NCBI RefSeq assembly: GCF_018350175.1
Contig: NC_058368.1
Span: forward strand, 111,106,001-111,170,000
Length of the DNA stretch: 64,000 nucleotides
From: Felis catus
Lineage: Eukaryota
Direction of reading: 5' to 3'
This document shows, in pieces, positions 1 to 64,000 of this stretch. Each line of letters starts with the position of its first letter. The first letter of the stretch is position 1. A program made the position numbers and the translations under genes. The notes below the pieces were generated by a model. That model made no database searches. It saw nothing but the letters and a program-made list of their open reading frames with translations, and was not told where the DNA came from.

Positions 1-565
1 TTTTTGTGACTGGCTTATTTCCCTTAGCGTAAGGACCTAAAGGTGCATCCATGTTGTAGCATGTTGCAGAATTTCCTTCCTTTTTAATGCTGAATAATAT
101 TCCATTCTATGTATATACCACATTTTGCTTTACCCATTCATCCATTAACAGACACTTGGGTTGCTTCCACATTTTAGTTATCGTGGATGATGCTACTATG
201 AACACAAGTACACAAATCTCTTCAAGACCCTGTTTTCAATTCTTTTGAATATATATCCAGAAATGGAATTGCTGGATCATATGGTAATTCTATTTTTAAT
301 TTTCTGAGGAATGGCCATACTGTTTTCCACAGTGGCTGTACTATTTTATATTCTCATTGATAGTGCACAAGTGTTCTAATTTCTCCACATCCTTGCCAAC
401 CCGTGTTATTTTCTGTTTTTTTTTTTTTTAAATAGTAGCCATCCTATTGGATGTGAGGTGGTACCGTATTGCACCTTTGATCTGTATTTCCCTAATGGTG
501 AGCAACATTGAGCATCTTTTCATGTGCTTTTTGGCCATTTATATTTCTTCTTTGGAGAAATGTCT
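1..565 (-). mobile_element. Old L1 (L1M-type) 3' fragment
   Basis: Antisense L1 ORF2 end / 3' UTR phrases (ggaattgctggatcatatggtaattctatttttaattttctgagg; gagcatcttttcatgtgc). Confidence 0.85.
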
Positions 566-599
566 GAATATTTCTTTTTTAACAACATCTTACTGATTC

Positions 600-2172
600 C
601 TTTTCATCTTCCAGACCTCTTAACCTTGTAGTGGCCAAGGGCATCGTCCTTGGACTTCTCTTTCTACACTCAATTCCTTAGTGATTTCAAACAGTCTTAT
701 AGCTTTAAATACCAGCCACCTGCTGACCCTTCTCAAAAGATACCTTCAGCCCCGAACCTACCTCTGAGCTGAGGCTACCATTTCTAACTGCCTACAGGAC
801 GGCTGCACTTGGACATCTAATAGGTATCTTAAGCTTACTATGTCTTAATGCTGAGCTCCTTATCCTCCCCCGAATCTAGTCCTTCCATAGTCTTCACATA
901 TCTTTTAATGGCAATTCTGTTTTTCCACTGGTTCAAGACAAAACTCTAGTCATCCTTGAATTCTTGTTTTCTCATGCCTCATCAACAAATCCTGTCAAAG
1001 CTATCTTCATAAAATATATTGACTTTGACCACTTCCCCTGCTACCACTCTAGTGTACTTTAACATCATCTCTTACCTGGTTTATTTCACTGACCTCCTCA
1101 CCTGTCTTCCAGCTTCAGCCTTTCCGCTTTCAGTCTGTCCTCCATAGGACAGCAAAGTAACCTGTAAAATCCAGTGTCAGATTATGTCACTCCTCAGCTC
1201 AAAACCATCTTTAGTACTCCTAGCAAAAGCCAAATTCCTAACAATGGCCTATATCATTTCTTTCTTCTACATGTACACAATAAGCATCTTCCTACCTCAG
1301 GACCTCTGCATTTGCTGGAGACCGCAAATGGTGGAGACAGTGGTTTCTTTTACTTTGTGCCAGGGACCCCTATGGCAGTTAGTAATGCCCATGGATTCCT
1401 TCTGATTACAGTACCTTTAAATCCATAAAATAAGTTTCATAAATTATAAAGAAAACCAATTATGCTGAAATACAACTCTCAAAATATTTTAAAAATGTGT
1501 AATAGAGTAATATATGTGTTTCTTATTAATTCATTAAATTACAAGAGCTAGCAGCATAATTATGAAGTAGTGATAACTGTAATGATATTTTAAGATATTT
1601 GCAGCAACTATAATGTGCTATGAAAATATCTGATTTCTACTAGCAACAACATCACAGGTGCTGCTAATAGCACTGTGATTTGCTGTCTGCATTCATAATT
1701 GAAGAACATGCCAAATGTTAATTCGTGAAAATAAAGATAACATTTTTTTCCCTATCTGAAGTCAAGACTCTGTGAATTCTATACACAGATCTCTGGAGGA
1801 GAGTGTCTGCGGACTCCATGTTAAGAACCCGTGCCTTAGAATGCTCTTCTCCCATAAGCCCTCACAGCTCATTCCTTCACCTCCTTTAATTCAAAAGCCA
1901 CCTTCTCAGTCAGCTCTTCCCTGAGGACTCTATTTAAATTGCATGCCCACGTTCCCTATCCCCCTTTCCTACTTAATTTTTCTGAACAGCACTTACTCAC
2001 CTTCAAATATAATATTTCACTTAAAAAAATTGTGCATTTCCTTCCACTAGAAAGTGAATTCCATGGGAGTAGGCATTTTTGTCTGCCACTTTTGTGCTGT
2101 GTCCTCAGCCCCTAGAATGGTACCTGGTATACAGGTGGCATTCAGTAAACATTTGTTGAAAAAAAAATGAAT
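600..2172 (+). mobile_element. L2 3' fragment interrupted by a hAT MITE
   Basis: L2-like gctttaaataccagccacctgctgac...; typical L2 terminus cagtaaacatttgttgaa..tgaat at 2143-2172. Confidence 0.7.
1335..1832. mobile_element. hAT-Charlie non-autonomous DNA transposon (MER119-like)
   Basis: Begins cagtggtttc...gacccctatggcagt...cccatggattccttct, AT-rich core, ends gttaagaaccc; sits inside the L2. Family name from memory. Confidence 0.55.
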
Positions 2173-5100
2173 AATTACATCTCCTAGAACTTTTATGTTT
2201 CCTCTCTTTTTTTTTTTCTGCAGTAAGTTCATGATTTGTGAGACTTTTACTAAAGATTAAAGAGTTATAATTATCTCCTTTCCTATTATTCTGTAAACAT
2301 TATCAAGGTTAACCTTAAACAGTAGCAGAGAGCAGCAAGAATGCAAGGATTCTGATGGAGCTTCCAGTCCTAAACAAGAAGTACCTTCCAAGGACTCCTT
2401 AGGGGACCTGTGTCTCACCCAAATTCAGGGAACCGCCTTAGAGGCAAAGTGCTACCCATAAAATTCTTTCTTGCTGTTACAGCAGTCAGGTCCCCATCCC
2501 CAATCAAACCAATAATTTTCATACCTTTTAATTCTGGCAGCATGGTAAAATGGACAACACATAATCTTGGGGGCATCCAAACCAGGTGCCAACTCTGCCA
2601 CCACTTCCTAGCTCGTGTGATTGTTGGTGAGTCACGAAACCTTTCTGAATAGATAAAATGGGATTTTTCTGAGGATGAAATGGGATGACTGGCATAGTGC
2701 ACAGCACAGGAGATGGTCATCTTCGCCCTCTTCCATCTCTCTAGGTCATTTTATAACTGCCTGCAAAGGCTCACAGGATCTTGATGGCTAAGAGGAGGAG
2801 CCTGTCCAGTCCTTTCCTGTATGTAAACCCGCTATATCTAGACCCAGAGTGCTTCCTTTGGACTGTGCCGCTGTAAATTGGTGCCTCCATTCCCACTTCA
2901 GATGTGTGGTTAAGACTGCCATCTGGACCTTGACCATGAAGCCTACCATCTAGCACAGTTTTTTCTCTTCTACTTCTTTTTGCCCTAACTGGGAGATCTT
3001 GTGTATATGTCATCATAGAGGACAAGATAGAAATCATTGTTCTCCAGTATTTCCAGTGTTAAGAGCTTTCAGGGAGCATATTCACCCTTCCAAAACACAA
3101 ACACCAGGGAAAGTGCTAATGTGCACCGTGCACTCTGAGCCAGGCCCCTGCTTTACACATATAGAATGTATGCAAACATATATACATATATGTATATATA
3201 CACACGGCTTCAGGAACCCTCCAACCATCCTATTCTATAGAAGAAAGAGACCCAGAGAGATGAATGCGCTTGCCCACATCAAGTAGCTTCTCAACTGCAA
3301 AGCCAGGATTTGAATCCAGGTATTTGACCATTTTTGTTACATGCTAACAGCTTGTGACATCTGTTTTCTGGCACTGAGTTTAGGCTTGGGAAAATCCTAC
3401 CAACTCAGAGCTAGAGTCAGGTCTGGAGGTGGTACCCCAGTTCCTCAGTCTTGCCAAACAAGCCTTCCCAGACTTTGTGAATGAAGGCCAAGGAAGAGAA
3501 ACGCTTCTGGGACTCCCTTTGAGCTCATATTTCTTTCTTGTTGCAGAAAGGGCTTATTTCCACATTCACCATCTTCCTCTTTGTTGTGTAGACCATTTAA
3601 CCCGTCAGAGGATTTGTGCTGTTGGAAGTTTGTTTATTATTAGATTTATTTCTCCTATAAGCAAATGTGTTCACAACATTCCATGGGGGAATCTTTTTAA
3701 GTGTCACATAAATGTCATCTTATGTAAATTGAGTATTTGTCTTTCCATTGAAGGGGGTGGAAGGGAAAGAAAGGAAGGATAAACAACCTTCAGTCTCGGA
3801 GAGGGAAGGCGGTTCCTGTCCCAGTTCACAACTCACCCACGTGCCTTCAAAGCCAAAGGTGAGTTGCAAAAATTATTGGATCATCTTTGAGGGGCAGCCA
3901 AAAGGGAGGGGGAAGGAAAAGTTGGCAACGATGCTTTGGGGATGTTGAACCAGGTTCCCAGGTCTCCCCAACAAACCCCGCCTGAGACCAGACCACCCTC
4001 TCCCCAATTGGGAGCATTGGGAGAAGGCTGCAGCTTGCCCCCGACACCTCCCCATCCAGGAGGCTAGCGCAGCTCCTTCCTCGAGAGAAGGTGAGCACCG
4101 CGGGCGCAGCGGGTTGGGTGGGTGTGGCCCGCGGCTCTGGGAACCGACCCAAGGCCCCGCCACCGCCCGCGAGCCGCCCGACAGCCCGCCTGCCTGGCGA
4201 GCGCAAGCGCTTCTTCCAGAAACTGCGAGGATCCGAGCGCACTGTTTGTGCACCACAAGGTCAAGTCGGGAAGTGGAGCCGGAGGAGGAGGGGCGAGGAG
4301 GCGAAGGGTGGGGAGAGGGGCGCCCCGCTTCCTCGCCAAGTGCCAGCCCTTGGAAGTAGCCCCCTCGGTTTTTAACCCTTTAGGGGGAATGGGAAGGACG
4401 AGCTAGGGGGGAAGGGAACACCTCGGGGCAAACTCCTACTGGGGCCAAGACTTGCAGCTACCCACCCACCCATCACTGCGTTCCCCACCCCCCGGAAATG
4501 CGGGGCAGAGCTGGGAGCCTGTAGGCACCCGAACGGGGGAGGGGGGCAACGAACCCGAGAGGGACCCTCTCCACGGACGGCCCCTCCTTCCTGAGGTCGC
4601 CGGCAATTTCAAGTTTCCCCCGCCCGGGACGTTAGTTTCCATCTGCTGTGGGTGGGGGAGAAGGGACGCGCCCCCTCCCCCAGACTCGCGCTCGTGCCCC
4701 TCCCCTCCGCTCCTGCCAGCACTTTCTGCTCACTTCTGGCGCTGCAGAGCGCCACGCGATTTATTCGGTTCGCATTTTTAAACCAGCGATTCGGGAGCAG
4801 GGCCTAGGGCGAGGGTCTTCCAGCGCTGGAGCCCCGGGAGGCGGGGTGCTCGGTGCAAACCTCGTTCCCTCCGCGAGTGTCGCCTTCAGGCTGTTATTTG
4901 CAAAGAAACGTCTTTTTGACGCAGGGAGAAATGGCAAATTTTAAGTACGTCATTAATATGGCGCCAAAAGATTTTTTTAAGTATAAGCTTGCTTTTTTTT
5001 TTTTTTTTTTTAAGGTTGCGGGGGGCGCCGCCCGGGTCTGGGGCTCGAAGGGGGCGGGGTGTGAGCAGAAAGTGTGAGAGAGTGGAGGGGCGGGGTATGT

Positions 5101-5379
5101 GTGTGAGTGTGTGAAGTGTGAGCAGACCTGATGGGACTTGCACGGGCGCAGCCGCCGCTCGGGCCCGGCCCTGGGGACAGGGCGGGCTGGGGGCGCCCCA
5201 GAGCCCATGGGGAGTCTGGGCCCGAGGTGCAGGCAGACGGGCAGCCGGTCAGAGCACCCTCCCCGCCCCCCCCCCCCCCCCCCGAGGCCTGCAACCCTAC
5301 CTGGACCCGCTGCCGGAGCCAAACAACCGGGCGGGGGGTGGGGCGGGAGACGGGGGGGGGGTGTCAGGAGTGGAGATCC

Positions 5380-5581
5380 GAGTGAATAAGAAAAAAGTGG
5401 CTACTCCCCCTCCCTCGCTCCTCCCGCCCGCCCCCACCCCACCCCCACCCCAACACATTTTTTTTCTAAAGAGATCACAAGGAAGTCTTGGTTTAAAAAG
5501 AAACAGAAACATACACAGGGGGATTGGTGAATGGTGCCGACCGCGGCCATCGCAGTTGGAGGCTATTTTTTTGGGAGGGGG
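5380..5581 (+). other. JADE2: Candidate JADE2 first exon containing an in-frame upstream ATG at 5531; 5' boundary approximate
   Basis: Strong donor GGG|GTGAGT at 5581/5582 inside the CpG island. ATG 5531 to the donor is 51 nt, in frame with ATG 14651. Confidence 0.75.
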
Positions 5582-5919
5582 GTGAGTAGCGTCCATGGAG
5601 TTACTTTGTGCCCATTCCTAGCGGCAAGGGCTTACGTCCAGCGGGCTGACCGTCCCCAGCAGGGGTGCGGGGCCGGGGACGCCGAGGGCCCGGCAGCCTC
5701 CCTCGCCGCGACCCCGGATGGATGCGCGCCCCCCGCCCGCCCGCGCCGGCCCCAGGAGCTCCGGGTTTCGGGAGCATCCTTCCAGCGCCGGCCCCCGCCG
5801 CGGCGCGTAGTCCAGGGCAGCGCCCCTCAGAAGGGCACCGCGGAGGAAGGTAAGATCCTGCCCCCAGCGATGGGCCCTGCGCATCTCCACGGCGTTATTT
5901 TATGTTTTTGCAACAGATC

Positions 5920-6138
5920 TGCCAGCGCTCCTCGCTCCCTCGCTCGCGCTCTCTCTCTTGCTCGCTCGCTCCCTCTCTCTCCTGCTGGCTGCCTGTTCTA
6001 GGAAGCCAGGGCGCGGGGGGGGGGGGGGGGGGATGCACAGCACCGGGGAGAGAGATTGCGCATGTTGGTCAGTCATGTTTTAAAGAGTACATTGCGGGGA
6101 GGCTGAGAGGGGCGCATGCAACAACAACTTTTGGAAGG
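5920..6138 (+). other. JADE2: Candidate alternative JADE2 first exon; 5' boundary approximate
   Basis: Donor AGG|GTGAGC at 6138/6139, preceded by a CT-rich initiator-like tract at 5925-5985. Confidence 0.55.
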
Positions 6139-9100
6139 GTGAGCTTGGCGACCTTCTTTATTAATGACTGCGGCAAAGCGCCCCCGGGCCGGTGAGGGGG
6201 CGCGGGCGGGCGGGGGCGCGCCAGGGCTGCAACTTGCCCCGCGGGCTCCGGCCGCGCGGAGGGGCTGCGGCGGGAGACCGCAGCGGAGGGGAGGTCGTTC
6301 TGCCGGAGACGGGGGTTCGGAGGACCCAGAGCTATCTGCCCTCCTGTCGCCCTGAGTTTCATTTTGTTGATACGCAGCACGTCCGGCCGCCGAACCGGGC
6401 TGAGCCGGTGCACATGACTCCGCGCTGGGCTCACGTGCAGCGGGTCCGGTCCCAGACACCTTCCGGGGGCCACCGCCTCCGCCCTGTCGCCCCCTCTCCG
6501 GGCTGGGTGCACGCGGGCGCTGCACGCGGGGGCAGCATGCTCAGCTCCCCGGCGCGGAGGCTCTGCACAAATTAAACAGTGTTTTGGAGGGGCGGGGGAC
6601 ACCCTTTCCAGGTGAGTATGCCGGGTGTGCAGTTCCGGCGTACGGGGCGCGGGCTGGGGTCGGGGGCAGTCCCCCCTCTGGGGCTGCGCGGGAGTCCGGC
6701 GGGGGAGAAGCGCTGGGAGAGTGGAAATGTACCGGCTGCGGCCGGAGCGGCGGGTGCGCGCCCGCGGGGCGACGGCAGGGGGCGTGGCCCTTGTTTACCT
6801 TCTCCCAACTCTGCCGGTTCGCGTCCCGCTTCGGGGACGGTACTGCAGTCCCCTGCCCTCCGCCTCGGTCCCTGCGCCCTGGGTGGTACTGGGAAGATGT
6901 AAGCAAGTGGCAGTCCCAGCCTGGGACATACACACCTGACCCTCAAATAAGTGACATTGCAGCCCCAGCCCCCACCAAACACCGCTGCAGTCCCTCTCCC
7001 GGATCCCGGGCCCCGCCCCGCCCCCGGCAGTGGCATCTTCCCGGCCTCACCTCCTTCCTCCCTCTCTCCCTCTCTCCCTCCCTCCTTCCCACCCACTCGC
7101 CTGCGCCTGCGGAGCGGCTCCCGCCCGCTTCCTCCCCGCCTGGGTGCAGACTTGTGGCTCCCTCCGGTCCCTTCCCGCCTATCACTGGGCCTGAGACACT
7201 CTCATCTCCAGGCCAAAGGATGAGAGGTCAGCCTCGCGATTCGTAGCTGTTACATCAGAAGGTGGGGATGTCTGCGAAACAGGGAGGAAGGCTTCGCAGT
7301 GGCTTCCAGAGGCCCAGGACCAACCCCCCCCCCACACACACCCAGTCTCCCCCCCCCCCCCCCCAGAGCTGCCCACTTCCTAAGAGGCTCGGCTCCTCTT
7401 ACCCGCTTCACCTAAAGATCTCTCCCCCGCCCTGGACGTCAAGTCCGCAGCCCCCGGCCCGAACCGCCCCTTGCCCTTCCTTTGCCTGGGCCAGAGCCCC
7501 CCGCAGCCACCTCCGGCTCCTCCTCCCGGCTCCCGCGGTCGGAATCACGCCGGCGCGCCTCCAGCCTGCTGTCCCGCGGACTGCCTCCAGGGGCAGGCTG
7601 GAGGCGCGCGCCACCCCCTCCCAATCCCCGTAGCCATCGCCGCGGGCCGGGACGCTTTTTTTTTTTTTTTTTTTTAAACCACCTTGGCTGCAGGTCTTAT
7701 GCCAGGGCTGGTGGGGGCGGGAAGGGCAGTGTTTCCCCTTGCCCTGAGCCAAGGGCACGGTGCACCCGGCGACTGTGGTCTCTGCAGATTTCCAAACCTT
7801 GCTCCCGCTTTTAGCAACCCTCGCTCATCTACTGCGGGACATAAAGTTTTACCCAGAGGCTGAGTTTGTAGGGGTCATCAGGAGGCATCTTGTTTGTGCT
7901 CAGAGTGGCGCTAAAGGGAGTTGGGGAGAGACTAAGAGGGCACGGCTGGCTTGCCGCCTTGCCTTTGTTGGAAGGGGGAGGAGCCCTGAGTTTTGAGCCC
8001 AAACTCGCTGTCAGGATGTCCCCTTAACGTTTATGTTTGCAAACTGAATCAGGGTCCCGGGTCCGCCGCCTGGTCCCTCCTCTCACGGTGGCATTGACTC
8101 CCTCCCTTCACTGGTAAAATTCCCAGTAGGACATTTGGCAAAAGGGCCATGCAAGGAGCTGCCAACCGGGCCTGGCCCTGTTTCCTGGGTTCCCAGGGTG
8201 CTGGCTTCTCCCCTACCCTGACTTCCTCTCTCACCTTAGGGCCCCAAGTGAACGCACCATCCCTCCCATCTCTTCTTCCTCAGGCGGGTTGGGACTTGCA
8301 AAGCGATCTAACAAGCAGAGGAGGAAAATAACAACAGAATAACTGTAAGGGGAAGGAATGAGTAATAAAGCCGACCCAGGCAGGGAGGAGGGCTTTCATG
8401 TTTAAGAGATGCTATTTGCTTTTTAGGTCACAGGCTGCAAAACAGGCTTTGATCCGAAGTGGGCGAATAATTTATTGAGAAAGTTTGCATGGTAGGGGAA
8501 AAAAAAGGGATGTTTGTTTGATCTGGAGCCCTCTCAGTTGTCCCAAGTGCTGTTGGCTGTTGTTTGGAGTGGAAAAGCATTTGGTTCTACAGCAAATGCC
8601 TCGCAGAGGGAAGTCCTCGCCCCAGGCAGCAGGACTTGCAGTGAATATTGGTTTTGAAACTGTTTGGCCAAAGGTCTCTCCAGCACTTTTGGAGATGAAG
8701 TGTTTAAGGACAAAGTTGTTTGGACTCAGGATGCAGCAAATGTTTCCAGAACATTTCCCATCCAACGTGCTTTTTCTTTCCCTGAATTTCATGGCTAAAT
8801 GGCCAGTAACATTATTCCAAGAGAGCTTCCACTTGCCTTTCATTGACAGGTGAGGTGGGACTGCTGGTCCCAGCCCCCAGATGCACTCTGGAGTCTTGAG
8901 GGTAGACCTCCGACACTGACTACCACATCCTTGACGGGGGCGGGGGTGGGGGGACAGCGGGGAGCAGGGTGCTCTAGTTAACCGGGGTTCCAAGTAACAG
9001 GAAGGTAGTTGTCTTACACCCAAGACCCAGTTCAGTGACTTCCAGTCCAAATTCTTGACAACTCATCCACCAGGCTCTTTGCAGGCCTTACAGTTAGTTC

Positions 9101-9329
9101 TGTGTTTAGGTGCTCCAAGGAAAGACCAGGCTGTGAGGAGGTATTCCTGGCCTGCTTTGTGCAGATCCACATAGGATCCTGACCGTGTGGCTTAAAGTTT
9201 AGGAACCCAGGAAGGTTCTCAAATAACCCATAGGAATCTGGAGTACATCAGCCACGCTCTGGGGTTGTAGGCCTGTGCAGGTTAGCCCGGGGGTGGGGTG
9301 GGGGGGGGGGCGCATGGTATACCACCTGG

Positions 9330-9530
9330 AGTCAGAGAGCCTGGGTTCGAATGCTAGCTATGCAGTCACCAACTGTAACAGTGCTCTGTGCCTCACTTTC
9401 TTCATCTGTAAGTAGGGTTAGTAACAGTCTGTATCCCATGATTGGTGTATGGATTAAGCAATATATTGCATAAAGAAGATTAAACCCACAGCCAGGCATG
9501 TGGTAAGCACTTGATTAGCATTAGCCATTT
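9330..9530 (+). mobile_element. MIR SINE
   Basis: ggagtcagagagcctgggttcgaat...ctctgtgcctcactttcttcatctgtaa core. Confidence 0.7.
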
Positions 9531-10789
9531 TTACTATTATTATTAATGATCTGGAGAGGGCCCAAATGCAGCTTTGACCTTTGATCTCTCCCCTTTAGGC
9601 TAGGCCAGAGAGCCAGCTCCCTTCTCTGAAGAAGGGACGAGAAGGACCCTGCAGTTGCCAATGGGCAGCCATCTGTGGGACCAAGTGGACTGAGCATTGC
9701 CCTCTGAGGTGGAGGGTAGGGTGAGAAGGTGCCGAAGGACAAAGTAGACAAAGCCCCTTTTCATTCTTCCAGGATCCCCTAGGTATGTCCCCAGAACTGG
9801 GTTTGGAGGGTCGGTGTGGGCAGCGTGTTCCAGGGAGTTGGGTGCCCTCAGGGACACTTGGAATTGCAAGTGGGCAGTGATGAGTGTTGGAGGAGGGTTT
9901 AGGCTCCCCTCTGCTTGGAGAAGCAAGTTTGAGGATCTGTGTGTACAAAATCATTTTTTGTAATGGCAATTACTGTCCCTCAGAAGGCATTAAAGTTAAT
10001 GAGAGATAGGAAAGACTGGGGCTCTGACCCCCGTTTAAAGCTGGTTTAAGAGTGTGCAGCTCTTGTTTTCTGAATGTCTGGCCTTCCCGACACAAGGAGG
10101 CTCTGAGGACAGGTTTTCCAGCCGAAATATCATTAAATTGTATTAGCATCTTATTACACACACGCCTAAGCGGTCTGCCTCAGACAGGGAGACTTTTTGT
10201 TTCTCTTTGAAAGATTGTGTCTGGAATGGTAAATTGCCTGCTTGAAAGCCGTTTTCCCCCCCTTTTTAAGGAGGAAGACGAAGTCCTGCTGTGTGTGGTG
10301 GCGGGCAGGGCAGGCCTGGTGGCCCCCAGAGAGGAGAGGCCGGAGGCCAGGTTGGGGTGTTTTAACTGCCCAGGGAGCGGCTGCACTAGCAGGCCTGAAA
10401 GGCCCACTGTTCCCAGGGTCAGCTGGAAGGGCGTTAATGGAGGCCCAGGGTGTTTATTTGAGTTTATTTGTGGCGAGGTCTTTAAAGGGGGCTGGCATTG
10501 GGCATTGGTGTTTCAAGTCCAGACTCGAGGCCCCCACTAAGACCAGTGGCTAGTGCTGCCAAGAAAACATCTGCCACCAAATTGCTGCCCTATTACTGAG
10601 TTGACATTGATCATTAGCCAGGAGCCCAACCAAATAAAGCCTCCTGGAAAATGTGTGAGGTTAAGATGGGGAAGGCAGGCTGTGAAAACAGGACGAAATC
10701 TTGGCCTGGGGTGTATGTTCCTGCAAGCTGCAGGCCAGCCAGCTGGGCTCTGTGCACCCCACACTTCTACAGGGAGGGGACAAGAATTC

Positions 10790-11490
10790 ACTCAGCATCC
10801 CTGTGTATCAAACCCCTTTTGTGTGCTGGACATAACACGAGCGGGCACTGGAGCTCCAGCAGAGATCCAGACAGACATGCTCCTTCCCCTCTTCTCCAAA
10901 GAGGACATTGAACAAGTAGCTCAACAGACACTAATCATGGTGGATGCTCTGAAGATGTTGAATAGCCAGGTTGTGGGTTTTCTTTAGATAAGGTAACTGG
11001 CATAAACCTCCTTGACCTTTAAGTTGAAATGTGAAGGATAAAAAGTCAGACATGCATAGACTACTAGAACCTTACAGCAGAGAGCGCAGCTTGTGCACTG
11101 GTCCTGAAGCATGGAATGTTTGGCTTGTTTCAGGAAATGAAAGGAGACCAGTGTGGCTAGAAAGTGGTGAGGAAGGGGATAGTGGTCCATGTGAACTTGT
11201 TGAGGTAGGGAGGGGCCAGATCATGTAGGATATTGTGGTAAAGAGCTTGAATTTTGCCCTTTGATCAGCAGGAAGCCTTTGAAAGATTTTAAATAGGGGT
11301 ATGACATGATCTGATTTATGTTTCTTTAAAGGTCATTTTGGCTGCTGTGTGGATTCTAGATTGAGGGGTGGAGGGGAGCAACAGTGGAAGGTGGGAGATG
11401 AATGAGGAGTCCAGGCAAGAGATGAGACTGGTTTGGACCAGTGTGGTAGCAGCAGAGATGGGGAAAAGTGGATGGATTCACAGTATGTTC
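10790..11490 (-). mobile_element. L2 fragment(s)
   Basis: Antisense L2 phrases (ggggccagatcatgtagg; atgacatgatctgatttatgttt; ggaccagtgtggtagcag). Confidence 0.65.
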
Positions 11491-14400
11491 TGGACAGAGA
11501 GCCCCCTGGCCTTGCCAGGGGACTACTGTGGGGGCCGAGATTGCACAGAGAGGCTGTGGGAACTCTAGGACACCCACGCTCCCGAAGGAGAGCTTCTGCT
11601 CTCTGTCTCCAGGCTGGGGATGGTGTGGGAGGTGCAAAGGGAAGGAAAAGGGGACCCTTTTCAGGGGGTCACCTTTATCCCCAAAAGCAAAACGCCTTGT
11701 GACACTGGGGTGTTTTCCAGAGCAGACCTTGCTTTGGGAGAGATGGGAGGGGCCAGTGGAGAGAGAAAACCGAGGCCAAGACCAAAGTGTCAGCAGCCCC
11801 CCACACACCCCACCTGGATTTCAGCTTTGGGGAAAGAGTCCTCCCTGTCTCCTAGCTGAGTTGGGGGTGGGGAGTCAAGGGACAAAAGGCTGTCCCACAG
11901 GGAAGCCCAAGCCTCATTTGGAGCTTCATTAGCCACTAACAGTGGAGGTTCACCTGAGGCAGGGAGGCCTTTGGAACAGACTTGGTTCAAAGGAAAGAAA
12001 CTTCGCTAACAAAAAAAGTAGCTTCCCTCTGAAGCCTAGTTATTATTCCAATTAAGCCACACAAAATCTGCTCCCTTAATAACACCCTACCCAGAAGAAT
12101 TCTGGGGTGTTTTCACGGAGGGAAGGTTGGACTGGGAGCAGGCTGAGGGTGGGGTATAGGTCTGAAAGCTGGCAGGTTACCTGTTGGTCCTTGGGCAACA
12201 GGAAACAGCATCACGAGAAGGGTGTTGGCAATCGAAGAGCCCTGTTATAAGAGTCCTTCCTTGCTGTACATGAGCCCCTCAGGGCATTGGTAGGAGGACC
12301 CCTTACCTGGCCCAGGGTTCTCACGATATGACTAGCGCTTATATGGAGAGCCAGCCACTGTGCTTAAGGTTTTACGCTGCTCTCATTTATCCTCACCAGC
12401 TGATTCTGGCCCACGGATGTGTTTAGTTTGGCCGTCTCAAAGTGTTTTTAAAAATTCTGAATCAGTTGCCAACATTTGAAGTTCAAGAGACTTCTGTAAA
12501 AATCCAGATAGAACCTTATCCTCTGGGAGGTATGTCTTTTCCAAGGTCTCTGGTCTCTTGAGGGGTAAAGCTAGGATTTGAACTCGGCACCCCTGAATCC
12601 AGAGCTTCTGCTTTTCTGCTTTGGGAAACGCTGGCTTGGAAATGCCCTCTTTACTGGAAGTGGAGAGACATGGGCAAGACTTCAGGAGAAAAACGGTGGC
12701 TTGCGTTTATAGCACTTCTCCTCGCCCTGCCCCACCTGTGAGAGCACTGGGCTGGCAAGATGCAGGCTAGAGTCAGGGCCCTATCGAAGTCATCTTGTCA
12801 CACTCAGAACCTGGAGGACTGTAAAGATGACAGCTGTGGGTGGCAGAGCATTATTGCCCCATTCAGTCCATGACCCAGGCCATGGGGCTGAAGTCTAAAG
12901 GTCAAGGGCACGTGCTCACAAGCTTTACAGTCTTAGGAAAGTCACTTAACCTCTGTGCTTCCTTTTCCTAATCTGCAAAAGGGAAGCAGTCATCATGCCC
13001 ACTGGCACAGAAGGGCTGTTCTGAGGGTTTCGTGAGGTCCCTGTGTAGCAGGGCATCCCCCTTTTTCTGCCACAATGAGTGTTGAGCTATTTAACCTCCC
13101 TGGCGCCCATGCCGCCTGTGTCCTCAGACCTCCCCCCTGCACCTCTGCACCCTCTGGAGAGCATGTTGCCTGCACCTTTGGAGCTGGCAGCAAGCAGCCC
13201 CAGTGAATGTTTTTGTCATCCTGATCCTACTGTTGGACACTGGAGTGGGGAGAAGCTCCTGGCTAAGGTTAGGTCTGAGGCAGGAGGGTCCTGGCTGGCT
13301 CAGAGGTCTGGACAGTCATGCCCCTGCCCTGGAGAGCTAATGTTCCCTTGTCTCTGCAGGGCCACAATAAGATAAAGGGAAACCCAGGGCTCGGCAGGAA
13401 CAGTCTTGGAGGGGTTGGCAGTGGCAGGCAGCCCATGGGAAGGTGGGGAACCTGGTTGGCCTGCAGCCGGGCTGGGCAGCAGGGGTTTTCTCTCTACTGA
13501 CACTGGCTCCTTGCCCTTTACTGTGGGCAGTGAGGCAGCCCAGGTTCCAGACTAAGAGGGATGTGGTGGAAAATGCTTTGGGTCCTGAATCCCAGATCTC
13601 TTCTCACATTAGGACTCCAGCCACTGACTAGCTGTGAGACCCAAGGCAGGTGAACCAGCCACTTGGTGTGCTCCCCTCCAAGAGGAGTCAAAAGCAAGTT
13701 CTGCCACTCTGGGTTTTGCGTGATTCGAGGAAATGGTGGGTGGGAAAGCACTCCCAACAGGCAGGAGCTCACAGGGCACAAAGGCAGCTCAGTGTGGGCT
13801 CAGGGATCAGACCACGTGGATTCAAATCCCAGTTCAGCCAGTTACTAGCACAACAAGGTCCTGCACCACTCCAGAAAGGGGAGCCAATAGCTCACAACTT
13901 CCGGGTTGTTAGGAACACGAGCTGAGGTAGTGTTGGTAGAGGAATGAGCTCAGTATGGAGAGCTTCCCTTCTTACCTTGAAGTCAAATGCTATAGTTGAG
14001 ATAGAGTTGATTTGAACTCTAATGTGGAGAAGGACATTGGGGGAGGGAGGGCAGCCCAGCCTAGGACCAGTCACCCTGGGCCTGGTGTGTCTCAGGGACC
14101 CAACTTGGAGCCATTCTGCCCCTACCCCTTTTCCACGCCCCTCTGGCCACCACTCTCAGGATGTGCCCTTAGTGCTGTGTGAGCTGGCTTGTCTCTAAAC
14201 TCACATGGCAATGGTCCCTCTGGAAGAATCTTGTTTCCTCTTCCTGCCCCTCCTCGGCACCCTGCAGAACACCAGATGGGAGTGGATTCTCTGGAAGGCC
14301 TGAGTTGCCTTGAGTGGAAGCTGGGGCTGGGCAGGCCCTAATCATTGTTCTGGGGCTGCTGACCCCCTTGCCCTCCTCCCTCTGTCGTCTTTGGCCAGAC

Positions 14401-14650
14401 TCCTGCTCATCTGAGGCTCTGAGCTCAGGAAGTGGGAGATGCAGCCCCCTGCCCCACCCCCAGGAGTCCTGTGGGTGGGTGGGTGGGGAGAGGGCGAGGA
14501 TGGCTGGGGAGAAGGCTACGGCAGGACCTATTCTCATTCTTCACTGCAGCAGGGGGGAGTATGGGGAGGTAGGTGATCAGGCAATTTTCTGAGAGATTGA
14601 GGATTTCCTGTGCCTCCTGTAAATGTAATGGGGCCTGCCTTTTATTGCAG

Positions 14651-14708
14651 ATGGAAGAGAAGAGGCGAAAATACTCCATCAGCAGCGACAACTCTGACAC
14701 CACTGACA
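14651..14708 (+). CDS. JADE2: JADE2 coding exon 1 (MEEKRRKYSISSDNSDTTD)
   Basis: Acceptor ttttattgcag immediately before ATG; donor A|gtaagg; 58 nt, ends in phase 1. Confidence 0.97.
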
Positions 14709-16747
14709 GTAAGGCCTTCCTGCTTGGGGCTCCTACAAGGAAAGCATTTAAATAATTAACAGGCCCACAGGCCCAGATTGGGGGAGGCTGCCCCATGGTC
14801 TCCATGTTGACAAAAGCATAAATCAGGCCAGGTCCTTGTGCTCCTATGAAAGTCTCCACACCCTGTGGCCTCCAGAGCCTGGTGTTCTATTCACCCTGTA
14901 CCCTTTTATCCCCTAGGTCTCAGTCCCATGTGTTTTGATCTGGTTGGAAAAGATCAAATCCCCTCTGGGTGTTTGCATATGCTGCACCTGGCTCCTCAGA
15001 ACACTTCCCGTTCCCTCTGGCCCTTCTGTTAAATCAGGGCCCTGTAGGAAGTCTCTACACAACGGACAGAAAACCTGTTTCTTTTTGTTATAATTACCCG
15101 ATATGAATATCATGTCCTAACGAGCCATAAGCTCCTTGATGAGAGGGGTTATGTTTGGCTCACTGCTGTATCCCCAGCTAGATCCGGCACATAATAGGTG
15201 TTAAATAAATGCTTGTTGAGGGAGTTAATGAGGCATCTTGGCAGTAGAATCTCAGAGGTAGACTTGTGTATGGGCTAGGTGTGGAAGCTGGATGTCCTGG
15301 GGTCAAGGGAGCCGCAAAGAAAAAGGGGTCAAAGAGAAAAGGGAGCTTAGGGAGCCTCTTCTCAAATTTGGGGGAGGTAAGGGAGGTTTGTATAAGGAGA
15401 GAGCTTTTCTCTGGTACCAAAAGGCAGCTCTTCCCAGATGCTGCAGGAACCTGGGCCTGCATGAAATAGCCAAGTAAGGCATTCTGTTCTGCCCTATGTA
15501 GGAGAGGTGCGCTGCCAGGCAGATCCCACCAACAGTGCATGCTGGTGGGAGCCCAGGCTGAGGAAGAGGCTGAACTAACTGCCAGGGAGGCTGGGCCTGG
15601 AGTCCTGTAGCTCTAAACCTCAGTCTGTTCATATGTGGTGAGCAACTGGGATTTGGGAGATCTCCAAGGCCCCTTGGAGCTCCTGGAGTTTCACAGCCCC
15701 CCAACAGTCTGAAGATAGATGCACACTAGATGGCCAGTCCATCCCAGCCCCTTCCCTACCTCCAGGTCTCGTTCACTGTCCTTTGGGGTCTGTTTGCTCG
15801 CCTTGGCTCTGGTGTCTAACCTGGCCAGCCCTTCCTCCCTGCAGCAGGAGATCACAGCATCCGGCCCTCTGTGGCCACAACCACACTGCCTGTGGCTTGT
15901 CTCAGTAGAGCCAAGAAGAACCGCATCCTCCGCTTCTAACTCCATTGCAGACGAAGGAACTCTTGAAGGCCAGGCACCTGCAAGAGTGGCTGTCTGGGCA
16001 GCTGCATCACAGTTGGGCAAGGGTACTCCCTTTCCACCAGCCCCCACCACTGTACACCCCCATGGCTGTTGCTCCTTTGACCCTTGGGGTGGAGGTCACA
16101 GTCTTTGAGTCCAGTAAGGGTCTTAAACCCTAATGATAATCGCTAATATTTATGGAGGCGGTGGTCTGTGCCAGGGACTGTACTGACACTTTACAGGCAT
16201 AATACTATTTCATCCTCCCAACAACCTTTTGCCCCCATTTTAGAGAAGGGCAAACTGAGACTCCAAGAGGGTAAGTCATTTGCCCAGGGTGACAAGTTAG
16301 GAAATGGGTCTACTTGTAGCGTAGCGTTCTTCCCACCTCCCTTTTGTCCCTCTTTATATCCACTGGGCATCATCCCAGAGTATCTAAACCTGGGGCAGGA
16401 ATGAAGAGTGGCCACAGAAGGCTTATTCTGGTCCTCCTTCACCAAGGAGGAAGCAGAGGACCAAAGAGGGCAAGGGACTTGTCACGGGTCGTACAGTAAA
16501 CTAATACTGAGTCCTGGCCACTGCCTTTTATTTCCTAAGTCCCTTATGCTTGGTGAGTGGAGGAGGTATTCATGTCCGCATTCATCATTGATGAAGTCCA
16601 GAGCAGGGACAGGTGCTCACAGAGGTTTCCACCTGCTGAACATTCAAGCCAGACCCTTCCTTACAGGCTTCCTATGCTTGGATGTGGGTGGGTGGGTGGT
16701 GTTCCCTGCCTTCCAGGGGCCCCTAATGGGCTGTGCTCTCTCTGCAG

Positions 16748-16836
16748 GTCACGCTACATCTGCGTCAAGATGCTCCAAACTGCCCAGCAGCACCAAGTCG
16801 GGCTGGCCCCGGCAGAACGAAAAGAAGCCCTCCGAG
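16748..16836 (+). CDS. JADE2: JADE2 coding exon 2 (SHATSASRCSKLPSSTKSGWPRQNEKKPSE)
   Basis: ctctctctgcag acceptor, GAG|gtgggt donor; 89 nt restores phase 0. Confidence 0.96.
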
Positions 16837-19800
16837 GTGGGTAGTGACAGGTGTCCAGAGAAAGATGAAGCAGTGGTGGAGAAGCCACAGGAGAAGAGAC
16901 CTGTGGACGGTTAAGGGAATAAAACTCTGCAGATGTATGGGAGAGAGCGTTCCTGGCAGAGGGTCCAGTCACCAGAGCGAGGCCAGAGTGGTTGAGTGGA
17001 ATGAATGGGAGGAGGGGGTGTGGATGCCAAGCTTTGTAGGATGTTGTAAAAATGTTCCAAGTGAGCTGAGCAAGAAGAGAAGCCTTTCAAGGATCATAAG
17101 CAGGGTAATGACATAGCCTGATGTTTTAATAAAAGGCCCCACTGACTGCTATGAGGAGGAAGGAGGACTCTTTTGCAGTTGTCCAGAAGAAAAGCAGTGG
17201 TGGCTGAGAGCTGAGTAGTAGCAGTGGAGAAAGAAGCAGTAGGATTTGGGGTGTTCTGGTGGCTAAGCCAAGGGTGATGGGATGTGCTGATACAAGGGTG
17301 ACGGCTGTGGTCCTCGGGATCATCTATCCAGTTAGGTCATCTGCTCCGTGTTCTTCCTGTTTCACCTGCATTCTAAGTCTTCCTTACTCTGACCTGGGAT
17401 GTTTCTTGTGGCAGGTAGAGGTGTTTGACTTCTTGAACTGTGGAGAAGTGTGTCAGGAGTGGGTAGTGCTGGACACGCGGGGCCATTGTGATCCTGCTTC
17501 TTGTGGCCACTGACAAATCACATCCTAGGGCCACATCACTCTCTTTCAGGTCTTCAGTGCATTGCACTGGGGACAGCAGATGCCCTTGGCCCAGACGCAA
17601 TTGAAAGAGCATTGAACACCCAAGAAGCAGGGGGTTTGAATCTGGGCCTTAAGAGAGACATTGTTCTGTAGCCTACAGAGTAGCCAGGAGCTGGGCTGAA
17701 CACTTGACTTTTTTAATCCTTAAAAGTAACTTAGGGTTCTCAATCCTCCTCTTACAGTAAAGAAATTGAGGATCTGTATAGCCAGGACTTGACGCTCTTG
17801 AGGCCAGTAGTGCCAAGGGTAGAAGGGCCTAGAGTCTTGAGGCAGAGCTCCTGACATGGAGTGGGGGAGGGTATCTTTGTTCTGAGCCTGGAGTCCTCTC
17901 TCCCCACTAACCACAGGGGCATTCATGACTATGGGGGCCAATCCTGAGCAGCAGTAGTTAGCCAGCCCCTAAGATGCAGTGGAGGCATCTTTTGTAGAAC
18001 CTTGCATTTGAAAAATAACTCCCCAGGTCCTGGAGCTGGCCTAGCCTAGGACTTTTGTATGTTTGGCAGGGGAGGGCAGGTAGTTGAGACCCGATGTCTC
18101 CCATCCCCGTCCTTTAACTTAGTGTCTTCCTTTGGCCCTGTGGGAGAGGGGTGGAGATGGAAGGAGATACCTTTAGGAATGCTGTGAGGACTGGAACAAG
18201 AGGTGGGCAGGGGGATGCTGTTTTGAGATTCTTAGTGCCCTCGTGGACTAGCCCTGCTCAGTGGCTATATGGGATGTGCTCAAGGGCACTGGGACATAAG
18301 AGGCAGAGTGTGCTCTAGAGCCCTGGGAGCCTCTGGGGCTGCCTTTCTGCTCCTCCACCCTTATTCCCCACCTGTCCTCCCACCCTCTTCTTAGAGCCAC
18401 AGGGGCTCCCCAGTGGCTATGGTTGAATTAGTAAAACAATAGCCACCGTTATGTGCCTTCCAAGTACCTAGGAAGCAGGAATTCTCTTCCCATTTTGGAG
18501 ATGAGGATTCTGCCTGCCCCTGCTCTCAATGTTGGAGAAGAGTTGGGCAGTTCTGGGGAGCTCCTGGGGCTGGCTGGTTCCCCAGACTCTGCCTACCCTG
18601 CTTCCTCCAAGCTCCAGGAGGAGGTGGGGCCATTTCTCAGGGTAGAAATCCCAGGGGCAGGACTGCCATCTCTATCCTGGATAGGCCAGGGGCTGGGAGG
18701 AAACAGGTGTCTGCAAAGGCCGAGGGGAAGAGTGATTTGCATGGGGTTGAAAATTCCCCTCCCTCTTGGGTTTTCCAGCGCAGAGCCTTTGAACCTTTCT
18801 CCACCTAAAAATAGAGTTAAATCATCAAAAGGCCGTTGATGCCAGGCCTTGCTGGCTACTGGTTGTGCATGGCACTGGGTTCGAGCCCAGGGGCCTCTGC
18901 AGGCAGCTCTGAGGCCTGACTGGCATCACCCGCCCTCAACTCCTGGGCTCCAGGAGGGCTGAGGAAGTCCTCACTGCCTTGAACTGTCGCCAAGGACAAG
19001 CTTTTCCTCCCACAGCAGGCTGGAGTGCAGCCTGTGAGGTTTCCCTTGTCCCCTAAGTGAGGAGGCTGAGCCATAGCCGGCATAAATTCCAAGTGATCGT
19101 GGGGCCGAGAGGAAACCATCAATGAAAGCTTCCAAATTATTTGGCTCATGAGAAGGCAGAGATGAAAAGCAACGATTTGGCGGCAGATAACGTTAACACT
19201 AAATCTCCTCTCTGGGCTGTTCCCCTCTCTTTCTGTGAATGGGTTGGAGAGGCGGGCCTTTAGAGTCTGCTGGGCCTGGGGACCAAAGGCTTTGGTCACC
19301 CTGGTGAAAGGGGATCTGGGAGTCCCAACTCTCCAGTACTCTAAAGTAAGACACCTGTGGGGTAGTTGTCAGTCTGGCCCAAGGTCCCAGCCACAATGTT
19401 TGCAAATGGATGTGCATGGTGCATTCCCCTCCCTGGTGGGGAACCCTTGGTTCCCTTTGTCTCTTCATCTCTGAATGTGGACAGTGATGGCATGGGGGAT
19501 TTGAGGGCTAGGAGTATATAGCATAGCAGCAGTACCAATACCTAGTTAAGCCAAAAGCCACAGAAAGGGCTGGGCTTGGGTTTATGCCAGATGGGCGACT
19601 GCCCCTGTGATGACCTGCCAGGGGCTGCCCTTCCCAGTGCACCCGAAGGTATAAATCTCAGAGCCCCATCTACACTGGAGTAAGGTGCTGTAGGGCAAAA
19701 AAAAGTGTTCGGATCAGGAGTCAGGACCCTGGACAGGGCTGAGGCCTTGAGACCCAGCTTCCCCTCTGGCCTCTAACCAGTGGGTGGCCTCCCTCAGCCA

Positions 19801-22175
19801 GAGTTGGGGGGGGGGGGGGGGGGGGAGTACCGGTCTCAGTACTGGAGCTGAAGGGACAGGCCCCGGGATTCTTGAGAGGCTGGATTTTTGGTAAAAATGA
19901 ACCAAGTCTGAAGTTGGCCCTTTGGTAGTAGAAGGAAAAGGTAGTGTTGACCCCAAGGACACAGGCTGCCCCCTTCCTCTGTTCTGCCTGCCTATAGGAT
20001 CCCAACAAAGCTGAGATTTGTCGCTTAAGGCTTAAGTCCTGAAGGAGTAGAAGGGATTAGCCTGCCCTGGGAAGGTGGTACTAGTGTATAAACCATGCTG
20101 AGGCCTTGGATTTCTGGCCTGGCTTGTCTGACCAGATGGTATAACCATTATTGGTGCTTAACACTTTGTGGGGCCTATTTCTGAGAATCTGATGGAATCC
20201 CAAAGATTATTCTTTTAAATATTAATACCAGGCCCTCATCCCATCCCACCTCACCCCCAGGAATTCTGACTTAAATGGCCTGGAGTGTAGTCCCAAGTAT
20301 CTGTTCTTCTTTAAAGCCCTTTTGTTGGTCTACTGCCACAGACCTTTCTCCTTAATTTACTAAGACAGGAGGTCCTGGCTTGATCCTTCCTGGAAGGACC
20401 CTGAGGTTGAAGGAGGAAGAGGAGGCTTTCCAGCCTGTTTCAGTGAACTAAGCAAAAGCAGGGAGTGTGGTTGAGGGCAGGCCCCCAGCTGACCCCTACT
20501 CACATAGTGGCCAGGGGGACAGACAGGTTTCCATCGCCCTGGCCGAGCTATGAAGGAGTTCTGGAGGAGAAATGAGGCCAGCCCCCTGGGTTGGAGGCTG
20601 CTGTTTGAGGCTGTGTCTTCCTCAGGCCTGGGCAGAAAGGTAGAAGGAAGGGCAGGCCGAGTGGTGGGGTTTCCCCTCCAGACAGGGTTTTCAGGAAGTC
20701 TGAGTCCCCGGAAATCAGCCAGTGGGCAGGGACATGGGTCTCCAGGACCCAAGAGCTACTGATAATGATTAAACTCAACAAGCACTTGAGAACGCCTGAT
20801 AGGCCCAGCTGGGTGCTAGGGGTACAGAAAATGCAGGCCCTGTCCCCAGGGAACTGGTCCTTTGACTGGCAGCAGGATGCAGGTGCTAAACAGGAAAGTG
20901 TCCGTTATGGGAGGTGCAGCCAGCTTTGCCACTGAGGAGCTCTGTGACTTTGGGCAAGTGACTCTATCTCCCTGAGCCTGCAGGTCGTTATCTGTAGAGC
21001 CCTGCCATGGAGTTTCTGTTCAGTAGATAGGACTGTCCTTTGCTGAGGCCTCTGAAGCCTGAAGGTGGAGGAGATCCCAGAAATAAGTGGAGGTAAAACT
21101 GGCCTCCCTGGGGTCAAAGCCTTGATGGTCCCAGAACAGGGTAGGTAGGAGTTGGGACCTGACCGTCAGCTTCCTTTGCAGGCCCTGGTGACAAATCAGT
21201 ATATCCCTAGAGGAGAGAATAGGGCCTCTCTGCGGGTTCCACAGGGGCCCTTCACCAATGCTCAGCTTCTTGCCCTAGGGGAAGAAGGGGCATGCTAGAA
21301 AAAAGTGATTCTTAATGAACAGTTTCCGTCACCACTGAGGTGTCTGCCAGAACCAGTGTCCGTGAAAGTTCCTATAGAAGTCTCCCCCACCCCTTCTGAA
21401 AAAGCAGCAAGTGAAGAGCAAGGATGAAGCTTATTGGCTTGATCTGTTGTTTCTAAAAATGGGACCCTTCAACCTTGGGTGAAGGCACGGGTAGCCAGAA
21501 TGTGTTGCTGAGATGCAAAACCACAGGATGGATAAGATGTTTTCCTGGAGGAGTACAGGTGCTATGCAGATGTTTGAAATGACAGATTTTATATTAAAAC
21601 AGTGATGGCATATATTGTAACAAAATGCCCATAATCTTGAGAGGTCAAACAGGAGAAATCGAAAAAGGTTTCATGTTTGCCCTGTGGTCTTAAGCTATGT
21701 TTATAGCCAGCGGCTCCTCTGCCGCCCCATGAGGCAGTAAGGCAGCCAGGCGGGCAATGAAGGGGAGCCCTTCCACTGGGTTAAGTGCCTACTTTCTGAG
21801 ACTGTCGCCTCCTTCCTCTGGGGTGGGGGGCAGAATCCACTTCTAGTATAGTTGGAAACACCACTGCTCCCGCCAGCTGGAAATTCCTCCTGGCCTCTGG
21901 GGCTTCTCTTGCAAAAGAAATGTGTGTAATAAATTCTTTAAAGAGCAGGAAGTGCTGTTATCCTTGTGAAAGAGAAAGAGGGTGTGTGTGAGAGAGACAG
22001 AGACAGAGAGAGAGGAGGGGGGAGAAGTGTCTGACCAAATTAACCTAGTGGTAGCTTGGATGGGGCTGGGCAGAGTGTGGCTACGCTCAGAGTGCTTCTC
22101 TGATGTTTTATGCCTAATTTAAGTTTGTTCTTGGCTTGAGATATTTTTATCGTGTTCCAGCCCAAGAAAGAGTTC

Positions 22176-22664
22176 TTTTTTTTTTTCTCATATCAAAGTA
22201 TCCTATTTATTTCAATGGCAAATATAAAGGAATTAAACTACACACTAATAAAAATATTTAATTGTTAAAAATTCAAACAAAAATTCCCAAAAAAGTAGTA
22301 AAGCCAAGGAAATACCCTCATCAATTAATCTCAAAACTTCACTGTAGAAGTAGTCTAAAAAATTTTCATTGCAAAAAAGTTCATATAATGTTATCTACTA
22401 TTATCAGTATTATCGCTAATTACCACTTGATTACATTTTATATCATCTAGTCTAGCACAAGAAGAAAAGTTATTGAAGATCAAAACACATGCATATGCTT
22501 CTTCAGTATCAAAGTATTATCTGTATTATTAGGAACTTCAGGTTTATAAGCAAAGGGTTCTGATCAAATAAACTGACCCAAAGAGTCTTAACAATCCCCT
22601 CAGCCTATGAACTGGTCTTCTTTCTGACTCTAGGCCCTGGCCTCTCTTTTCTTAGAGCATTTTC
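22176..22664 (-). other. Putative L1 3'-transduced segment with its own poly-A
   Basis: Lies between the L1 tail and a second T11 tract (22176-22186); minus-strand AATAAA at 22206-22211; a direct repeat brackets L1 plus this segment. Confidence 0.75.
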
Positions 22665-23327
22665 TTTTTTTTTTTTTTTTAATTAATTAATTAATTAATT
22701 AATTTTAATTTTATTTTTTAAAATTTACATCCAAATTAGTTAGCATATAGTGCAACAATGATTTCAGGGGTGGATTCCTTAGTGTCCGTTACCCATTTAG
22801 CCCATCCCCCCTCCCACAACCCAACTAGTAACCTTCAGTTTGTTCTCCATATTTATGAGTCTTTTCTGTTTTGTCCCCCTCCCTGTTTTTATACTATTTT
22901 TGCTTCCCTTCCCTTATGTTCATCTGTTTTGTCTCTTAAAGTCCTCATATGAGTGAAGTCATGTGATTTTTGTCTTTCTCTGACTAATTTCACTTAGCAT
23001 AATACCCTCTAGTTCCATCCACGTAGTTGCAGATGGCAAGATGTCGTTCTTTTTGATTTCTGAGTAATACTCCATTGTATATATATATCACATCTTCTTT
23101 ATCCATTCATGCATCGGTGGACATTTGGGCTCTTTCCATACTTTGGCTATTGTTGATAGTGCTGCTATAAACATGGGGGTGCATGTGTCCCTTCGACACA
23201 GCACACCTGTATCCCGTGGGTAAATGCCTAGTAGTGCAATTGCTGGGTCGTAGGGCACTTCTATTTTTAGTTTTTTGAGGAACCTCCACACTGTTTTCCA
23301 GAGTGTCTGCACCAGCTTGCATTCCCA
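22665..23327 (-). mobile_element. 5'-truncated carnivore L1 (ORF2 C-terminus, 3' UTR and poly-A)
   Basis: Minus ORF 23088-23312 [29 protein letters not shown]...[19 protein letters not shown] is the L1 ORF2p C-terminus; T-rich tail at 22665-22720. Confidence 0.95.
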
Positions 23328-23481
23328 AAGAAAAAGTTCTTAAAAGAAGAAATATCTGGCTGGTTCCTTGGCAGTATTGCAGTGATTAAAGTACAATGCA
23401 GGCCTCAAATAAGTGGTTTACTTCTTTGAGTCTCAGTTTCTCTGTCTGTAAAATGGGGGTAATATGAATTAGGTGAGGTTA

Positions 23482-23485
<4 letters not shown>

Positions 23486-23524
<39 letters not shown>
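23486..23524. repeat. (TG)n microsatellite
   Basis: About 19 uninterrupted TG units. Confidence 0.95.
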
Positions 23525-23526
<2 letters not shown>

Positions 23527-23652
23527 CACGTACAAAAAGCATTTAGCATGCACCTTGTTTTAACAGGACAATGACTTTTCAACATTAGCTATTGTTTCTA
23601 AAGAGATGAAGTGCTCAGAAAAAGCAATTGTGATTTAAAATGAGGTATTTGG

Positions 23653-23873
23653 AGGGTGCGTGGGTGGCTCAGTCAGTTAAGCATCCAGCTTCACCTCAGG
23701 TCATGATCTCGCAGTCCATGAGTTTGAACCCTGTGTCAGGCTCTGTGCTGACAGTTCAGAGCCTGGAGCCTGCTTTGGATTCTGTCTCCCTCTCTCTCTG
23801 TCCTTCCCCTGCTTGCGTGTTCTCTCTCTCTCTCTCCCTCAAAAATAAACAAACATTAAATAAATAAACAAAC
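23653..23873 (+). mobile_element. Can-SINE (SINEC)
   Basis: tRNA-like head gggtggctcagtcagttaag, (CT)n, A-rich tail; TSD aaaa(t/c)gaggtatttgg at 23637 and 23874. Confidence 0.92.
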
Positions 23874-24215
23874 AAAACGAGGTATTTGGTAGTAATTTCA
23901 CTTGGCTTTTTCAAGACAGACCCTCCATTTTGGGGGAGATTAGGAGGAGGGTGCCACTCCTACCTTTACTCCTAATGTGGACAGAGGTCAAGGAGAGGCA
24001 CTCTTGGCCAGGCACTCTTGGCCAAAGCTGTTTTCATTGGCTTTGGGACAGTGACCAAGACCAGTTCCTAAAGTCCACCTAGAGGGACCTTTCAGTTCAG
24101 CCCCCTGCCTCCACTCTCCCTACTAGACAGGACAGGAAGCTTCAGAGTTTAATCATACTTAGACAAATCCTGGGGTTCATTCATTCATTCATTCATTTGT
24201 TGTAAACCATTTCTT

Positions 24216-24407
24216 TTTCATTTTCTTTTTCTTGTTTTTTTTTTTTTTTTTTTGAGAGAGAGAGGGGGCAAATGAGTGAGGGTGGAGTGAGAGAGAGAGA
24301 GAGAGAGAAGTGGGGCTCACCCACTGCAGGGCTCGAAGCTTGCAAACTGTGATTTCATGTCCTGAGCCAAAGTCAGATGCTTAACTGGCTGAGCCATCCA
24401 GGTGCCC
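24216..24407 (-). mobile_element. Can-SINE
   Basis: T tail, (GA)n, ends gagccatccaggtgccc; TSD tgttgta..ccatttctt on both sides. Confidence 0.88.
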
Positions 24408-26374
24408 TGTTGTACCCCATTTCTTGAGTACCGGGTGCATGCCAGGCACTGTGCTGTAGAGACGCACCATGATAAACCAGACACATGCAGTCTCTGCTTT
24501 TCTCAGCTTAATTACTAGAGGAGATGGACATTAAACAAATTATTACACAAATAATCATATTTTATAATTATGACAAGTGCTGGAGCCTTTCCTTAAGTAA
24601 CTAAACTTCCTCTTGGTGTCTCTTGGTCTGAAATACTCTCTGATACAATAATTCCCCCTTGAGAAAAGGAAACAGGCCAAGGTCCCAGGATGAAATAGTC
24701 AAATAACATCCACAAGTCTTGTGATCACATACGAAATACGAGAGCTCTGTGCATAGCATAGTGAAAGTTGCCTGTTGTCACTGTCTTTGCTTCAGGAGGT
24801 CGTACCAGACTCCACTGATGGTTTCTGGCAGAGTCTCTTTGGGGTTCTTCCTGGGGAAGTAGGTGTGGAAAACCAGACAGATGGCTCAGTGGCTGTAGTC
24901 TTCAGTCTCAGGAAAAGGAAATGGAGTTCAAGGCCATGTGCATTGTTGCTAGATCTGGGGAGAACACGGTCTTCGGCTCCCTCCAGAGCCATGTTGGCAC
25001 TTTGGCATTCAGACTGGTTATTAAACATTCTTCATACTGTTTGAAGTTTTAGACCTTTAACCATTCTTCATACTGTTTGAAGAAGCTACAATTAACATCT
25101 CCCAGGCAGCTCAGAACTTGGTTGCTAGGCAGCAGACCTTTAAAGACAATTTGTCATTTTCTGCCATAAGAGAAAAAATAGTAAACATTCACATTCTTGG
25201 AAAATTGCTTGTTTTCCAACTTCCAACTTTCTCGCCATGACAAGGCCTCCAGTTCATCAGCATCCATTTTATTTTTTATTTAGTTTTCATAAATAATTCA
25301 AAGGCATTTTAGAAGAGTAATTGAGCTTCTTTCAAGCATAACCTCTGGCTGTTTAGAACAAAAAGGATGTTTGGGTGATAGTGGGGTTGCCATATTTGTG
25401 GACAGGTTTTATGTAAATGCACAGAGGCTCCTTTGGAAGGTACAGAGTACCAAGGTGCCCAGCTTATATGTAGCCTTGGGCAGTAACCCAAGAAAGTGGT
25501 GGTAGATTCGTGAAAGGCTTTTGAGTCATTCAGCCTTTGTTGGCACCTTGCATGTGCTAGGCCCTATGTACACTGTTGGGCCCCAGCCTGTGACCCAACT
25601 TGAACTCACTGAACTCACCTCCTTCATGTGGGGGCTATGGAGTAGGAAACCAGGGGATTCCAATACAGGACCTGTGGGAGTTCACAGGAAGCCCAGAACC
25701 CAGCCTGGGATCCGGGAAGGTTTCCCAGAGCACATGTGGACCCATCTGAGACCTCCAAGATGAAACAGGCCAGCCCCACTTTGGCAAGAGAGAAGAGCGT
25801 CCCAGCAGGGTCCTCCCATGTGCCAAGAGTGAAAAGTGCTCAGGAGACTGAAGTGTATTTGTGTGGCCACAGGGCCTGGTAGGCCCTACAGCTCAGCCTG
25901 AGGGAACAGTGGAAGGCCATTCAAGGGCTTGGAGTTTGCAAAGGCCACCATCTAATTTACATAGTCCAGCCTTTGGGGAAGCTATCTGATTTGGCTTCTG
26001 TGCAGGCAATGAGCAAGTGGCCAAAAGGGGCAGAGGGGCTGTGGGGGGAGTGTTGGGTGGCTCACGGCCTAGGATCCTGTGCCACTTGCAGCATATAGGA
26101 CCTTGTGTAGGTTATTTAACTAACTTTAGTTTCAGAATAGGGATGATGGTAGCATCTACCTCACAGAGTTAGTGTAAGGACTCAAATTAATTGAAGAACT
26201 GCCTTTAGACTGGTGCTGAATACCCAGTGCTCCTTAAGTGCTGGCTGCTACTATTAGGATAGTGCTCCCCTGCCTGAATTTCCATCAGTCCCCTGCCCAA
26301 AAGGACCACTGTGTCCAGTCTGCCACCTGCTACCTAAGTGACCTAGGATGAAACTTGGAACTGTCTTGGGGCTA

Positions 26375-26376
<2 letters not shown>

Positions 26377-26420
<44 letters not shown>
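26377..26420. repeat. (CT)n microsatellite
   Basis: About 22 CT units. Confidence 0.95.
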
Positions 26421-26423
<3 letters not shown>

Positions 26424-26676
26424 CCTTTCTCTCTCCCTCCTGAATCTCTGATCCAGTTGAGCCTGGGATCCCTTCCTGCAGAGTTCCAGTGCCACTCCTG
26501 TTCCTACCTCAGGGCCACCTCTCCCCTGCTGGTGTGGCTTGGCATTCTGGCTTCCCAGACTCCAGCTTGGGTAGTGTGCTGGTCCTTGGGCTTTGAGCCC
26601 TGCTTGGGGATTTCAACTCTGCATATATCCATAAGGTATCTCACCCTGTTAGTGCGTGTTCAAAAAGCTCTGCCAA

Positions 26677-26895
26677 GGGGCGCCTGGGTGGCTCACTCGG
26701 TTATGCGTCCGACTTCAGCTCAGGTCACGATCTCGTGGTCCGTGAGTTCGAGCCCCGCGTCGGGCTCTGTGTTGACAGCTCAGAGCCTGGAGCCTGCTTC
26801 CGATTCTGTGTCTCCCTCTCTCTCTCTCTGCCGCTCCCCCGTTCGTGCTCTGTCTCTCTCTGTCTCAAAAATAAAAAATGTTAAAAAAAAAAAAG
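26677..26895 (+). mobile_element. Can-SINE (feliform type, young)
   Basis: ggggcgcctgggtggctcactcggtt..., CpGs largely intact; TSD aaaagctct(g/c)ccaagg. Confidence 0.95.
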
Positions 26896-28726
26896 AAAAG
26901 CTCTCCCAAGGAGCCAGCTGGGGGTCTCAGACTCCTCAGATAATTCCCCAGAGAGGGCCATTCATTCATTCTTTCATTCATTCATTTCATCACTATTTAC
27001 TGAACACCTGCTATGTGGCAGTCTTTATGCCGGGCACTGAGAACATAGCAGAACACAGGACTGCTTTGGCAGGGGAGATGGCAAGAAACAAACCACAGGA
27101 GCACACCAGTTAATTGTGGGGGTGTTAAGTGCTGGGACGAGAGGCAGGATGACAGGGTGGAATATGGCTCTGTGGGGCAGTTGGTGCTCCCTGAGTCAAG
27201 GTGATAAGGGAAAGGAATCCTGAAAGAGATGATGCTTATACTATAGCACAGGATGAGAGAACTGCAAAAGGTTTCAGGCTTACCCGTGCCTTTTTGGAGG
27301 GGCACTTAGTGACCGTAGTGAAGGGTTGATTTCTGGAGCAAGGTGATACGCCCTCCTGGGTGGGAGGCTCCCCATGGCATTGGAGTGACAGGGCTTCGAC
27401 CTATACCACTTGGCTTACCTGGATCAGGAGAATTTGGAGGCAGTGATGAGCTGACCTGACTATGGGTTCCATTCACCCCACCAGGTCCTGTCCGGGGGCC
27501 CAGAGGGGAATAGCCCAGCTCCAGCCCTGCTGGGCTCGTAAGAGGCCTTAGCTGGGAAAGACCCATGCCAGCAAAGGGGGACTTGTGAAAGACAGACAGC
27601 ACAGAAGCACCCACTGCCTGAGTTTGTGTTCTTGTATCAGCTGCCTTACTGCTTGCTAATAAGATATGCAAATTATCAGGGCTGTGAAATCTTCCCCACA
27701 TTTCATCTTCTGCTTAATTAGCATTTAATCGTAATCTCATTTTAATTTTTTCACACTGGCACCCTAATTAAATGTTAGGGTGTTAGTCTTAACAATTAAA
27801 TTATATTGGCAAATAGAGTCTTCAAGAAACTTGACCTTTTTCAAGCCAGGGCGCTCTCTAGCTAGATGCAAATGTTAATTAGATTTCTGGACGGTGTTGC
27901 CTCAAGCCCCTTGGTGCACCCATTTCAGTTGTTTTCTTGCTGTTGTGGCCCTAGATTCAAATGAGACACACACAGCCAAGTGATTTGGGCCCCTGGCAGG
28001 CAGAGGTTGCCACTGAACGGGTTGGTCATGAACCCCTGGAAGGCCAGTGATGCTGGTTTTTCTGGGGAGTGTTTGGTTTGGAATTTGGTCAGAGGCCTAG
28101 AAAACTCATTGAAGTGGTTTCTCAACTTGTGATTCTGATTTGATAATCACTGGGAAAGTTGGTGCCTAAGCAAGTCACATAGTGTCTGGAGCTGCCACCA
28201 GGTCCTGCAATATCCCTTTGTGGGAGGCCACAGTGAGGTCAGGCAACTGGGCAAGAGAGGCATTGCTGGTGTCAGCTGGGGCTGGGCTTGGAGACTGTTC
28301 CAGGGTGGAAGGCAGGGAGTCGGAGTTGGGGGGGGGTGGGCAACAGACAGAACATTGGGAAAAGCAGATTCCCCCTGAGTTCCCTGTAGCCCAGAAGAAA
28401 ACCAGAGCATGAGGGTGCAGACATTCATGGCCTGGTCCTGAGAAGTTTTGGATGGGCTTGACTAAGAAGGAATGCAACCTTCTCTTCTTCTTACTCTGTC
28501 ACACACAGAGGGTGGCACTTTGTTGCCCCAGCTGAGCAGGAGATACAGTGTCCTTGTTCTTGAGGGACATTGGAGTCCCTGGCTCATGGGAAGCTATTCT
28601 CTGAGCTGCCCCTGGGGACTGGCCTCTCCCTCAGCTACTTATGTAAGATTCTGATATTTGCCTGGGGTTGGTGCCCTGTACTTCTTCACACCTCCATTTG
28701 AGCCTGTGGTTGCAGTACTAACATAA

Positions 28727-28904
28727 TTTTAAGTTTTTATTTATTGATTTTGAGAGAGAGGGAGAGAAAGATTGAGGACATGAGCAGGAGAAGGGCAAAG
28801 AGAGAATCCCAAGCAGGTTCCATGCCGTCAGTTCAGGGTCTTGTACTCAGTACCATGAGATCATGGTCAGACGCCTAACTGACTGAGCCACCCAGGCGTG
28901 CCCC
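28727..28904 (-). mobile_element. Can-SINE (older, degenerate)
   Basis: tttatttattgattttgagagagag...gactgagccacccaggcgtgcccc. Confidence 0.85.
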
Positions 28905-28914
28905 CACCCCCAGC

Positions 28915-29138
28915 TTTTTTAAGTTTTTATTTATTTATTAAAAAAATTTTTTTTAATGTTTATTACTTTTGAGAGAGAGGGACAGAGCAGGGGAGGGCCA
29001 GAGAAAGGGAGACACAATCTCAAACAGGTTCCAGGCTCTAGCTGTCAGCACAGAGCCTGACATGGGGTTCGAATTCACAAATCATGAGATCATGACGAGA
29101 GCTGAAGTCGGCCGCTTAACTGAGGCACCCAGGCACCC

Positions 29139-29139
<1 letters not shown>
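28915..29139 (-). mobile_element. Can-SINE
   Basis: aatgtttattacttttgagagagagg...gctgtcagcacagagcctgac...caggcacccc. Confidence 0.88.
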
Positions 29140-29193
<54 letters not shown>

Positions 29194-29195
29194 TC
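29140..29195. repeat. (TTTC)n tetranucleotide repeat
   Basis: About 14 units. Confidence 0.95.
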
Positions 29196-29659
29196 GAGAG
29201 ATTGAGGCCATGAGCAATGGAGCGTAATCTTAAACCTTCAGTAGAAATTCCCCAAGCAGTCACTTAATGGCAGTATTGCATTCACAGAAGCCTTCCTGCC
29301 ATCTGATTTTTCCCTTAGGTTTTTGGTCTTTCTCAGCAAGTTTTTCCTCTTCCCTGAGTTCCACTCCCATCCATCATTCAAACTCTGTTCTTTAACAGAT
29401 CAGAACACAGGTGAATTCCGTTCAGCACATTTATTGAACATCTCTGTGCAGAGCCCTGTGCTGAGTTCAGGGAAGGTGTGTTAATGTAATTATTGCTTTT
29501 ACATAAAGCAATACAATACAAAGTTGGCTTCTTACTTTGAAGTAAAGTGGGGGCAGTGCGGTGCGGACAGAAAGGCCACTGGAGTTGCATTTGCCTTTTC
29601 CTTCCCTGGCTGTGGAGCAGACCACCCTGAGGCACTCTTTCCACTCCTGCTCCTGACAG

Positions 29660-29817
29660 GTGTTCCGGACAGACTTGATCACAGCCATGAAGATTCCAGA
29701 TTCCTGCCAGCTCAGCCCGGATGACTACTACATCCTGGCTGACCCATGGCGACAAGAATGGGAGAAGGGTGTGCAGGTGCCGGCTGGAGCAGAGGCCATT
29801 CCAGAGCCTGTGGTGAG
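29660..29817 (+). CDS. JADE2: JADE2 coding exon 3 ([41 protein letters not shown]...), EPC-like N-terminal region
   Basis: cctgacag acceptor, AG|gtaagt donor; 158 nt; [12 protein letters not shown] motif typical of the JADE family. Confidence 0.97.
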
Positions 29818-29984
29818 GTAAGTTGGGCATCCCAGGCTGGGAGACCCTAGACAGGGGAGGCTGGGACAAGGGACCTTTGTAGCCTGTCTCTGTTCTTAGA
29901 TTCTTTGGTCCCACAAACCATTGAAAATTTCCAGAAATACTGGCAGTTTGCCTTTGAGGCTGAGGGCCCGGACTTGGGCTCAGC

Positions 29985-30195
29985 TCTGGAGCCAGATGGC
30001 TTAGGTTCAAATTGCCACTCACATTCAGTCTGACATTGGGCCAGAAACATAACCTCCCTGGGCCTTGGTCTCCTTGTCTGTGAAATGGGAATGACGATGG
30101 TACATCTACCCCCTATGGTGGTTGAGATGACATAGGGAAACGACGCCTGGAAGACGTTTGGCATGGGACCTGGCTCACGCAAGCACTCAGTAAAA
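29985..30195 (+). mobile_element. MIR SINE
   Basis: ctctggagccagatggcttaggttcaaat...ctccttgtctgtgaaatggga...aagcactcagtaaa. Confidence 0.7.
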
Positions 30196-33100
30196 ACAGG
30201 CCATGAGTTGTCTTCACATCAGTCCCAACTGGGTCCCACAAGCAGGTCTTATCTGGGAAATCTCCAGGCTTTTAAATAGTCTTTAAGTCAGGAATAAGCC
30301 ATGCTCTTGACTTGTTAACTCCTTTTTGAGAGTTCTAAGTGGGAGGGAGTTGAATGCTGACACACAGCAGATGCTCCAGAAGCAGTTGCTTCCGGAATCC
30401 CAGGAGGATTCCCTGCCAGGGCAAGGTAGGAGCTAGGTCAGGGTATATCCTCTGCAGGCTTTGTAGCCTTCAGGTCTTGTGGATCACAGAGACCCGTGGT
30501 GCCTCATGACTGTGGCCTTGCCTCCAGCAACAGAGGTCAGCCAAGTGATGCTTTCTGCATGCTACAAAACCCTCTAAGTCATGTCTCTGGGTAGAGGGAC
30601 CTGATGTCCTGACCTCCCTGGCCCACCGGCACTCTTGGCCTTGGCAGCCCCATGGCTCTCACTTAGGCCCATTTTGACCAGGCCTGGGGCAAAGATTCCA
30701 GCCCTGACCTCCCTTGACATTGGCACTGTTGCTTTCCAGTAGCCACACCTATGAGTGCCCGCCTGGTGCCAGACCTGTGCTGGACATGGAATTACAGAGG
30801 CAGATAAGACTCTGAATGCTGCTTATGTGCTCTGTGAGGACCGGGGGCTGGGCAGGGCTCATCCTGTGGCTGCTGAGGGCTGAGTGCTGGGCCCTCTGAC
30901 AGTCAGGGGAGCTCTAGTATTCTCTGGAAGGGAGAATATGTGGGATTTGGAGAGGAAATGTATTCTCCACATCCCCTCCCCAGGGCCAGAATGTGGATTA
31001 AGCTCCTAGCCAGTTTGACACCTTTACATCTGCAGACTGTGCAGACTGAAGAACTACCACTAACCTATTTGAACTAGTTTTCTCCTCTGTAAAATGGGCC
31101 CGATAACAGTAGCTGCCTAATGGTGTGGCAGGGATGAAATGAGAATACACATGGCAAGGGCCCAGGGCAGTAAAGGGGAGGGGCAGGCCACCAGCTGGGC
31201 CGAGAGGGGATTCCTGATTAGGCTTGGCCCAGCTGTCTGTCCTCCCTCCTCGATGTCAATGTCAGGTGGTTCCGGAAACATCCAATGGCCTGGGTAATTA
31301 ATTGCAGATGCTTCCACACCAGTAGCTTGGCTTCTGTCTGCCTGCGTGGTGCTTTATCTGTTGACATCAAGAGGAGAGCACGTGTTCAGACTGCTCTGGC
31401 TTTTCTAGGTGCATTCCCTGCATATGCTCAGCTGCTCTAAGCTGACAGGAGCCAGGCACTCCCCTCCTGTCTGTGCTCTTTGGAGAGGATAGACTAGAGG
31501 TAGGGAGGGGCTGTTTCCTTTGCAAAGTCTTCCCTATCTCCCTTCAGCCCAGTCCCGCCATCTTCCAGGGCACCTCCCATTGCAAGGCCCTTATCTGGAA
31601 GCCAGCACAGCAACCACCATGGTCAGAACTATTAACAGCAGTGCTTCCTGAGGATTCACTGTGCTGAGCCTGCTATGTTCATCTTCTCATTTAATTACCA
31701 TACCAGCCCTATAAAGTACATCTTACTGTCCCCATTTGATAGATGAGGAAGTTGGGAAATTCTGGGGAATTCCCTGTATGACCGCCAGGGCCTAGTGGGC
31801 TGGGCCAGGAAGTCACAAGCCAAGGGAACAAGCACTGGGTTGCCCCTGTGAGGCCCAGAGAGAGGCTGTGCCCCCATCACGCTGTCATGCTGGCTTTCAT
31901 TGCTATTTCCCCACTGCTACCCCAGCCCCCTCTGTCTCCCTTTTTGTCCATTCTTCCCTGGCGCTTTGGCAGGTCTGCCTACCTCATGGTCTGAAATTTA
32001 TGTGGGTAATGAGAACCTGTCTCAACCCCTGATCATGAATTGAGTGATGGCCTGTGCTGCTCCCTCATTGTATCCAGAAGATTCAACCTAGGGCAAAACC
32101 AGCCTCTGGTGTAGGTATAGGCTTTTGAAGTAGAGACCCTCCCCCAGATCCCAGCCCAGGCCATCTGCCTTCTTCAGCTGATCTGTGTCCTGCTAGCTAA
32201 CAGTTGAGACTGAGACCTTGGCTTAGGGTCAGGTGATCCCCAGCTGGTAGAGATAGCTTCTTCCATAGCCAGAGCCAGAAGAGGTGTAACACTTGAGGAT
32301 GAGATCCCCAGGAAACACAGGAAATGCCTTTTCTGGTGTGAGCCCCTTAACCCTAGATTCTCAGAGAAAGAAAGGAACTTTCTGACTGAGAACACAGGTG
32401 TCGGTAGTTACACCAGTAGGTAGTAGGGCACTCTAAGGTTATATCCAAAACCTCATTGAGCATACGCTGGGGACACAAAGTAGCATCAAGACAAAATTAG
32501 TCTATGTTTTTAAAAGAATGTATTAATTCCAGTAAGATCTTTGTGAGGAAAAGCAGGATTTTATAGGACTAAGAGTATCAGTATTACATCTATTTGGAAT
32601 GACCTATTTTACAGGGGGGGCTGGATGGAGTCACCATTAGTCATTACCTGAGGCCTTCCTTAATCTGGGCCTCTCGTGTGGGAAAAGGTGGCACCAAGCA
32701 CTTTCCCTTTCTCCTTACTCCCCCCAACCTTCTCTGAGCCTCCCTCCGGATCTGGAGGCCATTTTCGCCTGTCTCCTTCATCCTTCCTTCCCCTCTGGCT
32801 GACACCTGGGGCATGTCCTGGAGCCCAGGAGTCCTCCCCATAGCTCAGCCACGTCCCTGTGCCATCCTGCCCTCCCCTCCCGTGTCTGTGCTGAGTCACA
32901 ACCCCTGGCAGCCCTGCCTTCGACCCCAGGAGGCTCCTCAGGCAAGTGAGGGCCTCTCAGCCCCTGGGAGGGCTGGCCAGATGGAAGCCAGGCTCCACAG
33001 CAATAACCATGGCAACCGGTGGAGGGTGGGAAGAGCTGGCATTTTGAACTGGCATCAGGAACTGAGGGGCAGCACACAGCTGAGCCAAGAGGGGGAACTA

Positions 33101-33364
33101 TGCCCTCCCTAGATAAAAAGCCCTCCAGTTCCATCTCAGAAGGAGCAAAGTGATATCTAGAGGTCTTAAAATACACACTCACACACCTGTAGTGCTTACT
33201 GTGTGCCAGGCACTGTTGTAAGAGCTTTCCACGTATTCATCCATTTAGTTCTTATCAACCATAGAAAGTAAGTACTGTTATTATTAGCTTATTTTTTTGG
33301 ATGAGGTCACTGGTCACAGACAGGTTGGGCAGCTTGCCCAGATTACACAGTAAGTGGTAGATCA

Positions 33365-33461
33365 GGGGGCTCCTGGCTGGCTCAGTCGGTAGAGCATGCG
33401 ACTCTTGATGTTAGGGTTGTGAGTTCTAGCCCCACGTTGGGGGTAGAGTTTACTTAAAAAA
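33365..33461 (+). mobile_element. Short tRNA-Lys-derived carnivore SINE (SINEC_old-like), next to or inside a minus-strand MIR at about 33185-33360
   Basis: ggctcagtcggtagagcatgcgactcttgatgttagggttgtgagttctagccccacgttggg then tagagtttacttaaaaaa. Confidence 0.8.
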
Positions 33462-34319
33462 CATATAGTGTATCAGGACTTTGGGTCCACGTTTTGCAGC
33501 CAGGACCCTTCAAATGTAGCTGCCTCAGGGAGAGCCATGACCCAAGGGAGGGCTGCCCTGGAGTATGATTCTGGGACCCATCCTTACTTATATCCAGGGG
33601 AGGAGGCCTCCATCTCGCAGTGGGGGAGGGGACACCATGGTGAGAGACTGACTGCTCAGGTTATGTCATATTCGAGGGAATGCTAAGGTATGTGGGAGAC
33701 ACTGTCTTCTGGGAGTGTAGACCCTTTATGTGGAAAAGGCCACCGTGAGCTACAGCAGTGTACCCAGGTAAGGCTCCTTCTCACCCTAGAGGAGACCCGG
33801 CCTCACTTTCCCCTGTGGGGACATGGGGATAATCTTGGCCTCTCCCTAGTCTTAAGGGGTATGCTGAAGGACCTGAAGCCCCACTGGCTCTTTCCCCCTT
33901 GTCCCACAGTGGCCAGCACTGGGCATTGCCCAGTGAGAGCACATAGGCTGACTCCTATAGGCCCAGGCGGGGCAGATCTAGATTATGGAGCTTTAGCTAA
34001 GGCCCAGATGCCTTCATGAGAGGACCAGTAGAGTGCTCTGGGCAGAATGGATGTTTATGGGATGTGCAGGACAATAGGTCAGCACCCACTCCCCACCCAC
34101 ACTCTGCCCTGTGGTCTGCTCTCCTGCTTACCCATAGTGCTTTGAGTCTCTGCAGGGTGGGCAGGCAAGAAGAGGTAGTATAAGGAAGTAGCATCAAAAA
34201 ATCATACTTGTCCAGCAGCTCCTCATCTGGGCTGGTTGACTCACTGGAGGCTGCCAGACCCAGTAAGGCTGGCAGGCTGAGGATCCCTCCCCTCATAATA
34301 CCCTCTCTTGATTTCCTAG

Positions 34320-34480
34320 GATTCTCCCGCCGCTGGAAGGCCCCCCTACCCAGGTGTCCCCTAGCAGCTCTGAACTTGGTGAGGGCTCCCAGCCTGATTG
34401 GCCTGGGGGCAGCCGCTATGACCTGGACGAGATTGATGCCTATTGGCTGGAGCTTATCAACTCGGAGCTCAAGGAGATGG
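34320..34480 (+). CDS. JADE2: JADE2 coding exon 4 (ILPPLEGPP...RYDLDEIDAYWLELINSELKEM)
   Basis: tttcctag acceptor, G|gtaggt donor; 161 nt; EPC-type YDLDExDxxWL motif. Confidence 0.97.
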
Positions 34481-35150
34481 GTAGGTGACCTGCCAGGCTA
34501 AGAGTGGGATCGGGGCAGGTCAGGCAGAGTTTTCTTCTGAATGCCACCCTCAGAAAGGTAGTGGGCACAACTGGGCTTTGGCACTGCATAGATAGGAGAA
34601 AGTCCCCGCCGTATTACTGATTGATTGGAGAAGTTATTTGGTGTGTCTGTGCCTCATTTTCTGTAGCTGTCAGGTGAGTGCACTAATAGCATGCAATTTC
34701 CAGAGTTCTTGAGAATATTGTTAGTAAGCCTGACTATTAGACAAAGAGTAAGTGAACACATTAATGAGTCTAGGATGATAAATGAGGCTGAGGACAGTTG
34801 GTGTGGGCCACTAGTATCTCCTAGGAAGGTTTCCCCGAGCCCCCTGCCATACACACAATTCAAGCAGTGGATTCCGCATGCACACAGCTGTACCCCAGAG
34901 ATACTTCTGTGTTATCTGCATGTACACGTGTATGTGGTCACAAGCAGGGTGTCTAAAGTCAGAACACCATAACCAGCCCCAGGGGTCTTTGAGATTGAAT
35001 GGTCCAGCCCATTCTGTTTCCAGATGATGGAGCTGAGGCCCACGACAGTGGGTGCATTTTCCCAAGTCACACAGTAAGTGGGTGGAGACCCATCCACACG
35101 TCTGCCCTGATAGACCAGGCTCCTAACACCCTCCCCTGCTGTCCTCACAG

Positions 35151-35362
35151 AGAGGCCAGAGCTGGATGAGCTGACGCTAGAGCGTGTGCTGGAGGAGTTG
35201 GAAACCCAGTGCCACCAGAATATGGCACGGGCCATTGAGACACAGGAGGGGTTGGGCATTGAGTATGATGAGGACGTCGTCTGTGATGTGTGCCGTTCTC
35301 CCGAGGGCGAAGATGGCAACGAGATGGTCTTCTGTGACAAATGCAATGTCTGTGTGCACCAG
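35151..35362 (+). CDS. JADE2: JADE2 coding exon 5 (ERPELDE...[27 protein letters not shown]), start of PHD1
   Basis: cctcacag acceptor, CAG|gtgggc donor; 212 nt; PHD cysteine pattern. Confidence 0.98.
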
Positions 35363-36557
35363 GTGGGCATCCTCTCAATCGTTCTCCCCCATGCTGCTTG
35401 GCCAGGCTGCTGCCTAGAACTGGTCATTCTCGCTGTAGGAATGCAGTAGCACTGTGGGCGTAGGCCCCTGAGAAGGGCAAGGGAGGAGGAGGGAACGGAA
35501 TGAGTGCCCCATGGCTCAGTCCTGTCAGCCAGACTGGAGTGAATGTCCACTGGGTTCTCTTTCCATCCTTTTCCTGTGGGCCTCCATCAAATCCCCTCAC
35601 TGAACACCCTACCCCCTGCCTCCGTGCCCCTCTTCCTCTGCTCCTCACCGTCCTGAACTTCTAAACAGGCAGCACCGTGCAGTGATGGAGAGCAAAGCCT
35701 GCAGCCAGGGTTCCTGATTTCAAATTGTGGCCCTGCCCTTTACAAACTATGTGACTTTGGGTAATTTCTTAATCTCTGTGGACCTCTATTTTATCAGCTA
35801 CAGATAAAAGTAATTTCTTGTGACGACTAAGATACTTCTAACGAGCTATTTGCTGAGAACAGTATAGTACGAGCTATAAGTATTTATCATTATTGATGTT
35901 ATAAATCAGGAGTTGCCTGACATGCCCCCCTCTTGATCTTGGGCCCCAAAGCTCCCAGGTGTGGGGTGTTTCTGGGCTTTGTTTATAGAAGACTTGACTG
36001 GAACCCAGTGGATCCACTCTAGCACACACACGTACACACACACATGCACACACACATCTCCTTATCCACCGGTTCTGAAATATTTCCTAGGGAGCTCAGA
36101 GGGGCTTCATCACTTGTCTGTGTACCCCCCATTCATTCTTATCCTTATACCCAGTAGCTCTTAGGTCCATAAGCCCTAGGCATGACCAGGAGGAGCCCCC
36201 TTCACAAATCTCTATGAAAAAAAGTAGAAAGCCCTGGGCCTTGTCCTCAGGCATCATAACATACTCAAATGTATGTTCAACTTGCAGGAGTTCATAGACA
36301 CTTCTGAAATCCATCACTCACTAGGAATCTCTGGCCAAAGTGACTTTCCTCCCAACAGAGGGCAGAGCTGAGCCCTTCCACAGAGGACTGGCATCTTTGC
36401 CTTAGAATCCTTCTGGAGGCCTCCTTACCAGAGCCTACTAGCAGTGTGGCCCTGTAGCTTCTAGCTCGGGCTGGGGCTGAGACCATTTGCAGCTGAACCC
36501 TGACCAGACGCAGATGGCCATTGCATCTGACTTGTGACCACTCTGCTCTCTTCCCAG

Positions 36558-36725
36558 GCATGCTACGGGATCCTCAAGGTGCCCACGGGCAGCTGGCTAT
36601 GCCGGACATGTGCCCTGGGTGTCCAGCCAAAGTGCCTGCTCTGCCCCAAGCGAGGAGGAGCCTTGAAGCCCACCAGGAGCGGGACCAAGTGGGTGCACGT
36701 CAGCTGCGCTCTGTGGATTCCTGAG
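36558..36725 (+). CDS. JADE2: JADE2 coding exon 6 ([18 protein letters not shown]...[12 protein letters not shown]), end of PHD1 and zinc knuckle
   Basis: ttcccag acceptor, GAG|gtgggc donor; 168 nt. Confidence 0.98.
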
Positions 36726-38189
36726 GTGGGCAGACATGGGGATGGGGCAGCCCTGGATAAGAGGGTCTGCTACCAGAACTCTGGTAGCAGAGCACTGGGA
36801 AAGAAGGCCACAGGTTTGCATAAAAAGGGATATCTCACGTGGCACCAGAGAAGAACTGGGGCAGCGACCCACAGAGAGCTTTGCCTGTGGACTTGGACAG
36901 AACTCAGGTGGTAGTTTCTATGGGTAAATGGGATTATGGACACTGGGGGATCCAGGTGGTAAGTCTGAGAGCTGGGCAGATGCCAGGCCACGGAGTAGAG
37001 GTGAAAGCGTATTGTGGGTCCTTCCAAATCCAGGCAGTGGTTCCAACCAGTGTCATACCCCCTGTTTAAAACAAAAATAAGCCAGCTGACCTAAAAGGAA
37101 ATCAGGCAATCAGGCAGAGAGCTCATTAGAAGTGGATAGCTAACTGGCTGGGATGGAAGGGTCAGCCTGGGTCTGAGTCTGGGTGGGGGGGGGACTGTGG
37201 GCAACAGGCTTTGCCCACTCTGAGTTAGAAGAAACCCTGGGCTCCTGGAAGGTCATGGTCTTTTATTTGAAATATGAAATGCTGACATTCACCAGAGTTT
37301 CTGACCCAGCCCTGCTGTGTTCCTGGACTCAGAATAAAGCCCCACTCTGATGCTGCCTTTGCCTGGAAGCAAGCCAGGTGGCCCTGTCAGCAGATGCCCC
37401 TCCCCTTAGTGGGCTTCTAGTCTGAATGTTCTTGCAGGGACCCACATTGTGGGCTTCTGTGGTGATAGTGATTGTGTTGACAGTGGTATCTTTCTCCCAG
37501 ATCAACATCTTGAAAGCTGGGACTACCTCCAAGATCCCAGATCAACATCTTGAAAGCTGGGACTACCAGGGTCCAAGTGTACCCTGGGCTGGGCACAGCG
37601 GAGACAGGCAGAACCAACAAGGATTTCTCCCCACCGTGGAGGCCCTTTGGTTTAGGACCTCTGGACAGGAGCCCTTCCTCTATCTTCAGACATGGGCAGT
37701 AGGGAGGCCAATGCACCCTCTGGGTCTAAGAGGTGGGCTGTGCCCAGAAGACTTAGGCATGGTTGTTGGTTTCTCCCCATAGGAGGGATAGGAAGAGCTA
37801 AATAAAGGCACATCCCTATTGGCCAGGAAAGCTCTGGAAGCCCCCAAGAAAAAATGCTGCTTTGGGGTATTTACTTGTTGCCCAGAAACATAAATTAAAT
37901 ATATACATGTTATAATAAGTAATCTTTGTGCACACACACACACGTACACAGTTACACAGACTGCTGTGCACTCTCATACACAGTCACAGTTTAAGACTAG
38001 TCACAGGTGAGGAAACGCTAACACACTCAGTGGTCAGCCTGGGATAGTCATGAAGGTCTTGTGATTCAGGGGCTCTCCCATTGCCCTGTGCACACACTGC
38101 CTGGTTTCAGCAGACACCTCCCATTTGGGGGATCCCTAGAGGCAGGCTGGGGATGAGAGGCCTGATGCAGCTCCCTGTGTCCTGCCTAG

Positions 38190-38306
38190 GTCAGCATCGG
38201 GTGCCCTGAGAAGATGGAGCCCATCACCAAGATCTCACATATCCCAGCCAGTCGCTGGGCTCTGTCGTGCAGCCTTTGCAAGGAGTGCACAGGCACCTGC
38301 ATCCAG
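38190..38306 (+). CDS. JADE2: JADE2 coding exon 7 ([39 protein letters not shown]), start of PHD2
   Basis: cctgcctag acceptor, CAG|gtatgt donor; 117 nt. Confidence 0.97.
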
Positions 38307-38734
38307 GTATGTGGCCCGTTCACCTGCTGTCGCCCAGGAGGTCTCCTGCGTATACCATCTGCGTAGAGGGGTGCTTCTGGGACCCTCTGGAAAACACACA
38401 GCTGCCACCACCCCCACCCTACTCCCATAGTGCTATAGACAGAACCACTGATGGGCCATGGAGGCCTGGGACTGGAGCCAGACTCAGAACCTCACCTGAG
38501 AGGCATTCCTCCATCCCCAGTCCCTCTGGGCATGGGGTAGAGTGCAGGAGCAAAGGCTCACCACATCACTGCATTCCGAAGGATTCTGGCTTTCCCAAAG
38601 AGCGACTGTCTTTGGGGTTAATAAATACAATGACCTCACATCTGACATCAAACATGTGGGAGGGGTAGGAAACACTTTTCGTCCAGCTGAGCTAATAGGC
38701 TCTCCCCAAACAGGACAGGGCTGCACCAGTCTTT

Positions 38735-38905
38735 CCACAGCATTGGTTCCCACATTCTGGTGTGCGTCAGTAATACCTGGAGAGCTTGTTAAAACACGCA
38801 TTTCTGGGCCTATCCCCAGAGGTCCTGTTTCAGTAGATCAAGAATGGGCTGAGAATTTGCTTTTCCAGCAAGTTCCCAGGTGACCCAATGCTGCTGGTCT
38901 ACAGG
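38735..38905. mobile_element. MER5A-like hAT-Charlie MITE
   Basis: cctggagagcttgttaaaacac...ctgggcc...gagaatttgcttttccagcaagttcccaggtga...gctgctggtc. Confidence 0.7.
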
Positions 38906-39569
38906 CTGGAAAGTGGGGGTCATCCTTTGTCCTTCTTTCTCTAGCAACAGTTGTCATTGCAAACACTAGATGTGCCTCCACCCATTTGTAAGACTTTCAA
39001 AATGACTTGTGAGTGCGACATAAGTGGTCGTTAATAGTTGGGTGGGGTATTCCTGAAACATTTATCAGTTGATCACAGCCATCATCCAAGGCTGTGAGGG
39101 AGGAGCAGTCCCTGAGTCGGCCCTAGCTGCCTGGACAAGAAAAGGAAGGGATCCCTGTCCAGCACCTCTTCCCAGAGGACAAAGGAGGGACATGATTCCC
39201 CATCTAAGATGATGTTGCAGAAAGGAGGCAGTGACCCACCACCAGCCTTTTTTTTGATGCCTCTTGTTCCAAAGTCATTTTGCCCACATAGTTATGCAGC
39301 TTAATCCCCAAAGGATTGTCAAATCACCTGACCATTTCCCCAGGATATATGGGGCTGAAACCCATTTCCTCTCAGGCTCCCCCAGAGTTCCCCCTTCCCA
39401 CATACCACAGCTCCTTCCATACCCACAGGATGTTGGGGGTCCATGCCATTTTATATAGGGTCTCACCAGCATCCTGGGTTCTCAGTGGAACCCTGGAGAG
39501 TGGCCTACATCCTTCTTCCTTCCTACCAGGGCTCCCTCATGCCTGATATTTCCCCTCCTCTCCTTCTAG

Positions 39570-40034
39570 TGCTCCATGCCTTCCTGTGTCACAGCATTTC
39601 ACGTCACATGCGCCTTTGACCATGGCCTGGAAATGCGGACTATATTAGCGGACAATGACGAGGTCAAGTTCAAGTCATTCTGCCAGGAGCACAGTGACGG
39701 GGGTCCTCGGGGTGAGCCCACTTCTGATCCCGTGGAGCCCAGCTCAGCTGGTGAGGACCTGGAGAAGGTGACCCTACGCAAACAGCGGCTGCAGCAGCTA
39801 GAGGAAGACTTCTACGAGCTGGTGGAGCCCGCTGAGGTGGCTGAGCGGCTGGAGCTAGCTGAGGCGCTGGTTGACTTTATCTACCAGTACTGGAAACTGA
39901 AGAGGAAAGCCAACGCCAATCAGCCACTGCTGACCCCCAAGACTGACGAGGTGGACAACCTGGCCCAGCAGGAGCAGGACGTCCTATACCGCCGCCTGAA
40001 GCTCTTCACACACCTGCGGCAGGACTTGGAGAGG
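39570..40034 (+). CDS. JADE2: JADE2 coding exon 8 ([16 protein letters not shown]...[11 protein letters not shown])
   Basis: ccttctag acceptor, AGG|gtgagt donor; 465 nt; matches ORF 39576-40151 up to DLER. Confidence 0.98.
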
Positions 40035-43000
40035 GTGAGTCCCCCTGTCACTTTTCCACCTGCCGGCCTGTCTGGTGGGCATCCTAGGAGGTCTTTGCAC
40101 CCCATGTACACCGCCCTGCAGCAGCCATGGCTCTCCAACTCCAAATGGTGATGTCTGGCCAAGGGGCTGAGGGCTTCCAGTTTCCTGACAAGGTGGGGGT
40201 AACTTATACTATGCAGAACAGGGAAGCCTCTAGCCCTTGGATCTCTGAGCCCTTCTTGTCCCAACCCTTTTATGGGCCTGAATGGTAGGGGCCCTGCTGT
40301 GTTCCTGAGGCTCTAGGGCATCAGACCTGGGGCACAACCCAGGCTTCGAGCTTCTATTGGTTTCTGTCCCCATTTGTAGCCTGTTCCCAACACATGAACT
40401 TCAGCTTGGAATCAGGCAGGGGAGAAACTGGGAATTGCAGCAAGTTGTATCAGCCCACTAGGCATGTTCTGGACCAGGGCAAGGAAAACAGGTATTAACG
40501 TGGGGCGTGGGGGCATATGGATGGGCTGGAGACACAGTCAGCCTGTGTGGAGTAGAAGGATGAAGCTGAGTGGGTAGACCAAAGTGTGTGTGGAAGCTGC
40601 AGGATGTTTTAAGCAGGGACTGTCCCTCTGGCTGCAACTTCCAGTCACTGGGTCTACGGTGGATGGGTTGGCTGAAACTACCCCCAGCTGTGTACTAAGG
40701 AGATCAGTGGTCTTGGCTTGGTCCAAGGTGGTAGTTCTGGGAGCAGAGTAAGATGAGGAGACACCATGGCTTTGGGGTGAGCTGTGGTGGTTAAGGGATA
40801 GTGAGAGTTGCTTTCTGCCTAGAGCATGGGAGCCCCCAAAAGGTTCCATTCCCTCCTACTACCCCAGAAGAAAAGATGAGGAAATTACACCTTCCACGGA
40901 GAATACGCTTGAACTTGACTTTACTTTCCCACTGTGTTTCCTCCAACGCATAAAGTACTACCACCAAGTTGGAGGCAATCTAAAGATGAAACCAGATATT
41001 CTCTGAACCCCAGGTGCTGTTTTAGGGACATTCAGTTCTGGGGTTCGAGAGCACATGGGATCATGTCATAATGTCTTTCATGCATGAGCACAGACACACG
41101 TCTGTCCTTTCCCCAGTCCTTGTAAGGAAACAATCCTGAGTGAAAGCATTGATGGGGCTTTGTATGACCCGAGGCAGCTGTTTTTCTTATGTCCATCTCG
41201 TTGGCAAGTCTGTAAAATGGGTAGAACAACTTCACGGATGTTGTGCCGTGTTGAAGGGAACCTGAGGTGGAGCCTCTGAAACTGGACCTGGCTTCCCCAG
41301 TCTCCTTCAGCCGTACTCCTCTGCCCTGAGGCCTGGTCAGGGGGAAGTGACCCCGATGGCCTGAGAGGGAACCTTACCGCCTGGCAGCCAGCCTGCCACC
41401 AGATCAGAAGGGGGAGGTGGAGAGTGGGGACACCAGATGTCCCTGGCTCCAGCCAGGGCAGAGAACAAGGCCATCTACATTGCAGCCCCTACTTCCTGGG
41501 CAGCCCAGCCTCCTGTGTCATGTGGCAGTGGCATCAGGTACATTCGGACATCGAGTACTTTCAGAGACCAAAGCTGCATCCAGAGTTGTCCTCAGGCCAC
41601 CTCTGAGTCTGCAGGCTCCAGGCCTCCAGTGCAAACACCCTGCTTTTACTCCTGCTGTTCTCCAAAAGACCCCTCAAGTCTGACCTCCCTGGTCCTGCTG
41701 GTCAGCCCACTGGCTCCGCCTGGACAATGCACGGAGGCCAGAGGGCAGGGTTACTTATTTAATCATTATCTTGAAAGTAGAGGCAAAGTAGATTCTCCTG
41801 GCCCTAATGAGCAGGTGAAGAAACTAGGGCTCTCGAAAATGAATGACAGAAAGTGTTAGAGGAATGTGTGTTTTCTAGGGTTTGAGTTGCATTTGGGCTT
41901 GGATGGGGGATGGGGTTTGTCACCAGGAGAAATGTTGGCTTAACCTCCTATTCTGTACATTTCCTGAGCAAAAGCATCCCCCACCCTCTTGCCTTCATTG
42001 TCAGCTGGTACAAATGTGGCTAAGGGGCCAAGGTCAAGGGCTAGGATGCCAGCAACTTCCCAGGCAACCAGAGCTGCCATGCAGAGAGGCCTCTGGTGGG
42101 ACTCTCCGCAGTCAGGTGTGAACCAACCCACTCTTCCTCCAGGAAGAGGAGACAGGGCCGACTTTGAAGGGGTGCTGGCTGAGAGTGAGGCAAGGGCGTG
42201 TGCAGCCCTGGTAAGCTGTGGAGAGTCAGAGAGCCCTGTGCCAGCTTGATCCCCTCCAGGTCTAGCCTCAGGGCCTTTCAGAGCCGCGTTGGTGGCTTGC
42301 TTGAGTGAACAGGGCTGAGAGCTCCGCCACAGGGGAGGCTTTCTGCAGAGACCCATGACTGTTGGTGGCCTGGTCGTGGCCCAGTGCCAACGGCCAAGAG
42401 TATCCAGCCTCTGACTGGGCACCAGGCCAGCTTGGGCTGGATTCATCAGGGAGGCAAAGTCGGGGTTGAGACTGATGCCTTGGGCAGTTGTGGGTTTGCA
42501 TTCAGTTCCAGCATTTCCCGGCTCTGTGCCTTCTGAGTTTCAGTTTCCTTTCTGTAAAATGGGAATAAGGAGCCAGCTGACCTTGGAGTCACAGTGGTGA
42601 TGGGAGCACAGTGACCTCTGCTGTTCATCGTGGTTATTGTTGCTGTTCTGGCTCTTAGAAGAGTGGGCTGCTTGCAGAGAGGGGCTCCGTGGAGGACTGA
42701 AAGCGTGAGCCCAGTGCTAGGACCTGGGAATGAAATAGGGTATCTTCCCTGATCGACGTGTCCCCCCGAGGCCAGGCAAGAGGTTTGCTGAGAGAGGCAG
42801 AAGGCAGGGCCACGCTGCTGCCACTAGCCTGAAGTCCCACTTTATGGTCAGCCTTTATGTGTTTTCCTTAAACTTCAGCCGCCGGCCTTGGCCCCAGCAG
42901 GCAGCTCAGGAAGGCATGGCCACTGCTGTCTCCCAGAGTTATTCACAGCTGACAAAAAAATTGCGGTGCTGATGAGCAGCCTGTCAAACGCCGACTGGTG

Positions 43001-44655
43001 TCCCCTAGCAACCGTGCTGGCAGTTCGGGCTGTGCAGGGCCTCTGTGCCTGTGGCTCTGGATCCAGTTACCAGGAGTTTACTCAAGAGCATGACCCGGCC
43101 TGGGAGGGTGGGGGCAGCTCTCAGACATCTGCCCCCCTCCCTGAGGAGGGACATGTGGGATCTTCTCAAGGCCCTATTTCTTCTACCAAGGAGAAGACCT
43201 TGCCCTCCCCATACTTGCCACCCACCTGCTTCCTTGTCAGGTTGGTCATACCCCATTTACTCTGTCCTCAGTGCCCAAATCATGTTCTTCTTGGCCTCCC
43301 ACCAAAGCCTACCTTGTCCAAGGCAGCCTTGGCTTCCAGAACTCTGGCTCCTCAGCCCCCATAGCTCCCATATCTAGAATGTTTCCAACCCATTAGTGTC
43401 TGCATCTCACTGAAACCTAGTCGCCACCTCAAAGTGCTCCCTCATCAGTAACCCTGTATCCTCAAATCCCCCTTCCTACTCAGCCTTCTGTTTCCCTGCT
43501 CAGCACCCCCTCCAGGCTTCCCACTCTTCACTGTCCCTGTTTTCTTCACCCCCACCCCATGTGGCATTATTAGCTCACTGCCTATGCCCTTATCCCTGTG
43601 TGAAGGCCACATACCTGGCAGAGCCTTACCTGGTAGGAATCCTATAGTGGTGAGTGGATAAACCCCACCAAGGTTCCTGTCAGCCAGCCTTGTTCTGGGA
43701 CATTCTAGACTCCCCAGCCTATCACCTGTCTGCACCCTGGCTCCACCTCCCTCAAGTCTCCCCCTTCTGGGCCCTCAGTCTTACCTCCGGTTCATCAGAC
43801 CAGACCCCTCCAGCTTCTCACCTGTAAAGCCCTCCCTATCGATTTTCTGCCCTTTTTCCCCCATTCCCCCTTCCCCCAGCACACACCCTGCAGCAAGGGA
43901 GTTGGCCTTCCCTTCATGCCTGCTCAGTCTCCCAGATTTGAATCTATTTCACCTTCTGCCATCTCCAAAAGCACATCCTCCTTCCATGTGTCCTTCCAGG
44001 CATGGGGCCCTCTGCCCTAACCCCCATCTGTCCCTTCCTGTCTTCCCTCACTGCTTCCCACTCCGGCCAGGCTCCTGCCACTACCATCTACTAGGGCCAC
44101 CAACACTTCCCATCACCTACATCCAGTGGCCACTTCTCCATCCTCATCCTTCTCAGCAGTGGTTACCACAGTCAGACATGCCTTTGGTATTGAAATACGT
44201 TTTGTGTGGATGCTTTGACCAGACCCCCCCTTAATACCCTCCCGTCCTCTGCTCTCTCTGAGCGCTCCCTGTCCCCAGTGATCATCAGTTCACCACACTC
44301 AGTCTGACCTCTCAGCGGTCTGCTCCACAACTCTGCTCCCCATCAGGAGGCTGATCCATCCCACACTCCTTTCTGAACTCCAGCCTCTCGTGCCCAACAG
44401 GCCCATAGGTCCAAGCCTGTCCCCCACAATCTCCCTAGTCTCCACAAATGCCCAACACTAGTCCAGTCTAGCTCAGGATAACTGGCTGGGAGCCCTCCCT
44501 GGCCCTCCAACCTCCTCACCCACATTCAGGCTCACTCTGTAAAACTTACTGATAACAAAACAATTTCCTCAAAATGTAAAGCCTACTTTTATTACCAATC
44601 TGTAGTTTGGGGGGACTTTGCTACTTGATTCATCTTTTTTTACTCTGATTTTTTT

Positions 44656-44845
44656 TAATGTTTAGTTATTTTTGAGAGACAGAGAGCACATGTGCAAGAG
44701 GGGGCAGAGAGAGAAAGGGACAGAGGATCTCAAGTGGTCTCTGAGCTGTTAGCACAGAGCCGGATGTGGGGCCCAAACTACAAACCATGAGGTCGTGACC
44801 TGAGCTGAAGTCGGACGCTCAACCAACTGAGCCCCCTGGCACCCC
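44656..44845 (-). mobile_element. Can-SINE
   Basis: TSD actctgattttttt at 44642 and 44846; typical body. Confidence 0.9.
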
Positions 44846-45747
44846 ACTCTGATTTTTTTAAAGAGAACTTCCTATGTTTATAATCAGAAAAAACAATAAT
44901 GACAAGTGCCAGGAACCTAATAACCTGGATGAACTTCTAAGGTGATATTAATACTTCGTCCCCAAAAGCCATCACAGAAGTGGAACTCCACAACATTCAG
45001 TAACATGTAGCTATGTAACCAACAGTCTTGCGAGAAATTAGAGAAGTCATCGATGGTTCCAGGGTGAGGTGGGAACAAGTGGTCACATCATGACCAGTGT
45101 ACCAACCACAGAAGGTGGGTACTGTTGGGATTCTCACAGAAAGAAGCATTCCTATCTTGCCTAGCAGGAATCTCCAGATGGTACTGATTGTGTCATGCAT
45201 CTTATCAGGAAAAACATGGAGCATTTACCTGCAATATATTGTATTTTTCATGCCTCATTCATATCTACAACTGTATATCATGAAACAAACATAGTCAGAA
45301 TTTCTAACTGGATCAAAAAATATACCAGTACTTGCTTTAATATTTCCTTCCTGTGCCGTAATGAACTATCTAGCCTATACAGCTCGCTTTGGAGGCCCCT
45401 GGCCTAGGGCAGTAATTCTCAGATTATGTAGTGCTGTATAAAATCTGTTTGAGGACACAACCACCAGAGACTTTCACACTCCCCCAAGCCTGGGAATTTG
45501 TGTTTCTAACCAGCCACCCAAGGGATCTTGATGCCAGTAATTCATTTGGGTTTGCTGTGAGAAACCTTTTTGTGAAGTTTCAGATGAAAGAACAAAAAAT
45601 AAATAAAATAAAAATCTGTATTTTAATAGAAAGTGATGAAGTAAGTAGTGGTTTCTTTGAAGGGGACTCTGCACCTCTAAAGCTCATGTCATTGTTAAGG
45701 ATTAACGTTAGAGTGAGTTCAATGGTGGAATGTTTGGGAAATTTTTT

Positions 45748-45948
45748 TTTTTTTTTTTTTGGGGGGACAGAGAGAGACAGAGCATGAACGTGGGAGGGGC
45801 AGAGAGAGAGGGAGACACAGAATCTGAAACAGGCTCCAGGCTCCGAGCCATCAACCCAGAGCCTGATGCGGGGCTCGAACTCACGGACCGCAAGATCGTG
45901 ACCTGGCTGAAGTCGGACGCTTAACCGACTGCGCCATCCAGGCGCCCC
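45748..45948 (-). mobile_element. Young SINEC_Fc-type Can-SINE
   Basis: Reverse complement ggggcgcctggatggcgcagtcggttaagcgtccgacttcagccaggtcacg...ctctgggttgatggctcggagcc; perfect TSD gggaaatttttt at 45736 and 45949. Confidence 0.95.
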
Positions 45949-46177
45949 GGGAAATTTTTTAAAAGCTGGACTTTGAACTGTTTTTAGGTTTGATGTATTG
46001 ACTGGTTTGTTTTGAGGCCTTCAAAGTCATGAGTCTGTCTACCTCTCTTCACCCCCATGGTCCCCATGCACACGAAGCCATGTGACTCCCAGGAGGGAAG
46101 CAGACCAGGTTTCAGGGAGAATAATGCTGAGCTGCTTAGATGCAGTGGACAGGGAAGGAAGGCCTTCTGGAGGTTCC

Positions 46178-46385
46178 TTTTTTTTATTATTTTTTTTTTT
46201 TTTTGAGAGAGAGAGACAGAGTGCTAGCAGGGGAGGGGCAGAGAGAGAGGCAGACACAGAATTTGAAGCAGGCTCCAGGCTCAGAGCTGTCAGCACAGAG
46301 CCTGACACAGGGCTTGGACTCACGAACGGTGAGATCAAACCTGAGCTGAAGTCGTATGCTTAACCTACTGAGCCACCCGGGTGCC
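46178..46385 (-). mobile_element. Can-SINE
   Basis: T tail, (GA)n, gaagcaggctccaggctcagagctgtcagcacagagcc body. Confidence 0.9.
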
Positions 46386-46387
46386 AT

Positions 46388-46728
46388 AAAATATGTTTTC
46401 TTACAGTTCTAGAGACCAGAAATCCAAGATCAAGATGTTGGCAATGTTGATTCTGTCTAGAGACTCTGAGGGAGGATCTGTTCCGAGCCTCTCTCCTGGC
46501 TTCTGATTGCCAGCAACCCTTAGCATTTCTTGACTTGTAGACCCATGATTCCATCTCTGTCTGTGTTGTTACATACCATTCTCTCTATATGTGTCTTCAC
46601 ATAGCCTTTTATGAGGACACCAGTCATTGGATTTAGGGCTCATTAATATGTGGTATGACCTCATCATAATTGATTATATCTGAGGTTCCAGGTAGACAAA
46701 ATTTGGCAGGAGGCACTGTTCAACCCAG
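46388..46728 (-). mobile_element. MaLR LTR fragment (MLT1-like)
   Basis: cttacagttctagagaccagaaatccaagatcaag...aggacaccagtcattggatttaggg...cactgttcaaccca are characteristic antisense MLT1 phrases. Confidence 0.8.
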
Positions 46729-48702
46729 GAGGGAAAACAGTGGAAGTGTTAACAGGGGGAGGATTTACATTTCAAGAAGATGATCTGGGATAGCAGAGGG
46801 GCCAGAATGCCTACTTATCCAGATGGAGCCAGTGCAGGTGACCAGGAAATGGAGGGAGCTGATGGGAAAGAGTTATGTTCATTAGGGACTGATGGGGTGG
46901 CTCTGGAGGTGAGCAAGGAAGAGCTGGATCCTGAAGGGTGATGCCAGGGTCTCAGCATTTCTGCCTCACCCCACCTTACCCCCAGCTGCCCTTGGCCTAG
47001 CATTGTAGACACAGGGCCTTGCTCTGCCTCTCCCCTGCCTGGCCTTACTCTGGATCTTCATCCCCAGCTGATGCACTTCTGTGTGATCAACATCCACTCG
47101 TCCCTTTGTCCAGGAAGCCTTCTTGCCACCCCCAGGTCTGGGTCAGGGCTGCCTGGTCCTGTCAGTACTTGCTCTGCATCTCTCTGCCCTGCTGGGCAGC
47201 AAGCCCTCAGAAAAAAGGGACCTGATGGCATTGCCCACTGCTTCGCCAGGGCGAACACCATGTGAGTTCCCAGAGCTGAAGCTGGTGCTTAGAGATGTGT
47301 GATTATGAGGAGCTCCTGAGGAAGTCCAGGATTTGAGAGGAAGCAACGGCTCTTAGGCTGGGGCCAGGCGGCTGCCCCTTTGGGGAGGTGTTTGCCTTGA
47401 ATGGCCATGTCTGTGGTCTAGGCTGGGTACACACATTCTAAGGGTGGAATGCTCCTTAGAGTCCATACAGAGCCTGGAGCTGACATTCTGGGATATCCTT
47501 CACCACTGAGCTCAGGAAAGAAGGGAGGACATCCATGTCCACAGAGAGGTGTGATCACAGCTACCCCCAGGCCAGGAGAAATGGAAGTCATGATAACAGG
47601 CAGAGGCTCTGGAACCCATAGGTTTCTCCCAGGCAACTCAAGGTCATGCAGCCTGAACTCAGCTTTGAAGATGGAACCCATCTGCAGACGGAAGTACTGG
47701 CCTCAGCTGCACAGACCCTGGTGGAACCCAGAATTCCAGGGCACAGCTTCTGGCCATCTGTCCCTGCTTTGGAGGCTTCAACCTGAGCTAAAGACCATGG
47801 TGGAACAAGGAAATGTCTTGAGGGAGGGGCCCAGAAGTGTGATATACTCTGAGAGCAGCTGTGAGGGGATGGCACACTGGGGAAAGGCACCAGGTGGATG
47901 GGGAGCAACATGGCCCATCCTTCAGGTGCTTCCAGAACAGCTGCAGAGTGAGCTTAAGCAAACCGGTCTCCAAAGGACTAGACTCTCTTCCTAGCGGCCC
48001 TTAAGCAGTCAGAGAGGCCCCTGCCTTTCCTCCTGAGAACTTCTGTCTCAGGCTGAGTGAACATAGCCATGTGGAAGGGCCTTGGCCAGAGCAGGCATGG
48101 GCTTGGCTTAGGTCTTAGTGCAGCAAGTGGACATGGCACACTCAGCCCCAGGGGTCAGAGACTACCTGACTACTCAAAGCTGCTCTGCTGGAGCTGTTTC
48201 TTCTCTGCACCATGGCCATTTGTGTCTCAGGATAGAAGTTGGCCTTGTCATGGTGTTTTTGGCTGAGGAATATCTTTGATGGACAAGAGTCCTTGGACAG
48301 GAGGCAGAGGGATGGAATTGGTAACCTTAAAAGGCCCCACTGAGCCTGGGGGCACTGTGTAGGTAGGGGGAGGGCAGCCACAGGGCAGCATGGCAGAGTG
48401 AGCCAGGAAGTTCATGCCTAGAGAAGGCAGGTAGAGTCACCAGCCTGAGCTAACTGGATGCTCTCCCTGCCTGCTCTGGCCCAGGCCCAGTGGGAGCCGC
48501 AGAGTCAAGGCTGTGCTTGGCCTGTGTTTTGGACCAGAGAACTGTGGCTCAGGGCTGAGGACACACTCAAGGCTTGGGAATTGATTCCTAGATGTCCCAG
48601 GCAGGTTAGGCAGCAGTGCCCCCCCAACCCTCACCCCAGGGCTGGGAGGTTAGGTGTGGCTGCCCATGAGTTAAGTGGAAAACCTCTCTCTTGTCTCCTC
48701 AG

Positions 48703-48820
48703 GTTAGAAATCTGTGCTACATGGTAACAAGGCGTGAGAGAACAAAACACGCCATCTGCAAACTCCAGGAACAGATATTCCACCTACAGATGAAACTGAT
48801 TGAACAGGACCTGTGTCGAG
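48703..48820 (+). CDS. JADE2: JADE2 coding exon 9 (VRNLCYMVTRRERTKHAICKLQEQIFHLQMKLIEQDLCR)
   Basis: ctcctcag acceptor, G|gtaggc donor; 118 nt; completes the [14 protein letters not shown] motif shared by JADE/BRPF proteins. Confidence 0.97.
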
Positions 48821-49318
48821 GTAGGCATCTTCCCTGCCCCCTGCCAGCCACCGCTCAGCGTGCACACTCTCAATGGGCCAGGTCCCAAGGAGGGTTTGTG
48901 TATTCAGGTCCTAGTGGGGGCCACTGGCCCATACACAGACCTTCCAGAACCAGTTAAGTAGGCCAAGTTGGGACCTACTAGGGCCTCATTTGTATGTTGG
49001 TTGGCAAGGAGCCAGAGATGGGAATGTGGGCATCAGGCCTCTCCTGAGGGGGCTTTCTGGTCCACTGGGGATACGTAGGTAGTTCCAGGGCCATAGTGGT
49101 GCAGGAGTAGATTGCGCGTGCACAGTAGCTCTAAGCTGGTGTTGGGACAGGAAGGGGCCAGAAGCTAGAGAGCTTCCCTGAACCCCTGCGTGGCTTCATG
49201 TTGATCCTGAATCAGGCAGCTGCTCCAGAGATGGAAGAGGACCTCTGTGTTCTTTCTCTCTGACCTCATCTGATAAAATTTGGATGCCTACTAGCAGTTT
49301 TTTGTCTGTTTTCTTCTT

Positions 49319-50072
49319 TTTTTTTTAATTTTATTTTTTATTTTTTAACATTTACAACAGTGATTTCAGGAGTAGATTCCTTAGTGCCCCTTACCCATTT
49401 AGCCCATCCCCCCTCCCACAACCCCTCCAGTAACCCTCAGTTTGTTCTCCATATTTATGAGTCTCTTCTGTTTTGTCCCCCTCCCTGTTTTTATACTATT
49501 TTTGCTTCCCTTCCCTTATGTTCATCTGTTTTGTCTCTTAAAGTCCTCATATGAGTGAAGTCATATGATCTTTGTCTTTCTCTGACTGACTGATTTCACT
49601 TAGCATAATACCCTCCAGTTCCACATAGTTGCAAATGGCAAGATGTCATTCTTTTGATTGCCAAGTAATACTCCATTGTATAGATATACCACATCTTCTT
49701 TATCCATTCATCCATCGATGGACATTTGGGCTCTTTCCATACTTTGACTATTGATAGTGCTGCTATAAACAAGGGGGAGCATGTGTCCCTTTGAAACAGC
49801 ACACCTGTATCCCATGGATAAATGCCTAGTAGTCCAATTACTGGGTCGTAGGGTAGTTCTATTTTTAATTTTTTGACGAACCTCCATACTGTTTTCCAGA
49901 GTGGCTGCACCAACTTGCATTGCCACCAACAATGCAAAAGAGATCCTCTTTCTCCACATCCTCGCCAACACGTGTTGTTGCCTGAGTTGTTAACGTTAGC
50001 CATTCTGACAGGTGTTAGGTAGTATCTCATTGTGGCTTTGATTTGTATTTCCCTGATGATAAGTGATGTTGA
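49319..50072 (-). mobile_element. 5'-truncated carnivore L1
   Basis: Minus ORF 49596-50030 ([11 protein letters not shown]...[16 protein letters not shown]...WKTVWRF) is the ORF2p C-terminus; 17-bp TSD ttgtctg(t/c)tttcttctt at 49302 and 50073; highly similar to the L1 at 22.7-23.3 kb. Confidence 0.95.
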
Positions 50073-52233
50073 TTGTCTGCTTTCTTCTTAAACTCTTCCC
50101 GTGACATGTATTTAAGAGATCTGGAAATCTAAGGCCAAAGAATCTCCAGTGTCGCTGTTTTCTGCTAGTTGTGTGGATATTGCCAGACACAGGGCCCTTC
50201 CCAGAGTGTTTACATGTTCAGAAGGGCAATGCTTAACTCAAAAAAGGTCCTCTAATGTAGAATTACATGCAGCTCGGTGGCAAGATATTTTGAGCCAGGA
50301 GCTGCCGCTGCTAGTTCAGCCTCTGGGTCAGGCTAGGCCTGCAGTGGAGAGGAACCAGAGCTGTTGGGCCACCCCCAGAACGAATGACTGAGGACCTGGT
50401 ACCGCCCCACCCTTGTCTGAGCCAAGCTGCCTCATTTGCACTTTGGGATCACCACCTACTCTGGCCCAAGGAACCAGCCCTGCCAAAAACAGGTCCTGGG
50501 TGAGGCCGGGTCGTGTCCATACAAAGGTCAGAGCTTACCATGCATCCCCAAGACTGGCAGCTTCGTGGCTGCCAGAGCTCTCCAGGCTCCTTCTCCTCTG
50601 TTGATTTTTTCAGCGAGTATTAAAACTGAGTGTAGACAGGATGCCAAGCCCTGTGCCGGGTACTGCGGGGCACGCTGCCATGGGCAGAATGGATAGGCTT
50701 CCTGTCTTTGTGGAGCTCACCATCTGGAAAGATAAAGGAAAGTGGTGCTCAAGGGGCTGCAGTTGGCACCAGTGCAGGGACAGAAGTACCAGAGATGGCT
50801 TCACAGCAGTGGTGATCCTGGAGCTATGTGTCTGGCTTCTTAGGACCTCACTGTGGTGAGAGGTCCAGCTGCAGAAGGAGAGGCCCACAATCAGGGTAAC
50901 AGAACGTGGCAAGGCCTATAGTACCCTCAGGCACAGGATTCCAGAAACGAGGTCAAGAGCTAGGTCTGCATCCCCACACTGAATCTGGGGACGTTTGCAG
51001 CTCCTGGAGCTGAGTGGCAGCATCAGGCATCCTTTTGTTCAGAGCGAGACATGGGGGAGAAGACTGGTTTGCCTCTGCCCAAAACTGATGACCCCTGGGA
51101 TGGGCATATGGCTACAAGCATATCGTCAAGGCCTGTCTGGCCGGAGCACTGGAGAAGCCTTCCTGTGGCAGTTATATTTAGGCCATGAACCAGTTGAAGA
51201 GCAGTAAAATTTGGAATCCTAGAGGCTGGAGCTTGTCTTTTTAGAGAAACTGGAAGGAGGCTGGCATAGCAGCAACTTGGGCAAAAGGACCACGTCTCAA
51301 GTGAGGTTGGGGTCTTGCTAGGATCAGACGTGCAAGGTCTTGTAGCCTCAGAAGGAGCTCAGACTTTCCTGAGGGCACTGGGAAACCTTAGAAATCTCCC
51401 TCCAGAGCATGTAGGCAGGAGTGTCATGTCAGAGATGAGGATTCTGAGGTTGCACAGGGGATTAGCAGCACAGCTAGGGAGAGTCCATATCCCTCAAATT
51501 TCTTGTAAACCTTTATCTGAGAAGCGCTCCAGACTCCTGCTGAAAAACTTAGGAGAAGATTTCTGGCAGCTGGGCGTCCCCCTGCAGATGTCCCTCTCCT
51601 GCTCCAGTGTTTTCTGTGGCTCCCTAAACCTATGTGGTCACAGACCAAAAGAATATAAGGGCCAGGTGTGCACCCCGAGTCTGCTATCTGCTGTGTGACC
51701 TCGAGAGCAGACCAAGAAGCCAAGGCAGGAGACTTGCTCATGGGACTGACCACTATGGCTGGACTAGAACCCACATCTCTTGACTCCTCAGATAGTCCTC
51801 AGACTTCTCTCCACATCCATGTCTGGCCGCTAGGCCTAGCATTGAAGGCCCTGACCTGGCCACTCACCTGTAGTTACCCTTTGCACCCACCAGCACTCCC
51901 ACCCCACCCCTACATCTATAGGCCATGTAGATGTCAGACTGCATTCCAGGTCCTGGAGGAGGGTCCTCCACCCACTTTGTGGCCCTGTGCCCTCCTCAAG
52001 GGCAGCAGTAGGCACTTACCTTCTGTTCCCCACCAGCTGTCCCTGACTCACAGGAGCCCCATTTATCTCAGGTCCTGCGGCTCTGAGCCTAGGACACATT
52101 AGCAGGGCAAAGTGACCTGGAAGTTGAGGCACAGGTGATAGAGGACTATCATATGGATGGCCCATAGTGATCTTGGTTTTGACTGAGCTGCTCGGGGTAA
52201 CCGCCTCCCTCCTGCTCTCTCTTTCCCTGGCAG

Positions 52234-52362
52234 AGGGGTCTGGGAAGAGAGCAAAGGGCAAGAAGAGCGACTCGAAAAGGAAAGGCCGTGAGGGCCCGAA
52301 GGGCAGCCCCGAGAAGAAAGAGAAAGTGAAGGCGGGACCCGACTCAGTCCTGGGGCAGCTGG
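52234..52362 (+). CDS. JADE2: JADE2 cassette coding exon 10 (EGSGKRAKGKKSDSKRKGREGPKGSPEKKEKVKAGPDSVLGQL)
   Basis: Pyrimidine tract plus ggcag acceptor, G|gtgagt donor; 129 nt, symmetric phase 1-1, open frame; resembles the insert of the long human isoform as I recall it. Confidence 0.9.
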
Positions 52363-53211
52363 GTGAGTGAGTGGCCACACTGGCCTGGCGGACATGGCCA
52401 GGCTTACACCATCACTCCACTTGCAGCCCCGAACCTAAGGCCAGCAAGGTCCACCAGCACTTCTGTTGCACAGAGTAGGAAGCCCAAGAGGGCTAGCCAG
52501 GCCCTTCCATGCCCAGGTGCTCATACCTTTTAACCATAAAGGAAAGTAGATAGGGTCTCTGTCCCATCTGGCATCCCAAGAAATTCCCCTTTTGTACATC
52601 TGGAGGCTGGGCCAGGGTCTCAGGAGCTGCCCTCACATTCTCTTAGCCAGACTCCTAGAGTCCTCAGGGGGCATGTGGGCCCTCTGTGCCCTTACAGAAT
52701 GTAGCCCTATGCTGGGAAATGAGGGTCAGCCAGAATTCTCCATCCTGGTCCCACTCTGCTGGAATTTCTCAAATGAGCCTTCCCTTCAGCACTAGGGAAC
52801 CTTCCTGGAGCCACCCAGAGAGACCCAAAGGAGTGGCCACAGGTATTGGCCCAGTACATGGTCAGTCACAGACTCCTTAGTGCTCCTACATTAAGCAGAA
52901 CAGCCCTTGAGCCCTCTACCCGCCCCCCCCCCCCCCAGCTTTGGGCTTTCTCTCCCAGGGTATCACATGCTTCCCCTAGAACACTTCCTCAGGGATGACA
53001 GTGGAATTGTCCAGACCTGTCTCCAGCAGGGAAGCCTCATGTCATCTTGTATGTCCCTCATTCTCAGGAATGGGACCACTTGACCACTTGGGTATCAGAA
53101 GGAAGGCCCAGTATCACCTGCTGGCCCTGACATCCAAGAGGGACCTTCTACACAGATGCACTTGGCTACCCTATCCAACTTGTCTGCTTCAGAAATAATT
53201 CTCACAAAAAA

Positions 53212-53231
53212 ACAGCGCCCCCTGGTGGCCT
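53212..53231 (-). promoter_or_regulatory. CTCF binding motif
   Basis: Reverse complement reads AGGCCACCAGGGGGCGCTG, essentially the CTCF core consensus. Confidence 0.8.
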
Positions 53232-53284
53232 GAGGCGTTTTCCTTCATTCCTTCATCCTCTGCGTCCCCAGGATGGGAGAGGTG

Positions 53285-53445
53285 CAGAGCCGGCTTCATG
53301 GGTGTGTGTACCTGTGCAGTCTCAAAGGGCTCTTGCTTGGTTTAATGCTCTACTGTTGTCACCTTGAAATACCTTAATAATTTTTGAACAGGGAGCCCAC
53401 ATTTTCACTTTACATTCTGGGTTCCAAATCATGAAGCCAGTTCTG
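53285..53445. mobile_element. hAT MITE (MER91-like)
   Basis: Terminal inverted repeats cagagccggcttcatg / catgaagccagttctg (14 of 16 match). Confidence 0.7.
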
Positions 53446-53675
53446 GGAGTAGGTTGTCCTGGGGAGAGGGGTATATGGTGTGGACCCATATAGTCCCTCT
53501 TTGGTGGTGTTGACAGGAGGGATCAGCAAACAAGATGGCTTAATTGGGTCTGGCAAGAGGAAGAGAGGGAGGGAGGTGCACAGTGGCCTGCTGGGGAGGG
53601 TCCGGGAGGGCTTCCTGAAAGGGTGGGATACACACCTACAAGCGTTTCACTTGCTTCCTCTCTCCCCTTGGCCAG

Positions 53676-54484
53676 GCCTGTCCACCTCATTCCCCATCGA
53701 TGGCACCTTCTTCAACAGCTGGCTGGCGCAGTCAGTGCAGATCACAGCAGAGAACATGGCCATGAGCGAGTGGTCACTAAACAATGGGCACCGCGAAGAC
53801 CCCGCCCCGGGGCTACTGTCAGAGGAGCTGCTGCAAGACGAGGAGACACTGCTGAGCTTCATGCGGGACCCCTCACTGCGACCTGGGGACCCTGCCAGGA
53901 AGGCCCGTGGCCGCACCCGCCTGCCTGCCAAGAAGAAGCCACCGCAGGACGGGCCTGGCTCACGGACGACTCCGGACAAATCCCCCAAGAAGCCCTGGGG
54001 CCAGGATGCAGCCAGCGGCAAGGGTGGTCAGGGCCTAGTGGCCCGGAAACCAACGCGGCGAACGCCTTCCCACCTGCCGTCTAGTCCCACAGCTGGGGAC
54101 TGTCCCATCCCAGCGGCCCCCGACAGCCCCCCTCCTCTGGCCCCTGAGACCCTGGACGAGGCAGCCCCAATGGCTGCCGACTCGAATGTCCAAGTGCCTG
54201 GCCCTACAGTGAGCCCCAAGCCCTTGGGCCGGCTCCGGCTGCCCCGAGAAAACAAGGGAACCCGGAGATCGCCAGGTACCGGGCCTGATGCTGGGACAGG
54301 ACCGCCCTCTGCTGTGGCCGAGAGGCCCAAGGTCAGCCTACACTTTGACACTGAGACTGACGGCTACTTCTCTGATGGAGAGATGAGCGACTCAGATGTG
54401 GAAGCTGAGGACAGTGGGGTGCAGCGGGCTCCCCGGGAAGCAGGGGCTGAGGAGGTGGTCCGCATGGGGGTACTGGCCTCCTAA
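53676..54484 (+). CDS. JADE2: JADE2 last coding exon (GLSTSFPIDGTFFNSWLAQS...EEVVRMGVLAS*)
   Basis: tctccccttggccag acceptor; stop TAA 54482-54484; total CDS 2355 nt without and 2484 nt with the cassette exon. Confidence 0.97.
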
Positions 54485-57400
54485 GTCACCCCCACCCTGT
54501 CCCAGGCCCTGCCCTGGTCCTCCCACGAGGCCTCAGCCCAGTCACAACTGCCATTTCCAATCTCTGCTGAGTGTCTCAGATCCTTGAGACTGCCACTCTG
54601 TTGTGGTTTTATTTTTAATATAGAGAGAGTTTTGAATTCCACACTGTTGTCTTTCCTCTGTGCTGGCCTAGGACGTTAGAATTCCTTCCACGGCTCTGGC
54701 CGCAGGGGCTCTAGCAGGTCCTGTGCCCCATCCCCGCCGCGGCAGCACCCCGCCCCGGCCCACGCGGCATTGCTGGGCTCCTGGCTAGATGTAGGCGAGG
54801 CGAAGAAGAGCTCAGGACTCCAGCCCGCTGCCACTGGGTGACACAGACCGTCGTTTGGGCATTATTTCATGGTAGATGGGCCAGCCCAGGGCCTGCCCCG
54901 CCTTGCCCCCAAATTCCACTGGGGTCCATTTGGGGGGTCCTGCTGCACTCCACTGATCCCCAAGGAAGTATAATAAGTGATCCCCAGCCAGAGTCTACTC
55001 ACTGTCACAAGCACAACGAGCTTATACAAGAAAGCACTGAGGGGGCGCAGAGGGCCCGCTGGTTCCAGAGGAACCACTGCTGTTCCTGATAAACCCACAT
55101 CATCTGAGGCCTGCCCGCCCACCCCGCGACCCTCCACTCCCTTGCTGCTCCACCCCTGCCAGTGCCCAGCCCGGCGGCTCTGAGAAGGGGTTCCTAGAAT
55201 CCTTCCTGAGCTGTGCCATTTACTCAGGGGACTCCCAAACAGCCAGCCAGCCGCCAGTGCCGGTGGAGGGCTGCAAGGGAGGGCCAGTGCCCAGACAGGG
55301 GCGTGGGGCTCAGACTCCCCCCACTTAGAGAATTGCTCTGGGGCTCCAACTTCCTTCCTTCCTTTGGGGCCAGTCTCGGCTGACGTCTGGTCACTCCCAG
55401 ACAGCTGACCTGACCAGACCAGACCGTTTGCCTTTTCAAATTTTCCAGTCCTGCTATGAGATGAGCTTCTTCCTCGGTTTCCTTTTGGAAACTCCTCCTT
55501 CCAACAAGCAAGTGGGATCCCGGGGCCCGGGGCAGGCCGTGTTGGCCTGCTGTGGCTGTTTCAAGTCTTGCTGGATGTTCCTGGTTCCTCTGTCCCTGTG
55601 AGCCGTTACCCCCTTCCCTGGTTCTGCCCTCCCTACCCACCACCACCCACCCACCTTTTCTGTCCCATCCCCTAGGTCCCAGGTAGTTGCTCTGAAGAGT
55701 GTCAGTGGAGTGGCCCCAGGGTGATAGCTCAGGGAACAAACAATAAAAGGAATTCAGTGAAAACATGGGTTTTTTTTGTTTTATGAATTACTCCTGGGTC
55801 ACTTCCACCACTGGTGAAGCCAGAACTTCTCCGACAAGAAATCTTGCATAAGTCCAGTGAATCAGTCGAATCATTCTGTGGATGCCAAAGAATATTTTGA
55901 CCATAATACAGCACAGCCTGGACCTGACAACTTGTCGCTTGGACTTTTTTTTTTTTTTAACGGAGTTCTTTAGCAACAAAGTGTAGAGAGACATGTTCAT
56001 TGTACACACCCAAGGAGAGGAGCCCAGGCTCTTGGAAGAAGATGTTGTTCTGCTGCTGAACCGTTGGAATTGGGACGCGGGAACCAGGTGTTGGGACTCC
56101 GGTCCTGGGCTGGGCCCACTGTGAGCTTTCCTAAACTCTGAGACTCACAGAGGGGAAGAACAGTGACAGCAAAACCAGCATGGCAAAGGTCTTCACCATG
56201 TGGTTCTCCCCACACAAACACTCAACGTGCAAATCGGCGGGATGGGCAGCAGCTTGACCACCCACCCCTGACTCCAGAACTTCCAAGGTACGACAGTGGC
56301 ATTGTCATCGACGCACGGTTTCATGTGAATTTTAGCAAAACGGGAAACAAAGCTAGGACTCAGTTCAGAAGATCAGGCAAATGTGTCCAGTTGGAGTGGA
56401 CTCGGGGCGGGCTTCAAGGATTCTGGGCGTTGGAATGGCACAAGCTACCATGTGGAATTTAGTCTGCCTGCCGTCTTGGTAGTAACGGCCAGTGCAGTGT
56501 CCGCACCAGCGGCCCATCCCCGTTCTCTGTTTACTGCCTTTGAACAGTCCTCCTTCCTTCCCCGTGCTTTGGGTCACAATCTTGTCTGTGCCAGATTGCC
56601 CAGTCTGACCTCACAGGGAACCAAGTGAGGAGCTTAAAGAACAACCAAACTCTGCCAGGGGGAGAGGTGGGGTGCCAGGAATGGCTCCTGCCCAGTAGAC
56701 TCCACGCTTGTCCCCCTCCCACCGCTTCAGGCATACGGAGGCGAAGTCTGGGCTCCCTGGGGACAGAGGCTAGGGCAGGAGGGCAGGAGAGAACACGGAA
56801 GGGAATATACTACAGCGTGTCTGGCTGGGGTCAGGAAGGGCAGCCAGCACCCTTCAGGGGTACTCCACCCAAGTTGGCCTCTGGATTCCCTTCTGTGTTG
56901 GCTCTTGCTTTGGACTGGACTATCCCTGGGGCTGTGTCCTGCGCAGGGCTCAGGGATCTGTTAGGCTAGCTGGTGGGGGAGGTGGGAGAACATTAACTCC
57001 CAGACCTGGCCCTAGAGCTGTTCTTGCCCCGCAGCTGTCCACCTCTGGGATGTCCAGCAAGACCACACAGAGGACAAGGATACTGGTTCCCACCATTAGC
57101 CGCAGCCCTTTCCACTCTTTTTCCCATCTCCTGTCCACAGTGTAGACAGCTTTGCCAACCCTGGGGTTGAGGGGGGAAGCAGGGAACGAGACAGAAGTCC
57201 TTTTGCAGGCCAGAGGCTGAGGCAGATCTTTTGCTTGAGCACCTCTGCCCACCATACTCACTGGCCCTCTCCCAGGAGGGAGAAGCTCCTATTACTCCTC
57301 CTGGCTGCCATCCACCCTTCTCCTGGTCCTGGCTGCACAGTCCTCCTCCTCATCACAGCCAGGAAGGATGAGGTGCAAGGAAAGTATTTTTATGGATCAC

Positions 57401-58425
57401 AAATGTATTTTAAAGTCAATAAGGAGAAGAAAGGTAGAAGGGTTTATTTTATTAAATGAGCTCTGACTTTGTGACAGTGTATGAGCATTTGCTATGTCAG
57501 GGTCTCGGTTTCCTTAGAGAAGCCACCTGGGTTTCCGGACGTGGGTGCCAGTCTGTAGGTATGCATGTGCCAGGGCACGTCTCGTGTGTCCACGTACGTG
57601 CATGTCTGCGTGTTGCATTTGGGCATATTGTGGGACCTGCTGGGGCAATTTCTAGAGCATCGACTGCCCGATGATACTAACAGACATTGGCAGCAGCTGA
57701 ACTTGGCATTTCCTTGCTCACTGCCAGATGTGGCCAACCTCTGGCCATGCCTGAAGCTCTGCAGAATGGTCTGGATGCCTGTACTAAGGCCCTTGGGGAG
57801 GCCACTTCCCATGCCCCTGGCCCAGCTGGCCACATTGGCCAAAGAGCCAGGGCTGGAGTCTGGGACTTTTGGTTGTTCTTTAAGGCACTTCCTGCCACCT
57901 TGTCCCTCAGATGCACAACACTCTGTGCTCCACAAACGGCTCGGGGTGGGGGGATGATATGAATGTCACAGGAGGAGACACCTTCTGTCCTTGTTTCAAA
58001 GAAAGTGATGTGCCATTTGTTAATATACAAGAGAAATATTGAAAATATATTGAAAAGAGCAATTTTAAATTATTTTTGGCTTATGTTGCAATATTTATTT
58101 TCTTGTATTAGAAAAGATTCCTTTGTAGAGAAAAAATGTATTTTTCATTAACGCAAAGACCTATTTCTCCTTTTTGTACATTGTCCATGTTCGCTACCCT
58201 TAACGAGCAATAGAATGTATGGCCGCTTTGCCGTGGCCAGTGCCCGCCATGCCCTGCATGATTCTGTGTTGCCGCTGCTGCGTAGCTCCTAGTCCCATCC
58301 TGTCCCACTCACTCATGAGGGTTTCCAGACCCTGGCCCCAACCAGGGCCTGTGTCTCAAGGAGCCCTTTGCACTCCTCGTGTGTTGGCAAACGCAGTTAA
58401 TAAAGCAATGTTTTCTGTGCTGGCT
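54485..58425 (+). other. JADE2: JADE2 3' UTR, about 3.9 kb
   Basis: No recognisable interspersed repeats after the stop codon; AU-rich block at 58000-58220; ends after AATAAA. Confidence 0.8.
58399..58404 (+). terminator. Polyadenylation signal AATAAA (distal site)
   Basis: gttAATAAAgcaatgttttctgtgctggctggtgtg: hexamer followed by GU-rich sequence; upstream UGUA elements at 58125-58220. Confidence 0.8.
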
Positions 58426-59715
58426 GGTGTGCGGCTCTGTTACATTCAGTGGAGGAGGGGGTCCACAGCCACCAGCCGGCGAAGTGAGTCAGCGAGTGCT
58501 CTCAGCGTGTCCCTCGGAACCTACTGCTACCTCGTAAAGAGTGCTAATAGGGATGGGCATAGCGCTCAACACCCATACTGTATTTCAGGGCAGTATTTCA
58601 TTTGTTTCTTGATGTTGGCATCCCCCGGAATTCAGAGCCGGTGAGGGAGGTACTCAAAGCCACACCTCTGATAAGAGGAGAAATTCAGTGTCACAGGCTA
58701 GACTGCTGTACTCTTCCCACCTCCCGTGAGCCACCTTCCTGGGACAGTTGGTAGGTTCGCCAGGAACCTTGGGCATCTGTCCCTACATCAGGGGAGATGT
58801 TGGCCCAGGTGTGTGTTTTCCATTCATTATTTCCTGAGCACCTGCTCCATGCCAGGCTCTGGAAAGTGTTAGGAATGTAGCTACCATCCCTGCCTCCCAG
58901 GGATGTTGTTTATGTTGTTTCAGGGATGTTTTTCAGTTTTATGTTGTTTTTCAGTTTTATGTTTTATGACCCAACAGGGATGCAGATGATGAGGGAACTG
59001 GGAGATATGGAGGCCTGGGCTGATTGGGGGATGGGAGGCTTCAGGAAGAGTTTCCCTAAGGAAGAGACACCACGCATTCATTTGGCCATTCAACAATGAA
59101 TCTATCGGCCATATACCTCGTTCTGCCAGTGTGGTGGGTTGTATACCACTAGGGTCCCGCCATCTAGAGCTTCCAGGCAGTGGAGACCTGAAGAATAAAC
59201 AGTTGCTTGGTCAAGGGCAGCTGGATTAAAAAGGGACAACAGAGTTCCTGAAAGGGCTCGGCATGTGCAAAGATGCATCAAACTGCAAACTAGGAAGGGG
59301 TCTTGAACCTCCCCTGAGAGCCCCAGGGGAGGCAGTTTGGGAAGGGGGTTGAATTGGGACTCAAGCTTCTGGGACCACTGACTTGGTTGTTTGCTGTTTT
59401 GTCACTGGTGCAATGGGCAATAGGTCCCCAAGGGTGCCTCCAGATCCAAGGTTCTGTGACTCCACACAGCAGAACACGGGAGCCAACCCAACTGGCTGGC
59501 CTTCGGAGCTGTCTGCTCTCTGGGCCAGCTGCCCTGGGCTCGGCACCCCAGCCTCCCCCTCCTCCCTCCCTCCGCCAGCATGATGCCAGGCTCACTGGGC
59601 CACCATGGTCCAGATGAGGGCTGCAGGGGGCCTGCCGCAAGACCCACACCTGAAAGCTGACCTAGCTGATAAATGTGGAGCAGGAGAGGCTAAGACACCT
59701 GTGCATCTAAAGCAG

Positions 59716-60272
59716 CAGTGTTCAATAGAAATCAAGTGCAAGCACACATGTAATTCTAGTAGCCACACTTTTTAAAAGTAAAAATAAACAGGTAAAATGC
59801 ATTTTAATTAATAATTATATTTAACCTATTAGATCCATGTACACTTAAACATGTAATTAATGTAAAACCATTATAATGAGATATTTTACATTCTTTCTTG
59901 TGCTAAGTCTTTGCAATTCAGTATGTATTTCATACTTCTAGTGCATCTCAATTTGGGGTTTTGGGGGCATTTAAGATTTTTTAAAAATGTTTTCAATGTT
60001 TATTTTTGAGATGAAGAGAGACAGAGTGTGAGCAGGGAATGGGGCAAGAGAGAGAGGGAGGCAGAATCTGAAGCAAGCTCCAGGCTCTGAGCTGCCAGCA
60101 CAAAGCCTGACGCAGGACTTGAACTCACAAACCATGAAATCATGACCTGAGCCGAAGCCAGACAGTTAACCAACTGAGCCACCAAGGTCCCCCTAGCAAA
60201 TCTCAACTTGGACTAGCTACATTTCAAGTTCAATAGCTATGTGGCTAGTAGCTACTCCACTGGCACTGTAGC
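59716..60272. mobile_element. MER33-like hAT-Charlie MITE split by a Can-SINE
   Basis: caatagaaat...ctagtagccacac...gagatattttacattc...ggactagctacatttcaag...tgtggctagtagctac. Confidence 0.75.
59977..60193 (-). mobile_element. Can-SINE
   Basis: Typical body; flanked by the approximate repeat ctag..catctcaatttgg / ctagcaaatctcaacttgg. Confidence 0.88.
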
Positions 60273-61830
60273 CCTACAGACCATCGGCTTTCTCCTGGGT
60301 TGCTTCTATGGGGGAAAGCAGAGGAGTAGACCTGGCCTTAATTCCCAGCCAGGTCCCTCTGGGCTCCCTATCTTCACCCATTCAAGTCCATACAACTGCT
60401 TCATGGCAGGGGTCCCACAGCTGGTTGGTGACCCTAGGCCTTTGCCCCTGTTGCCTCTGCTGTCCTTGCCTACAAGGACAGGACAGGACGAGTGTGGACC
60501 AACCTGTCCACACCCTCATGAAGGGCCAGTACTCTCCCAGTATCTCCCAGGAAGGGTATGGCATTTATCTACCCTTCCATCTTGCCTGAATTGATTCTGT
60601 ACTCACTGAGCACCTGCTACTGGGCCCTGAGGACATTAGGATGACCATATGTCCCTATGGAGAGACCAGGCCAGTGTGGGAGACAGACTTTAATCATGTA
60701 ACCCCAGAGCAGTGTGCAATTACTCACTGAGACCATATTGTGAGTGTAAAGCCGGGGGGGGGGGGGGGGAGGTGGTCTCTGAATTTCCCTTGTTCTCACC
60801 AAATTTCTGTCTGCAAGATGGGGTATGGGGTACCATCTGCTGCTTGCCTGGCCCCACCCCAGATGCCTCCACCTCCAAGTCCCAAAGCACACAGGGCCAG
60901 GACCAATCCTGCAGTCCCGAGTCTTAGAACCCTAGACCTCTTTGTCCCCAGGACACCAGTGACCCCCTCTCCATGGCCCTTTGGCCCTTCGTGAGCCAGC
61001 ACAGAGGAAGATCTTTGCCTTCAGGAACAGGGAGGCTGTTAAAGGGACAAGAGACCTCCTGAGAAGATAAGGCAGTGATTTAGGCCTGTGGGGCATCCAC
61101 CCTGGGTAGGGTAAGTGAACCAAGGATTTCCAGGCCCTGCTGTCCCCTAACTGCTAAAGCAAGGAAGGGAATCACTAGTGGTTTGCAGAGGGAGTGCTCC
61201 GTGTTCCCAGAGACTGCCTAAGTGCCTCTCCTTGCACCTCTGGCTGTGCCCAGAGGTGCCAGAGGCAGCCAAGGCCCTTTTCTAGGAGAGGGTTTCAGGA
61301 CTCGGAGTCACTGTGGACCCATGCCAGAAATGCAGGTTGCTCAAAGTGGTCTCATGCTAGGCTCCCCTTCATATGTGACCTCCACACTCCAGCCTCACCT
61401 GACCAGGCTCTTGGGGGCATCCATAAGGGCCAACTCCTCCACACTCTGAGCTGCAGCTGTCCCTGTTAGTGTCTGCCTCAGCCACCCACTCTTCATTACC
61501 CTGAGGAGAAGCACAAGCAGGACACAAGGCATAGTGATCACTATTTGGGGGTTGCTGATAAAAGAGGAGATCATGAAATAGGGATTTTAGGGCAGCCTTC
61601 TGGGGTTCAGGCAGACTTACTGCCAAGAGTCAAAAAGGGAGAAAAGGTGGGCTCAGTCAAGCAGGCAACTTGGGCCAAGCTGAGTGTATCGGGGTGGGGC
61701 TCAACACCCAGTGCTCCAAGCCAGGTCTGGATTTCAGAAGCATCCCTGCCATCCATTCTAAAGGCAAATGGGTTGGGATGCTAAAGCCCTGGTCCCGGTT
61801 TGTGAGGGAGACCTTCAGTGGGTTAGAATG

Positions 61831-62206
61831 TAGAGTTGCCAGATTTAACAAATAACAGTTTTGGACACACAGTGAATTAGAATTTCAGACAAATACTGAA
61901 TAATTCTTTAGTACAAATATGTTCTTTATAAAAAAAATGTTTAATGTTTATTTATTTTTGAGAGAGAGAGAGAGAGAGAGAGAGAACATGAGCATGGGAG
62001 GGGCAGAGAGAGAGGGAAATACAGAATCTGAAGCAGGCTCCAGGCTCTGAGCTGTCAGTGCAGAGCCTGACGCGGGGCTCGAACTCATGAGCTGTGAGAT
62101 CATGACCTGAGTCGAAGTCGGATGCTTAACCACATGAGCCACTCAGGCACCCCAAGTACAAGTATGTTCTAAATATTGCATCCTGTATTTTACCTGGCAA
62201 TCCTAG
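61831..62206. mobile_element. MER53-like hAT MITE split by a Can-SINE
   Basis: Inverted termini tagagttgccagattta / tttacctggcaatccta. Confidence 0.7.
61926..62153 (-). mobile_element. Can-SINE
   Basis: TSD agtacaa(a/g)tatgttct at 61910 and 62155. Confidence 0.92.
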
Positions 62207-62569
62207 TGTGAGCCTCTTGTCCTCCAATTATACTGGGTCCCAGGTAGAGGAGCAGTGTGGTGAGTGATTTGCCGTTGTGTATATACACTGAAGCAGATCC
62301 AAGACTGTCCCCACAGCCCTGAAATTCTCACCCTTGAAGTTCGAAAGCAATGGAAAGGGGGATGCAGCCACGGGCAAGGACATCCAGAACCCATGCTGCA
62401 CCTGTCTAACTGTGCTACAGCCCCCTTTACATCTCACATGCCAACCCAAGGCTGAACAGAACCTCAAGGTGTCCTGGAAAGGATCCTGCTTGCTAGGATT
62501 TGAGGCCCACAGACCATTTATTTGCTGACTCAGGTCAGCATCTAAAACGTTTATATTGTTTGCTATACT

Positions 62570-64000: not shown

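Follow-up and report, generated by a model that had tools for sequence, protein, structure and literature searches.

A LINE-1 insertion in a cat JADE-family intron very probably carries a 3′ transduction from a second locus

The window, by which we mean the whole 64-kb stretch of cat DNA analyzed here, contains a JADE-family gene on the plus strand. One of its exons matches JADE1 and JADE3 chains of known structure (E 2.6e-16), and the same exon matches the Pfam family zf-HC5HC2H. The gene is probably JADE2, judging by its N-terminus, which reads MEEKRR at 14651. Within the intron bounded by exons at ~16822 and ~29666 lies an L1 insertion that is antisense to the gene. On the sense strand of the gene, the insertion adds two AATAAA hexamers (22247-22252 and 22567-22572) and three acceptor-like sites, and no read support for any of these was seen in the runs examined. 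This intronic insertion is probably neutral and fixed.

Several other elements are found in the window. About 300 bp to the right of the insertion, at ~23650-23880, is a sequence that is presumably a carnivore tRNA-type SINE, and a perfect 14-bp tandem duplication occupies 23996-24024. An older L1 fragment at ~10-341 is 69% identical to the L1 part of the insertion. A search of the window against Rfam gave no match inside the insertion, and its sole match was to U6 snRNA, a full-length retrocopy within 63672-63818 (minus strand 63704-63810, 114.6 bits) that has a long A-tail and a flanking repeat of ~9-11 bp and for which no L1 partner was noted.

Read along the minus strand, the order of the insertion is TTTT, direct repeat, L1, L1 tail, a non-L1 segment, A11 and the second direct repeat (Table 1). 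The two copies of the repeat, AAGAAAGAGTTCTT (22164-22177) and AAGAAAAAGTTCTT (23328-23341), are identical at 13 of 14 positions. They make up the sole repeat pair of at least 14 bp between 22120-22230 and 23300-23380, and the plus strand of the window contains only two matches to the 14-bp repeat at one mismatch or fewer. Such a repeat arose by chance in 9 of 20000 trials, where the null was two random anchors placed 1164 bp apart. On the plus strand, two T's of the T11 run are common to the repeat, and the tail of the L1 appears as T16 at 22665-22680 and (TTAA)6.5 at 22679-22704. The segment at 22187-22664 has a GC content of 0.30 vs 0.48 and 0.44 in the flanks, carries no long reading frame in any of the six frames and is repeated nowhere else in the window over more than 20 bp.

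Table 1. Parts of the insertion, in minus-strand order
Feature	Position	Strand	Remark
5′ target-site duplication copy	23328-23341	-	preceded by TTTT; endonuclease-type TTTT/AA site
5′-truncated L1, C-terminal part of ORF2 and 3′ UTR	22721-23327	-	607 bp; ORF2p match and likeness to the other L1 of the window
First tail: AATAAA of the L1 (22710-22715), (AATT)n, A16	22665-22720	-	would be the genomic tail of the donor L1
AT-rich non-L1 segment, 478 bp	22187-22664	-	copied from locus B; homology displayed for 22187-22458
AATAAA, 19 nt ahead of the second tail	22206-22211	-	likely signal of the read-through RNA
Second poly(A), with no template in B	22176-22186	-	B goes on with letters that are not A-rich
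3′ target-site duplication copy	22164-22177	-	one mismatch vs the 5′ copy

The marks of LINE-1 insertion by target-primed reverse transcription, namely a duplication of 4-20 bp, a TTTT/AA-type site and a 3′ poly(A), are all present, and the minus-strand 5′ junction reads CTTTT/AAGAAC. The non-L1 DNA sits between two A-tracts, and a single duplication encloses the whole arrangement. The L1 alone has no duplication around it: a comparison of the L1 tail region (22600-22730) with the 5′ junction (23310-23380) gave no repeat of at least 10 bp, one mismatch being allowed. The presence of one outer duplication and no inner one counts for transduction. An earlier note, made from the letters of this DNA, had described the same anatomy of L1, tail, ~480 bp of non-L1 DNA, second poly(A) and 14-bp repeats, together with the endonuclease-type junction, the spacing of the AATAAA and the lack of a duplication beside the L1's own tail, and each of these was found as described. 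On the minus strand, GGG follows both repeat copies (22161-22163, and 23324-23327 as TGGG at the start of the L1), and the 5′ junction may therefore hide a microhomology of 3-4 bases and a slightly longer duplication.

In translation, the L1 part aligns to LINE-1 ORF2p over residues 1145-1223 (E 5.5e-33), and a Pfam search with two pieces of ORF2 returned no family. An in-frame stop lies at 23088-23090. Aligned with the other L1 of the window (49355-49925), the L1 part shows a 4-bp gap and is identical in 526 of 579 columns (91%). This other L1, located within 49302-50089, is of the same type, also lies on the minus strand and is also 5′-truncated, and it served as an internal control. It is flanked by a 17-bp duplication (49302-49318 and 50073-50089, 16 of 17 identical) and ends in a plain tail with a short deletion just ahead of it; the 478-bp segment is absent behind it. 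Because the other L1 has a plain tail, a duplication of its own and no 478 bp, the segment is not the normal end of the subfamily. Nor did it behave as an L1 subfamily 3′ end or a young interspersed repeat: over 22187-22458 only two sequence types at least 84% alike occurred, in both DNA runs. The segment may still contain an ancient repeat.

The second of these sequence types marks another locus, which we call B. Contigs aligned on 22030-22690 were examined for two DNA-type and two RNA runs of the 24 listed, with a possible source run left out, and the contig display drops contigs that match human DNA. Each of the two DNA runs gave six contigs, four identical to the window and two of B type, and the B letters were identical between both runs. 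One B contig, 1050 letters long, differs from 22187-22361 at 12 positions, then departs exactly before 22187 into 875 letters that are unlike the window and not A-rich; the 30-letter consensus of this loose end on the plus strand is CTGTGTAGGTTAATAGGAAATGCAATAGTG. The other is 126 letters long and differs from 22333-22458 at 10 positions. Neither a poly(A) or T-run nor a duplication was present in B at the 22187 break (2/2 DNA runs). Since B continues through this point, the segment is a duplicate whose derived copy is the one in the window, and the second tail arose on an RNA and was not templated, B having no A-run there. We conclude that the 478 bp came from another site by way of a polyadenylated RNA. 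The earlier note had predicted a second locus without the terminal poly(A) in DNA of the same species, which B provides, and its reading of a 3′ transduction is supported by this locus along with the single outer duplication and the two tails.

B and the copy differ at 22 positions in 272 bp, or 8.1% (95% CI 5.1-12.0%); 12 of the 20 listed differences are transitions, and two others, within 22187-22216, the stretch that includes the AATAAA, are not listed. The strand bias expected of APOBEC3-type editing of the copy was not significant (7 vs 2, p 0.18), and this candidate was rejected. Within 22218-22428 the transitions lean toward A/T in the copy, as if the copy were changing faster than B, again without significance (9 vs 3, p 0.15). 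Two further candidates were rejected, internal priming on a genomic A-run because B is not A-rich beyond 22187, and a serial transduction joined at 22459 because the L1 strand has no A-tract at that position.

Over 22459-22664, no B-type contig was displayed in either DNA run, the depth was that of one locus and a lone window-type contig runs unbranched from 22429. Full homology of B at 8% divergence would require that 22459 itself be a mismatch and that no run of 30 identical letters follow, for which a simple simulation gave ~0.018. If B is homologous over this part, its contig must have been lost to the filter or to assembly simplification; a structural break in B exactly at 22459 looks unlikely too. 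An L1 would be expected upstream of B. Exact-pattern scans of metagenome contigs with stretches common to the copy and B gave 0 loci, and an empty allele, recognizable as a loose end at the duplication, was seen in 0 of 2 DNA runs. The depth of B was below that of the window type, at ~17 vs 26-27 in run X13 and 17 vs 21-23 in run X14, which could reflect composition or a sex chromosome.

We suggest that the insertion is very probably a partnered L1 3′ transduction. According to the part of PMC4859970 drawn on here, L1 transcription often passes the weak signal of the element, and the resulting insertions carry two A-tracts and a copy of the donor's 3′ target. In the cat, transcription of an L1 at locus B would have run past the element's AATAAA and tail and taken in 478 nt of flank, and the RNA would have been cleaved and polyadenylated 19 nt past an AATAAA, presumably with that hexamer at 22206-22211 as the signal; the spacing and the added tail fit this step. 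The L1 ORF2p would then have nicked TTTT/AA in the JADE intron and primed on the new tail, an established mechanism whose hallmarks are present here, so that copying presumably ran through the 478 nt and the old tail and then 607 nt into the L1 before truncation. The result would have been a unit antisense to the gene and bracketed as a whole by the 14-bp duplication, and copy and donor would since have drifted ~8% apart. The segment begins AAGAAAA, which consists of A's of the tail plus GAAAATG (its start is also given as AAGAAAATG and AAGAAAATGCTCT), and GAAAA begins 0.13% of positions; this start fits a donor's own 3′ target copy, a weak point in favor of transduction.

The divergence of the copy from B resembles that between the two L1s of the window (~9%), as expected if the L1 and the segment arrived together. 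For an age, the corrected distance of 0.086 was halved and divided by 1.6e-9 or 2.22e-9 per year, where the available part of 10.1101/2024.04.06.587788 gives the first rate as 0.81e-8 per generation with five-year generations and the second as a blanket value. The insertion would be about 27 million years old by the first rate and 19 by the second, with an interval of roughly 12-40 million years. A date of roughly 20-27 million years precedes the radiation of living cats, and thus the insertion should be common to all of them.

The main rival is a chimera with L1 at the 5′ side and mRNA at the 3′ side, in which no L1 was ever present at B. A host mRNA ending in B would have provided the poly(A) on which reverse transcription started, with a later jump to the polyadenylated end of an L1 RNA, or the two RNAs would have been ligated; template switching and RNA ligation are both known routes to L1 chimeras in the account of PMC13174262. 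We consider this improbable, and it survives because the upstream side of B is unseen; contigs that match human DNA are dropped, and a conserved 3′ UTR could be among them. An AT-rich segment and a canonical AATAAA at typical spacing would both suit an mRNA end, whereas the segment start, AAGAAAA, is like an endonuclease target. The chimeras catalogued in the portion of PMC13174262 available to us have the non-L1 RNA 5′ and the L1 3′, and the order is the reverse here, L1 and then foreign DNA, with no foreign RNA 5′ of the L1.

The RNA data also bear on this rival. Ten RNA-like runs contained 0.98-1.00 of the words, which represent window-type letters; the other three metatranscriptome runs, with shares of 0.24-0.48, were left out of the evidence. 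In the one run of this kind that was aligned, a gut RNA run (X17), all four contigs were window-type, and because some of them cross from the intron flank into the insertion they fit pre-mRNA or DNA of the insertion locus. Of 12.9 million single-cell reads, six could be placed: one was cleanly window-type and the other five fitted an A/T-rich patch in part, with a B-type letter at 22265 in one of these five. Clean B-type RNA was thus absent from the two RNA runs, and we saw no sign of B as the end of an abundant mRNA, a weak point against the chimera from two samples. The same RNA contigs, being window-type, led us to reject RNA as a sign of an expressed donor. Three reads of run X24 end in A-runs at 22283, where the partial reads behind these ends fit over ~33 bases, are loose on both sides and are mostly <90% alike; intronic polyadenylation of a JADE transcript at the plus-strand AATAAA at 22247 was rejected on account of this poor fit. 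One gut RNA contig (depth 2.2) doubles back by 137 bases over 22063-22199, with five additional letters, and is probably a library artefact. Were the chimera reading true, carnivore surveys would mistakenly count L1/mRNA chimeras of this reverse order among the "parentless" transductions.

It could also be that B is not the source and is instead a sibling insertion with a longer transduction from a third, master locus, in which case the cat copy would still be a 3′ transduction. B extends at least 875 letters past 22187, the filter may hide contigs and, for dog, PMC13141329 reports several insertions sharing a transduced source, but the two sequence types found over 22187-22458 make a third locus very improbable. 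Least probable is that two insertions occurred, an orphan transduction or retrocopy and a later L1 at its 5′ edge: endonuclease sites can be used again, and by eye AAGAA-AATG-CTCT past the L1 tail loosely echoes AAGAACTCT of the duplication, but there is no repeat of at least 10 bp at one mismatch or fewer around the L1 alone and both parts are of similar age.

We return to the partnered 3′ transduction as our preferred reading. So understood, the insertion is an ordinary by-product of L1 transcript read-through, a mechanism that is already well known; L1 3′ transductions are textbook in human and dog. It adds one more case of an L1 duplicating its flanking DNA, with a donor-type locus confirmed, and may serve as a dated and practically homoplasy-free marker for feliform phylogeny and as a tag of an L1 active about 20-27 million years ago. 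Outside most subscription papers and supplementary repeat tables, we found no literature on felid L1 transduction or on JADE2 with LINE-1.

Among known systems, the closest is human partnered LINE-1 3′ transduction, for which the original papers are said to be those of Moran (1999), Goodier (2000) and Pickeral (2000). The cat insertion shares with the human cases, as set out in the part of PMC4859970 used here, the two A-tracts, the one outer duplication, the endonuclease site, the downstream AATAAA and a unique flank with a tail-less counterpart at another locus. It differs in that the genome is of felid type, the insertion is old, 8% from its donor and not polymorphic, and the donor L1 was not seen. 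The U6/L1, Alu/L1 and mRNA/L1 chimeras described in the accessible part of PMC13174262 likewise hold L1 and non-L1 sequence in the same orientation in one duplication; their foreign RNA is 5′ of the L1, whereas here the foreign part is 3′, past an intact L1 tail.

Canine L1_Cf also offers a carnivore L1 with a mappable 3′ flank and a donor that is often "parentless", in the sections of PMC7980453 and PMC13141329 available. In the first study, 18 of 1121 dimorphic L1s had identifiable transductions, 17 of these 18 without an adjacent L1 (PMC7980453), and in the later one ~1.8% had transductions, with an adjoining L1 for 3 of 27 and none for 24 of 27 (PMC13141329). A missing donor L1 would not, then, refute transduction, and the expectation of a full-length L1 at the donor in the earlier note would seem too strict by these counts. 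The canine cases are dimorphic, were mapped at 95% identity or above with inserts at least 70% L1, and make up ~1.6-1.8% of insertions (PMC7980453, PMC13141329, in the parts cited). In contrast, the cat copy is ~92% identical to B and only ~52% L1 (607/1164 bp), so the dog pipelines would miss it, and old, mostly non-L1 transductions of this kind escape dog-survey filters set at 95% identity and 70% L1.
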